Part shown: positions 1 to 32,000 of the stretch, one piece after another
Numbering within the stretch: position 1 is the first letter of the stretch
How the letters are laid out: each line of letters begins with the position of its first letter
Origin: Candidatus Heimdallarchaeota archaeon
GTDB lineage: Archaea; Asgardarchaeota; Heimdallarchaeia; Heimdallarchaeales; Heimdallarchaeaceae
Assembly (NCBI GenBank): GCA_030668875.1
Contig: DAOVER010000005.1
Coordinates: 1-32,000, forward strand
Length of the DNA: 32,000 nt
Direction: 5' to 3'
Made by a program: the position numbers and the translations under genes
Notes under the pieces: generated by a model
Database searches by the model: none
What the model was told of the DNA's origin: nothing
What the model saw: the letters and a program-made list of their open reading frames with translations, nothing else

Positions 1-141
1 ACCTCCGGCGCTATAAGGACTATTACAACTTCTTCCGCCCTCATCAAGGAATCAACCTCCAAACTCCAGGTGAAAGATTTATGAACCAATCTCCCAAAGA
101 TATCCTGCCCAAAAGTGTAACCGATCTTAGTTGAGTTAACA
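1..141 (+). mobile_element. Right end of an IS481-like insertion sequence (partial)
   Basis: Contains a transposase C-terminus. It ends in AAGTGTAACCGATCTTAGTTGAGTTAACA (113-141), which resembles IS481-family right ends (AAGTGTAACC...ACA-3'). The left end is outside the window, so the inverted repeat and target duplication cannot be checked. Confidence 0.7.
3..134 (+). CDS. Transposase, integrase-core (rve) C-terminal fragment, IS481/IS3-like (5' partial)
   Basis: Manual translation LRRYKDYYNFFRPHQGINLQTPGERFMNQSPKDILPKSVTDLS* carries the YNxxRPHxxL/I...TP motif of rve transposases. Not in the ORF track. Confidence 0.8.
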   Translation, partial: LRRYKDYYNFFRPHQGINLQTPGERFMNQSPKDILPKSVTDLS

Positions 142-148
142 CTACTTA

Positions 149-163
149 ACAAAAGATATAAAC
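149..163 (+). promoter_or_regulatory. Putative BRE/TATA box for the beta-helix gene
   Basis: ACAAAAGATATAAA lies about 35-45 nt upstream of ATG 196, with a GAGGT SD at 184-188. Confidence 0.4.
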
Positions 164-195
164 TCAAATAAACCCTTAGATTAGAGGTAAAAAAT

Positions 196-1787
196 ATGAA
201 ATTAAGAGGAACTTCTCTTAAAGCTTTGACTTCCTTTGTTCTTGTATTTTCAATAGTATTTTCTGTAAACATAAATGCAAACAATCTTGCAATAGAGAGT
301 CCAGTATCTGAATTCTATCCATTTACGATTACACACCTCACAACTGATTTTTCTTTTTCAGCCCCGCTTTTAATTGATTCCGATGATGATTTTCTAACTT
401 ATGCTTTTCAGGAACAGGTACACCTAGCGACCCATATGTCATTGAGGAGTATCTAATTGATACGGAACTGGATGTTGGGATACTCATTGTCAACACAACA
501 AAAAATTTCATAATTCAAAATTGTGATGTAAAATCTAACACTTTAAGCATCATGATTCAAAATGCTTCTTTCTCAAATTCCTTCATTCAAAACAACTATC
601 TTCACGATAGTGATTGGTATGGCGCATATATTTTTGATTGTGCTAATTTAACAGTTCAAAATAATATTTGTCTAAATACTGACATAGGTATTAGTATCTT
701 CATATCCACCAATATTACCGTTGTAAACAACACCTGTTCCCATGGTTTATGTGGGATCCTCTTTTCTTGGTCTAGTCTCTCAACTGTGAATAATAATGAA
801 TGCCATAATAATACACTATATGGTATCAGTATATCTTTTTCAGATTACGTCAATGTTAGTAAAAATAAGTTAGAAAAAAGTGGTAATGCGCTGAGTTTCT
901 ACAGTAGTGATTATGCCACAGTTATAAGCAATTATTGCAAGGAATCTATTCAAGGGATAAATTACTTCTACTCAACAGGTGGATTTATTGAAAATAATAC
1001 TTGGGTAAATTGTGATGTTGGTGCAGAGTTCAGTGGTATTGATGAATCTTATATAATAGACAATTATTGTTATTCTAATTACAAGGGACTTCGAATAGAT
1101 AATGCCCACTTTTCATACATAATCAATAATACTAGTAACAGAAATATATTGGATGGTGTGCGAATTACTAAATCTAGTTCTTCCATTTTTCAAAACAACA
1201 CTATTAAGGATAATGGTCGACATGGTATTTACATTAACAACCAAAATCACATGTTTGATCAGCCAATTGAAGTCATAAAAAATACTTGTAAGAATAACTC
1301 TTATGGTCTTCATTTGGAAGGAGTTGACTCTATTTTCATTTCAAATAACACTTGTGCTGACAATTTTTATGGGATGTATTTAGAAGACTCCAATTTTAAC
1401 ACAATCTCCTATAATGTAATTATAAGAAGTGCAGAATATGGTGTATCACTGGATGAATTGTCTACTTGGAATAAAATTCATCATAATGATTTTGTAGATA
1501 ACAACAAAAAGGGAACAGAATCTGGTAACTCGCAAGGTTATGATGATGGTTATAATAATAGATGGTATGATTCAACATCTAATGAGGGGAACTATTGGTC
1601 AAATAGCAAGAAAAATACAGAATATTTAATAGATGGAAGTGCTGAAAATTCTGATTCTTATCCTTTCGCTGACCCTCTTGCCTATGTTCCAACAGATGAC
1701 GCTCTCATGAGCTTCGCATTATTTCCTTTCTCACTTATTCTGATTATTTTGACCAAAAATGTCAAACGTAGACGAATAAAAAGATAG
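196..1787 (+). pseudogene. Secreted, membrane-anchored right-handed beta-helix (NosD/CASH-like) protein interrupted by one frameshift (true pseudogene or sequencing error)
   Basis: ORF 196-456 encodes a signal peptide and PLLIDSDDDF. The frame of ORF 552-1787 is open from 390 and reads SGTGTPSDPYVIEEY from 408, which continues the typical F-x-GxGT..DPYVIE N-terminal motif. One extra T in the T4 run at 405-408 gives about 530 aa with NN-x-C/GI repeats, GNYWSN and DSYP motifs, a C-terminal TM helix and a basic tail. Confidence 0.8.
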
Positions 1788-1819
1788 AACTAGAGAGGAA
1801 AAACGAGTAACTTAGAAGA

Positions 1820-1847
1820 TTTAATCAAGACAACGATTTTGATTAAG
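1820..1847. terminator. Hairpin between convergent genes, possible bidirectional terminator
   Basis: TTAATCAA (1821-1828) and TTGATTAA (1839-1846) form an inverted repeat in the convergent intergenic region. Confidence 0.35.
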
Positions 1848-1972
1848 AATATTGTAGGGTTACTTTACGACATCCCCTTTCAGAAGTGAGCTTAAGTACA
1901 TTTAGATATCCAAACTTCATTAGTATAGACTCAAATCTTACTTCTAAACATCATAAAATAGGTGAAGTAACT

Positions 1973-3196
1973 TCAATTGCTACTTTCCTTTTTATAAACT
2001 ATATTTCCATTAATTAATGTAATTTGATTTTCCGCATAGAAGTTTTTTAACGGGTGTTCTGTCCAAATAACTAAGTCCGCATCTTTTCCTGGTTCAATGC
2101 TTCCTATCCTATCTGCAACCTTGAGCATTTTAGCAGCATTAATTGTTACAGCTTTTAGAGCTTCATTTTCAGGAAGACCTTCCTTTATAGCCATACAAGG
2201 TAAAATTTGGAAGTATCTAAGTCGAGTAAAAGAATCGCTTTGAATTGATATTTGGACTCCAGCTTTCCAAAGAATAGCTGGTGTTTCAAATGTTATATTA
2301 CGTAATTCGACCTTTTCAAAACCAACTAATGAAGGACCAACGGAAATAGGGATGCCCTTCTTTGCAATATAATCTGCAGCCTTGTGACCTTCAGTGGCAT
2401 GAACAAGCATGAGATCTAAATTGAACTCTTCTGCTAGATGTATGCCATTTATTATATCATTTAATTGGTGACAATGAAGGTTCAATGGTATTTCTCTGTT
2501 TAATACTTTTACTAGAGCTTCTTTACCAAGATCACGTTCTGGTTCAGATGGCATTTTTTCTATATCATTAGTTTCTTCTGTTTTTTCTTTCTTTTTCTCA
2601 TATTCCTGCCATTTTTTAGCATAATTTTGAGCATCTACAAATGCTTTGCGAAAAACAGCTGCTGTTCCCATTCTTGTTGATGGCAGTTTCTTATCTGAAC
2701 CATAAACATTTTTTGGATTTTCACCTAGAGCAGCTTTCATCGATGAAGGAGTTTTTACAATCAAATCATCGACAATATTACTTTTACAATAAGTTTTGAT
2801 GATAGTATCTGTACCTCCAATTACATTCCCACTTCCTGGACCTGTTTGAATTGTGGTAACACCACCTATTCTAGCTTCAACTAACCCAGGATCTTCTGGG
2901 TTTATAGCATCTAATGCTCTGACATATGCAGTTGCTGGATCAGTCATCTCATTTCCATCGAAACCTGCCCAACCAACTGAACCATCAAAGAGTCCTTGAT
3001 GGGTATGAGTGTCAATAAAACCCGGTAGAACAACTTTCCCTTCTGCATCTATTACTTCATATCCCTCTGGAATCGGTACTGTTCCATCTGTTATTGATTC
3101 TATTTTTCCATCTTTAATTAGGATGGTTCCATTTTCTATGATTTCTTCATTTTCATTAACTGTAATTATTTTACCTTTAGTAATAGCGAATTTCAT
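1973..3196 (-). CDS. Metal-dependent amidohydrolase (imidazolonepropionase-like superfamily)
   Basis: N-terminal beta domain, PGFIDTHTH (HxH), MKAALGENPK (Lys), LHCH, VHATEG, QSD, and the C-terminal GSIEPGKDADLVIW motif. Confidence 0.9.
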   Translation of the reverse strand: MKFAITKGKIITVNENEEIIENGTILIKDGKIESITDGTVPIPEGYEVIDAEGKVVLPGFIDTHTHQGLFDGSVGWAGFDGNEMTDPATAYVRALDAINPEDPGLVEARIGGVTTIQTGPGSGNVIGGTDTIIKTYCKSNIVDDLIVKTPSSMKAALGENPKNVYGSDKKLPSTRMGTAAVFRKAFVDAQNYAKKWQEYEKKKEKTEETNDIEKMPSEPERDLGKEALVKVLNREIPLNLHCHQLNDIINGIHLAEEFNLDLMLVHATEGHKAADYIAKKGIPISVGPSLVGFEKVELRNITFETPAILWKAGVQISIQSDSFTRLRYFQILPCMAIKEGLPENEALKAVTINAAKMLKVADRIGSIEPGKDADLVIWTEHPLKNFYAENQITLINGNIVYKKESSN

Positions 3197-3379
3197 CTTA
3201 ATTACGTTTCATTCAAAGGAATTTTTAAACCTATTTGAAGGAAGATGAAATGTTTCATTACAAACCTTGAAAGTTGGAGAAATGACACATTGGATGGATA
3301 AAAAAAATTAGGTGATCAATTAATCCTCAAAGAGAGTAGGGTTTAAAAATTAAATTGTTTGTTTACCTATTGTGATTAA

Positions 3380-3715
3380 ATGACTATTGATTTAATTGAA
3401 CGACTAAAAGAATTCGGAAAAAAGATGAAAGACTGGGACAAAATGAAAACAAGTGTTGTTGGTGTTTCTATTGTTAAACTCCCCACAAAAGGAGAGGATC
3501 TCAACTTTGGATTAGAGCTGATACCAGTTAATGAAGATGGTGCTCCATTAAAGAGAAAGGGAGTGTTCATCACCTCGCTAGAACAGTGGGAATCATTCAA
3601 ATCGTTACTTAATAACGAAAAAGCACATGATCTTATAAAAAACATCGATGGGATGAGAAAGCAAAAAGCATTCACAAGTGCATCTGAAAATAATGGAGAA
3701 GTATTAGAACTATAA
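3380..3715 (+). CDS. Conserved archaeal hypothetical protein
   Basis: W-x-K-x-K-T-S-V-x-G-V-x-I-V-K-L-P...E-L-x-P-V...G-x-P-x-K-R-K-G pattern recalls an uncharacterised archaeal family (from memory, no accession asserted). First gene of the glmU run. Confidence 0.7.
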   Translation: MTIDLIERLKEFGKKMKDWDKMKTSVVGVSIVKLPTKGEDLNFGLELIPVNEDGAPLKRKGVFITSLEQWESFKSLLNNEKAHDLIKNIDGMRKQKAFTSASENNGEVLEL

Positions 3716-3737
3716 ACTCTTTTGAGAGGTTACTTAT

Positions 3738-5039
3738 ATGAAAGCCATCCTTTTAGCAGCTGGTGAGGGATTAAGATTAAGACCTTTAACTGAAAATGTT
3801 CCCAAACCTTTATTGAAAATTCTTGATAAAACAATTCTCGAGAGATCAATCAACAACTTATCAAAATGTGGTGTTGAAGGTTTTGTCATTATTACCAATT
3901 ATAAAGAAGAAAAAATCAAAGAACACATTCTTGATAAGTTTCCCTCTTTTAATATTGTTTTTGTACATCAGCCAGAAATAAAAGGTACTGGCAATGCTTT
4001 TCTTTTAGCTAAGAATCATATTCAAGAGGAATTTTTCATAGGTGTTAATGGAGATTGTGTATACTCAATTTCCTTAATAAAGCAGACAGTTGAAGCTGCA
4101 AAAAACAGCACCGTTTCTGTTGGAGGGAAACTAGTATCTGATCCTGAAAATTATGGGGTTATTTTAATTGATGATAATTCTAGCCCTCATGAAATAAAAG
4201 AAAAACCTGCAAAAACAGAAATAAAGGAAGGTTATGCAAATATTGGTTTGTATTCAATAAGTAAGGATATTTTTCCAATTCTAGAAAAGATAGAAGAAAA
4301 AGGAGAAGTTTCTCCACGTGGTGAGTATGAATTACCAGATGCCTTAAACAGAATTCTTAGTGAGAAAAAATATCCAGTTGACCTTGTAACACTTGATGAA
4401 AATGATTACTGGTTCGACATAGGACGGCCTTGGTCACTCCTTGAAGCGAATAAGGCCTTATTGGACATAATTGTAGATGAGCGAAATGGGAAAATTGAGG
4501 ATGGAGTTCATATTAAAGGAAAGGTAGTCATCAAAAAGGGTGCCATAATAAAAAGTGGAACCTATATTGAAGGACCGGTATTTATTGATGAAGAAGCAGT
4601 TGTAGGACCAAATTGTTATATTAGAGGTCATACCTATTTGGGGAAAAAGTCTAAGGCAGGTAACGCTTGTGAGATAAAAAATTCAATAATAGGAGACAAT
4701 ACTCATGTAGCTCATCTTTCTTATGTGGGGGATACTATTATTGGAGAAAACTGTAATTTTGGTGCAGGAACAAAAACCGCAAATTTGCGTTTGGATAAGC
4801 AGTCAATACCCGTTAATGTAAAGGGAAAGAGAGAGGATAGTGGGAGAAGAAAACTAGGAGTGTTTATTGGAGATAATGTTGAAACAGGTATTGGGGCCTT
4901 AATTATGCCTGGAATTAAAATTGGAGGCAGTTCTTGGATAGGATCAGGAACAATAGTTAATGAAGATGTTCCATCGGAATCAACATATTTTGGAACTCAA
5001 TCATATACTCTAAAAAGGAAAAAAACCGATGCTAATTAA
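3738..5039 (+). CDS. glmU: Archaeal bifunctional sugar-1-phosphate nucleotidylyltransferase/acetyltransferase (GlmU-like)
   Basis: LAAGEGLRLRPLT...PKPLL nucleotidyltransferase motif, EKP, W-F-D-I-G-R-P-W, and a C-terminal hexapeptide left-handed beta-helix (AHLSYVGDTIIGENCNFGAGT). Confidence 0.9.
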   Translation: MKAILLAAGEGLRLRPLTENVPKPLLKILDKTILERSINNLSKCGVEGFVIITNYKEEKIKEHILDKFPSFNIVFVHQPEIKGTGNAFLLAKNHIQEEFFIGVNGDCVYSISLIKQTVEAAKNSTVSVGGKLVSDPENYGVILIDDNSSPHEIKEKPAKTEIKEGYANIGLYSISKDIFPILEKIEEKGEVSPRGEYELPDALNRILSEKKYPVDLVTLDENDYWFDIGRPWSLLEANKALLDIIVDERNGKIEDGVHIKGKVVIKKGAIIKSGTYIEGPVFIDEEAVVGPNCYIRGHTYLGKKSKAGNACEIKNSIIGDNTHVAHLSYVGDTIIGENCNFGAGTKTANLRLDKQSIPVNVKGKREDSGRRKLGVFIGDNVETGIGALIMPGIKIGGSSWIGSGTIVNEDVPSESTYFGTQSYTLKRKKTDAN

Positions 5040-6639
5040 AGAGCAAAATGCTATTAAGAAGAAGTGGTCGCCAGATAGAATATCGATAGGTTTAATCTAC
5101 CCAAATACCTATCGAGTCGCTATGACCAGCTTGGGTATGCAATTACTTTATTTCCTTTTTAACAGCTGGGAAAATTTTGCTTGTGAAAGAATTTTCAAAC
5201 CACTTGATTCAAAAGTTCTCCCTTATTCCTTAGAAAATCAAAAAAAACTTTCTGATTTTGATATTTTGGCAATTTCATGTCAATTTGAACACGATTATTT
5301 AGAAGCCATAGCACTATTACATAGAGGTGGAATCAATCCTGATGTCAGAAAACGGGATGAACACACACCCCTTATTTTGATTGGAGGACCATCCCCTACT
5401 TCTAATCCATTTCCCGTGCTCTTTACCCCAGATGTCTTTTTCCTTGGAGATATAGAACCTGTTGCTAATGAGATAAGATTAGCTCTAGAAAAGGAAACAA
5501 AGAAGGAGAAAATAGAAGCTCTTTCCAATGTTCCTGGATGCATGATATTCAACTATCATTATAATGAAACTGGTGAATGGATTGGAAAAAAGGTTCAAAG
5601 CATCCGAACAAAGAATCTTTCTGATTCTTTCTATCCGATAAAACAAATAATACCTGATAATGTCAAAGGTACAAAAAATGAACCAATCTTTGGAAAGGCC
5701 TATTATCTAGAAACAGATAGAGGCTGTTCTGAGCGATGCCTTTTCTGTTTTGTTGGACATTGTCGCTTTCCACGCAAAGAAAGAAGTCTTGAACGATTAA
5801 CGGATATTATTGAGCAAGCAAGTGAAGTAAACGATTTTGAGAAAGTTGTCCTGTATGGTAGCGCTGTTGCTCAATCTGGCATTCTTGATAAACTTATAGA
5901 ATTCATTGTTTCCAAGGGATATGAGGTCTCATGTGCCTCAATTCGAGCAGATTATCTCACAGAGGATCTACTCTTGAATATGCGAAAAGGTAAACAAAGG
6001 ACATTGTCTCTTGCTCCAGAAACTGGGGATGAAAATCAACGATTCGCTATAAACAAACGAATGTCTGATAAAACCATTTATTCTGCATTAAAACTTGCTT
6101 GGGATGTTGGGTTCAGGCGACTCAAGTTATACATGATGTATGGGTTTCCTTCAGAAAAAGAAGATGTAAAACACAAATCTTATGAATTTGTTAAAAAGAT
6201 CCGAGAAAAATATTTTCCAACGGGTCGTATCTCGATATCAATGAATCAATTCATAACAAAAGCGAATACACCTTTTCAATTTGTTCCCATGCTTGGAATT
6301 AGGGATTCCAAAAATCAGCAGAAATGGTATAAATCGAATTTGTATCAACTCAAAAATATTGAAGCATCTTTCTATGCTCCTGAATGGGCGGTCATACAGC
6401 GGATACTATCTTTAAGTGATCACAGCTACTTTCCAATTATAAATCAAGTTTCTTTAATGGGAAATAAAATTGGCAATTGGAAGCGAGTACTCAAAAATAG
6501 TGGGAGTAATTTAGATAATGAAGCAAGTAAAAGTTATGACATTAATACTATGTTTCCATGGGATAATATTACACAACCATTAGAGAAGAAATATCTTATA
6601 AAATCATATCAAAGATATCTTGCAAAGATGGAACTTTAG
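5029..6639 (+). CDS. Radical SAM protein with N-terminal B12-binding-like domain (YgiQ/TIGR03960-like)
   Basis: IYPNTYRVAMTSLG N-terminus, ETDRGCSERCLFC (CxxxCxxC), LAPETG and LKLYMMYGFP motifs. Overlaps glmU by 11 nt. Confidence 0.85.
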   Translation: MLIKEQNAIKKKWSPDRISIGLIYPNTYRVAMTSLGMQLLYFLFNSWENFACERIFKPLDSKVLPYSLENQKKLSDFDILAISCQFEHDYLEAIALLHRGGINPDVRKRDEHTPLILIGGPSPTSNPFPVLFTPDVFFLGDIEPVANEIRLALEKETKKEKIEALSNVPGCMIFNYHYNETGEWIGKKVQSIRTKNLSDSFYPIKQIIPDNVKGTKNEPIFGKAYYLETDRGCSERCLFCFVGHCRFPRKERSLERLTDIIEQASEVNDFEKVVLYGSAVAQSGILDKLIEFIVSKGYEVSCASIRADYLTEDLLLNMRKGKQRTLSLAPETGDENQRFAINKRMSDKTIYSALKLAWDVGFRRLKLYMMYGFPSEKEDVKHKSYEFVKKIREKYFPTGRISISMNQFITKANTPFQFVPMLGIRDSKNQQKWYKSNLYQLKNIEASFYAPEWAVIQRILSLSDHSYFPIINQVSLMGNKIGNWKRVLKNSGSNLDNEASKSYDINTMFPWDNITQPLEKKYLIKSYQRYLAKMEL

Positions 6640-7139
6640 TTTTAGAATAAAAAGTAAAACAGATGTGTTTAGATATTGCCTTTGATAATACGTATTTTTC
6701 TAATTTTTATTCATATTGAGCAAAAAAATAAACGAGGTCTTATATAAAATATTGCAAACTAGTAGGGAGTTAGTCATTTTTTATATAAAGGATTATTCTT
6801 GGTTTTAAGGCATAACAAGCTAGATTTAACGAGGAGATAATACTTGAAATAATAAAATTGCATTTTTTAATTGTACGCATGTTTACGATTATTGAGAAAA
6901 CAAAAAAAAATCTCAAAAAAAATTGTGTCCCATAGGGAGGTTTCTATCATGTTTAGGAGAGATAGTGCAAGAAAATAAACAGATGTATTTGGAAAAGATT
7001 TTTTTTGTAATTTTTCCGTAAAATCTTTAGAGACTCTAAATAAGGCGAATAATGTAAGGATTCGTCTCATTTTTCCAATATCAATTTCAAATAAGTTTAA
7101 AAGGAGAATCTTTCGAGTTTTAAATAATTATCAAAGGAA

Positions 7140-7394
7140 ATGATGATTGTGGCTATAGCACTTGAAAACATAAAAATTAATCAAAAACTTATAATTGGCT
7201 TACCGCCTAGTGCGATTACGATCTTTAAAATTGTTACCGGAAGTGGACCGATAACCAGCAGAGAAATTGTTGATATGTGCAATTTAGCTCCACGAACTGT
7301 TCGACACGGTTTGAAACTTCTAGTTCGAGCAGGGTTAATACAAAAAATACCACATCTTCTTGATATGCGTTCCTGTAAATTTTATGTAGATTGA
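7140..7394 (+). CDS. Small winged-helix (MarR/TrmB-like) DNA-binding protein
   Basis: LPPSA...GPITSREI...LAPRTVRHGLKLL...GLI...DMR wHTH pattern. Start codon uncertain. Confidence 0.8.
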   Translation: MMIVAIALENIKINQKLIIGLPPSAITIFKIVTGSGPITSREIVDMCNLAPRTVRHGLKLLVRAGLIQKIPHLLDMRSCKFYVD

Positions 7395-7429
7395 TTATCT
7401 ACAATCTTTTTATTCTTAAAAAAAGAAGA

Positions 7430-9730
7430 TTAAAGTTCCACATCACTACTGTGGAACAGAACATCACGATTTATAGCAGATTTGAAAAGTTGTAAAAGCA
7501 AATCATTTGTAGTGCGAATTGCTATAGGCACTTCATCAGCTGTTAGGAATGCAAATACAGCTTCATTGTTTCCGTCAAGGATTGCACAATAAACATCCTT
7601 TTTGTCATAATGTTTAAGTTTTAATCCAGGGAATCTTTCAGCTAAAGGTCGAAGTAAGTTTTGATGTCTATTCTTATCAAAATATGATACTAGGTTAATT
7701 CTTTGAGCTTTTGTGTATTGCATCATTTCTTTCAGTAGCTCCTCATCAACATCTGGTGTAACAAGTAAAAGTTCATACTTGGAACGCATTGCAATATCAG
7801 TGATACTCGCCTTTATAGCTTCTTCACCCACAATTATAGAGGTATTGTGTTGTCCCTCAAAGGAGTAAGAAGAAGCAGATCTATCTATTTGTCTAAGTTC
7901 ATCCTCTCTTGTATTAATAACTTGGTAGAAGGTCATAGTTCTTGCTATGACAGAATCGAGTTGAGAGATAAGGATATCATCAATATCTTTTACAACAGAA
8001 GCAACTTGAGAGATCAGTGTGTTAATCTGTATTTCTTCACCTTCAGTCACTTGTCGAATAATCTGTTCTTTTTGCTCTTCTTTGTTATCCTTAAGGTGTT
8101 GTTTCTTGTCGGTTAGATTTGCAGCTAACTCAGTTTGTTTAGTATTTTCTGTTTCCTGAAATTGTTCAACGGATGCACTTATCTTTTCTTTCAGGCCAAC
8201 AGCCATTTTCTCTGCATCTTGTCTGGATTTAGTTATTTCCTGAAGTGTATCAGACTGTAATTTTTGTATAACTTGATTACATTCAAGACTAAACTTGCGG
8301 ATTTCAGTCACGGCTTCTTCCCTTGATTTAATTATCTCATCAGTTGTTGTTTGCTTTAATTGCTCAGTAACATCGGCACAAGATTTGTATGAAGATTCCG
8401 CGTATTTTTCAGTTCCATTTTGAAGCAAGTCTAGTAGGTCACTAGGAAGTAAATCAATTTTTTCTATAGTTTCACTAGTAAGCTGATTCTTCTTTGTCCG
8501 TATAGTTGTTTCTCCTGTTAATTGGAAATGATCCATTTTTGACCGAATATTATCTCTTACATCGTTTAGGGCTAGAACGTGTTGATCTATTAATTGTAAA
8601 CCACTTTCATTTAGATCATTTGCTAGATTTCTAACAGTGTCTCTTGCATCTACTAGTGGGGACTCAATTTGCTTTCTAGCCTTTCCTAGTTTTAAGACAG
8701 TAGAAGCTTCAATTGAATTTAAAGATTCAGCAATTTTGGATGAAAGAAAATTAATTTGTCTATCGATTTGCTCAACACTTCTTCTTAGTTCTTGAGTCTG
8801 CTTAATCTGTTCAGAGAAGAGATTGTTTACCTCTTGAGAGATAGCATCTACCACCGTTTTAGATTCGTTTGTCCAAGATGCATAAGCTTCTTGCCAAATC
8901 GTATCATATTTATCCATAAATAACTCTTGGATATCTGTAACTCGATTAACAAGTTCTTTTAATTCACTATCCAAATCAGGGGCTAATTTTTCAAGAAAGT
9001 CTTTATGGTTATCAGTATGAGCATCAAGACTATTTGCAATCATTTGACTCAAGTTAGCAAATGTTTCTTTGGTTTGTTGTTCAACTGCTTCTGCTAATTG
9101 GTCACTTCTTTGTTTTGCAACATGGTTGAATTGTTTAACAAATGCATTTAATTCCTCTACGAAAGATTGTAATTGTGTTGAGAAAATTATAGGTTGATCC
9201 ATTATTTTGGTTAGATATCCTTCTACTGTTTCTTTATTATCTTTAACATACGCGGAAACGGATTCATGTAGTTCATCACTATGATCAACATATTTCTGAT
9301 AGAGAGCATCGACTACTTGCTTTATCAAACCACTTACAATGCGAATATCAAACACATTCCCTTCTCCAGTAAGTTCCAAGGTTCCTCCAAATTTGGCCTT
9401 TTTCTCCTTATAGTCTTCCTTTGCACCCTTTAAGGAATTAATTACACCGTCTATAGAATAGAGGGCGTCTTTTTCGACAACAATATACTCTTTCAAGAAT
9501 GGTAACATTCCGAAATATTCAGGTGTTCTACCAGATATTTTTTTCAGAAAGCCCAATTCCTCCAGATTCTTCACAGATTGAATTAGAGTAAGTGGGTCTA
9601 AACCTGTAACCACAAGTAGTTCGCCTATAGTAACTTTACCAAGCCCCAATGTTGCTGTATAGACCTTAATGTCAGTTTCACTAAAACCTATACGAGTCAA
9701 TAAAGGAGGTAAAATATCGATTTTGGACAT
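7430..9730 (-). CDS. TrmB-like regulator: N-terminal wHTH, ~540-aa helical/coiled-coil insert, C-terminal TrmB effector-like domain
   Basis: N-terminus IGFSETDIKVY...TIGEL...LEELGFL...PEYF matches the TrmB HTH pattern. C-terminus IIVGEEAIKASI.DI..RSKYELLLVTP...AILDGNNEAVF matches the TrmB/PLD-like effector fold. The middle is Q/E/K/L-rich and nearly free of Pro and Gly. Confidence 0.7.
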   Translation of the reverse strand: MSKIDILPPLLTRIGFSETDIKVYTATLGLGKVTIGELLVVTGLDPLTLIQSVKNLEELGFLKKISGRTPEYFGMLPFLKEYIVVEKDALYSIDGVINSLKGAKEDYKEKKAKFGGTLELTGEGNVFDIRIVSGLIKQVVDALYQKYVDHSDELHESVSAYVKDNKETVEGYLTKIMDQPIIFSTQLQSFVEELNAFVKQFNHVAKQRSDQLAEAVEQQTKETFANLSQMIANSLDAHTDNHKDFLEKLAPDLDSELKELVNRVTDIQELFMDKYDTIWQEAYASWTNESKTVVDAISQEVNNLFSEQIKQTQELRRSVEQIDRQINFLSSKIAESLNSIEASTVLKLGKARKQIESPLVDARDTVRNLANDLNESGLQLIDQHVLALNDVRDNIRSKMDHFQLTGETTIRTKKNQLTSETIEKIDLLPSDLLDLLQNGTEKYAESSYKSCADVTEQLKQTTTDEIIKSREEAVTEIRKFSLECNQVIQKLQSDTLQEITKSRQDAEKMAVGLKEKISASVEQFQETENTKQTELAANLTDKKQHLKDNKEEQKEQIIRQVTEGEEIQINTLISQVASVVKDIDDILISQLDSVIARTMTFYQVINTREDELRQIDRSASSYSFEGQHNTSIIVGEEAIKASITDIAMRSKYELLLVTPDVDEELLKEMMQYTKAQRINLVSYFDKNRHQNLLRPLAERFPGLKLKHYDKKDVYCAILDGNNEAVFAFLTADEVPIAIRTTNDLLLQLFKSAINRDVLFHSSDVEL

Positions 9731-9860
9731 ATCCTTCAGCCTACAATTTTTTTAATATTAATTACTAGGTAATTGTTTCCTAAATAAATTTTATTGCAAT
9801 ATAGACATAATTTGATTACCTTAAAAAGAATATACAAAAGGCAACAAAAAAGGCAACTGA

Positions 9861-10505
9861 CTATTCCTCGAGAACACCTACTCTAGGACATAAATTAAGC
9901 AAGAAACAGGTTTTGCATGAAGGTTTCTGAGCTTTACAAACTACACGTCCATGAGAAATAAACAAATGAGTAATCTGACCCCAGTTCTCAGAAGGAATTA
10001 TTTCTCGTAAATCTTCTTCAATTTTGTTTGGATCAGTTTTATCTGTTAATCCCATTCGGTATGATAAACGTTTGACATGGGTATCAACTGCAATACCCTC
10101 ATGGATATTAAACCAATCATTTAGCAAAACATTAGCAGTTTTTCTACCAACACCTGGTAATTTAACTAGCTCAGGAATGGATATAGGAACAATAGAATTG
10201 TTTTGAGCAATAAGATGTTTTGATAATTCAAAAATATATTTAGCTTTGTTCTTATATAGACCTACCCTTGAAATGGAGTTTTCTATTTCGCTAATGGAGG
10301 AGGAAGCAAAAGCTTCAGGATCAGGAAAACGTGAAAACAATTTTTTAGTGATCGAGTTTACTTGCTTGTCTGTGCTTTGAGCGCTTAGTACGGTAGCAAT
10401 AAGCAGTTGAAAGGGAGAAGAATAATTTGTTAAACCCCCACGAAATTCGGGATAATTTTTTTCCAATAATAAAAATATTTTAGAAAACCTGTCAGACAAA
10501 CTCAT
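9861..10505 (-). CDS. nth: Endonuclease III (HhH-GPD, 4Fe-4S)
   Basis: LLIATVLSAQSTD, LPGVGRKTA (HhH), VDTHVKR, and the C-x6-C-x2-C-x5-C cluster motif. Confidence 0.97.
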   Translation of the reverse strand: MSLSDRFSKIFLLLEKNYPEFRGGLTNYSSPFQLLIATVLSAQSTDKQVNSITKKLFSRFPDPEAFASSSISEIENSISRVGLYKNKAKYIFELSKHLIAQNNSIVPISIPELVKLPGVGRKTANVLLNDWFNIHEGIAVDTHVKRLSYRMGLTDKTDPNKIEEDLREIIPSENWGQITHLFISHGRVVCKAQKPSCKTCFLLNLCPRVGVLEE

Positions 10506-10691
10506 TGCAATAAGAAGGAAATTTATTCTGTTTTATACTTTTTGAACATAATAATATAGTAGATAAGAGTTAATGAGTAAAAATTACAAATTAACCCACT
10601 GTCACAAACAGAAGGAATATTAGACCAAGAGTATCAAATAATTTAAATACTATCCTAGGCTAATAGTAATTTGTATAAAGGGGAAAATCGA

Positions 10692-11261
10692 ATGGCAGCT
10701 GGCCAAAGGAAAATATTCAAAATAACTTTGTTGGGAGACGGTGCAGTCGGAAAAACATCCTTGCGTAAGACCTATCTAGGAGAAGGATTCAAAGACGGCT
10801 ACAGTATGACAATCGGAGCCGATTTTGCCGTAAAACGACTTCGTATTGATGATCAAGATTTCGTTGCTCAGATCTGGGATTTAGCAGGACAACAAAGGTT
10901 CTCAGCTGTTCGTGAGGTTTACTATCGAGGAACTTCTGGATGTCTTCTTGTTTTTGACATTTCTCGTCGTTCTAGTTTCGAAAATATTCCCTCTTGGATC
11001 GCAGAACTTCTTAAGAACAACAGTAATAGGGTTGTTCCCATTGTTTTAATCGGTAATAAAAGCGATCTTCGTGCTACAGCCAAAGATCCTATTATGCGAG
11101 AACAATCTGAAGAATATGCTCGTTCTCTATCTCAATGGTCTGGTTTTTCTGTTCCTTACATTGAAACTTCTGCAAAGACAGGAGAAAATGTTGATGAAGC
11201 ATTCAAGACATTACTAAAAAATATTGTTCTCTTCTATGAAAAACTCTATGCACAGCAATAG
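10692..11261 (+). CDS. Rab-like small GTPase (eukaryotic signature protein)
   Basis: G1 GDGAVGKTS, G2 TIGADF, G3 WDLAGQ, G4 GNKSD, G5 TSAKTG, and RabF-like YYRGT and LVFDIS. No C-terminal prenylation cysteines. ATG 10692 preferred over TTG 10671. Confidence 0.93.
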   Translation: MAAGQRKIFKITLLGDGAVGKTSLRKTYLGEGFKDGYSMTIGADFAVKRLRIDDQDFVAQIWDLAGQQRFSAVREVYYRGTSGCLLVFDISRRSSFENIPSWIAELLKNNSNRVVPIVLIGNKSDLRATAKDPIMREQSEEYARSLSQWSGFSVPYIETSAKTGENVDEAFKTLLKNIVLFYEKLYAQQ

Positions 11262-11283
11262 TGTTTTTTATTTTTCACTTATT
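11262..11283. terminator. T-rich tract between convergent genes
   Basis: TGTTTTTTATTTTTCACTT follows the GTPase stop and fits an archaeal oligo-U terminator. Confidence 0.35.
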
Positions 11284-12093
11284 TTATTTATCTTCACTTG
11301 CCTTTACTTTGATATTCATTGTTTCTTCATTAAAACTTGCGTCAAGAGAAACTGTGCTGTCCTCATTTATTTGTAGTATTTTCATTTTTTCTAGTTCATC
11401 GATATAACGTTTAGTCTGTGATAGTGAAACACCTAGAACGAATGATAATTGTATTGGTGCAATTACTCCCATTCTTCTTAACAAGTTTATTATGTTAAAT
11501 CGAGGGTCAGAAGTAACCAGTCTTTCCAGTACTTCTTTTTGCGCACTCCATTTCCCCTTATCAGCTAAAACTTGATCTAATTTCTCTTGTAATTCTTTTT
11601 TCTCTGTCTCAATTGCTACTACTTGGTCTGATAACTCATAGATTAAAGTTTCTCTTTCTTCTAAGAGTAATTTTAGCATTTCCTTCTCTTTTTCTATTGT
11701 TTCCTGGATATTTGCTATATTTTCTTCTGTCAACTCTCTTTCTAGAAGAGATTCTTCAGCACCTAAATTATTTCTACTTCTTGGATATAGTGACACTGTT
11801 TGAAAACTAGATAAAAAGTTGAATAATCTAAAGAATTCTGTTTTTAATTCTGATATTATGTTGTCTGAGGAAGATTTTAACATTTCGTTGATATAAGCAA
11901 TTGCAGGGTTGATATCTAGTGTGCTTTTATTGGTATTCATCGACCCACTCTTTATATCACCCATTCGAGCCGAGTTTACCTTGCTCTTAATTGCTTTTAC
12001 TTCTTTTGTAAGCTTAACAATTTCATCGGTGATATCCATTAAATCGTGGGTTTCAGCGTCTTCAGAGTTTCCTTCTTTTCCCATAAATATCAA
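11284..12093 (-). CDS. Coiled-coil protein with C-terminal winged-helix domain
   Basis: Heptad E/K/L-rich segments, then RFNIINLLRRMG...PIQLSFVLGVSLSQTKRYIDELEKMKILQI (wHTH). Likely start is ATG 12084. Confidence 0.75.
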   Translation of the reverse strand: MIFMGKEGNSEDAETHDLMDITDEIVKLTKEVKAIKSKVNSARMGDIKSGSMNTNKSTLDINPAIAYINEMLKSSSDNIISELKTEFFRLFNFLSSFQTVSLYPRSRNNLGAEESLLERELTEENIANIQETIEKEKEMLKLLLEERETLIYELSDQVVAIETEKKELQEKLDQVLADKGKWSAQKEVLERLVTSDPRFNIINLLRRMGVIAPIQLSFVLGVSLSQTKRYIDELEKMKILQINEDSTVSLDASFNEETMNIKVKASEDK

Positions 12094-12927
12094 CTAAATC
12101 TTTGCGGTTGATTCTATTTTGAAACCTTCTGCTTCTGATGGAGTGATATCTAGTGTTTCACTCACATATGCTACACCCATTAGTTTCGTTATTGCGAAAG
12201 TGTCCTTGATTCTACTTCCAATTGAATCTCTTGTGAAATAGAATATACCTTGAGCTGCATTCATTATAATTCTTTCAGCTACAGGGTCAAGTACGCCTTG
12301 TGGTATTAAGAAAAAGTGTACTCCACCTAATTTTGCTAAAGACATCAAAGTGTTTTTTAGAAATGTAATCAGAGCTGCTGAATCTTCATCAAGTCTATCT
12401 TCTTTCATCCATAACAAATCATCGAAAACGCTAAAACATTGTTTATTCTGATTTTCTTTAACGTGAATCATCCTATCAATTATTTTTTTAGCGTAAGTTC
12501 TTCTTCTAACTTCTATTTTACCTAACTTCAGAGCTGATGACATTGTTGAACTAGTTAAATCGAACATATTTTCAAAATACCAGTTTTTACCTTCGTATGG
12601 AGAAATATCCCATTCATAAGCCTGGAAGGATTTTAATATACTGTCATATGGTGTGCTACTATGAACATAAAATATCATGTTGTCTTCTGTTTTTTGCGCC
12701 CAATTGAGTAATATACGTTGAACAAATAATTTGGGGATAACAGTATCTGAAGGGTAGCTCACTAGGATCAGAGAACCAGTTGGTATACCTCTTCGAGAGG
12801 ACATTTCCATACCAAGTTTCTGGTCTAAAGTTCTAATGCCAGTAAGTATTAATTCACCTCTGGCATCAATGTTACTACGTTTCTTCCCTATTCTTTCAAC
12901 TCCACCTTTTGGGGACTCTATATCCAT
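12094..12927 (-). CDS. KaiC/RAD55-like RecA-fold protein with degenerate Walker A (probably inactive)
   Basis: TGIRTLDQKLG...GIPTGSLILV start typical of KaiC/RAD55. The P-loop position reads SYPSDTVIPK, the Walker B-like motif is SVFDD, and ITKLMG replaces K-x-R-G. SD GAGGT upstream. Confidence 0.8.
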   Translation of the reverse strand: MDIESPKGGVERIGKKRSNIDARGELILTGIRTLDQKLGMEMSSRRGIPTGSLILVSYPSDTVIPKLFVQRILLNWAQKTEDNMIFYVHSSTPYDSILKSFQAYEWDISPYEGKNWYFENMFDLTSSTMSSALKLGKIEVRRRTYAKKIIDRMIHVKENQNKQCFSVFDDLLWMKEDRLDEDSAALITFLKNTLMSLAKLGGVHFFLIPQGVLDPVAERIIMNAAQGIFYFTRDSIGSRIKDTFAITKLMGVAYVSETLDITPSEAEGFKIESTAKI

Positions 12928-12955
12928 AGAACTTACCTCATAACAATTTTTTTGA

Positions 12956-13486
12956 TTAGAACTGCTCGAGTTCTCTCAAAGCTAGCTCCAAATCAGATAT
13001 GAATTCATCCTGAACTTTCTTTTCTTCAGTTGCTATTGGTTCAGGTGCAGGAGTTGGAGTGGGTGTTGGAGTAGGTGTTGGAGTTTCAGCAGTTTTTGCA
13101 GGTTTAGCTTCAACATCTAATATATTTCGTATTTTTTCTGCAGCCATTTTCATGGTTCTTCGTACCATACCTAGTTGTACACCAGTATCTGTGATAAGAC
13201 ACAGCACTGTACTTCCACAACTGGCAACTAAGATTAAGCCATCAGAAAATTCTGAGATTATAATGTCTAGTGCTGCTAATCCCACATTTTGACCCTGTTG
13301 TTCACTTGCCAAATACACTGCACTAGCTATCGCTCCAAGCGCTTCTGTTTCGAATTCATCGAAAGCAAATCTTGAAGAATATGCAAGTGTTAGTCCAGTT
13401 TTATCGGCTAATATAACATGGTTAATGTTAGCATCACTAGTTATTATTTCATGTAGGATTGCATTTATTTGATCGGCGCCATACAA
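12956..13486 (-). CDS. Roadblock/LC7 (MglB-like) domain protein with Pro/Thr linker and C-terminal helix
   Basis: VILADKTGLTLA...ALGAIASAVYLASEQ...IIISEFSDGLILV...VLCLIT...LGMVR fits the Roadblock fold. TTG start is preceded by a GGTGA SD. Confidence 0.88.
   Translation of the reverse strand: MYGADQINAILHEIITSDANINHVILADKTGLTLAYSSRFAFDEFETEALGAIASAVYLASEQQGQNVGLAALDIIISEFSDGLILVASCGSTVLCLITDTGVQLGMVRRTMKMAAEKIRNILDVEAKPAKTAETPTPTPTPTPTPAPEPIATEEKKVQDEFISDLELALRELEQF
13038..13088 (-). repeat. Low-complexity (TP)n/PAPEP linker repeat
   Basis: Imperfect 12-nt units (GTTGGAGTGGGT / GTTGGAGTAGGT on +) encode ETPTPTPTPTPAPEP. Confidence 0.85.
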
Positions 13487-13556
13487 GACAAATCACCAAG
13501 TGTTATTACACAGCTCTTATTGATTATAATAAATTTAGATATTTAAACATTTCAAA

Positions 13557-13574
13557 TGTTGTAGTACTACAACA
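13557..13574. promoter_or_regulatory. Perfect 18-bp palindrome, candidate operator in a divergent promoter
   Basis: TGTTGTAGTACTACAACA lies between TATA-like boxes for the Roadblock operon (about 13540-13547, minus) and tpiA (about 13589-13597, plus). Confidence 0.5.
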
Positions 13575-13619
13575 GAGAATTCAAGCAAATTTTTTAAATT
13601 ACAATGTGAAATCTATTTT

Positions 13620-14303
13620 ATGGTTGCATTAAAATACCCTGTTATAATCTTAAATTTCAAAAATTACATCCAATCTGTTGGAGATAATGGAGTAAAATTG
13701 GCTAAAATTGCAGAAGAAGTTGCAAAAGAGGTAGGTGTCGAGATTGTTGTTTGCCCTCAAACTGTAGATATTCGTCTCATTCATCAATCAGTAAGTATCC
13801 CCATATTTGCTCAACACATAGACCCTAATGATTCAGGTAGTCACACTGGAAATAATTTAATGGAAGCAATAATACAGAGTGGAGCATCTGGAACACTGAT
13901 AAATCACTCTGAACACCAATTGAGATTGTCTGATATAGAAAAAATCATTGCCAAAGCAAAGAAATCAGATTTCTTCACATGTATATGTGCAAACAATCTT
14001 CAAGTAAGCAGAGCAATCTCAGCTTTAAATCCTCTAGCATGTGCAATGGAACCACCAGAACTTATAGGTAGCGGAATCTCTGTTACAACAAAACCAGATT
14101 TAGTTAAACAAACAATTCAAGCAATAAAAGAAACCAATGTTTCAGTCACACCCTTAGTTGGAGCTGGGGTATCTACAGCTAAAGATGTTTCAGAAGCATT
14201 ACAACTGGGTGCAAAAGGAGTACTCCTAGCTTCTGGATTTGTTAAGGCAAAAGAACCTAAATCGGTGCTACTAGAAATGGCAAATGCCATGATAGAAAAA
14301 TAG
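13620..14303 (+). CDS. tpiA: Triosephosphate isomerase, archaeal type
   Basis: NFK, AQH, NHSE, MEPPELIGSG, GAGV and GVLLASG motifs; 227 aa. Confidence 0.97.
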   Translation: MVALKYPVIILNFKNYIQSVGDNGVKLAKIAEEVAKEVGVEIVVCPQTVDIRLIHQSVSIPIFAQHIDPNDSGSHTGNNLMEAIIQSGASGTLINHSEHQLRLSDIEKIIAKAKKSDFFTCICANNLQVSRAISALNPLACAMEPPELIGSGISVTTKPDLVKQTIQAIKETNVSVTPLVGAGVSTAKDVSEALQLGAKGVLLASGFVKAKEPKSVLLEMANAMIEK

Positions 14304-14333
14304 GATAAAGAGAAAATAGCTCAGGTGGCGCAA

Positions 14334-14801
14334 TTATTCATTGCGTTTCCACATCATTTTCTCGCCTTGCTTTATCTGTGTTAAAATTCCAGCTTCATCC
14401 ATTTGTTTTAAGGATCTAGCAAATTCCTCTTTAGTAATCGGGGGATTCCCTTGTTTTAACGCTGCAAATTGGCAGGATGCAAATATTGCATCTTCAAACA
14501 TAAATTTAGAAGAGCTGAATGATTCAATAATCAAATCTTTATTAGGAATCTTAAAATCCTTAACAACTGTTTTAACTTTTTGAATCTCTCCCTTAGTAGA
14601 TCCAATTTTTGAAATAATTAAATCCGAAATAATGTCATTTAATCCTTTACCCTTTGTTTGTTCCCCAAAACCATGAAGTTCAGCTAACAAGAAAGTTGCT
14701 TGTTGAATGAATGATTCTATAGATTCAAAGTTATTTTCATCGACTAGTTTCTGTAAATAGTTGTACAAGCCTTCAGGGATTGTAATTTCAATAGGTTTCA
14801 T
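14334..14801 (-). CDS. Ribbon-helix-helix (CopG-like) plus C-terminal winged-helix-like protein
   Basis: IEITIPEGLYNYLQKLV...FESIESFIQQA fits RHH. C-terminal TKEEFARSLKQMDEAGIL..IKQG..MW fits wHTH. SD AGGAG. Confidence 0.65.
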   Translation of the reverse strand: MKPIEITIPEGLYNYLQKLVDENNFESIESFIQQATFLLAELHGFGEQTKGKGLNDIISDLIISKIGSTKGEIQKVKTVVKDFKIPNKDLIIESFSSSKFMFEDAIFASCQFAALKQGNPPITKEEFARSLKQMDEAGILTQIKQGEKMMWKRNE

Positions 14802-14954
14802 TAATATTACTCCTTTTTATAATTTTAAGATACATCTTTACAATTGGATTACTTCTTATAGGTTTTCTCTTAGATACGCACAAAGCAAAGTAAATTTTGT
14901 TAATATTCAGTGTGACAATTTGTTTAGTACTGTTTAAATGTAGTGAGAGATGAT

Positions 14955-15024
14955 GGCGTCCTTTTCCCGCTTTTATATCCTATGTGTGAAGCACATCTAA
15001 GCCGTCTCAATCAGTCATTCGCCT
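14955..15024 (-). ncRNA. Putative small RNA with two k-turns and box C/D-like geometry
   Basis: Minus-strand sequence: AGGCG-AAU-GA-CU-GAUUGAGACGGCU-UAGA-UGUG-CUUCA-CACA-UAG-GA-UA-UAAAAGCGGGAAA-AGGA-CGCC. Two k-turns, each with a 4-bp stem, 3-nt bulge, tandem G.A/A.G and two Watson-Crick pairs, separated by equal spacers. A TATA box sits about 30 nt upstream. Confidence 0.6.
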
Positions 15025-15048
15025 AATTACATTAAGGAAAAAACGAAG

Positions 15049-15060
15049 TATAAATTTTTC
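15049..15060 (-). promoter_or_regulatory. BRE/TATA box for the putative sRNA
   Basis: Minus strand GAAAAATTTATA. The first T (15054) is 30 nt upstream of A15024, the start of the closing stem. Confidence 0.55.
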
Positions 15061-15080
15061 TGTAAGGGTTTAATATTTTG

Positions 15081-15248
15081 TTAAGAAGCTTTACGACCAC
15101 GTTTATACTGTGTGAAACCACATTTTCCACAAGTTTGACGATCTTGATGTTCAGCCATATATACAGCATCTCCACATCTTTCGCATTCTTTCTTTAATCT
15201 AACTATCTTATCTCCTTCAGTTTTATACCTTTTATATGTTGAACTCAT
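15081..15248 (-). CDS. rps27ae: 30S ribosomal protein S27ae (eS31)
   Basis: Manual translation MSSTYKRYKTEGDKIVRLKKECERCGDAVYMAEHQDRQTCGKCGFTQYKRGRKAS* (55 aa, C4 zinc finger). It follows rps24e and is absent from the ORF track. Confidence 0.97.
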   Translation of the reverse strand: MSSTYKRYKTEGDKIVRLKKECERCGDAVYMAEHQDRQTCGKCGFTQYKRGRKAS

Positions 15249-15257
15249 TTCTTACAC

Positions 15258-15554
15258 TCACTTTGCTTTTTCTTGGATAATTCCAGATCTTTTTAAGAGA
15301 AACTCTTTTTCAACAGCGATAGCTCTTTCAGCTGTTTCATAAACATGAACAAGAGCTAAACTTTTTCCTTCTCCATATTTAGCTTCTAGTTTAATTAAAA
15401 CTACTTGATTTCTTTCTTTGTTTAATAGAGCAGCTAATTTTGACAAGAAATCATCACGTTTAGGAACTGGTTGTCCAATATGATCAACTTTAGCTTGTAT
15501 TTCTGTTCGCTCTAGTAATTTATTTTCATTTTTCTCAATGATATCAATCTTCAT
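15258..15554 (-). CDS. rps24e: 30S ribosomal protein S24e
   Basis: NKLLERTEI...P.R...LAALL...YGEGKS...VYE...E..L.R pattern and conserved gene context. Confidence 0.95.
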   Translation of the reverse strand: MKIDIIEKNENKLLERTEIQAKVDHIGQPVPKRDDFLSKLAALLNKERNQVVLIKLEAKYGEGKSLALVHVYETAERAIAVEKEFLLKRSGIIQEKAK

Positions 15555-16095
15555 TAATCTTCACCATTTTACGTAATAATCCGCAAACGTTTTGTTTTAC
15601 TTCTTCAGTGACTGACACTACTACTAATCCTTCATTAGGTTGCCCATATAAGACTTTTGAATCCAGTGGAGCTTCAAGTATAATTGGAAGTACCAGTAAA
15701 TCCTCTTCACCTATTATTTTTATAATTATTTTGTTACCTTCACTTTTTAGACTATTAATAATCTCAACCCACGCGTTTTGCATTATGTAACCTGCTTGGT
15801 TGGATGTTTCTACAACAGAAACATTCTCAATTTCTAATATTGGAACTTTTTCCCTTTGCACATGTTCATCAATAATAGCGATGTCTGGTATAAATGACAG
15901 TTCCACAAATACTTTTGTGGTTACGTCACCCACCGTTATAACCTTGGGTATTGTATCGTCCTGAGATAGCTTATTAATTAGTTTAACAATGTCGTGTCGA
16001 TTCTTTATGATTTGCCCTAAAGGGTTCTTAAAATAGCACCTTTGATTTTGGGGTAAAAAATAGGAACCAGGTTTTATTTGATTCAACAAGTTCAC
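15544..16095 (-). CDS. GTP-dependent dephospho-CoA kinase (DUF359 family)
   Basis: ITVGDVTT, IIDEHVQRE, NQAGYI, GEEDLL.LP and YGQPNEGLV motifs; canonical position between spt4 and rps24e. Confidence 0.9.
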   Translation of the reverse strand: MNLLNQIKPGSYFLPQNQRCYFKNPLGQIIKNRHDIVKLINKLSQDDTIPKVITVGDVTTKVFVELSFIPDIAIIDEHVQREKVPILEIENVSVVETSNQAGYIMQNAWVEIINSLKSEGNKIIIKIIGEEDLLVLPIILEAPLDSKVLYGQPNEGLVVVSVTEEVKQNVCGLLRKMVKINED

Positions 16096-16280
16096 CGGAC
16101 TCGAAGAGCATAATGTCCTTTTTTATCTATTTTCATTCTCTTCGCAACGTCGCTTTCTTCTGGTTTTAGGATGAATATTTCACCCACAAATTCAGAAGAA
16201 ATGTCTTGTGTTTTACAATTTGGACAAATACTAGCAGTCTTATCCATGATTATGTGGCACACCCTACAAGCTTTGGACAT
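16092..16280 (-). CDS. spt4: Transcription elongation factor Spt4 (RpoE'')
   Basis: KACRVCH...CPNC zinc ribbon, SEVAKRM and GHYALRVR motifs. Confidence 0.95.
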   Translation of the reverse strand: MSKACRVCHIIMDKTASICPNCKTQDISSEFVGEIFILKPEESDVAKRMKIDKKGHYALRVR

Positions 16281-16281
16281 A

Positions 16282-16857
16282 TCATGAAGCCTCCTCTGCT
16301 TTACTCTTTGGTTTTTTTAGTTCAACTTTCCACTCTTCAATCCATTCATTTGTTCCTAAAGCATCTTGACGCATAGTTAAACCAACCCTTATGGATGACT
16401 TTCCTATGCTTACAGCAATGATTCTTGCGCGTACCCTTGTGTTTACCAGTAAATCTCTTTTAGATTTATCTCCACGAAGAACAGCGTTTTTTGGGATATA
16501 ACGGAAATAATCATCTGCGATTTGAGAAACATGGCATAAAGCATCAATGGTTCCTATCCTGATAAATGCGCCAAAATCTACACATTCTACTACTTCTCCA
16601 GAAACAATCTCATTTATTTCAGGCAAATAGCATAACAATTCGAAATCAGATTCATAGTATGAACCTCCGTCTCCTGAAATCAATTTTCCTTGGTAAATTT
16701 CGTTTATTTCTGTAACTGCTACAATGAAACCTAAATCTGCATCAATTTTACCTTCTAACCCTTCTCTCGCTATTTCTACTAATACTTTAGCAAGGTCTTC
16801 ATCGAATCTGTTAGGGGGAACCCTTAATGTATCCTTTACTTTTACCTTATAATACAA
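16282..16857 (-). CDS. rpoE1: DNA-directed RNA polymerase subunit E' (Rpo7)
   Basis: RVPPNRF, GDGGSY, FGAFIRIGTIDALCHVSQI (S1 domain) and GLTMRQDALG motifs. Confidence 0.97.
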   Translation of the reverse strand: MYYKVKVKDTLRVPPNRFDEDLAKVLVEIAREGLEGKIDADLGFIVAVTEINEIYQGKLISGDGGSYYESDFELLCYLPEINEIVSGEVVECVDFGAFIRIGTIDALCHVSQIADDYFRYIPKNAVLRGDKSKRDLLVNTRVRARIIAVSIGKSSIRVGLTMRQDALGTNEWIEEWKVELKKPKSKAEEAS

Positions 16858-17121
16858 GATAAACCCATCTCGCTTAATTATTCAATCCTCGTTCTTTTCT
16901 AATGTTTTTAAACATGCTCATAGTAAATATTTTCTATAAATCTAACGCTAAGAAAGTAACCTTTGTGAGAAAAAGATAGATTACTTATCTGTAAAAAATA
17001 TTATGTTAAACGGAAGGTTTTTGATAGATTACTTTAGATTGAAAACAAACTTAAATAGGTTCATCTAAAGTTTATCAATAAAATTTGGTGGATATTGATT
17101 AGAAATACTGAGGAAAATTTA

Positions 17122-18390
17122 ATGAGTGAACAAGTTCCCCCTAAAAAAGAAGAGAAAAAAATCCAACAACCAGTTGTTAATATTGGAACCATTGGACATG
17201 TTGATAATGGAAAGTCTACATTAGTACAAGCTTTAACTGGTAAATTTCCAGACGATCATTCAGAAGAATTGAAAAGAGGTATATCAATCAGATTGGGGTA
17301 TGCAGACACAGAATTTCGTAAGTGTCCAAATTGCTCAGAACCTGAAGCATATACTGTGGAAAAAGAATGCCCCAAATGTGGAAAACCCTCTGAACTAATC
17401 AGACGTGTATCATTTGTTGATTGCCCAGGTCACGAAGTTTTGATGGCAACCCTTCTTTCTGGAGCTACATTGATGAATGGTGCGATCCTACTAATTGCTG
17501 CAAATTCAAGATGCCCTCAACCTCAAACAAGAGAACATCTTGCTGCTATGGAAATTCTTCAAATAAAGAATATCGTCGTTGCTCAAAACAAAATAGAACT
17601 AGTTACAGAAGAAGAAGCTAAAAGAAATTACCAAGAGATTAAGGATTTTATTAAGGGAACAATTGCTGAAGATGCACCAATAGTCCCAATAAGCGCAATG
17701 CATGGAGCTAACCTTGACGTATTAATTAATGAGATTGAGAAAAATATTCCAACACCAGAAATTGATCTAGATAGCCCATTTGAAATGCATGTAGCACGAT
17801 CTTTTGATATCAACAGACCCGGTACTAAACCAAAAAACCTCAAAGGAGGAGCATTAGGTGGATCAGTTATTCAAGGACAAATCAAGGTAGGGGAAGATAT
17901 TGAGATTGTTCCAGGGATTTCAATCAAAAAAGGAAACAAAGCAGCCTATCAAAAAATTATAACAAAAGTAGTAAGTATTGCAATAGGAGAGCAAGGTTTA
18001 GTAGATAGTGCCCATTCTGGTGGTTTAGTTGCTCTAGGTACAGAATTAGATCCATCATTTATAAAATCAGACAAAATGGGAGGAAATATTATAACAAAAC
18101 CAGGTGAAGGACCTCCAATACGTTCAACATTAAGTCTCAAAATTCGATTGCTCGAATATGTTGTTGGGTCAGAAGAAATAACTAAAGTACAACCTCTTGC
18201 ACAGGGGGAGACTCTAATGCTCAATGTTGGAACTGCAAAGACTTCAGGATCAATTACAGAAATCAAAGGAAAGGAAGCACAAATTAAATTGAGTAGAGAA
18301 GTAGCAACACGAACAAAAAGCCTTGTTGCAATATCTAGGCGCATTTCTGGAAGATTTCGGTTAATAGGCGTAGGAGAAATTTTCAATTAA
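17122..18390 (+). CDS. eif2g: Translation initiation factor aIF2 gamma subunit
   Basis: GHVDNGKS, HSEELKRGISIRLGYA, zinc knuckle, DCPGHE, PQPQTREH, QNKIE, RSFDINRPG and RFRLIG motifs. ATG 17122 has a GAGG SD. Confidence 0.97.
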   Translation: MSEQVPPKKEEKKIQQPVVNIGTIGHVDNGKSTLVQALTGKFPDDHSEELKRGISIRLGYADTEFRKCPNCSEPEAYTVEKECPKCGKPSELIRRVSFVDCPGHEVLMATLLSGATLMNGAILLIAANSRCPQPQTREHLAAMEILQIKNIVVAQNKIELVTEEEAKRNYQEIKDFIKGTIAEDAPIVPISAMHGANLDVLINEIEKNIPTPEIDLDSPFEMHVARSFDINRPGTKPKNLKGGALGGSVIQGQIKVGEDIEIVPGISIKKGNKAAYQKIITKVVSIAIGEQGLVDSAHSGGLVALGTELDPSFIKSDKMGGNIITKPGEGPPIRSTLSLKIRLLEYVVGSEEITKVQPLAQGETLMLNVGTAKTSGSITEIKGKEAQIKLSREVATRTKSLVAISRRISGRFRLIGVGEIFN

Positions 18391-18405
18391 TTTGGAGATT
18401 TTATC

Positions 18406-18801
18406 ATGTTAGTTCTACTTGATTCTAGCATGTTAATGTTGCCTTTAGAAAAAAAAATTAATCTTAGTTATGAATTCGAAAGAATTCTAACCGTTGCTTT
18501 TGAAATTGTTGTTCCACAGATTGTTTTGATTGAATTGGAAGAACTAAAAGAAAAAGGTGAAATAGCTAAAAAACGCAAAGCACAACTTGCTTTGAATTTA
18601 GCTGGGTCTTTTAAGATGATAGAATCCAAAACAGAAGTGCACGTGGATTATGAATTAATACGACTTGCAGAGATTCACAAAGCTGTTATCGCTACAAATG
18701 ATAGAAAACTTCGATCTATACTCATAAACAAAGGAATGGCGGTAATTTCTTTACATGGTAAAAATAAGCTTGCTCTTTTTGGTGATTTATCTTATCAATA
18801 A
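18406..18801 (+). CDS. PIN-domain nuclease (Fcf1/Utp24-like archaeal family)
   Basis: LLDSS, VLIELEEL, VD.ELI and IATNDRKLR acidic tetrad; canonical neighbour of aIF2-gamma. Confidence 0.9.
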   Translation: MLVLLDSSMLMLPLEKKINLSYEFERILTVAFEIVVPQIVLIELEELKEKGEIAKKRKAQLALNLAGSFKMIESKTEVHVDYELIRLAEIHKAVIATNDRKLRSILINKGMAVISLHGKNKLALFGDLSYQ

Positions 18802-18928
18802 TTTCTGGTAACGACATCATATCACAAGCACAAATTTTAATTATTCCGCGTGAATTCTCCCTTTATCAGACAAAATCTGACGTTGATAAAAAAAATATCA
18901 GTTACGAGGTAATAAAGAGGTTATTTAG

Positions 18929-19498
18929 ATGGAAATAAAAAATGTTTTTCCTGAAATAGAAAAAATAGAGAATAAAATACTACAAGATAAAGTAGTTAAG
19001 TCACTTGAAAAAGCGATAAGCATGGGAGGATGGAAAGAAGAAGATCTTCAAATGATTCCTTTTACACTTTTGATCCCGGAATTGCTCGAAGGAGATAGCT
19101 TGGTCCCCAAAATAACAATTGTTGATCACATACGAGCAGTAACTCAGATGTGCATTGCTACATATGAGAGATATGAAACACTAGGATTAGCAGATAAACT
19201 CAATAAAGATGAATTAATTGCAGGGGGATTACTTCATGATGTAGGAAAGTTCATTGAATATGAGAGAAACTCTGGAGGAAAAATAGTTCAAAAGATAGAA
19301 GGAAAATTAATTCGACACCCCGCCATGGGTCTAGAAATCGTATATGAATTTGAGTTACCTATATTGGTAAGGCAAGCAATAGTCTTTCACAGTAAAGAGG
19401 GAGATAAAATCCCAAGGTTGCCAGAAGTAGACATAATTCATCGTTGTGATTTTCTTTGCTTTGCTCCTATTAAACAGATACTTGAGAACAGTAATTGA
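18929..19498 (+). CDS. HD-domain metal-dependent phosphohydrolase
   Basis: DHIRAV, LLHDVGK (HD), RHP, FHS.EG and CD motifs; SD GAGGT. Confidence 0.88.
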   Translation: MEIKNVFPEIEKIENKILQDKVVKSLEKAISMGGWKEEDLQMIPFTLLIPELLEGDSLVPKITIVDHIRAVTQMCIATYERYETLGLADKLNKDELIAGGLLHDVGKFIEYERNSGGKIVQKIEGKLIRHPAMGLEIVYEFELPILVRQAIVFHSKEGDKIPRLPEVDIIHRCDFLCFAPIKQILENSN

Positions 19499-19516
19499 CA
19501 ACTAAAGGTGAAAACA

Positions 19517-20650
19517 ATGAAGAAATATAAAATCGCAGTACTACCTGGAGATGGAATAGGAATAGATGTAACCAACGCGGCAATGAAGGTTCTTGAAACC
19601 GTTGGTTTCAGTAATATGGTCGAGTTTACTTGGGGTGACATCGGATGGGAGTTCTGGAAATCAGAAGGAAATCCTCTACCTGATCGAACAATAGATTTAC
19701 TCAAGAATTCAGATTGTTGCTTGTTTTCGGCTATAACTTCTAAACCAAAAGAAGAAGCACAAAAAGAGTTAGTTCCAGAATTGCAAGGAAAAGGATTAGT
19801 GTATTCCAGCCCAATTGTTAAGTTAAGACAACTATTTGATTTGTATACTAATTTACGCCCTTGCAAAGCTTATCCTGGTAATCCCCTAAACTTCAGAGAT
19901 GATTTAGACTTAGTTGTATTTCGTGAAAATACTGAAGGGCTTTATGTTGGAATAGAATTCCATCCAGTTCCTGAAGATGTGATGAATTGTTTAGTAGAGA
20001 ACCATCCTAAAGCTAAACGCTTTGCAGAAGCAGATTTAAACGATGTAGCTATTTCAACAAGAATTTTCACTCGAAAGGGAGTTCAACGAATTCTAAAGGC
20101 CAGTATGGATTATGCAAAAGAGTTTGATTATCCTACCGTTACTGTAGTCGAAAAGCCAAATGTTATTCGTGAGACTTCTGGTTTAATGATTCGAGAAGCT
20201 CGTAAGCTTATCCAAAATTATGAGGGGAAAGAACTTTGGGAAACCAATATAGACGCGATGTGTATGTGGTTAGTCAAAAATCCGCAAAATTATGGTGTTC
20301 TAGTAGCTTCCAACATGTTTGGAGACATTGTTTCTGATTTATGCGCTCAGTTAGTAGGTGGGCTAGGATTTGCTTGTTCAGGAAATATAGGTGATAACTT
20401 CGCGGTGTTTGAACCAAGTCATGGTTCAGCTCCAAAGTATGTAGGACAAAACAAAGTAAATCCTATTGCACAAATTTTATCCGCAAAAATGATGTTAGAC
20501 TGGCTTGGAGAGAAAGAAATGGCCAAAAAGGTTGAGGATGCCGTAGCAGCTGTTATAATAGAAGGAAAAATTCGAACTTACGACATGGGTGGTTCTTCAA
20601 CAACCACAGAAATGGCTGATGCAATTTGTGAGAAAATAAAAGGAATGTAG
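19517..20650 (+). CDS. Isocitrate/isopropylmalate dehydrogenase family, homoisocitrate-dehydrogenase-like
   Basis: LPGDGIG, LR..FDLYTNLRP, RENTEGLY, KPNV, NMFGDIVSD and EPSHGSAP motifs. The specificity loop YSSPIVKLR matches fungal Lys12 (YSSPIVALR). ATG 19517 follows a GGTGA SD. Confidence 0.9.
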   Translation: MKKYKIAVLPGDGIGIDVTNAAMKVLETVGFSNMVEFTWGDIGWEFWKSEGNPLPDRTIDLLKNSDCCLFSAITSKPKEEAQKELVPELQGKGLVYSSPIVKLRQLFDLYTNLRPCKAYPGNPLNFRDDLDLVVFRENTEGLYVGIEFHPVPEDVMNCLVENHPKAKRFAEADLNDVAISTRIFTRKGVQRILKASMDYAKEFDYPTVTVVEKPNVIRETSGLMIREARKLIQNYEGKELWETNIDAMCMWLVKNPQNYGVLVASNMFGDIVSDLCAQLVGGLGFACSGNIGDNFAVFEPSHGSAPKYVGQNKVNPIAQILSAKMMLDWLGEKEMAKKVEDAVAAVIIEGKIRTYDMGGSSTTTEMADAICEKIKGM

Positions 20651-20658
20651 TGATTACA

Positions 20659-20671
20659 TTCTTTCTTTTTT
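20659..20671 (+). terminator. Oligo-T tract after the dehydrogenase
   Basis: TTCTTTCTTTTTT in a 91-nt gap; may be an internal terminator or attenuation point. Confidence 0.3.
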
Positions 20672-20741
20672 GTCATTTATTTTATGTGTTTTAGTTATCT
20701 TAAATAAACACACAGAGATATATTTATTACTTCTTTACTAA

Positions 20742-22031
20742 TTGGTGAAATTGAGTAAAATGGTGGGGTCTACACTAATAGAGAAAATTATCAGAAAGCA
20801 TACAGATGCCTCAGATGAGGAGATTTATCCAGGTAATATTGTATGGATAAATCTTGATTTAGTAACAGCTAGAGACTATGCAGGACCACAAGTTATAGAT
20901 TTGTTTCTGAAACACTATCCTGGTTCCAATACTTTTAACAATAATAAAATAATCTTTACACCAGATTGTTACCCGTATGGAAATGATCCTAAACATGTTA
21001 AAGATCAAGAGAAAATACGTGTTTTTGCTAAAGAACATAATATTCGAGTAACGGATTTAGGATCAGGAATCGGTTCACATTTGTTATTCAGAAGAGGTTT
21101 TTCAAAACCCGGAGATATTGCTTTTGGAGCAGATAGTCATTATAATATATTGGGGGCGTTAGGGATTTTAGGGCAAGGAGCTGGGGATGTAATGTTAGCT
21201 TTCGCTTTCAAAACTGGAAAATCTTGGATAAAGATTCCGGAAACTGTTAAGGTTAAAATAGAGGGTAAATATACCTGGCCTACCACTTCAAAAGATTTGG
21301 CCCTATATGTCTTAAAACAGCTTCATGAGTACGGAATAACTGGAAAAGCTGTTGAATTTTATGGAGAAACAATCTCTGAATTAACAATTGATGATCGCGT
21401 GACATTATGCTCGCTCATTACAGAAGCATCAGGCATGATAGGGTTTGTTTCTGCTGATGAAGTAACTGCAGAATATTATAAACAACTCAACATCGACATT
21501 GAATTACTTTCTGGCGATGAGAATGCAAATTATGCTTCTGAACTTACAATTAATGTTGATAACTTGGGTTTATATGTTGCATGCCCACCTCACCCACACA
21601 ATGTTAAGCCTATTGAAGAGGTTCTAGGAACTCCAATTAAATCAATTATAATTGGCTCTTGCACGAACGGTAGTGCTAGTGACATTCATGAAGCTGCAAG
21701 AGTGCTCAAAGGCTCTCATGTAAATCCAGAAGTCCGATTTGGTATAGTTCCTGCAACTCGTGAAGATTTTGTTGAAATAAATCTAAATGGAGATATGACA
21801 GTAATATTAGAAGCTGGTGGCAATTTCTATGGATCTGGATGTTCAACTTGTGCTAAAGGTCAATATGGGTTAACAGGAGGAGAAACTGCTGTAACTCTAA
21901 CAACCGGCAACCGCAATACACAAGGTAAAATTGGTCCAGCGGACGTTTATCTGGCAAGTCCTGTTGTTGCTGCAGCAACAGCTATTGAAGGAAAGATTGC
22001 TAAACCAATAATAAAAGAGATGATTAAATGA
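20742..22031 (+). CDS. Aconitase-family (LeuC/HacA-like) large subunit with deviant active-site motifs
   Basis: Three Fe-S cysteines (IGSCTNG, GCSTC), ADSH and NRN motifs, but DH is replaced by DC and NRNFxGR by NRNTQGK. Start uncertain (20742, 20751 or 20760). Confidence 0.88.
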   Translation: MVKLSKMVGSTLIEKIIRKHTDASDEEIYPGNIVWINLDLVTARDYAGPQVIDLFLKHYPGSNTFNNNKIIFTPDCYPYGNDPKHVKDQEKIRVFAKEHNIRVTDLGSGIGSHLLFRRGFSKPGDIAFGADSHYNILGALGILGQGAGDVMLAFAFKTGKSWIKIPETVKVKIEGKYTWPTTSKDLALYVLKQLHEYGITGKAVEFYGETISELTIDDRVTLCSLITEASGMIGFVSADEVTAEYYKQLNIDIELLSGDENANYASELTINVDNLGLYVACPPHPHNVKPIEEVLGTPIKSIIIGSCTNGSASDIHEAARVLKGSHVNPEVRFGIVPATREDFVEINLNGDMTVILEAGGNFYGSGCSTCAKGQYGLTGGETAVTLTTGNRNTQGKIGPADVYLASPVVAAATAIEGKIAKPIIKEMIK

Positions 22032-22534
22032 GTAATGAAATTATTGATGGAAAAGCTAGAAAAGTTCTTGTTGATGATATAGATACTGATCAAATATTCC
22101 ACCAGTCACTTTTAACAATTCATAATCCCGAGGAAATCAAACCTCACATTTTCGGTAACTTGGATGGATATCGTGATTTCGGAAAGGAAAATCATACAGA
22201 CAAAATTCTTATTGTAGGAAAAAATTTTGGAAAAGGTTCTACTAGGCAACAAGCTGTAACTGGTTTTCTCGCCCATAAAATCAAGGCCATAATTGGTGCA
22301 TCCTTTGGACCAATTTATTACAGTAATGCCGTAAATGCAGGATTGTTCTTAGTTGAAGTTCCCAAGATTGCAAACTTCTCGATTGAAGAAAATGATGAAT
22401 TAGAGATAAATGTTGCTCAATCCTTGCTTACAAATAAAACACGAGGAACTAGTATTAAATGCGAAAAAATCCCGATTCCAGTTTTAGACATTATCAAAGC
22501 TGGAGGCTTAATGAGCTTAGGGGAGAAAATGTAA
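22028..22534 (+). CDS. Aconitase-family (LeuD/HacB-like) small subunit
   Basis: DIDTDQI, GKNFGKGSTRQQA (canonical GxNFGCGSSRE), SFGPIYYSNAVN.GL and AGGL motifs; ATGA overlap with the large subunit. Confidence 0.88.
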   Translation: MSNEIIDGKARKVLVDDIDTDQIFHQSLLTIHNPEEIKPHIFGNLDGYRDFGKENHTDKILIVGKNFGKGSTRQQAVTGFLAHKIKAIIGASFGPIYYSNAVNAGLFLVEVPKIANFSIEENDELEINVAQSLLTNKTRGTSIKCEKIPIPVLDIIKAGGLMSLGEKM

Positions 22535-22548
22535 TCAGAGGGATTTAA

Positions 22549-24399
22549 GTGACAGGAAAAACATTCTCAGAAAAGTTATTTTCGCTGAAATCTGGAGAGG
22601 ATGTAAGTGCTGGAGACATTGTGTACGTAGAGCCAGACTTAATACTTTCACATGATAATTCAGCATCTATTGTAAAAACCTTTCAAAAAATGGGTGGAAA
22701 AAACATATTATATCCGCAACGTCTAGTTGTTGTTTTGGATCATGATTCTCCTCCAACCAATGTTCAGTTGGCAAATGATCATCAAAGCATACGGGATCTA
22801 GTAACTGAACAAAATATAATAAATTTTTATGATGAAGGAACTGGAATTTGTCATCAACTAATGTCAAATCATGTGTTACCTAATATGCTAGTTGTGGGTT
22901 CAGATTCTCATACATGTACTAGTGGAGCATTTTCATCTTTTGCTGCAGGTATCGACAGAACAGAAACAGCTGGTCTTTGGCTTACTGGAAAAACATGGTT
23001 CAGAGTTCCTGAAACCATAAAGGTAAGGTTACTTGGAAAGTTTACCCCAGGTGTTTATGCTAAGGATTGTGCTCTTTATATAATGAACAAATTAGGATCA
23101 GCTGGTGCAACTTATCAAACTATCGAATTTCATGGAGAAGGAGTAGAAACGCTCTCAATTTCAGAACGCATGACCTTAACCAATTTGGCTTCTGAAATGG
23201 GCGCAAAAACAGCTGTATTTCCACAGGATAGCGTTTTGGTAAAGTGGTTAGAGGAAAAGCATGGAGTTTCATATTTAAGGGAAAGGGAAGTAATCTGGTC
23301 CGATGATGATGCTTTATTTAGTCAAGAAATTGTCATAAATCTCAGTGAGTTAGAACCATTAGTTGCAGTACCTCACCAAGTAGACAATGCAAACAAGATA
23401 TCTGATTTAGATGAGATTCCTATTCAAGAAGCATTTCTTGGGACATGTACAAATGCTAGATTAGATGATCTCCTTATAGCGGCTTCAATTCTAAAAGGTG
23501 AAAAGGTAAAATCAGGAGTACAATTTTTCGTTGCTCCAGCTTCTAGAGAGATTTATCTTGAAGCTCTTGCAAAAGAAGCAATTCAAACATTTGTAGAAGC
23601 AGGTGCAACAATATTATCCTGTAGTTGTGGTCCATGCCTGGGAAAGGGTCAAGGGATTCCAGCAGATGGTTGGAATGTAATTTCCACTGCAAATAGGAAT
23701 TTTCTTGGCAGAATGGGTAACAAAAAATCATACGTTTATCTTGCGTCTCCAGCAACTGTTGCAGCTTCGGTAATTGCAGGGAAGATTGTTGATCCCCGCT
23801 ATTACTTAAAGAAAGATACCAAGAAAACTACTTCATCACTAGAATTAGAAACAAGAATAAAACAAACAAAAACATTAGTTATTAGCTCAAGCGATGATAG
23901 AAAAATAAGCAATGCTTGGAACTATAGCGATATTGATGATTTCAACACGGATCAAATGTTTGCTGGATCATTGACATATGATATTAAATCAGCTGACGGA
24001 GAGAAAATCGTTGCTCATTTGTTTAAAGGGTTGGACGAATCATTTGCTTCTAGAGTAAAAAAAGGAGACGTAATCATAGCTGGATCAAATTTTGGTTGTG
24101 GCTCATCAAGAGAGCATCCTTCAGTAGGATTAGCTTTTGCAGGTGTAAGAGCAGTAATAGTAAAATCTGTTTCACGGATTTTCTATCGGTCTGCAATCAA
24201 CCAAGGATTACCAATAATAGTTCACCCACAGTTTGTTGAAAACTATAATTCAAAGGAAACCGTAATGATAGATTTGCAGAAGGGAAGTATCATGAATGGA
24301 GATAAGGAATACACATTTCCAAAATTACCTACTGAGTTATTAGAAATTTTCAATGCTGGTGGTCTTATCAAATATTATCAAATAAAATATTCAGAATAA
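22549..24399 (+). CDS. Fused large+small subunit aconitase-family enzyme (homoaconitase-like)
   Basis: SHDN, LDH, GICHQ, GSDSHTCTSG, GTCTN, CGPC and NRNFLGRMG, then a C-terminal domain with NTDQM and GSNFGCGSSREH. Domain order as in fungal Lys4/Leu1. Confidence 0.9.
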   Translation: MTGKTFSEKLFSLKSGEDVSAGDIVYVEPDLILSHDNSASIVKTFQKMGGKNILYPQRLVVVLDHDSPPTNVQLANDHQSIRDLVTEQNIINFYDEGTGICHQLMSNHVLPNMLVVGSDSHTCTSGAFSSFAAGIDRTETAGLWLTGKTWFRVPETIKVRLLGKFTPGVYAKDCALYIMNKLGSAGATYQTIEFHGEGVETLSISERMTLTNLASEMGAKTAVFPQDSVLVKWLEEKHGVSYLREREVIWSDDDALFSQEIVINLSELEPLVAVPHQVDNANKISDLDEIPIQEAFLGTCTNARLDDLLIAASILKGEKVKSGVQFFVAPASREIYLEALAKEAIQTFVEAGATILSCSCGPCLGKGQGIPADGWNVISTANRNFLGRMGNKKSYVYLASPATVAASVIAGKIVDPRYYLKKDTKKTTSSLELETRIKQTKTLVISSSDDRKISNAWNYSDIDDFNTDQMFAGSLTYDIKSADGEKIVAHLFKGLDESFASRVKKGDVIIAGSNFGCGSSREHPSVGLAFAGVRAVIVKSVSRIFYRSAINQGLPIIVHPQFVENYNSKETVMIDLQKGSIMNGDKEYTFPKLPTELLEIFNAGGLIKYYQIKYSE

Positions 24400-24411
24400 A
24401 AGGTAGAGATA

Positions 24412-25722
24412 ATGAAATTATACGAATATGAAGCAAAACAAATTTTCGAAAAATTTGGTTTATCAGTGCCAAAGGAGATTGGTATAATAGAAAATATTAG
24501 CGATTTAGAAAATCTAACCTTGAGTTTTCCAATAATGATCAAAGCGATGGTTTTGATTGGAGGAAGAGGAAAAGCGGGTGGAATAAAAAAAGCTGATAAT
24601 ATTTCTGAAGCTAGTGACATCTGTAGCAAGATGTTTGATTTAATTATTCATGGTTATGCTATTAAGAAACTACTTCTTGAGGAAGCTGTAAGTGTAGCAC
24701 ATGAAATTTATCTATCTATAGCCACAGATCCAGCAACATTTGATCTTGTAATTGTTGTATCTGCTAGTGGTGGAGTAGATATTGAAGAAGTTGCAATAAA
24801 TCAACCTGAAGAGATTTGGAAAAAGACCTTAAGAGACAATCCTAAGACTCTTTCAGAGGAGATAAGTAAAGAAGCAGCAGATTTTCTAGTCGGACGAAAT
24901 TCTGAGTTGTCTTCAGTTAAAGAAAGTTTATCTACGACAATAATGGCACTATTTTCAGCTTTTCAACAGTCTGAAGCCAAAATATGTGAGATAAATCCAC
25001 TCATAGTAACCAACGATAATCAACTGATAGCTGCAGATGCAAAATTTGTATTAGATGATAATAGCTTATACAGACAAGCTCCATTGCTTAAATCAATCGG
25101 AATTGACACTCGAAGTAAGAGACATGATGTATCAGAGCAAACCAAGTATGAAGCACAGGCATATATTATTGGTTTTCCATTTCTAGATTTACTTGACAAT
25201 CCAGAGAGTTTTCAGAAAGAACAGGATAAGTTATATGTCGGATTAGTTCCTGGAGGAGCAGGTTATGGCATCTTTTCAATTGATGAAATTGTAAATGTTG
25301 GTAATCGTTATTTTGATGGAAAGGTAATTCCTATCAATTTCATGGATAGCGGGGGGGGGCCTTCCCTTAGTAAAGTTGCAGATATGTTTCACATCTTAAT
25401 GGATCATCCAGCAACTGACCTAATAATTACTAGTCGATTTGGTGGCATATCAAGTTGCGATATATTTATCCAAGGCCTAATTATGGCTTTAAGGGATAGA
25501 TACATCTCAAAGAGAAGAATGATTCCGGTCTTTGGCAGAATGGTTGGAACGGATTTAGCTGCTGCAAGAACTTTTCTTGACAAAGCAAAAAGAGAGTCAC
25601 CTGAACCTTTGAAAGATTTACACATAGTTGTTGGTAATCAAAAGATAATGGCAGATATCATCAAAGATGGTATTGAATATGGTTTTAGAACCAAAAAACA
25701 GAAAGAAACTGGAGGCAATTAA
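24412..25722 (+). CDS. ADP-forming acyl-CoA synthetase beta subunit (SucC / citryl-CoA synthetase / AclB-like)
   Basis: MKLYEYEAK, KA.VL.GGRGKAGG, EINPL and DAK..LDDN ATP-grasp motifs; GGAGYG, NFMDSGGG and FGGISSCD in the substrate-binding domain. Confidence 0.88.
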   Translation: MKLYEYEAKQIFEKFGLSVPKEIGIIENISDLENLTLSFPIMIKAMVLIGGRGKAGGIKKADNISEASDICSKMFDLIIHGYAIKKLLLEEAVSVAHEIYLSIATDPATFDLVIVVSASGGVDIEEVAINQPEEIWKKTLRDNPKTLSEEISKEAADFLVGRNSELSSVKESLSTTIMALFSAFQQSEAKICEINPLIVTNDNQLIAADAKFVLDDNSLYRQAPLLKSIGIDTRSKRHDVSEQTKYEAQAYIIGFPFLDLLDNPESFQKEQDKLYVGLVPGGAGYGIFSIDEIVNVGNRYFDGKVIPINFMDSGGGPSLSKVADMFHILMDHPATDLIITSRFGGISSCDIFIQGLIMALRDRYISKRRMIPVFGRMVGTDLAAARTFLDKAKRESPEPLKDLHIVVGNQKIMADIIKDGIEYGFRTKKQKETGGN

Positions 25723-27864
25723 ATGACAATTGAGAAACTATCAGCTGAACAAGGTTTGCTTCATTATTTCATTAAACAAGTTCGTCCAGAGCTTGCTGAG
25801 AAGATTACAGAAACTAAAATAATCGAAACTATGATTGTAGGATTAGGTAGACAAGGCACAAGGCATGCTCAACTCATGATGGAATATGGTACAAATGTTA
25901 CATGTGGTGTAGCTCAAGGAAAAGGTGGAACTTTAGTCCATGAAAAAATCCCTGTGTATGAAAGTGCAAAAGATGCGGTGGAAAAGCACCCCAATATCGC
26001 GGTAGCCAGCATTTGGAGACACTATTCAACAGCAAAGGATGCCACAATCGAAGTAATTAGAGCTGGGGTACCGATTGTTGTCTTGATTTCTGAGTTTATT
26101 CCACTGAAGGATGTCAGAGACATTCTTGTTGAAGCAAGGAAGCACAAAACGATTCTATTTGGTGGAAATACTCCTGGCATAATTTTTCCTCCTGAAGGAA
26201 TAAAGGTTGGAATGCTTCCAGACATCTTTCAAGCTGAACTGGTTGGGGATAAAATCGGACCAAAGGGTGTCACTATTCTTTCAAGAAGTGGAGCTATTCT
26301 TTACCACTTGTCTGATGCATTAGCAAGTGCAGGTATTGCTCAAAATGGTGTACTTGGTGTTGGAGGAGATGGTGCGATTGGTTCTCGCTTTGTAGACCTT
26401 GTTTCAAGAATTATGAGTTATGAAAATACTGATCTTGTTGTTATCGCTGGAGAAATTGGAGGGATGCAAGAAGAACTTCTTGGACAGGATATGATAGCAC
26501 ATCCAGAAAAATATTCTAAACCTCTTGTTGCTTTGATTTCAGGTGCTAACGCTCCCGAGGGGAAAACAATGGGTCATGCAGGAGCTGTTATCTCCCCTGG
26601 ACAAAAATTTGGAACTTATAACTCAAAGCGAGAGAGTTTGGAGCAAGCTGGAGTAACAGTAGTTAATCATCAACATGACCTAATTGAAGCTGTCAAAACA
26701 AAACTAGAGAGGTCATATTTTGATGTTGGGGGGTATTATAATAAAATGCAGAAGAAATGGGATGAAAAACCACCTGAAAAAACATGGGGTACTTTGATAA
26801 CAAATGCCATGCCTAACAACTTGATAATAAGAGGTTACCCACTACAAGATATTATTGCAAAAAAAGGACTGTTAGAAACATCTTATCTTTTACAAGTTGG
26901 AGAATTTCCAGATGTATCAACATTAGTTGAGCTAGAAAAAATAGCCATGGATGCAGCAAAACAACCGTTTGTAAACCAGAATGCAGTTCCCTCAAGTCCA
27001 GATATCTCAAAGATGTTAGGAACTTATCTCTTGATTGATACTAGCCTATCTAACTACATTAGTTCGACTAGTGATATAGCGAAAATTGCTTCGTTTAGTT
27101 TAGGAAGAATGTTACGGTATCTGGCAATACTCTTAGGAACCACAGATATGCTTGAGAATGCAAGTAATGAAAATACTTCTTTCAGAAAAATGATATATCT
27201 TGGACTTGTTGGAGAAGAACAACCAGATTTATTAAAAGTGAAGTTACTTGAATCCTTGGTAACAGCTTGTGTTGATCACGGCATAACACCCCCATCTGCT
27301 CAAGCAACATTGATATTAGCATCTACTCGTGCAAATTTTGAGGTAGCAATGTCTGCTGGTCTTCAAGCGATTACTGATGTTCATGGAGGAGCAGGGCAAA
27401 AAGCTGCTGGTTTCTTCTTGTCTATAGCAAAGAAAGCTAAAGAAGAGAATATTGATCTTGATGAAGCAACATTTGAATTAATTCGTAATACAATCAAAGC
27501 AGGTAAAAGAATAGAGGGTTTAGGTCACCGTATACATACTCAAGACCCTAGAAGAGATGTTCTTTGGCAACTTGCTGAGGAAGCAGGTTACGCAAAAGAA
27601 TGTGTTGCTATTTCAAAAATAGTAAGCGATGTTTTCTACAGAGTAAGAGGTATGAATCTTCCCATCAATGTAGACGGAGTGATAGCTGCAATTGTTGCGG
27701 ATATGAAATTAGATCCAAAACTAGCTAAGGCAATTTTCGTGTTTGGAAGAACAGCAGGATTGGCAGCCCATTACTACGAAGAAATTAGTACACAACCGCA
27801 AATGAGACGACTAGCATTTGATAAAGCTGTATACAAAGGATCTTCTATACGAGAGGTAAAATAA
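25723..27864 (+). CDS. SucD-like CoA-ligase alpha subunit fused to a citrate-synthase/citryl-CoA-lyase domain (ATP-citrate-lyase alpha-like)
   Basis: GGNTPG, SRSG, GEIGG and MGHAGA (phospho-His, about aa 285). From about aa 350: IRGYPL, DHG..PSA, HGGAG, GLGHR...DPR, NVDG and R..GL.AH..EE. Confidence 0.9.
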   Translation: MTIEKLSAEQGLLHYFIKQVRPELAEKITETKIIETMIVGLGRQGTRHAQLMMEYGTNVTCGVAQGKGGTLVHEKIPVYESAKDAVEKHPNIAVASIWRHYSTAKDATIEVIRAGVPIVVLISEFIPLKDVRDILVEARKHKTILFGGNTPGIIFPPEGIKVGMLPDIFQAELVGDKIGPKGVTILSRSGAILYHLSDALASAGIAQNGVLGVGGDGAIGSRFVDLVSRIMSYENTDLVVIAGEIGGMQEELLGQDMIAHPEKYSKPLVALISGANAPEGKTMGHAGAVISPGQKFGTYNSKRESLEQAGVTVVNHQHDLIEAVKTKLERSYFDVGGYYNKMQKKWDEKPPEKTWGTLITNAMPNNLIIRGYPLQDIIAKKGLLETSYLLQVGEFPDVSTLVELEKIAMDAAKQPFVNQNAVPSSPDISKMLGTYLLIDTSLSNYISSTSDIAKIASFSLGRMLRYLAILLGTTDMLENASNENTSFRKMIYLGLVGEEQPDLLKVKLLESLVTACVDHGITPPSAQATLILASTRANFEVAMSAGLQAITDVHGGAGQKAAGFFLSIAKKAKEENIDLDEATFELIRNTIKAGKRIEGLGHRIHTQDPRRDVLWQLAEEAGYAKECVAISKIVSDVFYRVRGMNLPINVDGVIAAIVADMKLDPKLAKAIFVFGRTAGLAAHYYEEISTQPQMRRLAFDKAVYKGSSIREVK

Positions 27865-27879
27865 CAACTCTAAACCTAA

Positions 27880-28725
27880 TTGAAGATGTCATCATCTTCA
27901 ATTAAAAACAACTTGTTGGAGATAAGAATGAAAGCTTTAGCATTTGAAATAATCGGGAGTATTTTGATTATAAGAGATTCAGCTAATGATAGAGATCTAA
28001 AAGAATTTGCGGAAAAAAAGATGAAGAGACATCCATATATCCAGACAGTTATGTTACAAACCTCAAAAATCCAAGGTCAGAAGAGAACTCGAGAGCTGAA
28101 ATTTCTTCTTGGGAATAAAAACTTTGAAACAATTCACAGAGAACATGGTAATCAATACATACTCAACCCCCTAGACACCTTTTTTTCACCTAGATTAAGC
28201 TTCGAAAGACAGAGAATAGCTGGTCTAGTCAAAGAAAGCGAAGTAATTCTTAATTTCTTTGCGGGGGTTGGACCCTTCAGTATTGCAATTGCCAAAAAAC
28301 AACCAAATTGCTTAATTCACAGTATCGAAATAAATAAAAAATCATGCAATTACATGCGAAAAAATATTGAACTAAATAATTGTGAAGACAATATTATTGT
28401 CTATTGTGGAGATGTTTTTGATATTGCTCCTCACAGATTTCTAAATTCTTCAAATAGAGTGATACTTCCGCTTCCCCTTGAATCAAAACGTTCCTTACCT
28501 TTGGCTTTTAAATGCTTAAAAGATGGTAAGGGTACTATTCACTGGCAAATAACAGATCATTTGAGTTCAAAGGTTGTCGACTTGAATGTAGTAGCCACAA
28601 GTATAGAGGAGATATTTGCAAGAGAGAAAATTTCAACCGAACATAGTATTAGTGAGCATCGTGTTGTTAGATGGATTGCTCCTCATATTGCACACATTGC
28701 AATAGATATTGAGTTAGGACAATGA
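27880..28725 (+). CDS. Trm5/Taw2 (Met-10+) family SAM-dependent tRNA modification enzyme
   Basis: FEIIGSILII, HREHG, FFSPRLSFER.RI, FAGVGPF, EIN and RVILPLP motifs. It appears to lack the N-terminal D1 domain. Confidence 0.88.
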   Translation: MKMSSSSIKNNLLEIRMKALAFEIIGSILIIRDSANDRDLKEFAEKKMKRHPYIQTVMLQTSKIQGQKRTRELKFLLGNKNFETIHREHGNQYILNPLDTFFSPRLSFERQRIAGLVKESEVILNFFAGVGPFSIAIAKKQPNCLIHSIEINKKSCNYMRKNIELNNCEDNIIVYCGDVFDIAPHRFLNSSNRVILPLPLESKRSLPLAFKCLKDGKGTIHWQITDHLSSKVVDLNVVATSIEEIFAREKISTEHSISEHRVVRWIAPHIAHIAIDIELGQ

Positions 28726-29136
28726 AAATTCGCTTACGTAATCAGCAATCTGAACTAGTTCTTCAATAAGCTCTTCACTTGTAAAAATAATTTCATTTTT
28801 TGATTTTATTTGTTCTATTATTTTGATAAAATCTTTTATTGAAACTTGACTAAAATTCAGAAAAAGATCAATGTTAGCTACTAATATTGTCCAATTGTTG
28901 GTTGAAAACAAGCTCTTCAAGGCAGCTAACCCAAGTTTCATAATTTCTGTTTTATTAATAATCCGGATCTGGAAATGGGTGTGTTCCTCTAGGCTCTTAA
29001 TCCAACTGTAACTATCATTGAAAATAATAAGTATGGTTTCAAGAGAGTGCCCTTCTGACCTAATAATTGTACCTAAGCCTGTTTCAAAAGCCTTTATCTT
29101 ATCTCCAAAATAGAAATGAACTAAACCTGGCATCAA
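28714..29136 (-). CDS. Degenerate CobO/BtuR-like (cobalamin adenosyltransferase fold) protein
   Basis: GLVHFYFG...GLG..IRSEGH...LIIF at the N-terminus and EIIFTS...EL.Q.ADYVSE at the C-terminus follow CobO, but the GxGKGKT P-loop reads GDKIKAFE. Confidence 0.6.
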   Translation of the reverse strand: MMPGLVHFYFGDKIKAFETGLGTIIRSEGHSLETILIIFNDSYSWIKSLEEHTHFQIRIINKTEIMKLGLAALKSLFSTNNWTILVANIDLFLNFSQVSIKDFIKIIEQIKSKNEIIFTSEELIEELVQIADYVSEFSLS

Positions 29137-29154
29137 TCATTCCATCTTAAAAAT

Positions 29155-30507
29155 CTATTTTTTAATTTTCTTAATATATCTCCTATAACCATCTAATGTG
29201 TCTTCAATTCTTAGAACATGTTTTTCTGCCTTAATTCTGAGTTCTTGCCATTCATCTTCATCAATCTTTTCAGAATTCAACGCTTGTTCGAGTTGTTGAA
29301 TGCGTTCCAAGGCTTTTTGTCTCTTCGATTCTAAATGGGTGATAATATTCTGTATATCTTCAGATTGTACAGGAGATTTCTCCGTTTCACCTGATTCTGC
29401 TTCAATCATTTTTGTTAGAGCGGATTTTTCTTCTGGTTCAATATCTTTTTCCTCGGAAACATGAGCTATTGTTCTTTTGATAGATGAAACGAATTGTGCA
29501 GCATCTTCTTCTTCCGGTGCGGAAAGAACGCCACCTAAACGCGACACTGAAGCTCTAAAAGCATGTACTTCTTCCAGTTCTTCGTCTGTAAGTCCTTCAT
29601 CAATTATCATTTCTTGTTCTGTCACAGAGGGGGAGTCATCGCCTAAGGTCAGTAATTTTTCAGTCAATGGTGATATTACGGAATCGTCCCCAGGATCTAG
29701 GGCTGTTAAGAGACTAGCCAGTTTCTTTAGAGATTCTTGCTCAGATTCCAGAGTTTGTATAAATGGTTCTTGTTTGAATTCATACTGGGAAGCCAGTTCT
29801 ATTCCTTCAATCAATTCTTTCGCGTCTGATGAAACATCTTCCTTTTCCTTAATTACAATTTCACCCTTCACTTCTGGCTCAGTTTCTATTTCAGTAGTAT
29901 CAAGCTCCTCATCCGCATCTTCTTCTTTCATTTCTTCATCGAAAATCTCAATTTCAGATGGGATTACTTTTATTTCTTCTTCCTTTTCTTTATCATCAAT
30001 TTCAGGAATAACTTCAACTTTTTCAACTTCTTTCTCTGTTACTGTTTCCTCTTCGATGACTTCACCTTTTGGCAATTTTGATGTTTTTGACTTGATTTTC
30101 TTTATTTCTTCATTTAAAGAATGGAAACTCAATTCCAAAGACTCAAGTTTCGCATTCAAATATTGGAGTGCATCATTATCAACAGCTGCAGATCGTTGAT
30201 ATTCAATCTGCAACATATTAGCATGAGTTATGACATTGTAAACTGTATCTGTCATTTCAGGTAATTCGCGGAACCAAGGCCCTGCACTATCAAATTTTAG
30301 TAATACATCCTTTGCTTTTTGAAAATGTTTCTCATATTCTTCTTGTTGTTCAAGGGGCAGAAATGATTTTGCAAAAGAGGTTAAAGTTGCAAGATTTGTT
30401 ATCAAGTGTGCTTTGACGTTTTCTTCCTCATCAGGATTGTATTCCCCCTTCAGGACACCCCAAAACATCTTTTTTATTTCTTCAATGGCTTCTTCAAGAT
30501 TCATCAT
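29155..30507 (-). CDS. Hypothetical protein: helical N-domain, long acidic low-complexity linker, C-terminal helical hairpin
   Basis: 450-aa ORF with a Glu/Asp-rich middle; ATG overlaps the upstream stop (TAATG). Confidence 0.75.
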   Translation of the reverse strand: MMNLEEAIEEIKKMFWGVLKGEYNPDEEENVKAHLITNLATLTSFAKSFLPLEQQEEYEKHFQKAKDVLLKFDSAGPWFRELPEMTDTVYNVITHANMLQIEYQRSAAVDNDALQYLNAKLESLELSFHSLNEEIKKIKSKTSKLPKGEVIEEETVTEKEVEKVEVIPEIDDKEKEEEIKVIPSEIEIFDEEMKEEDADEELDTTEIETEPEVKGEIVIKEKEDVSSDAKELIEGIELASQYEFKQEPFIQTLESEQESLKKLASLLTALDPGDDSVISPLTEKLLTLGDDSPSVTEQEMIIDEGLTDEELEEVHAFRASVSRLGGVLSAPEEEDAAQFVSSIKRTIAHVSEEKDIEPEEKSALTKMIEAESGETEKSPVQSEDIQNIITHLESKRQKALERIQQLEQALNSEKIDEDEWQELRIKAEKHVLRIEDTLDGYRRYIKKIKK

Positions 30508-31520
30508 TAAAACCCTAAATTAATAGTTCTTCGCTTTGTAAAATCTGGAGGAAGAGATGGTTCTATAAAAACTGCTTCAGCACTTAAGTCCTCTCTCATT
30601 TGATTAACAGATTCTAGTTTGTCAGCTGATGAAACATTCCAGAAATACAAAGAATATTTCATACCAGAACTTGAATAATCCTTGAGAACTTCAAGTGATG
30701 AAAGTATTTGTTGATACTCTGGTGTTCCTCGTGAAGGGAAGGATTCACTCCAAGGGTTAACATGAATAACGAAATTGTTTGTTACTTTAGCCAATTCAGT
30801 AATATTTTGCCCAAAATACTCATCAGCTCCAACAAGAAAACCTGTCTCTTTATCAGTCTTTACTGTAATTGCAATATCAATGTTTTTTAGATTCTTTATT
30901 GAGTCTGTTATTTCCCTTAAAGTTTGATTTATGTAAGTTGCCCGCGATTCCTTCCACTCTGCTAATAAGTCTCTAGATTCAAGGAAATCTGAACTAAAAT
31001 CTCGTTCCACATTCCATTTAGCAGCAAAAATTCTGCGACATCGGTCACAAAAACAAGTTTCTTTGCTTGGAAACATTAATCCATCAAGCACAAGAGATTC
31101 GATTGGATATTGCGCAACTTCTAGAGCAATTGATGCAATATATTTACTGAAATGCTCCTGACTTGGGCATGCATATGATGGCACAACTCCACCCTCGCTA
31201 CTAATGATTCGAAAATCTGCATTTTGTGATAGAAAATTATCTTCATGATTGTAAATGAATGCGTTAACTTTGATCCCCATGTTATCTGCTATTGTGCAGA
31301 AGGAGTGGAAGAACACACCATTGAATTTATCTTTAGGAGCACTGTTGCTCTGGTAAAAAGTGAAACCAGACCTTCCTTTTGCAACTAAAGCAATTGTATC
31401 TAAAATATGACCATAATGATCAAGAAAATCATCAGGGTTTGTGTCAATGATAGTAGGATTAACAACCAGTATTGCTCCGCTTTCAAGTATTTCCTGAATA
31501 ATGTCTGCCAAAGTAATCAC
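30507..31520 (-). CDS. Glycoside-hydrolase-like TIM-barrel protein (GHL10-like) with CFCxxC metal motif
   Basis: YACPS...IESLVLDGLMFP...CFCDRC...F pattern typical of GH-like barrels; GTG start. Confidence 0.6.
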   Translation of the reverse strand: MITLADIIQEILESGAILVVNPTIIDTNPDDFLDHYGHILDTIALVAKGRSGFTFYQSNSAPKDKFNGVFFHSFCTIADNMGIKVNAFIYNHEDNFLSQNADFRIISSEGGVVPSYACPSQEHFSKYIASIALEVAQYPIESLVLDGLMFPSKETCFCDRCRRIFAAKWNVERDFSSDFLESRDLLAEWKESRATYINQTLREITDSIKNLKNIDIAITVKTDKETGFLVGADEYFGQNITELAKVTNNFVIHVNPWSESFPSRGTPEYQQILSSLEVLKDYSSSGMKYSLYFWNVSSADKLESVNQMREDLSAEAVFIEPSLPPDFTKRRTINLGF

Positions 31521-31599
31521 ATTGATATTTTATTTAATATGATAAACGATTTTTCCTTATTAAACGTTTGTTCAAAGGCCTCGATCTTACCTTCAGTTC

Positions 31600-32000
31600 T
31601 TACTGTAGGTTCAAGAGATTAAGATTGAATTCCTCATCTTTTTTTCTAGTTATTGTAGAATTAATTTCGAAGATTGTAAACTCACCTGTGACACTAATGA
31701 TTGTACCAGGAAGTACGTGACCTCCAAATGTATTTCCCTTGATATCGCCTATAATCATATGAATGTGGGGGATATAGTCATTTGTTTCTTCATTTTTTGA
31801 GATATTACCAGTACAGCATAAAACCTCAGCATTGAAATCGAATTTATTTTCTAAATATGTTTTTTTATCCAGATCATAATATCCAAGTGATGCCGTGCTT
31901 ACCGCACCTAAGCCATAGATTGCCCCAGAAGTGAGATTTTTTTCTTTGCAATATTCAATAACGCTTTTTAACACATCTTCACCCCTCATTAAACGTAAGA
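31600..32000 (-). CDS. PPC/DUF296-domain protein (5' end outside the window)
   Basis: The frame stays open past ATG 31989 (LRLMRGED). Contains GAIYGLGAV, E.LCCTGNI, PHIH.IIGD and TFGGHV motifs. Confidence 0.88.
   Translation of the reverse strand, partial: LRLMRGEDVLKSVIEYCKEKNLTSGAIYGLGAVSTASLGYYDLDKKTYLENKFDFNAEVLCCTGNISKNEETNDYIPHIHMIIGDIKGNTFGGHVLPGTIISVTGEFTIFEINSTITRKKDEEFNLNLLNLQ

Follow-up and report, generated by a model that had tools for sequence, protein, structure and literature searches.

The window is a 32,000-nt stretch of DNA from a Candidatus Heimdallarchaeaceae (Asgard) bin, placed by its named homologues. The locus examined here (Table 1) consists of three minus-strand genes, encoding a Roadblock protein, a KaiC-like protein and a coiled-coil/wHTH (CC-wHTH) protein, which converge on a gene for a Rab-like small GTPase. 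These four open reading frames are not chance ORFs, since all are intact and conserved in relatives. The Roadblock and KaiC-like genes are separated by 28 nt. The gap between the KaiC-like and CC-wHTH genes is 0 nt from the TTG start of the latter and 9 nt from its in-frame ATG, and the CC-wHTH stop lies 22 nt from the Rab stop. The sequence-only reading of this DNA had described the same four genes with gaps of 28, 0 and 22 nt, and the ORF calls bear this out, the 0-nt value depending on the TTG start. A scan of the stretch for sigma-70 promoters and terminators gave hits at chance level, the sigma-70 model being ill-suited to archaea.

Table 1. Genes at the Roadblock locus and its surroundings (positions in the window)
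Feature	Position	Strand	Remarks
TrmB-wHTH / long helical protein (766 aa)	7430-9730	-	Pfam TrmB E 4e-6; loosely linked to the trio
Rab-like small GTPase (189 aa)	10692-11261	+	ATG start; Pfam Ras E 4e-49; convergent neighbour
CC/wHTH protein	11284-12093	-	269 aa from TTG 12093, 266 aa from ATG 12084; HTH_24 E 0.003
KaiC/RecA-fold protein (277 aa)	12094-12927	-	Pfam KaiC ATPase E 4.7e-5 (below cut-off)
MglB-type Roadblock (176 aa)	12956-13486	-	TTG start; Pfam Robl_LC7 E 5e-7
Triosephosphate isomerase (TIM)	13620-14303	+	Pfam TIM; divergent neighbour of the trio

The trio had been proposed to form a unit, and comparison across the order confirmed that it is conserved, with the genes co-directional in three of the order's four families. 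Gene order, strand and tight spacing are kept in families f1, f3 and f4 at 40-50% protein identity. Outside f1, 7 of the 12 loci from the order's other families hold the trio co-directional and in the same order with changing flanks; the TIM, ABCE1 and V-ATPase neighbours switch side, strand or disappear across families. The arrangement is broken up in genera g3 (where the genes are dispersed over about 15 kb) and g8, and partly in f2, where the KaiC-like and CC-wHTH genes stay together and the Roadblock lies a few genes away on the opposite strand. In two loci outside f1, one of them a 3-kb contig, the KaiC-like gene occurs by itself, and CC-wHTH was not found in genome G231. The KaiC-like and CC-wHTH proteins follow the same distribution, with strong matches in the order and weak ones in f6. 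TIM, which served as the control for background synteny, adjoins the trio in f1, f2 and one f3 genus, and the TrmB-like gene occurs within about 5 genes of it in f1, f2 and two f3 genera. We regard the three-gene operon as genuine and moderately stable.

The Roadblock protein comprises a Roadblock domain (residues 1-122), a Pro/Thr-rich linker and an acidic amphipathic C-terminal helix (about 157-176) predicted from the sequence pattern. Its last 20 residues carry a net charge of -4, and the helix is kept across the Asgard copies as a D/E-rich amphipathic motif. The top four PDB matches (E about 1e-6) are three MglB entries and one Roadblock/LC7 protein; the match to the NCBIfam MglB model is below the cut-off. 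A profile search found the family in 269 of 300 Asgard genomes, with one or two copies each. In a quick tree, the four roadblock families stand apart (supports 98, 99, 98 and 80), the branch of this family having an SH-aLRT of 98. These comparisons identify the protein as an MglB-type GTPase regulator by descent. A second Roadblock paralogue, found in f5 and f7, is flanked by a coiled-coil/SNARE-like protein and TFE; a CC-wHTH-type operon around it was considered and rejected, its neighbours having no similarity to CC-wHTH.

The ancestral surroundings of this Roadblock are seen elsewhere in the phylum. A cluster that recurs at 20 loci across Asgard archaea, and is the usual setting of this Roadblock in most Asgard lineages, contains a divergent roadblock (RbA), a short one (RbB), this Roadblock, a GTPase and another roadblock (RbC). 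The GTPase was identified as MglA from its matches (E 3.5e-36 to Thermus MglA and 1e-34 to Myxococcus MglA, versus 8e-10 to the next family). Outside f1, 53 of 56 genomes, from ten families, carry the Roadblock upstream of MglA, on its strand and no more than 1 kb from it; this count covers genomes with both positions among the top matches listed, in which kin are not independent, and is to be read as a pattern and not as a statistical test. In f1, the two genes are coupled in 0 of 17 cases, and no Roadblock-mglA coupling (within four genes) was seen among the f2-f4 genomes examined. Two closed Ca. Heimdallarchaeum genomes place them 565 and 682 kb apart. Nor is the Roadblock adjacent to MglA in f6, f8, f15 and f25, and f14 and f27 keep the Roadblock family with this MglA not found at E 1e-60. 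By the published definition (mglA not within four genes), the Roadblock studied here is an orphan MglB.

MglA itself is kept in 38 of the order's 42 genomes, with the switch-I Arg and switch-II Gln present and MglA as the best PDB match (E 9e-30). The orthologue in this genome is encoded at C69:2791-3357 (E 1.8e-86), 59 nt behind RbB, a protein of 100 aa that lacks the C-terminal extension of MglB. The remnant cluster reads RbB, MglA and RbC in f4 and RbB then MglA in f1 and f2, while in part of f3 RbB and MglA are in divergent orientation; it is the ancestral cluster minus this Roadblock gene. RbC of this genome is encoded on C44. The relocated Roadblocks form their own clade in the quick tree (support 97), sister to the MglA-coupled copies and on a longer stem (0.53). 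Since the order has a single Roadblock copy, which scores higher against the MglA-coupled copies (137-151 bits) than against the f5/f7 paralogue (92-105 bits), relocation of the MglA-coupled orthologue is the simplest account. The separate clade and longer stem mean that hidden paralogy or a change of function may nevertheless lie behind it. The best-kept segment between relocated and MglA-coupled Roadblocks is alpha-2, at 65% versus 44% over the domain. This conservation is not specific to MglA binding, because alpha-2 also builds the core of the Roadblock dimer.

The second gene of the trio encodes a protein with a KaiC fold. Its AF2 model (pLDDT 84) superimposes on SSO2452 with Z 25.1 and an rmsd of 2.3 over 216 aligned residues, and on KaiC CI with Z 24.5; PH0284 and FlaH are also in the Z 23-25 range, the latter with a Foldseek E of 3.5e-13. 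The catalytic motifs have been lost. At the Walker A position (GxxGxGK[TS]), the protein reads SYPSDTVIPKL, and the Gly-Lys-Thr of this motif occurs in none of 24 orthologue sequences. The catalytic Glu pair of KaiC, which follows strand 2 (EESP), is replaced by SSTP, with SSTP or SSRP among the orthologues, and the arginine finger K-x-R-G by K-L-M-G, with Met, Ser, Thr, Val, Leu or Ala in the orthologues. Walker B Asp169 and Lys248 are invariant. Active KaiC-like proteins are encoded elsewhere in this genome, on C27 and C71. Relatives in other Asgard families are already without the Walker A lysine, and the order's copy is more diverged (stem of 2.4 changes per site). The inactivity that the sequence-only reading had assigned to this protein is thus well supported by its sequence, and the KaiC-like protein is in all probability catalytically dead.

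The third protein is modelled by AF2 as three long helices (residues 11-45, 62-100 and 114-195) followed by a wHTH (197-250). All fold matches are weak (E > 0.001). The matches to HTH_24 and Sul12a are below cut-off, the winged helix bears a weak likeness to MarR/ArsR/Sul12a domains, the profile retrieves only generic coiled coils among PDB sequences, and Atlas matches score under 0.9. Conserved DPR and QL-x-F motifs are present. One paralogue is encoded on C32; outside the order, where clear orthologues are lacking, f6 has weak homologues. Folds of the wHTH type serve as protein-binding domains as well.

The convergent GTPase is a Rab by its relationships. Its best PDB match is the Thorarchaeota Rab 7ezb (E 9.5e-40), with Ypt7, Rab7 and Rab11 also at the top, and its G1-G5 motifs include GDGAVGKT, WDLAGQ, NKSD and ETSAK. 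The protein ends at residue 189 without the C-terminal prenylation cysteines of eukaryotic Rabs, which are also missing from Thor-Rab (PMC10933270). Within the genus, it is 97-100% identical, compared with about 68% in TIM and 90% in MglA; this extreme conservation shows the importance of the Rab, not what regulates it. Of the 26 f1 loci, 22 have the Rab and the trio tail-to-tail, and in three others the Rab is at most two genes away. Among the f1 loci that depart from the tail-to-tail layout, one is without CC-wHTH at that place and one is at a contig end. In the two closed Ca. Heimdallarchaeum genomes, Nth lies between the trio and the Rab, which is inverted. Linkage to the trio in f1 is equally good for TIM, Nth and a 155-aa gene, so the association of the Rab amounts to ordinary family-level synteny; an S24e-RpoE-eIF2gamma block likewise neighbours the trio in most f1 loci. 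The orthologues of the Rab in f2, f3, f4 and f6 (63-69% identity) lie on different contigs, among different genes. Some small-GTPase neighbours are expected by chance, since a small-GTPase profile matches 32 of the 3116 ORFs of this genome (about 1%).

Other GTPases near trio genes were compared with the Rab. Those in f2 and in Hodarchaeales-like genomes were rejected as orthologues (30-41% identity; rank 15 of 16 in genome G133), as was, on comparison, the GTPase two genes from the f5 KaiC-like gene. Basic alpha-5 residues are present in both MglA and the Rab and do not discriminate between them.

The sequence-only reading had drawn the Roadblock as the regulator of the Rab, with the signal passing through the pseudo-ATPase to a wHTH output. 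Part of the first idea stands, in that the protein is by descent an MglB-type regulator; the Rab as its GTPase is not supported, the ancestral neighbour being MglA, and the wiring through the pseudo-ATPase to the wHTH stands as a prediction. The synteny comparison across Asgard genomes that it had called for went against the Rab outside f1, and within f1 the Rab is no better linked than TIM or Nth. The Rab-like GTPase is probably not a member of the module.

The GTPase of the Roadblock is instead most likely the MglA encoded on C69, judging from gene order and sequence. In Myxococcus, the alpha-2 helices of the MglB dimer bind the beta-2 strand of MglA and orient its Arg53 and Gln82, and the acidic C-terminal helix of MglB promotes nucleotide exchange (PMC6785124). 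Because alpha-2 and the acidic C-terminal helix are kept in the Roadblock, and the Arg and Gln in MglA, we infer that the former still regulates the latter. With moderate confidence, the Roadblock would still function in the manner of MglB: it would dimerise, its alpha-2 helices would bind the C69 MglA and orient MglA's own Arg and Gln for GTP hydrolysis, and its acidic C-terminal helix would act on MglA alpha-5 as in Myxococcus. The dead KaiC could serve as an oligomeric, non-catalytic scaffold to bind, position or sequester the Roadblock, and a CC-wHTH dimer could anchor the complex to DNA or to another protein; for these two roles taken jointly, the case is about evenly balanced. In an operon of its own, MglB could be expressed independently of MglA and jointly with the KaiC-like and CC-wHTH proteins. 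As a whole, the reading of a relocated MglB, likely still a regulator of MglA, with a pseudo-ATPase scaffold and a wHTH partner has, in our estimate, an even chance of being right.

Three other readings of the locus have to be weighed against this one. The Roadblock may have left GTPase control and become an adaptor in a transcription or chromatin module, with the dead KaiC as sensor or scaffold and CC-wHTH as the DNA-binding output. The long stems of the Roadblock and KaiC-like proteins in the order and the MarR/ArsR/Sul12a likeness of the wHTH are consistent with such a shift, RbB beside MglA could serve MglA alone, and inactivated KaiC domains have been proposed as archaeal signalling parts (PMC5847659). 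This is nevertheless rather unlikely: alpha-2 and the acidic C-terminal helix, the two contacts of MglB to MglA, are both kept, the RbB that could replace it is short and without the MglB extension, and the wHTH is a putative DNA binder of a kind that also binds proteins. It is unlikely, too, that the trio are mere co-transcribed neighbours without a common complex, their conservation explained by slow rearrangement in the order. Under this reading, the recurrence of TIM, ABCE1, RFC and the TrmB-like gene nearby in more than one family and the break-up of the trio in g3, g8 and partly f2 would be expected, but the trio layout persists in f1, f3 and f4 at 40-50% identity while the neighbours change, and the KaiC-like and CC-wHTH proteins share one distribution.

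The reading closest to the original proposal makes the convergent Rab the target of the Roadblock and its dead KaiC and wHTH partners, the Roadblock having changed or broadened its client after it left MglA. The tail-to-tail arrangement in most f1 loci, the extreme constraint on the Rab, a different small GTPase placed after CC-wHTH on the same strand in f2, and the action of eukaryotic roadblock/longin dimers on Rabs (PMC10933270) all point in this direction. Other findings speak against it. The Rab orthologues are unlinked in f2, f3, f4 and f6, Nth intervenes and the Rab is inverted in Ca. Heimdallarchaeum, and TIM, Nth and the 155-aa gene are equally linked in f1. The f2 and Hodarchaeales-like GTPase neighbours are non-orthologous, chance GTPase neighbours are expected, and the opposite strand means that no transcript is shared. 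We rate a Rab client as unlikely. The fuller scenario, in which the Heimdallarchaeales MglB left the MglA operon, joined a pseudo-KaiC/CC-wHTH complex and took the Rab-like GTPase as a new or second client, is a long shot; if it is true, archaea would offer an extant case of the transition, known from eukaryotes, in which roadblock/longin regulation passed from the MglA type to the Rab type.

The preferred reading, of an MglB relocated from MglA, bears on the open problem of pairing Asgard GTPases with their regulators: gene order here names a pair, the Roadblock and the C69 MglA, and the neighbouring Rab offers a concrete negative control for it. It also marks a rewiring in a lineage close to eukaryotes, in which an mglB-mglA operon was split and MglB came to lie beside a wHTH protein and a pseudo-ATPase. 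The proteins involved are all small and soluble and within reach of standard assays. The interest is limited by the fact that every fold is already known and the partnerships are predicted ones. No earlier description of the operon or of the MglB relocation was found in the literature covered, which did not include the paper of Makarova et al. 2017 (mBio) on KaiC hubs.

Several known systems share features with this locus. The MglA-MglB pairs of M. xanthus and Thermus thermophilus (group 1) are matched by the best PDB hits, linker and acidic C-terminal helix of the Roadblock, by the intrinsic Arg and Gln of the C69 MglA, and by the mglB-mglA order ancestral in Asgard archaea. Across bacteria and archaea, MglB is coupled to 390 of 449 MglA-family genes and to 0 of 121 Rup-family genes (PMC4316618). 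At this locus, in contrast, mglB stands apart from mglA as the first gene of an operon with a dead KaiC and CC-wHTH, identity to MglB is low, and the Asgard cluster has up to three further roadblocks. The actinobacterial conservon, composed of the CvnA kinase, the CvnB roadblock, CvnC and the CvnD GTPase (PMC4316618), likewise has a roadblock in an operon with accessory proteins and an MglA-family GTPase. The trio differs as a co-directional run without histidine kinase or GTPase, and its MglA is group-1-like, not group 2.

The Elongator Elp4/5/6 pseudo-ATPase ring resembles the KaiC-like protein in having a RecA/KaiC fold without Walker A. Elp456 chains match its model at Z 19.7 and 13.6, ranking 9th, below archaeal KaiC-like proteins (Z 21-25), and PAXNEB is present in some of its Atlas look-alike clusters; nothing links the protein to tRNA modification or marks it as an Elp4/5/6 orthologue. 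Among the Asgard structures Thor-Rab (7ezb), Thor-RB and MKD1-RB (PMC10933270), Thor-Rab is the nearest solved relative of the Rab-like gene. The same 2024 structural paper regards Asgard GTPases as hard to pair with regulators from genome layout (PMC10933270); for this Roadblock, in contrast, the phylum-wide layout points to MglA. Archaeal proteins with inactivated KaiC-like (iKaiC) domains (PMC5847659) share the KaiC fold with lost ATPase motifs, and the protein described here belongs with a wider archaeal group with degenerate Walker A. It differs from them in being stand-alone, without REC or sensor fusion, and paired with an MglB orthologue, and it is more degenerate than its relatives in f5, f6 and f15. 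Among these systems, the closest likeness of the trio is to an orphan MglB partnered by an iKaiC.

The Rab-like GTPase gene (Rab) converges on the trio of Roadblock, dead KaiC-like (a KaiC fold without Walker A) and CC-wHTH (coiled coil with a C-terminal winged helix) genes. Within one genus it shows 97-100% identity, against ~90% for the MglA GTPase and ~68% for triosephosphate isomerase (TIM), so the constraint on Rab is unusually strong. In family f3, the Rab orthologue adjoins a gene for a ~500-aa thioredoxin and V4R protein (L161, L162, L165, L166, L167). In f6 (L114-L122) this gene and that of the KaiC-like homologue are 2-4 genes apart. The protein is a candidate redox-sensing partner of Rab. 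The convergent Rab comes straight after the KaiC-like gene in genome G231 (L100, C152), and no CC-wHTH was found in this genome, which is 91% complete and in 710 contigs.

Features of the trio locus and related genes elsewhere
Feature	Location	Match
TrmB wHTH (N-terminal) with long helical middle, 766 aa, - strand	window:7430-9730	
Rab, + strand	window:10692-11261	
155-aa protein, no Pfam family, - strand	window:14334-14801	
Housekeeping block: S24e, DUF359, RpoE, eIF2-gamma, PIN	window:15258-18801	
RbB (short roadblock, 100 aa) directly upstream of MglA	L154:2791-3719 (window's genome, C69)	Robl_LC7, E 1e-20; LAMTOR5, weak
CC-wHTH paralogue	L156:4055-4852 (window's genome, C32)	hhalign probability 96%
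Intact KaiC-like ATPase, genus g3	L031:12456-13211; L037:13153-13896	
Coiled-coil gene, then second Roadblock paralogue, f5 and f7	L186:663-2633; L188:669-2730; L184:3-1287	

Throughout f1, the window's own family, the housekeeping block is syntenic with the trio locus; the 155-aa gene keeps its position beside TIM in f1 and beside Roadblock in f2. In f1, in f2 and in two genera of f3, at most ~5 genes separate the 766-aa TrmB-wHTH gene from the trio; in Ca. Heimdallarchaeum it immediately follows Rab on the same strand. This gene may be a fourth member of the module, or its placement may reflect background synteny.

KaiC-like copies with an intact Walker A are present on C27 and C71 of the window's genome. 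The intact ATPase of genus g3, encoded 4-7 kb from dead KaiC-like, is a possible hetero-oligomer partner of the latter.

The coiled-coil protein preceding the second Roadblock paralogue in f5 and f7 has a weak, below-cut-off SNARE-domain match (E 1e-4), and in f5 TFE follows this paralogue. The RbB-MglA pair of the window's genome is what remains of the ancestral Asgard roadblock-MglA cluster (RbB, Roadblock, MglA, RbC). Elsewhere this cluster often stands beside genes that, by eye, we take to have SMC-, ScpA- and ScpB-like starts (L139, L144, L149, L152, L153).

Follow-up and report, generated by a model that had tools for sequence, protein, structure and literature searches.

The locus

The window analysed here is a stretch of 32,000 nt from contig DAOVER010000005.1 of a Candidatus Heimdallarchaeota archaeon, whose genome assembly measures 3.2 Mb in 99 contigs and is 92% complete. 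On its minus strand lies an element of 69 nt (15023-14955), bounded by a terminal stem and located downstream of the ribosomal-protein genes rps24e and rps27ae, which we call the sRNA element. A DNA search found it in a single copy in the genome. It had been described as unannotated in a first-pass annotation of the letters, and indeed no ORF, tRNA or Rfam family covers it; the Rfam search gave no match in the window at gathering thresholds and just three chance-level matches at E ≤ 10 on positions 14900-15100. DNA bearing this sRNA occurs in marine-sediment metagenomes. The next gene downstream (14334-14801, minus strand) encodes a protein of 155 amino acids, and in several relatives an ORF starting with MKTLEI follows the sRNA at a similar distance. 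The features of the locus, in the order in which they are met on the minus strand, are:

15258-15554, minus strand: rps24e, ORF; with rps27ae immediately upstream of the sRNA
15081-15248, minus strand: rps27ae, ORF; the sRNA starts 57 nt after its stop
15049-15063, minus strand: promoter, a purine-rich BRE-like stretch and TATA box TTTATA (TATA at 15054-15049), recognised from the sequence
15023-15020, minus strand: 5' terminal stem GGCG, pairs with 14955-14958; invariant within the genus
15019-15017, minus strand: bulge AAU of the terminal k-turn, from the sequence
inside box C, minus strand: GA (sheared pairs) and then CU of the terminal k-turn, from the sequence
15018-15012, minus strand: variant box C, AUGACUG; GA kept in 26 of 26 sequences
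15011-15000, minus strand: spacer 1, the D' guide, 12 nt, AUUGAGACGGCU; position 5 is C15004
14999-14996, minus strand: box D', UAGA; UAGA or UUGA in every homologue
14995-14983, minus strand: internal hairpin UGUG-CUUCA-CACA, which closes the second k-turn
14982-14980, minus strand: bulge UAG of the second k-turn, from the sequence
14981-14975, minus strand: box C', AGGAUAU; AGGAUAG or AUGAUAG in relatives
14974-14963, minus strand: spacer 2, the D guide, 12 nt, AAAAGCGGGAAA; clade-specific
14962-14959, minus strand: variant box D, AGGA; AGGA in genera g1, g10 and g11, AUGA in g13
14958-14955, minus strand: 3' terminal stem CGCC, pairs with 15020-15023

Structure of the sRNA element

Two k-turns had been proposed by the first-pass annotation, and both are present exactly in the minus-strand sequence. 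In the terminal one, GGCG-AAU-GA-CU faces AG-GA-CGCC, so that the stem GGCG/CGCC and the bulge AAU are followed by tandem G.A and A.G pairs and then by the Watson-Crick pairs C-G and U-A. The second is built on the stem UGUG/CACA with the bulge UAG; the GA-UA of box C' (AGGAUAU) pairs back to the UA-GA of box D' (UAGA), which gives G.A, A.G, U-A and A-U. Compared with the consensus RUGAUGA, box C (AUGACUG) matches at positions 1-4 and differs at positions 5-7, whereas box D (AGGA) retains the GA of the consensus CUGA and differs at positions 1-2. The boxes read AUGACUG and AGGA because the U.U and G-C pairs of the usual motif are replaced by the Watson-Crick pairs C-G and U-A. Minimum free energy folding of the element was no better than that of shuffled sequences (z = -0.12), but such folding is uninformative here since k-turns rest on non-Watson-Crick pairs.

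Both spacers had been counted as exactly 12 nt, and this holds for the genome analysed and its four closest relatives. Spacer 1 has 12 nt in 23 of the 24 genomes of the genus and 13-15 nt in genera g11 and g13; spacer 2 has 12 nt in these five genomes only, and elsewhere it is variable, with 9-11 nt.

Promoter and RNA cover

The TATA box that had been noted 30 nt upstream of AGGCG is the TTTATA at 15054-15049; it sits 30 nt before A15024 and predicts that transcription begins at about 15025-15023. The promoter motif AGAAAAAYTTWA is found at the same distance from the sRNA in all members of the genus, and in the distant genus g13 a box TTTATTAA occupies positions -29 to -22. Across the genus (loci L003-L025) AGAAAAAYTTWA is nearly invariant, whereas the 25 nt from the motif to the start of the sRNA are only about 52% identical. 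In searches for further small RNA genes of these archaea, the motif might be a useful handle.

The evidence on RNA cover comes from contigs that had been assembled out of public sequencing runs, in which stretches without cover are uninformative. One contig spanning a relative's copy of the sRNA was found in each of two metatranscriptomic runs, which belong to two studies; the depths were 34 and 2.7. Both contigs terminate 0-2 nt from the last base of the terminal stem, which weakly hints that a transcript ends there. On the 5' side they begin 81 and 134 nt ahead of the predicted start, beyond the predicted promoter, and they may represent read-through from rps27ae or DNA carry-over.

Distribution, conservation and covariation

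A covariance model was built from the genus sequences downstream of rps27ae, as the first-pass annotation had suggested. The model matches positions 14951-15027 of the window at E = 4.6e-23 and finds the sRNA in 28 of the 29 genomes of the GTDB family (genera g1, g10, g11 and g13), including a copy downstream of rps27ae in all 23 other species of the genus. Among the other genomes of the class none of 53 gave a match to the model. The sole miss within the family is genus g12 (G043), an 89%-complete assembly which also lacks the rps24e locus; since that locus is missing too, the miss is not evidence of absence. The position beside a ribosomal-protein operon, pointed out earlier for this genome, proved to be a lasting one: the order rps24e-rps27ae-sRNA is retained in all four sRNA-bearing genera.

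The first 32 nt of the element (terminal stem, box C, guide 1, box D' and internal stem) reach an identity of 98.7% within the genus, and the final 8 nt one of 100%, compared with 52% for the 25 nt upstream and 41% for the 30 nt downstream. Free variation, in length as well as in sequence, is seen in the hairpin loop and spacer 2. This is the conservation pattern of a guide RNA.

The first-pass annotation had made its reading depend on the conservation of the GA pairs and stems in related genomes. None of the four G.A pairs varies among the 26 sequences compared, and the stems show compensated changes. Inside the genus the stems never vary and hence are uninformative on pairing, so the changes come from the other genera. 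The terminal stem has G-C changed to A-U in g11 and g13. In the non-canonical stem of the terminal k-turn C-G becomes A-U in g13, where box C AUGAAUG goes together with box D AUGA: box C position 5 is C in our genome and A in g13, and its box D partner changes from G to U. Changes at box D positions 1-2 are matched by changes at box C positions 5-6. The internal stem has U-A changed to C-G in g11 and g13; the internal hairpin stem, invariant in the genus, is CGU/GCG in g11, and the internal motif of g13 has a short D'-C' loop instead of a hairpin, with C' AUGAUAG. The compensatory changes fall exactly where the k-turn model requires them, with a small count, as they stem from at most two lineages.

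Several pattern searches were run in addition. A loose two-k-turn descriptor gave 27 matches in the genome, where shuffled genomes gave 8-15, and by inspection the sRNA element alone among the 27 had G+C-rich stems. Paralogues in the own genome were considered and dropped, as the descriptor gave no other convincing candidate and the DNA search only the one copy. A strict scan of the genome for canonical C/D sRNAs returned two overlapping coding-like matches only. A scan for rRNA antisense stretches with loose boxes was noisy, because the expansion segments of the LSU rRNA are A+T-rich, yet it recovered the sRNA element as well as a canonical sRNA on contig C17 (see below). In a pattern scan of the whole collection the matches listed were mostly chance bacterial ones and Heimdall copies.

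Complementarity to 16S rRNA

The genome's own 16S and 23S rRNA genes gave no match to the Rfam models, and the 16S target was inferred from congeners because the own 16S gene is not assembled. On contig C9, positions of about 600-1100 hold many consecutive antisense 10-mer matches to the LSU rRNA of relatives (about 2590-3000), which suggests that the end of this contig holds a partial 23S gene, though the Rfam LSU search gave no match. The 23S genes of the genus (loci L032-L037) are 3382 to 4428 nt long, as compared to 2987 positions in the archaeal model; these congener genes carry large A+T-rich insertions whose size differs between species.

The core of the D' guide, UGAGACGGC, is invariant in all 28 homologues. 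Its counterpart GGCCGUCUCAAG occurs in all six congener 16S genes and in five from other genera of the family, and alignment to E. coli rrsA places it at 1057-1068, in the 5' strand of helix 34. Guide 1 positions 2-11, counted from box D', form ten consecutive Watson-Crick pairs with E. coli 1058-1067, with a G.U pair at position 1 and a mismatch at position 12. Guide position 5 (C15004) faces G1061 (N+5), numbered 1002 in the congener 16S. The pairing with 16S amounts to 9 pairs in g11 and g13. The published criterion is at least 9 consecutive pairs spanning N+5 (PMC4644070), and guide 1 reaches it, also in g11 and g13. The search of rRNA that had been asked for thus located the first predicted target in the 16S of every relative with a 16S gene: the expected string AGCC[G]UCUCAAU is found in helix 34 as GGCC[G]UCUCAAG, with ten Watson-Crick pairs and one G.U pair, and the two end positions are different from those predicted.

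Neither guide 1 nor its target varies, so no guide-target covariation is seen. Compared with the archaeal consensus GGCCGUCGUCAG, the target string is a variant specific to this family. In helix 34, around 16S positions 998-1009 of the relatives (loci L038-L043 and L197-L203), GUCUCAAG takes the place of the archaeal consensus GUCGUCAG throughout the family, with GUC changed to UCA at E. coli 1064-1066; this stretch of helix 34 beside the decoding site is normally very conserved and is unusually variable in this order. Sister families, which are without this sRNA, have GGCCCGUUCAAG or GGCCCGCUGCAG in their helix 34, and pattern searches for compensated guides to these two strings gave nothing above control. 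Human 18S Gm1447 was considered as a homologous site and ruled out, as G1447 lies in expansion segment ES9S of h39. Among tRNAs, the best runs of complementarity to the two guides were 7 and 6 nt, and no tRNA target was found for either.

Spacer 2 is an identical 12-mer in this genome and its four closest relatives. Its positions 4-12 form 9 consecutive pairs with CCCGCUUUU of 16S, in the 3' strand of helix 28 (E. coli 1382-1390), where C1383 lies opposite position 5 (N+5). The second target proposed in the first-pass annotation, UUUC[C]CGCUUUU, therefore exists in part: 9 pairs are made in helix 28 (GUCC[C]CGCUUUU), with a guide that is conserved in its own clade only. Spacer 2 of the other clades gave no run above chance against their own rRNA. 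A run of at least 10 pairs to 16S plus 23S was seen for about 1% of shuffled or random 12-mers (p about 0.01 for guide 1), and the 9-nt run of guide 2 had a shuffle p of about 0.02; these p-values are modest.

Proposed function and alternative explanations

The sRNA element is a genuine small RNA gene, strongly conserved in one family of Heimdallarchaeia. It is probably the RNA of a box C/D-type guide RNP that methylates G1061 in helix 34 of 16S rRNA, with a clade-specific second guide to helix 28. The protein machinery is encoded: the genes for fibrillarin and Nop5 are adjacent on contig C36 (PF01269, E = 7e-92; PF01798, E = 8e-63) and L7Ae is encoded on contig C58 (PF01248, E = 1e-26). By this reading the independently promoted gene would give a box C/D-type small RNA of about 69 nt, its presumed ends being those of the terminal stem. 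By analogy with archaeal C/D RNPs, L7Ae would bind both k-turns and Nop5-fibrillarin dimers would assemble on them. The spacer upstream of box D' would pair with the 5' strand of helix 34 (E. coli 1058-1067), so that G1061, opposite guide position 5, could enter the active site of fibrillarin and become 2'-O-methylated during assembly of the small subunit. In this genome and its four closest relatives spacer 2 may in addition pair with the 3' strand of helix 28 (N+5 = C1383), and the sRNA would then be a double guide directed at the head/neck region; elsewhere in the family the second guide arm is degenerate.

Two readings had been offered in the first-pass annotation, a divergent methylation guide and a new class of L7Ae-bound RNA. 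The former is favoured by the helix 34 pairing at N+5 in all relatives with a 16S gene. The latter is not needed, because sR44 of Methanopyrus kandleri shares the box pair (see below) and the boxes of the sister genus g13 (AUGAAUG/AUGA, with C' AUGAUAG) are nearer to canonical and approach the consensus. Rather than founding a new RNA class, the element represents the C/D k-turn in a rare, compensated form. In the eukaryotic C/D motif, stem II matters for the recruitment of Nop56/58 and fibrillarin. That box C positions 5-7 and box D positions 1-2 are off consensus counts against the guide reading, and so do the 13-15-nt spacer 1 of g11 and g13, which is off the 12-nt ruler, and spacer 2, which is unconserved family-wide. 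The missing guide-target covariation, the modest p-values, a 16S target taken from congeners and RNA contigs that may be read-through or DNA carry-over weigh on the same side.

Alternatively, the RNA might act as a non-methylating, L7Ae-bound antisense chaperone that holds the nascent strand of 16S helix 34 (and in the clade that of helix 28) open, its variant k-turns binding L7Ae with no active fibrillarin. The boxes retain only the L7Ae-critical G.A pairs and the 3-nt bulge, both targets are helix strands in the 16S 3' domain, the gene is linked to two small-subunit protein genes in all genera, and chaperone roles have been proposed for archaeal double-guide sRNAs (PMC4644070). We nevertheless consider this unlikely, as the guide register is exactly that of methylation, with positions 2-11 paired and a Watson-Crick pair at N+5, the same boxes occur in M. 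kandleri sR44 within an ordinary catalogue of C/D sRNAs, the boxes of g13 approach the consensus and the double-guide feature is confined to one clade. A more specialised version, in which an L7Ae RNP with U4-like k-turns, marked by the AAU bulge and a Watson-Crick stem II, and without active Nop5-fibrillarin is an antisense assembly factor co-expressed with rps24e and rps27ae and keeps the nascent helix 34 (and helix 28) strands open, seems quite unlikely to us. If true, it would represent a natural step by which a modification guide approached those C/D RNPs of eukaryotes that serve processing and do not methylate. The host lineage is described as the Asgard lineage nearest to eukaryotes.

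The location of the element also allows it to be read as a cis-acting 3'-UTR k-turn of the rps24e-rps27ae transcript, through which L7Ae or a protein of its family would control the stability or translation of the operon. It starts 57 nt after the rps27ae stop, a position conserved in all genera, and contigs from RNA libraries of relatives begin ahead of the predicted start and continue through the element; binding of L7Ae to mRNA k-turns in archaea has been reported (PMC5539422). The conserved BRE/TATA at a fixed distance, however, points to transcription of its own, and a cis element leaves unexplained both the invariant single-stranded 11-mer antisense to 16S and the C-D'-C'-D layout with its spacing of about 12 nt, which makes this reading very unlikely. 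Finally, GA dinucleotides and short stems could have come together by chance in a functionless intergenic spacer: thermodynamic folding is no better than for shuffled sequences, and loose two-k-turn descriptors match 8-15 times in shuffled genomes. Against this stand the near-perfect conservation across 23 species, with flanks only 41-52% identical, and the homologues with compensatory changes in three other genera, and for practical purposes the conservation data refute it, leaving it a negligible probability.

The methylation-guide reading, if correct, predicts a specific ribose methylation at the equivalent of G1061 in helix 34, beside the decoding site. The sRNA element adds an unannotated guide RNA conserved throughout the family to Heimdallarchaeia, whose RNA-guided modification systems are hardly described; no paper on Asgard C/D sRNAs was found in the literature collection searched. 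It also constitutes a natural experiment on the C/D motif, in which nothing but the bulge and the tandem G.A pairs stays constant, while the U.U/G-C part can be swapped for Watson-Crick pairs that are compensated on both strands and kept over family-level divergence.

Comparison with known C/D sRNAs and k-turns

The sRNA element shares with archaeal box C/D sRNAs (PMC4644070, PMC6009581) the order terminal stem, C, 12-nt guide, D', C', guide, D and stem, the tandem G.A pairs with a 3-nt bulge, the size of 60-70 nt with a promoter of its own, and at least 9 consecutive rRNA pairs spanning N+5 together with an encoded protein machinery. The boxes of the known sRNAs are RUGAUGA and CUGA, whereas those of the sRNA element are AUGACUG and AGGA, and their non-canonical stem has U.U and G-C where the sRNA element has C-G and U-A. 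Moreover, the usual internal K-loop is replaced by a full k-turn closed by a 4-bp hairpin, and only one of the guides is conserved family-wide. Because of non-canonical K-motifs, 3-11% of known sRNAs escape the model of Lui et al. 2018. Searches built on RUGAUGA/CUGA miss genes of the type found here.

A close counterpart is sR44 from Methanopyrus kandleri, listed with RNA-seq read counts by Dennis et al. 2015 (PMC4644070, Additional file 1). Parsing of the listed sequence gives CCC-GAU-GA-CU-G ... AG-GA-GGG, with the identical box pair AUGACUG ... AGGA and the same geometry, that is, a 3-nt bulge ending in U, G.A and A.G pairs and then C-G and U-A; the terminal stem has 3 bp. M. kandleri, however, is an unrelated hyperthermophilic euryarchaeon, the guides of sR44 are others, and its internal boxes are canonical (CUGA and GUGAUGA) with a 4-nt loop. 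The box variant is apparently not a conserved family trait there.

A second sRNA, canonical and likewise unannotated, is encoded in the same genome on contig C17 (16287-16342, minus strand, locus L209). Its boxes read AUGAUGA ... UUGA-hairpin ... CUGA and its terminal stem covaries. This sRNA is conserved in all five genera of the family, and its D' guide forms 10 pairs with the 530 loop of 16S (E. coli 528-537, N+5 = U531); for its conserved D guide no target was found. Both sRNAs have family-wide conservation, the D'-hairpin-C' layout with a covarying internal stem and a 16S target in common, whereas in the one on contig C17 the terminal boxes follow the consensus, RUGAUGA and CUGA, and the terminal stem is longer. 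As the contig C17 sRNA keeps canonical boxes, the box consensus of the lineage is not shifted and the sRNA element is an exception.

The 5' stem-loop of U4 snRNA contains a k-turn that is bound by Snu13/15.5K and then by Prp31. It resembles the terminal k-turn of the sRNA element in that the bulge AAU leads into G.A/A.G, with two Watson-Crick pairs continuing the non-canonical stem. U4 is without guides, second k-turn or D-type box, so the likeness is limited to the k-turn sequence and nothing suggests a spliceosomal role. Three features set the sRNA element apart from ordinary C/D sRNAs: its box variant is compensated and conserved family-wide, its internal k-turns are full, and the site that it is predicted to modify, next to the decoding centre, is new.

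Follow-up and report, generated by a model that had tools for sequence, protein, structure and literature searches.

A conserved ligase-lyase, dehydratase and dehydrogenase module in a Heimdallarchaeota genome, possibly a homocitrate-series counterpart of the ATP-citrate lyase-aconitase-isocitrate dehydrogenase segment

What reaction sequence is encoded by seven adjacent genes that combine a citrate-lyase-like enzyme with two dehydratases and a decarboxylating dehydrogenase? The window, a 32,000-nucleotide stretch of a contig from a Candidatus Heimdallarchaeota archaeon, contains seven ORFs between positions 18929 and 27864, all on the plus strand, and their coordinates were confirmed. The initial annotation read them as an operon for an ATP-linked homocitrate lyase pathway. 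We examined gene families, recognition motifs, conservation and genome content, and find that the seven genes behave as one module whose substrate may be homocitrate or citrate.

Pfam and NCBIfam profile searches assigned all seven genes to families, and the packed, same-strand arrangement holds together with every family assignment proposed earlier. Behind a 127 bp AT-rich spacer lies the gene for a 189-aa HD-domain protein (18929..19498; Pfam HD, 38.8 bits), followed by a 380-aa beta-decarboxylating dehydrogenase of the Iso_dh family (19508..20650; Iso_dh, 297.8 bits), a divergent aconitase-family large subunit of 429 aa from a TTG start (20742..22031; Aconitase, 224 bits; an ATG 18 nt downstream gives 423 aa) and its matching 168-aa small subunit (22028..22534; Aconitase_C, 51.7 bits), whose gene overlaps that of the large subunit by 4 bp. 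A 616-aa dehydratase of the LeuCD/HacA type, with large and small subunits fused (22549..24399), precedes a 436-aa SucC-like ATP-grasp beta subunit of a ligase (24412..25722; ATP-grasp_2, 139 bits; Ligase_CoA, 28 bits) and a 713-aa fusion of a SucD-like alpha subunit with a citrate-synthase fold (25723..27864), which matches CoA_binding, Ligase_CoA and Citrate_synt. Intergenic distances along the block are 9, 91, -4, 14, 12 and 0 bp. As first noted, no HMGL-like gene, that is, no homocitrate or isopropylmalate synthase, is among the seven.

The last two genes do have the predicted architecture of ATP-citrate lyase (ACL), yet their ligase parts are closest to succinyl-CoA synthetase (SCS). The SucC-like subunit lacks a Citrate_bind domain (Pfam) and is nearer SCS-beta (167 bits) than the large subunit of citryl-CoA synthetase (85 bits); both ligase parts score under the NCBIfam SCS cut-offs (226.8 vs 370 for beta). 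Where the family has the loop RFGGISSCD, the SucC encoded elsewhere in the genome has FAGITRCD and a beta subunit of ACL type has GGRANFT. The N-terminal half of the fusion carries the phosphohistidine motif GKTMGHAG and resembles SCS-alpha most (181 bits), and IMG annotates the whole protein as succinyl-CoA synthetase alpha. The C-terminal half has citryl-CoA lyase of Hydrogenobacter thermophilus (6hxp) as its best PDB match, at 118.7 bits; its Citrate_synt domain is full-length (profile positions 20-352 of 357), and the motifs DHG, GHR..DPR, NVDG and GR leave the catalytic and Arg residues of the citryl-CoA-lyase type intact. Homologues of the fusion number more than 500 in Asgard and Thermoplasmatota genomes, at about 60-96% identity, and occur in Bacteria at 53-57%.

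Type I ACL, a postulated type II ACL and the CCS/CCL system have been described already; the SCS-derived family was found nowhere in the literature searched, nor did we find a paper describing an ACL-like, SCS-derived module. Like CcsAB and Ccl of H. thermophilus (6hxq, 6hxp), the module brings together a beta subunit with an ATP-grasp domain, an alpha subunit that binds CoA and carries the phosphohistidine, and a lyase of the citrate-synthase fold, and its lyase half, closest to Ccl, shares DHG, GHR, NVDG and GR with it; however, alpha subunit and lyase form one polypeptide, the full-length lyase domain has about 90-100 extra residues, and the ligase parts lie nearer true SCS (181 vs 105 and 167 vs 85 bits). 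Type I ACL (AclB/AclA of Chlorobium and Methanothrix, human ACLY; 6hxj, 6hxi, 6hxh) shares the layout in two abutting genes, first the beta subunit and then the alpha-lyase fusion, but the module's beta subunit lacks both Citrate_bind and the GGxANFT loop, its alpha half reaches only about 100 bits against AclA, and the two coexist in several genomes. In the AclA proteins of other Asgards (611-631 aa), the citrate-synthase profile aligns over its C-terminal half alone, unlike in the module fusion. Type II ACL, a ccsB-ccl fusion (Magnetococcus Mmc1_3638/3639, Planctomycetes DG20) compared here from published descriptions, likewise joins the small ligase subunit to the lyase; it is postulated and biochemically uncharacterised (PMC6783814, PMC5459899). 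A distant 725-aa fusion (31% identity) was rejected as a family member, since its partner beta subunit carries Citrate_bind and it thus looks CCS/ACL-derived.

The two aconitase-family enzymes are indeed different, one split and one fused, with distinct motifs. In the split enzyme, the large subunit falls under every NCBIfam cut-off and retains the three Cys ligands, with HD changed to RD, DSHT to DSHY and NRNFxGR to NRNTQGK; in the small subunit GSSRE has become GSTRQ, and the specificity loop is LLTI, compared with YLRT in the homoaconitase of M. jannaschii and YLVY in isopropylmalate (IPM) isomerase. The fused enzyme passes the NCBIfam hacA_fam subfamily cut-off (483.9; cut-off 385.7) and no equivalog, and keeps the canonical catalytic motifs (SHD, GSDSHT, GTCTN, CGPC, NRNFLGR, GSSRE). 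Its specificity loop reads GSLTYDIKS, and orthologues from Bacteria have GKYTY; in canonical aconitases of Asgards the loop is a dissimilar ILPLRSN. Across the family, GKYTY/GSLTYDIKS and HN(R/K)YL(A/H)IT match no characterised class, be it aconitase, homoaconitase or IPM isomerase; these loops lack the aconitase Arg and also the Arg of the homoaconitase YLRT loop.

The dehydrogenase (19508..20650) has the AksF2 homoisocitrate dehydrogenase as its best NCBIfam match, at 322.9 bits and under the cut-off of 540. Its substrate loop YSSPIVKLR has the six residues YSSPIV in common with homoisocitrate dehydrogenase (HICDH) of S. pombe (YSSPIVALR; PDB 3ty3), which bears out the fungal-type loop reported at the outset. 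The isocitrate-binding Asn present in every canonical isocitrate dehydrogenase (IDH) compared is replaced by Ile, and the Arg of T. thermophilus HICDH by Val; this residue, Arg85, reportedly lets the Thermus enzyme use isocitrate, a result said to come from Miyazaki and colleagues in 2003. The cofactor motif is HGSAPKY, of NADP type, in which we take KY to be the cofactor residues, as in bacterial NADP-IDH. The recognition motifs are of the homoisocitrate rather than the isocitrate type, and the fungal HICDH Lys12p of yeast has essentially no activity on isocitrate (PMC3556520). Whatever the phylum, each genome examined that carries the fusion also has an orthologue of this SPIV type (52-95% identity).

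The seven-gene order is identical in two other Heimdall lineages (fusion identity 91% and 66%), and a core comprising the HD protein, a dehydratase, the ligase and the fusion is also present in Borrarchaeum, Thermoplasmatota, Bipolaricaulota, Aminicenantales and Eubacteriales, spanning at least five phyla; this co-conservation, which the initial annotation had left to a synteny survey, is far beyond chance. The HD protein (18929..19498) is a conserved seventh component and partner of the ligase-lyase: in these five groups its orthologues lie directly upstream of a dehydratase or SucC-like gene, and H67, H103-D104, K107, R129-H130, H154, E157, H171 and D174 are invariant among orthologues. For its AF2 model (pLDDT 88.8), no fold match is better than that to the HD domain of YhaM, a generic one (TM 0.65).

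Four other lineages carry a complete canonical citrate-enzyme set beside the module, three of them with type-I ACL. In an Asgard family (f5), a single cluster holds a type-I AclA, an S-x-N IDH and an aconitase of 639-649 aa that has the Arg loop, and AcnA is present as well; the thermoplasmatote encodes, besides a type-I AclA, a 685-aa aconitase and a type-II IDH whose motif reads SPNGTIR; the bipolaricaulote has a type-I AclA adjoining an IRSLNV IDH; and Borrarchaeum has AcnA and a YRSVNV IDH. In the Eubacteriales genome, which has a canonical citrate synthase, Iso_dh is represented by the SPIV-type enzyme alone. Elsewhere, the module adjoins PEPCK (Aminicenantales) or CitF (family f5).

In the 92%-complete host genome we found no citrate-synthase-fold, aconitase-family or Iso_dh gene outside the module, which is the sole such set in 19 of 22 family genomes as well; GDH and class-I fumarase are present. 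The expected lack of a homocitrate synthase extends to the whole assembly, and the 22 sampled family genomes likewise yielded no HMGL-like synthase. The suggested anti-correlation with this enzyme is seen in Asgards, where only 3 of about 27 genomes that carry the fusion encode such a synthase, but phylogeny confounds it. Searches of the genome and genus for LysW, DHDPS, a Lys2-like reductase and AlaDH/PNT, and for DAP-route genes, returned none, and LysW is absent from every module-bearing genome of the class. The single saccharopine-DH-family gene has an uninformative context.

Our tentative preference, held at somewhat under even confidence, is that all seven genes serve a single pathway, which would parallel the ACL-aconitase-IDH segment without acting on citrate and most likely runs in the homocitrate series. 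From the families and motifs we infer the following chemistry. The SucC-like subunit and SucD half would interconvert a hydroxy-tricarboxylate and its CoA thioester through the phosphohistidine, with ATP (or ADP + Pi); the fused lyase domain would interconvert homocitryl-CoA with acetyl-CoA and 2-oxoglutarate; the two dehydratases may share the steps between homocitrate, cis-homoaconitate and homoisocitrate; and the dehydrogenase would link homoisocitrate to 2-oxoadipate and CO2. The upper alpha-aminoadipate pathway of fungi, Thermus and archaea offers the fungal substrate loop and LeuCD/HacA-branch dehydratases, two of which are needed in fungi and Thermus (PMC3556520), a number that by analogy suggests homocitrate; it differs in its DRE-TIM (HMGL-like) homocitrate synthase, NAD-type dehydrogenase, homoaconitase YLRT signature and lower lysine pathway, which was not found in the host. 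The negative search for the synthase in the genome and the sampled family genomes, the constant pairing of SPIV-type dehydrogenase and fusion, and the whole module standing beside canonical citrate sets all suggest the homocitrate series, as do the recognition positions of all module enzymes, which differ from their citrate counterparts: Ile and Val in the dehydrogenase, GGISSCD without Citrate_bind in the ligase, and dehydratases without the aconitase Arg.

To our knowledge, however, every citrate-synthase-fold enzyme uses oxaloacetate and none accepts 2-oxoglutarate, the known variation in the fold lying in the acyl-CoA and not in the oxoacid. As the lyase residues also look ordinary, a citrate module is about as likely: an SCS-derived third type of ACL with an aconitase and an NADP-IDH, which might run in reverse as an ATP-forming citrate synthase, like the ACL of Desulfobacter postgatei. 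It would link acetyl-CoA and oxaloacetate with 2-oxoglutarate and, via GDH, glutamate, and would make immediate sense where the module is the only set of its kind and GDH is present. The best PDB match of the lyase, the KY motif, the Eubacteriales genome that pairs canonical citrate synthase with an SPIV-type enzyme, and the dehydratase loops without the homoaconitase Arg fit this reading or count against homocitrate, for which no source or sink of 2-oxoadipate was identified in the genome; the neighbouring PEPCK and CitF hint at oxaloacetate and citrate. Against citrate stand the fungal HICDH loop without either the IDH Asn or the compensating Thermus Arg, the dehydratases without the Arg loop of same-phylum aconitases, the beta subunit without the ACL citrate-binding domain and loop, and the duplication of a complete canonical set in four lineages. 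Another citrate analogue, or promiscuous 2-oxoacid elongation, is unlikely. Possibilities are oxaloacetate with a different acyl-CoA in place of acetyl-CoA, the isomerisation taking place on the arm that stems from oxaloacetate; iterative elongation that takes 2-oxoglutarate to 2-oxoadipate and on to 2-oxopimelate, as methanogens do in making coenzyme B; or activity on citrate and homocitrate alike. Loops outside all characterised classes, best matches to methanogen AksF2 and HacA models, all under cut-off, and the acyl-CoA variation of the fold favour this, but no specific substrate explains the exact fungal loop better than homoisocitrate, the lyase domain has three Arg that suit a dicarboxylic oxoacid, and 2-methylisocitrate, a tertiary alcohol, cannot serve as a dehydrogenase substrate. 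That the genes are mere neighbours, an SCS pair beside leucine-biosynthesis remnants, matches the IMG annotation and the SCS-alpha likeness, but is very improbable given a canonical SucC/SucD pair on another contig (C74), subunits under SCS cut-offs, the covalent fusion to a lyase domain, the negative search for a LeuA-type synthase in genome and family, and gene order and co-occurrence kept across phyla.

Of the homocitrate-lyase operon first proposed, the operon, ACL architecture, HICDH-type motifs and missing synthase stand; an ATP-conserving homocitrate synthesis for lysine is not supported, none of the lysine genes sought having been found. We found no mention of homocitryl-CoA in the literature searched, and if the homocitrate reading is true, the module would represent a pathway for which we found no published description. 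In a lysine-pathway-free, GDH-containing fermenter its role would be catabolic or redox-related, and it may lead from glutamate-derived 2-oxoglutarate to 2-oxoadipate and glutaryl-CoA, or the reverse.

The seven open reading frames that the initial annotation placed at 18929-27864 were found on the plus strand at exactly those positions, on contig C68 of a host Asgard genome of 3.23 Mb that is 92% complete and whose nearest protein relatives bear the labels Heimdallarchaeota or Heimdallarchaeaceae. They are separated by 9, 91, -4, 14, 12, and 0 bp and preceded by an AT-rich spacer of 127 bp, with aIF2-gamma and PIN genes as the 5' neighbors (Pfam, NCBIfam). In order, the plus-strand genes encode an HD protein (18929-19498), an Iso_dh-family dehydrogenase (19508-20650), a divergent split aconitase-family pair of 429 and 168 aa (20742-22534), a fused LeuC+LeuD-type enzyme of 616 aa (22549-24399), a SucC-like ATP-grasp subunit (24412-25722), and a 713-aa fusion of a SucD-like part with a full-length citrate-synthase-fold domain (25723-27864); all were assigned with Pfam and NCBIfam. 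A gene for a Trm5/Taw-family tRNA methyltransferase (27880-28725, plus strand; Pfam, NCBIfam) starts 15 bp past the fusion. Such a gene likewise follows the fusion in the compared locus L009, and in locus L095 the homolog lies elsewhere, on the opposite strand. Given the short gap, the shared strand, and the repetition of this arrangement in L009, the module transcript may extend into the methyltransferase gene.

The fusion has the composition of the alpha subunit (AclA) of type-I ATP-citrate lyase (ACL), with CoA_binding, Ligase_CoA, and Citrate_synt matches and the phosphohistidine loop GKTMGHAG. Its lyase domain belongs to the citrate-synthase/citryl-CoA-lyase fold (PF00285, 130.1 bits against a gathering cut-off of 27); the DHG, GHR, and NVDG motifs align with those of citryl-CoA lyase (Ccl), and the catalytic His-His-Asp is present. 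The best match of the C-terminal half is the Hydrogenobacter citryl-CoA lyase (118.7 bits; common motifs DHG, GHR..DPR, NVDG, and GR), and the fusion reaches no NCBIfam equivalog cut-off for citrate synthase or citryl-CoA lyase. The SucC-like beta subunit has no Pfam match to the citrate-binding domain of type-I ACL (PF16114, Citrate_bind) and lacks the type-I GGxANFT loop; its own loop, RFGGISSCD, is family-specific, as against FAGITRCD in the genome's own SucC and GGRANFT in the ACL-type beta subunit of locus L091. The N-terminal half of the fusion scores 181 bits with the alpha subunit of succinyl-CoA synthetase (SCS) versus approximately 100-105 bits with citryl-CoA synthetase/AclA, and the SucC-like subunit is nearer to SCS beta than to CcsA. 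Because both ligase parts resemble SCS, the pair has an ACL-like layout built from SCS-like parts. The postulated type II ACL, unlike these parts, is described as derived from citryl-CoA synthetase. In the literature searched, the SCS-like ligase-lyase family is undescribed, and for Asgard archaea the searches on it turned up mentions of type I ACL alone. Both parts also fall short of the NCBIfam SCS equivalog cut-offs (beta 226.8 against 370, alpha 207.5 against 336). A plain succinyl-CoA synthetase was rejected, since contig C74 of the same genome already encodes a canonical pair of its own, SucC of 384 aa and SucD of 300 aa.

The predicted co-conservation of the block was borne out by two further Heimdall genomes with the identical seven-gene order, whose fusions share 91% and 66% identity with the one described here. 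Borrarchaeum, Bipolaricaulota, Eubacteriales, and Aminicenantales share a core of HD protein, dehydratase, SucC-like subunit, and fusion; Thermoplasmatota retain the trio of HD, SucC-like, and fusion genes as neighbors; and an unfused version of the system exists too. The module occurs in most sampled Heimdallarchaeaceae and is scattered among other Asgards, Thermoplasmatota, Bipolaricaulota, Aminicenantales, and Clostridia-like bacteria. An ortholog of the dehydrogenase, with 52-95% identity, is found in all six fusion-bearing genomes compared (five lineages); orthologs of at least 77% identity are confined to genomes with the fusion and, in all cases in which both genes could be located, share a contig with it.

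Several of these loci have distinctive neighbors. The unfused version (L092:1679-3169) has a 496-aa beta subunit with a Cys-rich C-terminal extension resembling a two-cluster ferredoxin. Directly upstream of the HD/SucC-like/fusion trio, two Thermoplasmatota loci (L093:239-5615, L096:835-5248) carry genes of the archaeal mevalonate pathway (GHMP kinase, UbiD-type decarboxylase, AcnX), which could hint at a supply of acetyl-CoA to isoprenoids. In the Hodarchaeales-like Asgard family f5 (genomes G122, G184, and G119), the SucC-like/fusion pair stands tail-to-tail with a CitF-family CoA-transferase gene (L094:11166-20012, L111:3135-9713), close to genes for an AMP-binding ligase and for a 2-oxoacid:ferredoxin oxidoreductase of the IOR-like kind; the vicinity in L094 also includes genes for 3-hydroxyacyl-CoA dehydrogenase and thiolase.

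The HD protein is the most faithful neighbor of the ligase-lyase across phyla (18929-19498 in the window; L089:6234-6812, L093:7185-7724, L096:7192-7719, and L112:10719-11279 elsewhere) and, on this comparison of loci, is a genuine conserved component of the module. Its ligand pattern, H...HD...H...H...D, is conserved and suggests a two-metal site. Among PDB sequences its sole match is YhaM (E 0.32), an alignment-based model matches generic HD phosphohydrolases only, and an Atlas search returned only clusters named 'HD domain protein'. In the Asgard genome G122, the HD gene accompanies the dehydrogenase, not the ligase-lyase.

The dehydrogenase carries the loop YSSPIVKLR, of the homoisocitrate dehydrogenase (HICDH) type (YSSPIVALR in S. 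pombe HICDH, 3ty3), and its GAITS aligns with GAATS of the T. thermophilus HICDH. Of the Ser-x-Asn pair of isocitrate dehydrogenase (IDH), which binds the gamma-carboxylate of isocitrate (E. coli S113/N115), the Ser is kept and the Asn is replaced by Ile; canonical IDHs of the same phylum keep S-x-N. One position further, the Arg of T. thermophilus HICDH is replaced by Val. The score is under the cut-off for every NCBIfam IDH equivalog and also for the HICDH equivalogs AksF2 (322.9 against 540) and AksF (283.7 against 500). At the cofactor site it has HGSAPKY, as in NADP-IDHs, and the NAD-type HGSAPDI of HICDH is not present. Yeast HICDH has almost no activity with isocitrate, and two enzymes of the aconitase family are required in the fungal pathway (PMC3556520).

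Both dehydratases of the module retain the [4Fe-4S] Cys ligands, and their small-domain specificity loops fit none of the characterized types (aconitase, homoaconitase, or isopropylmalate [IPM] isomerase). The fused enzyme belongs to the LeuCD/HacAB family, clearing the NCBIfam hacA_fam subfamily cut-off only (483.9 against 385.7), and the split pair is under every curated cut-off (hacA_fam 328.3 against 385.7). Neither has the YLRT loop of homoaconitase or the YLVY/M loop of IPM isomerase; the split pair reads LLTI, and the fused enzyme GSLTYDIKS (GKYTY in orthologs). At the domain-4 Arg loop of aconitase (the equivalent of mitochondrial Arg580), neither enzyme has an Arg, and canonical Asgard aconitases of 639-649 aa read ILPLRSN. 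The split pair has further catalytic changes (HD to RD, DSHT to DSHY, NRNFxGR to NRNTQGK, and GSSRE to GSTRQ), with the three Cys ligands kept. In Borrarchaeum, Eubacteriales, and Aminicenantales, the dehydratase found with the fusion is an ortholog of this split type, not of the fused type, although there it is a single fused protein of 636-660 aa. A Lys of the fused dehydratase that aligns with homoaconitase Arg26 was dropped as substrate evidence, as it is not conserved in orthologs.

In the host genome, the single Iso_dh enzyme, the two aconitase-family enzymes, and the one citrate-synthase fold are all module genes. Glutamate dehydrogenase (GDH) and class-I fumarase are present, and neither an SDH/FRD flavoprotein nor an HMGL-like synthase was found in this genome. 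Among 200 sampled genomes of the phylum, 22 belong to the window's family; 19 of these have the fusion as the sole citrate-synthase fold, and an HMGL-like synthase is missing from all 22. Elsewhere, the module stands beside citrate enzymes, not in their place. For instance, the f5 genomes hold a 639-649-aa aconitase, an S-x-N IDH, and type-I AclA in a single cluster (L117, G122:C1:86000-98000; L118; L119), with AcnA additionally in G122 and G184, and all seven module components of G122 lie away from that cluster. One Thermoplasmatota contig (G219:C6:299313-305577) encodes type-I AclA, type-II IDH, and a 685-aa aconitase in a genome that has the module too; type-I AclA adjoins canonical IDH in a module-bearing Bipolaricaulota genome (G216:C24:3688-7774); and Borrarchaeum has AcnA and canonical IDH besides the module. 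It would be hard to explain why these genomes keep a complete duplicate set (ligase-lyase, both dehydratases, and dehydrogenase) if it used the same substrates as the first. A counter-example is the Eubacteriales genome G218, which has a canonical citrate synthase and an enzyme of the SPIV type as its only Iso_dh. The canonical IDH of Borrarchaeum adjoins a weak HMGL-like gene (G215:C79:9039-11557; 496 aa, 107.6 bits), which might encode a Re-citrate synthase.

The lysine-biosynthetic version of the homocitrate idea in the initial annotation is unsupported: neither LysW (archaeal aminoadipate route) nor DHDPS (DAP route) was found in the host genome, no Lys2-like reductase or AlaDH/PNT protein genus-wide, and no LysW in module-bearing genomes of the class. 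As these genes were not found, lysine biosynthesis was rejected as the purpose of the module for this genome and the class. By its gene content, the host is probably a lysine and leucine auxotroph. No lysine-breakdown genes were found beside the module in the loci examined, and a saccharopine route was set aside, the single Sacchrp_dh-family gene (contig C22) having an uninformative context and occurring also in module-free relatives. A leucine-pathway remnant was rejected on the lack of an HMGL-like synthase in the genome and the sampled family, and the 2-methylcitrate cycle because the cluster has no methylisocitrate lyase and 2-methylisocitrate, a tertiary alcohol, is no substrate for a dehydrogenase. 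A catabolic or redox role may apply.

Judged from these sequence features, we tentatively favor, with less than even confidence, the homocitrate series as the substrates of the module. The homoisocitrate-type loop of the dehydrogenase, the non-citrate recognition motifs in three enzyme classes, and the coexistence with canonical sets all argue for a substrate other than citrate. They count against a citrate module, in which ligase-lyase, dehydratases, and dehydrogenase would act on the citrate series; we nevertheless hold this reading to be almost equally likely, as the prior is strongly on its side, the residues of the lyase are all preserved, and the module would be the sole link between acetyl-CoA and glutamate in the window's family. 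To our knowledge, oxaloacetate is the substrate of every known citrate-synthase-fold enzyme, and the homocitrate series is further burdened by a chemistry without precedent and by the lack of a recognizable source or sink for 2-oxoadipate. A different analog, or a promiscuous enzyme, seems unlikely. The more specific form of the homocitrate reading, to which we give slightly less credence than to either series as such, is an ATP-coupled homocitrate lyase/synthase pathway in which a citrate-synthase-fold enzyme would act on 2-oxoglutarate, not oxaloacetate. Such a pathway would stand in for the DRE-TIM homocitrate synthase and would join acetyl-CoA and 2-oxoglutarate to 2-oxoadipate, and then to glutaryl-CoA and crotonyl-CoA.

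This is a central-carbon module without any characterized member. The fusion is currently annotated as 'succinyl-CoA synthetase alpha' or 'citrate/2-methylcitrate synthase', so that metabolic reconstructions of the archaea most closely related to eukaryotes overlook the module or take it for part of an ordinary TCA or rTCA cycle. If the substrate is citrate, the pair would be a third, independently assembled ATP-citrate lyase, with bearing on the origins of ACL and citrate synthase; if it is homocitrate, the citrate-synthase fold would gain a new reaction, and the module would constitute a new pathway. Were the ATP-coupled homocitrate pathway to hold, Asgards and many uncultured anaerobes would be able to oxidize glutamate or 2-oxoglutarate without succinate dehydrogenase or, in the reverse direction, would possess a route for the breakdown of 2-oxoadipate or lysine.

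Follow-up and report, generated by a model that had tools for sequence, protein, structure and literature searches.

A putative citryl-CoA synthetase/lyase of Heimdallarchaeaceae with a SucD-like module fused to a predicted full-length citrate-synthase fold

Results

The window, that is the whole stretch of 32,000 nucleotides from a Candidatus Heimdallarchaeota archaeon analysed here, contains a pair of adjacent genes on the + strand. The downstream gene (25723..27864) encodes an alpha-lyase fusion of 713 aa, in which a SucD-like ligase alpha module is followed by a lyase module with the full citrate-synthase fold, and the upstream gene (24412..25722) encodes a beta subunit of 436 aa with a SucC-like ATP-grasp part followed by a C-terminal ligase domain (Pfam ATP-grasp_2 and Ligase_CoA). 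Pfam recognized CoA_binding (residues 35-124), Ligase_CoA (186-308) and Citrate_synt (365-692) in the fusion, the last match spanning profile positions 20-352 of 357. Existing annotations name the fusion either "citrate synthase" or "SCS alpha subunit". An upstream co-oriented block on the + strand encodes an HD-domain protein (18929-19498), an IDH/HICDH-family dehydrogenase (19508-20650), a split aconitase-family pair (20742-22031 and 22028-22534) and a fused aconitase-family enzyme (22549-24399).

The SucD-like module (residues 31-340; 25813..26742, +) follows a family-conserved N-terminal helical extension of 30 residues and matched SCS alpha both in the PDB sequence search (2yv2, 3e-52) and in Foldseek (TM 0.91, rmsd 2.0). 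Its motifs, CoA-binding VGLGRQG (39-45), SRSGAILY (187-194), GEIGG (243-247) and the intact phosphohistidine motif MGHAGA (283-288) with His285, consist of residues that are invariant in 50 family members. The alpha part scored 181 bits to SCS versus 105 bits to CCS in the PDB search, and lies below the curated NCBIfam cut-off for SucD (210.9 vs 353.2). Every other curated NCBIfam model matching the alpha, beta or lyase part likewise scored under its cut-off, the beta subunit reaching 226.8 against 370 for the SCS-beta (SucC) models.

The best PDB match of the beta subunit was SCS beta (3ufx, 6e-48), followed by the large subunit of CCS (4e-23) and ACL (ATP-citrate lyase) beta (2e-10); expressed in bits, this part scored 167 to SCS versus 85 to CCS. 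With phmmer it reached 130-190 bits to SucC versus 19-28 bits to AclB. The citrate-binding domain of ACL (PF16114) was found neither in beta at E <= 0.001 nor genome-wide. Two loops, NFMDSGGGP and TSRFGGISSCD, are family-invariant. The first-pass annotation had described the acid-site loop FGGISSCD (343-350) as SCS-like and not of the ACL type. The second half of this description holds, the corresponding loop of Asgard AclB being GGGIANFTDV, but the first does not, since compared with GGITRCD of canonical SucC the loop is a family variant in which SS replaces TR and a new Arg is found two residues ahead of FGG. A separate canonical SucCD pair is located elsewhere in the same genome.

The lyase module (residues 349-713, 365 aa; 26767..27861, +) was characterized by an AlphaFold model, structural superposition, a sequence match to citryl-CoA lyase (CCL) and a tree. 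It carries the motifs DHG (518-520), VHGGAG (553-558), GLGHR (599-603), DPR (608-610), NVDG (649-652), FGR (674-676) and MRR (694-696). The model of residues 340-713, made template-free from an input alignment without citrate synthases, had a pLDDT of 96.4 and superposed on whole citrate and 2-methylcitrate synthases (VIA Z 31-35, 320-348 residues aligned), as with citrate synthase 1a59 (Z 35.5, 341/377 residues aligned). By this model the module has a complete citrate-synthase fold, and it is not of intermediate length.

The distance from GEFP (393-396) to DHG (518-520) is 125 residues, in good agreement with the initial estimates of about 120 aa for this stretch and about 360 aa for the module. 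In the alignment, this GExP-to-DHx spacing is 120-126 in the fusion family and 127-134 in citrate synthases; CCLs that stand alone and the 570-aa fusions have only 20-21, and AclA from Asgard archaea has 19. The difference lies in a helical block of about 100 residues (residues 399-503; 26917..27231, +), whose columns are 95% filled by citrate synthases and which every sampled AclA, short CCL and 570-aa fusion lacks, as had been anticipated when the ACL and CCL modules were noted to be shorter here. Within the block S429, K430, D439 and G461 are family-invariant and R462 nearly so. The CCL chain 6hxp of H. thermophilus correspondingly aligns to the module in two pieces, omitting module residues ~58-145.

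By sequence the module is CCL-like, as its motifs DHG..PSA, GHR..DPR and NVDG had suggested. Its best PDB match was CCL 6hxp (3e-33), with citrate synthases at ~1e-15, and the best NCBIfam model was that of citryl-CoA lyase (NF004866; 192.5 bits, cut-off 245, residues 483-711 only), all NCBIfam citrate synthase models being far under cut-off. The His/His/Asp triad (His519, His602, Asp651) and three oxaloacetate-binding Arg (610, 676, 695) are kept, and the active-site motifs and loop lengths are the same as in most short CCL-like proteins sampled. Across 50 family members no variation is seen in the catalytic residues of the lyase or in the CoA-binding and phosphohistidine residues. The earlier idea that another acid may take the place of citrate as substrate is not supported by these observations.

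The three modules were placed in trees obtained by "quick" searches with SH-aLRT only, in which Asgard sequences alone serve as ACL and citrate synthase references and support is weak for the deep branches within the short CCLs. Both ligase parts, alpha and beta, are on long stem branches and fall among SucD and SucC, and a split with 100% SH-aLRT sets them apart from AclA/AclB of Asgard archaea; the beta family is a 100% clade among Asgard SucC. The lyase module is found on the CCL/ACL side, from which citrate synthases are split off at 100%. ACL is separated from the rest at 100% SH-aLRT in all of the alpha, beta and lyase trees. Since the ligase parts are placed among SucC/SucD and away from AclB/AclA, and the beta loop is a family variant, the sequence data support an origin of this ACL-like assembly independent of type I AclAB. 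This is in line with the first-pass annotation, and the modules were neither nested in the AclA/AclB clades nor were the extra helices a common feature of ACL.

The suggestion that the assembly is intermediate or early-branching fared less well. In the best tree, which is unrooted, long lyase forms, fused as well as free, turn up on both of the deep CCL/ACL branches, and a single deletion giving one short clade was only borderline disfavoured (p-AU 0.059; AU test with IQ-TREE LG+F+G4 on 45 rows). The long form is a candidate evolutionary intermediate on this tree.

Species genomes with the fused pair number at least 200 and span more than 10 phyla of archaea and bacteria, and the beta gene is directly upstream of the fused gene in 74/74 loci. 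At least 589 homologues of the fusion were found, the best 120 of which are all ~712 aa long and at least 59% identical. The fusion ORF is the sole PF00285 gene of the source genome, as it is in 24/24 Heimdallarchaeaceae genomes with a match, and the sister families have ordinary citrate synthases. Of 35 other genomes with the pair, 27 also have a short CCL-like gene, a canonical AclA or an ordinary citrate synthase. Sorted by content, the fusion is the sole PF00285 gene in 8 of these 35, a short CCL-like gene is the only addition in 2, AclA is present without citrate synthase in 10 and citrate synthase is present in 15. Genomes of the Hodarchaeales type harbour the pair together with several of citrate synthase, AclA and the short CCL-like gene. 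Co-occurrence would thus mark the fusion as a clear replacement of citrate synthase in Heimdallarchaeaceae only, and the coexistence seen in other genomes fits a distinct role or substrate.

It may be argued that the pair is an ordinary type I ATP-citrate lyase, orthologous to AclB/AclA and odd through divergence only. The subunit and domain order is identical, the top full-length structure matches of the fusion in the PDB (Foldseek) are alpha chains of ACL (6hxj_B and 6znw_B) together with human ACLY, and ACL homologues have been reported in most Asgard phyla in a preprint. AclB/AclA with the Citrate_bind domain is, however, found in 79/300 Asgard genomes and in 0/27 Heimdallarchaeaceae genomes, AclA is without the 100-residue block, and both the phmmer scores of beta and the three module trees set the pair apart. 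This explanation is accordingly considered very improbable; ordinary AclAB membership was rejected on genome distribution, trees and phmmer scores.

The upstream block (18929..24399) has the only PF00180 (IDH-family) and PF00330 (aconitase-family) genes of the genome. Aconitase-family, IDH-family and HD-domain genes often adjoin the fused pair in other phyla also, and the same kinds of neighbours were found in Bathyarchaeia, Thermoplasmatota, Acetothermia and uncultured bacteria. The top NCBIfam models for the neighbours are homoaconitase and homoisocitrate dehydrogenase, both under cut-off. No HMGL-like synthase, DapA, LysX over cut-off or LeuB/LeuCD-family genes beyond the block were found in the genome, which is 92% complete, and on these grounds a role of the block in lysine or leucine biosynthesis was rejected. 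Neither a haem-copper oxidase nor the C-terminal domain of SdhA/FrdA was found in the genome.

Discussion

The pair resembles several known systems. Type I ACL (AclB/AclA of Chlorobium limicola, 6hxj, and Methanothrix soehngenii, 6hxi/6znw; fused in eukaryotic ACLY) likewise consists of two subunits, an ATP-grasp beta and an alpha made of a SucD-like phosphohistidine module and a citrate-synthase-family lyase, and the catalytic His/His/Asp and Arg residues are common to both. In contrast, the Heimdall beta is without the Citrate_bind domain and the GGIANFT loop, its lyase is ~100 residues longer than the short (~260 aa) lyase of ACL, and none of the three modules falls within the AclA/AclB clades as represented by Asgard ACL references only. 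CcsAB and Ccl of H. thermophilus (6hxq, 6hxp) also combine an SCS-derived ligase with a CCL-type lyase, and no solved structure is nearer to the Heimdall lyase than 6hxp. However, Ccl is a stand-alone protein of ~260 aa without the block, whereas the Heimdall lyase is fused to alpha and has kept it, and for the Heimdall ligase parts SCS is a nearer relative than CCS.

In architecture the pair fits what has been described for type II ACL, postulated as one more kind of citrate-cleaving enzyme (Hugler and Sievert 2011; Magnetococcus Mmc1_3638/3639 and tubeworm symbionts), which comprises a CcsA-like small subunit and a CcsB-CCL fusion (PMC3522073, PMC6783814, PMC5459899). This comparison is by description only, and both systems are known from genes alone. 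Planctomycetes ccsB-ccl fusions were described as intermediates in the same literature (PMC3522073, PMC6783814, PMC5459899), which makes no mention of a full-length citrate-synthase fold, of Asgard members or of an aconitase/IDH/HD context. A separate long fusion of Planctomycetota type (P0145 family) is only 31% identical to the Heimdall fusion and forms its own clade. Literature searches for the family gave only general mentions of Asgard ACL homologues and of type II ACL, and none of a long-form fusion.

Citrate and 2-methylcitrate synthases (PF00285) share the complete fold, the triad and the oxaloacetate-binding Arg with the Heimdall module, but differ in that identity is only ~20% and that the Heimdall module is ligase-fused, belongs to the CCL/ACL side and has motifs of the CCL type (DHG-TPPSA, VHGGAG, GHR-HT-x-DPR). 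SucCD, finally, are the closest relatives of both ligase parts in sequence and structure, with phosphohistidine and CoA-binding motifs kept; the Heimdall parts differ by their long stems, scores below curated cut-offs and changed acid-site loops. According to a proposal from one structural study (cited in PMC8857278), citrate synthase had a short tetrameric CCL as its ancestor. The combination of a CCL-like sequence with what is modelled as a complete citrate-synthase fold would provide a form connecting CCL and citrate synthase, and since the long form is found fused and free on both deep CCL/ACL branches, the polarity of this transition becomes testable.

The pair is probably a heteromeric ACL-like citryl-CoA synthetase/lyase acting on citrate. 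In the mechanism we propose, the SucC-like beta and SucD-like alpha would act via the phosphohistidine His285 and couple ATP/ADP + Pi to the making or breaking of the citryl-CoA thioester. The C-terminal module would then interconvert citryl-CoA with acetyl-CoA and oxaloacetate by means of the triad and the three Arg, citryl-CoA remaining bound and being neither released nor hydrolysed. The predicted net reaction interconverts citrate, CoA and ATP with acetyl-CoA and oxaloacetate via bound citryl-CoA. We infer citrate as the substrate, channelling between the modules and the lack of thioesterase activity from the conserved sites and architecture. Together with the aconitase-family and IDH-family genes, the pair would be the organism's only link from acetyl-CoA/oxaloacetate to 2-oxoglutarate.

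Points counted in favour of citrate are the ACL-type domain order, the CCL-like lyase, the invariant catalytic residues, the strict pairing with beta, the separate canonical SucCD and the status as sole PF00285 gene. To these may be added that the genome's only IDH- and aconitase-family genes are in the block, that the same gene kinds stand beside the pair across phyla, and that the ACL reaction is near equilibrium (-8.0 kJ/mol for cleavage, PMC13147460). Counted against citrate are a beta without the citrate-binding domain of ACL, an acid-binding loop unlike both ACL and SCS, and curated family models that all remain under cut-off.

As to direction, we lean slightly towards ATP-yielding formation of citrate because the organism is an anaerobe without another citrate synthase. 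The five 2-oxoacid:ferredoxin oxidoreductases and canonical SCS of the genome, with the missing SdhA/FrdA C-terminal domain and haem-copper oxidase, point to a branched anaerobic pathway compatible with either direction. If citrate is formed with ATP gain, energy-starved anaerobes would have an extra step of substrate-level phosphorylation. In Heimdallarchaeaceae, a family of archaea closely related to eukaryotes, there is no candidate but this putative enzyme for the formation or cleavage of citrate, and metabolic reconstructions of the family depend on it, its direction and its energy yield. The fusion family is also large and has no characterised member.

The C-terminal module could alternatively be a true hydrolytic citrate synthase, fused to an SCS paralogue as a metabolon or for regulation, the activities not being energy-coupled. 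The complete fold including the block that CCLs are without, the sole citrate-synthase-family gene in Heimdallarchaeaceae and ligase parts closer to SCS than to ACL would agree with this. It is nevertheless improbable, as the module groups with CCL/ACL at 100% and has motifs in common with them, the ligase parts have long stems and altered substrate loops next to a canonical SucCD kept elsewhere, and a pairing of the beta and alpha-lyase genes that is strict in all these phyla speaks for a single enzyme.

A somewhat stronger, though still unlikely, alternative to the citrate enzyme is that ligase and lyase use the same chemistry on another 2-hydroxy-tricarboxylate, with 2-methylcitrate and homocitrate (acetyl-CoA + 2-oxoglutarate) as candidates. 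In the homocitrate version the pair would be part of a module for 2-oxoacid chain shortening or extension, with the homoaconitase-like and homoisocitrate-dehydrogenase-like neighbours. The best-scoring models of these neighbours, the family-specific acid loop of beta and the frequent presence of the pair alongside citrate synthase and/or ACL speak for this explanation. On the other hand, most short CCL-like proteins sampled have the same loop lengths and all three of the oxaloacetate-binding Arg, the missing LysX, DapA and HMGL-like synthase leave a lysine role without its downstream pathway, and we know of no citrate-synthase-fold enzyme that uses 2-oxoglutarate. More doubtful still is the wider notion that the pair is not a citrate enzyme and that, jointly with the dehydratase, the dehydrogenase and the HD-domain protein next to it, it makes up an undescribed ATP-coupled module of this kind common to Asgard archaea and many uncultured anaerobes.

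Two distinct aconitase-family enzymes recur with the pair, a point for the different acid and against citrate, since citrate alone needs no second one. Among solved structures the dehydrogenase is nearest to the homoisocitrate dehydrogenase (HICDH) of T. thermophilus, and this too has been counted on the side of a different acid. T. thermophilus HICDH also uses isocitrate, so that the dehydrogenase does not discriminate between the citrate and homocitrate readings.

Results

The gene for the fused alpha-lyase protein P0001 (25723-27864, forward strand; 713 aa) starts one base after the end of the gene for its beta subunit P0002 (24412-25722, forward strand; 436 aa), in a window from an archaeon of about 34% G+C that named relatives assign to the Heimdallarchaeota (Asgard). 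P0002 carries the Pfam domains ATP-grasp_2 and Ligase_CoA, and P0001 carries CoA_binding (residues 35-124), Ligase_CoA (186-308) and Citrate_synt (365-692), the last matching profile positions 20-352 of 357. All curated NCBIfam models scored below their own cut-offs for both proteins, including those for succinyl-CoA synthetase (SCS) alpha (211 bits against 353), SCS beta (227 against 370) and citryl-CoA lyase (CCL; NF004866, 192 against 245, covering residues 483-711 only), and the citrate synthase models gave P0001 at most 85 bits.

The feature proved genuine, and it is strongly conserved. P0001 has at least 589 homologues. The best 120 share a length of about 712 aa and at least 59% identity with it, and their names place them in Heimdall-, Kari-, Hod-, Sif-, Borr-, Hermod- and Odinarchaeota and in Thermoplasmatota; a homologue from Aminicenantales is 54% identical. 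Scanning prokaryotes with one genome for each species yielded at least 200 relatives; outside Asgard groups these include Thermoplasmatota and Bathyarchaeia among archaea and, among bacteria, Acetothermia/Bipolaricaulota, Fraserbacteria, Zixibacteria, Aminicenantes, Planctomycetota and Thermotogae MAGs. Of the 80 loci retained, none has a record title that names a cultured organism, and 78 have the lyase module joined to the alpha module. Gene pairing is strict, the beta gene lying directly upstream of the fusion in all 74 loci where both are visible.

The spacing between the motifs GEFP (393-396) and DHG (518-520) of P0001, put at about 120 residues in the first-pass annotation, measures 125. 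In an alignment of 81 citrate-synthase-fold modules the GExP-to-DHx distance was 120-126 residues in the long family of P0001 (fused or stand-alone), 130-134 in a second long fused family (Planctomycetota-type, P0145) and 127-134 in citrate synthases, against 20-21 in stand-alone CCLs and 570-aa SucD-CCL fusions and 19 in Asgard AclA, the alpha subunit of ATP-citrate lyase (ACL). The helices kept by citrate synthases are missing from the short CCL and ACL modules sampled, as had been proposed. The gap of the short forms corresponds to P0001 399-503, columns that are 95% filled in citrate synthases; the family profile matches each short form in two pieces, with a break at profile positions ~52 and 151, and the alignment of the H. 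thermophilus CCL structure 6hxp with the P0001 module likewise falls into two parts, leaving out module residues ~58-145. Within the P0001 family S429, K430, D439 and G461 do not vary and R462 hardly does, and judged from this conservation the block is under constraint.

An AlphaFold model of P0001 340-713, made from 89 sequences without templates and with an alignment free of citrate synthases, reached a pLDDT of 96.4 and matches entire citrate and 2-methylcitrate synthases in superposition (TM ~0.75). Comparison with these synthases by VIA gave Z 31-35 over 320-348 aligned residues, 1a59 being one example (Z 35.5, 341 of 377 residues). Because the superposition extends over whole synthases, the modelled lyase module is a complete citrate-synthase fold and, as regards length, not the intermediate form for which it had been taken. 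By analogy with citrate synthase, the core formed with the retained block is probably a dimer of the citrate-synthase kind, in contrast to the tetrameric CCL core in ACL.

The closest solved sequence to the lyase module is CCL 6hxp (3e-33), with citrate synthases at ~1e-15. In a tree built after removal of indel columns, citrate synthases are split from all others at 100% SH-aLRT, and Asgard-type fused modules form one clade (98%) with many stand-alone proteins of 345-380 aa. The active-site motifs (DHG-[IV]TPPSAQA, D[VM]HGGAG, G[LM]GHR[IV]HT-x-DPR, LPINVDG, F..GR and MRR) match most short CCLs and set the module apart from citrate synthases, which bears out their earlier description as CCL-like. 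Stand-alone and fused long forms interleave in this tree, a pattern suggestive of fusion or fission on several occasions, or else of genes truncated where contigs end. In a Thermoplasmata MAG the fused gene is followed, 1.7 kb downstream, by a second, stand-alone long module (L107:8806-9867; 354 aa, 48% identical). In two Hodarchaeota(-like) loci, L039:4962-5744 (G291) and L109:3006-3776, a short CCL-like gene of 257-260 aa lies ~1.7 kb from the long fusion, so that both lyase-module forms share one neighbourhood there. The second family of ~720-aa fusions of SucD to a long citrate-synthase fold (P0145, P0411-P0502, all outside the window) comes from Planctomycetota, Armatimonadota and Latescibacterota MAGs and is 31% identical to P0001; the P0145-type lyase module groups with AclA in each of the two trees, where the branches are long and support is below 95%.

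The lyase module has citrate-synthase architecture and CCL sequence, and is at most a candidate for the proposed evolutionary intermediate between the two enzymes. The best LG+F+G4 tree was rooted, by assumption, on citrate synthases; it has a very long AclA branch and weakly supported deep nodes. Its first split sets Planctomycetota-type long fusions plus AclA apart from the P0001 long family together with short CCLs and short fusions. Both deep branches thus carry long forms, a pattern that would suggest that the ancestor was full-length and that at least two deletions took place. The alternative, in which the short forms are a single clade arising by one deletion, costs 28.5 log-likelihood units and is unrejected at 5% (p-AU 0.059).

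The ligase parts are closest to SCS. The alpha module scores 181 bits with SCS alpha, 105 with the small subunit of citryl-CoA synthetase (CCS) and 100 with ACL, and matches SCS alpha in Foldseek with TM 0.91 and rmsd 2.0 Å. In the alpha tree ACL is split from the rest at 100%, and the P0001 family is a long-stemmed 100% clade of its own that sits among ordinary SucD sequences, away from the other fusion families; the beta tree has the same shape. P0002 scores 167 bits with SCS beta, 85 with the CCS large subunit and 43 with ACL beta, and in phmmer 130-190 with Asgard SucC and 19-28 with Asgard AclB. Its acid-site loop TSRFGGISSCD, constant in 13 aligned family betas save one I-to-V change, is unlike GGGIANFTDV of AclB, as anticipated, but also differs from IN-x-x-GGITRCD of SCS, so the label SCS-like holds only in part. 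Since the ACL references, all of them Asgard sequences, split off in the module trees and their AclA is without the helices, the modules do not nest within AclA/AclB and the helices are no common ACL feature; an ordinary AclAB, contradicted by the trees, is scarcely credible. It is also quite improbable that the fusion joins an SCS paralogue to a plain, hydrolytic citrate synthase.

Discussion

For the beta subunit and alpha-lyase fusion, the architecture, the fold, the conserved residues and the strict pairing of the genes are established. Their predicted function is most likely that of an ACL-like citryl-CoA synthetase/lyase. The beta ATP-grasp domain and alpha His285 would couple ATP/ADP + Pi to a citryl thioester, and the fused module would interconvert citryl-CoA with acetyl-CoA and oxaloacetate by means of His519, His602 and Asp651 and of Arg610, Arg676 and Arg695. 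Citrate is the presumed substrate, and citryl-CoA may be channelled between the modules without thioesterase activity.

The fusion occurs in ~41 of 300 sampled Asgard genomes; genuine ACL with a Citrate_bind domain occurs in 79 of the 300 and in none of 27 Heimdallarchaeaceae genomes. In a class-level survey 24 Heimdallarchaeaceae genomes had a PF00285 gene, and in every one of them the fusion was the only one; sister families have ordinary citrate synthases, mostly without the fusion. Two single-contig Heimdallarchaeaceae genomes of one genus (G026 and G074, 92-93% complete) are without any PF00285 gene, so some close relatives do without any citrate-synthase-family enzyme. In one genus, probably of Hodarchaeales, citrate synthase, AclA, the fusion and short CCL can co-occur. 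Counts of PF00285 genes in 35 genomes from other phyla showed the fusion alone in 8, accompanied by nothing but a short CCL-like gene in 2, by AclA and no citrate synthase in 10, and by citrate synthase in 15.

The ACL of Desulfobacter postgatei reportedly runs towards citrate, gaining ATP (Möller et al. 1987). Given this precedent and a reaction near equilibrium (-8.0 kJ/mol for cleavage; PMC13147460), either direction is possible. We lean slightly towards ATP-yielding citrate formation in Heimdallarchaeaceae because a further citrate synthase is missing from this family; an equally good fit is reductive carboxylation of 2-oxoglutarate with subsequent cleavage of citrate.

In the assembly, 92% complete, family searches found a canonical SucCD pair on another contig and five 2-oxoacid:ferredoxin oxidoreductase genes, and no other citrate-synthase-family gene, HMGL-like synthase, ACL citrate-binding domain, succinate dehydrogenase/fumarate reductase flavoprotein C-domain, haem-copper oxidase, IDH-family or aconitase-family gene beyond the block of co-oriented genes, LysX over cut-off or DapA. 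The organism is apparently anaerobic, its pathway branched and not cyclic, and the block is its only link from C2 and C4 units to 2-oxoglutarate. Action on a different acid such as homocitrate would accord with the homoaconitase-like and HICDH-like neighbours, the presence of two dehydratases and the frequent coexistence of the fusion with citrate synthase or ACL, but is unlikely, as the oxaloacetate-binding residues are unchanged and the genome is without any lysine pathway.

A "type II ACL" of a CcsA-like subunit and a CcsB-CCL fusion has been postulated from Magnetococcus and tubeworm-symbiont genomes (PMC3522073, PMC6783814), ccsB-ccl fusions of Planctomycetes have been termed intermediates (PMC5459899), and a preprint reports ACL homologues in most Asgard phyla. 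Our literature search found no paper on the P0001 family or its full-length citrate-synthase fold, nor on the fusion as sole citrate-synthase-family gene in Heimdallarchaeaceae.

Two distinct aconitase-family enzymes, the genome's only PF00330 genes, precede the pair (20742-22534 and 22549-24399); the same two types, with fused and split states swapped, occur at L110, L111, L130, L131, L135 and L137 in several uncultured bacteria. Within 6 kb, aconitase-family genes are present in 17 of 55 non-Heimdall loci and an IDH-family gene in 6. The block opens with an HD-domain (HDIG; Pfam HD) phosphohydrolase gene (18929-19498, forward strand), separated from the aIF2-gamma gene (17095-18390) by a PIN-domain (PIN_9) gene (18406-18801, forward strand). 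We know of no function for an HD hydrolase in either the cleavage or the synthesis of citrate. A homologue of this gene recurs within 6 kb in 23 of the 55 non-Heimdall loci, among them loci of Thermoplasmatota, Bathyarchaeia, Acetothermia, Fraserbacteria and other groups. The fused gene is followed by a Trm5/Taw2-family tRNA methyltransferase gene (27880-28725, forward strand), which holds the same position in 20 of 25 Heimdall-type loci.
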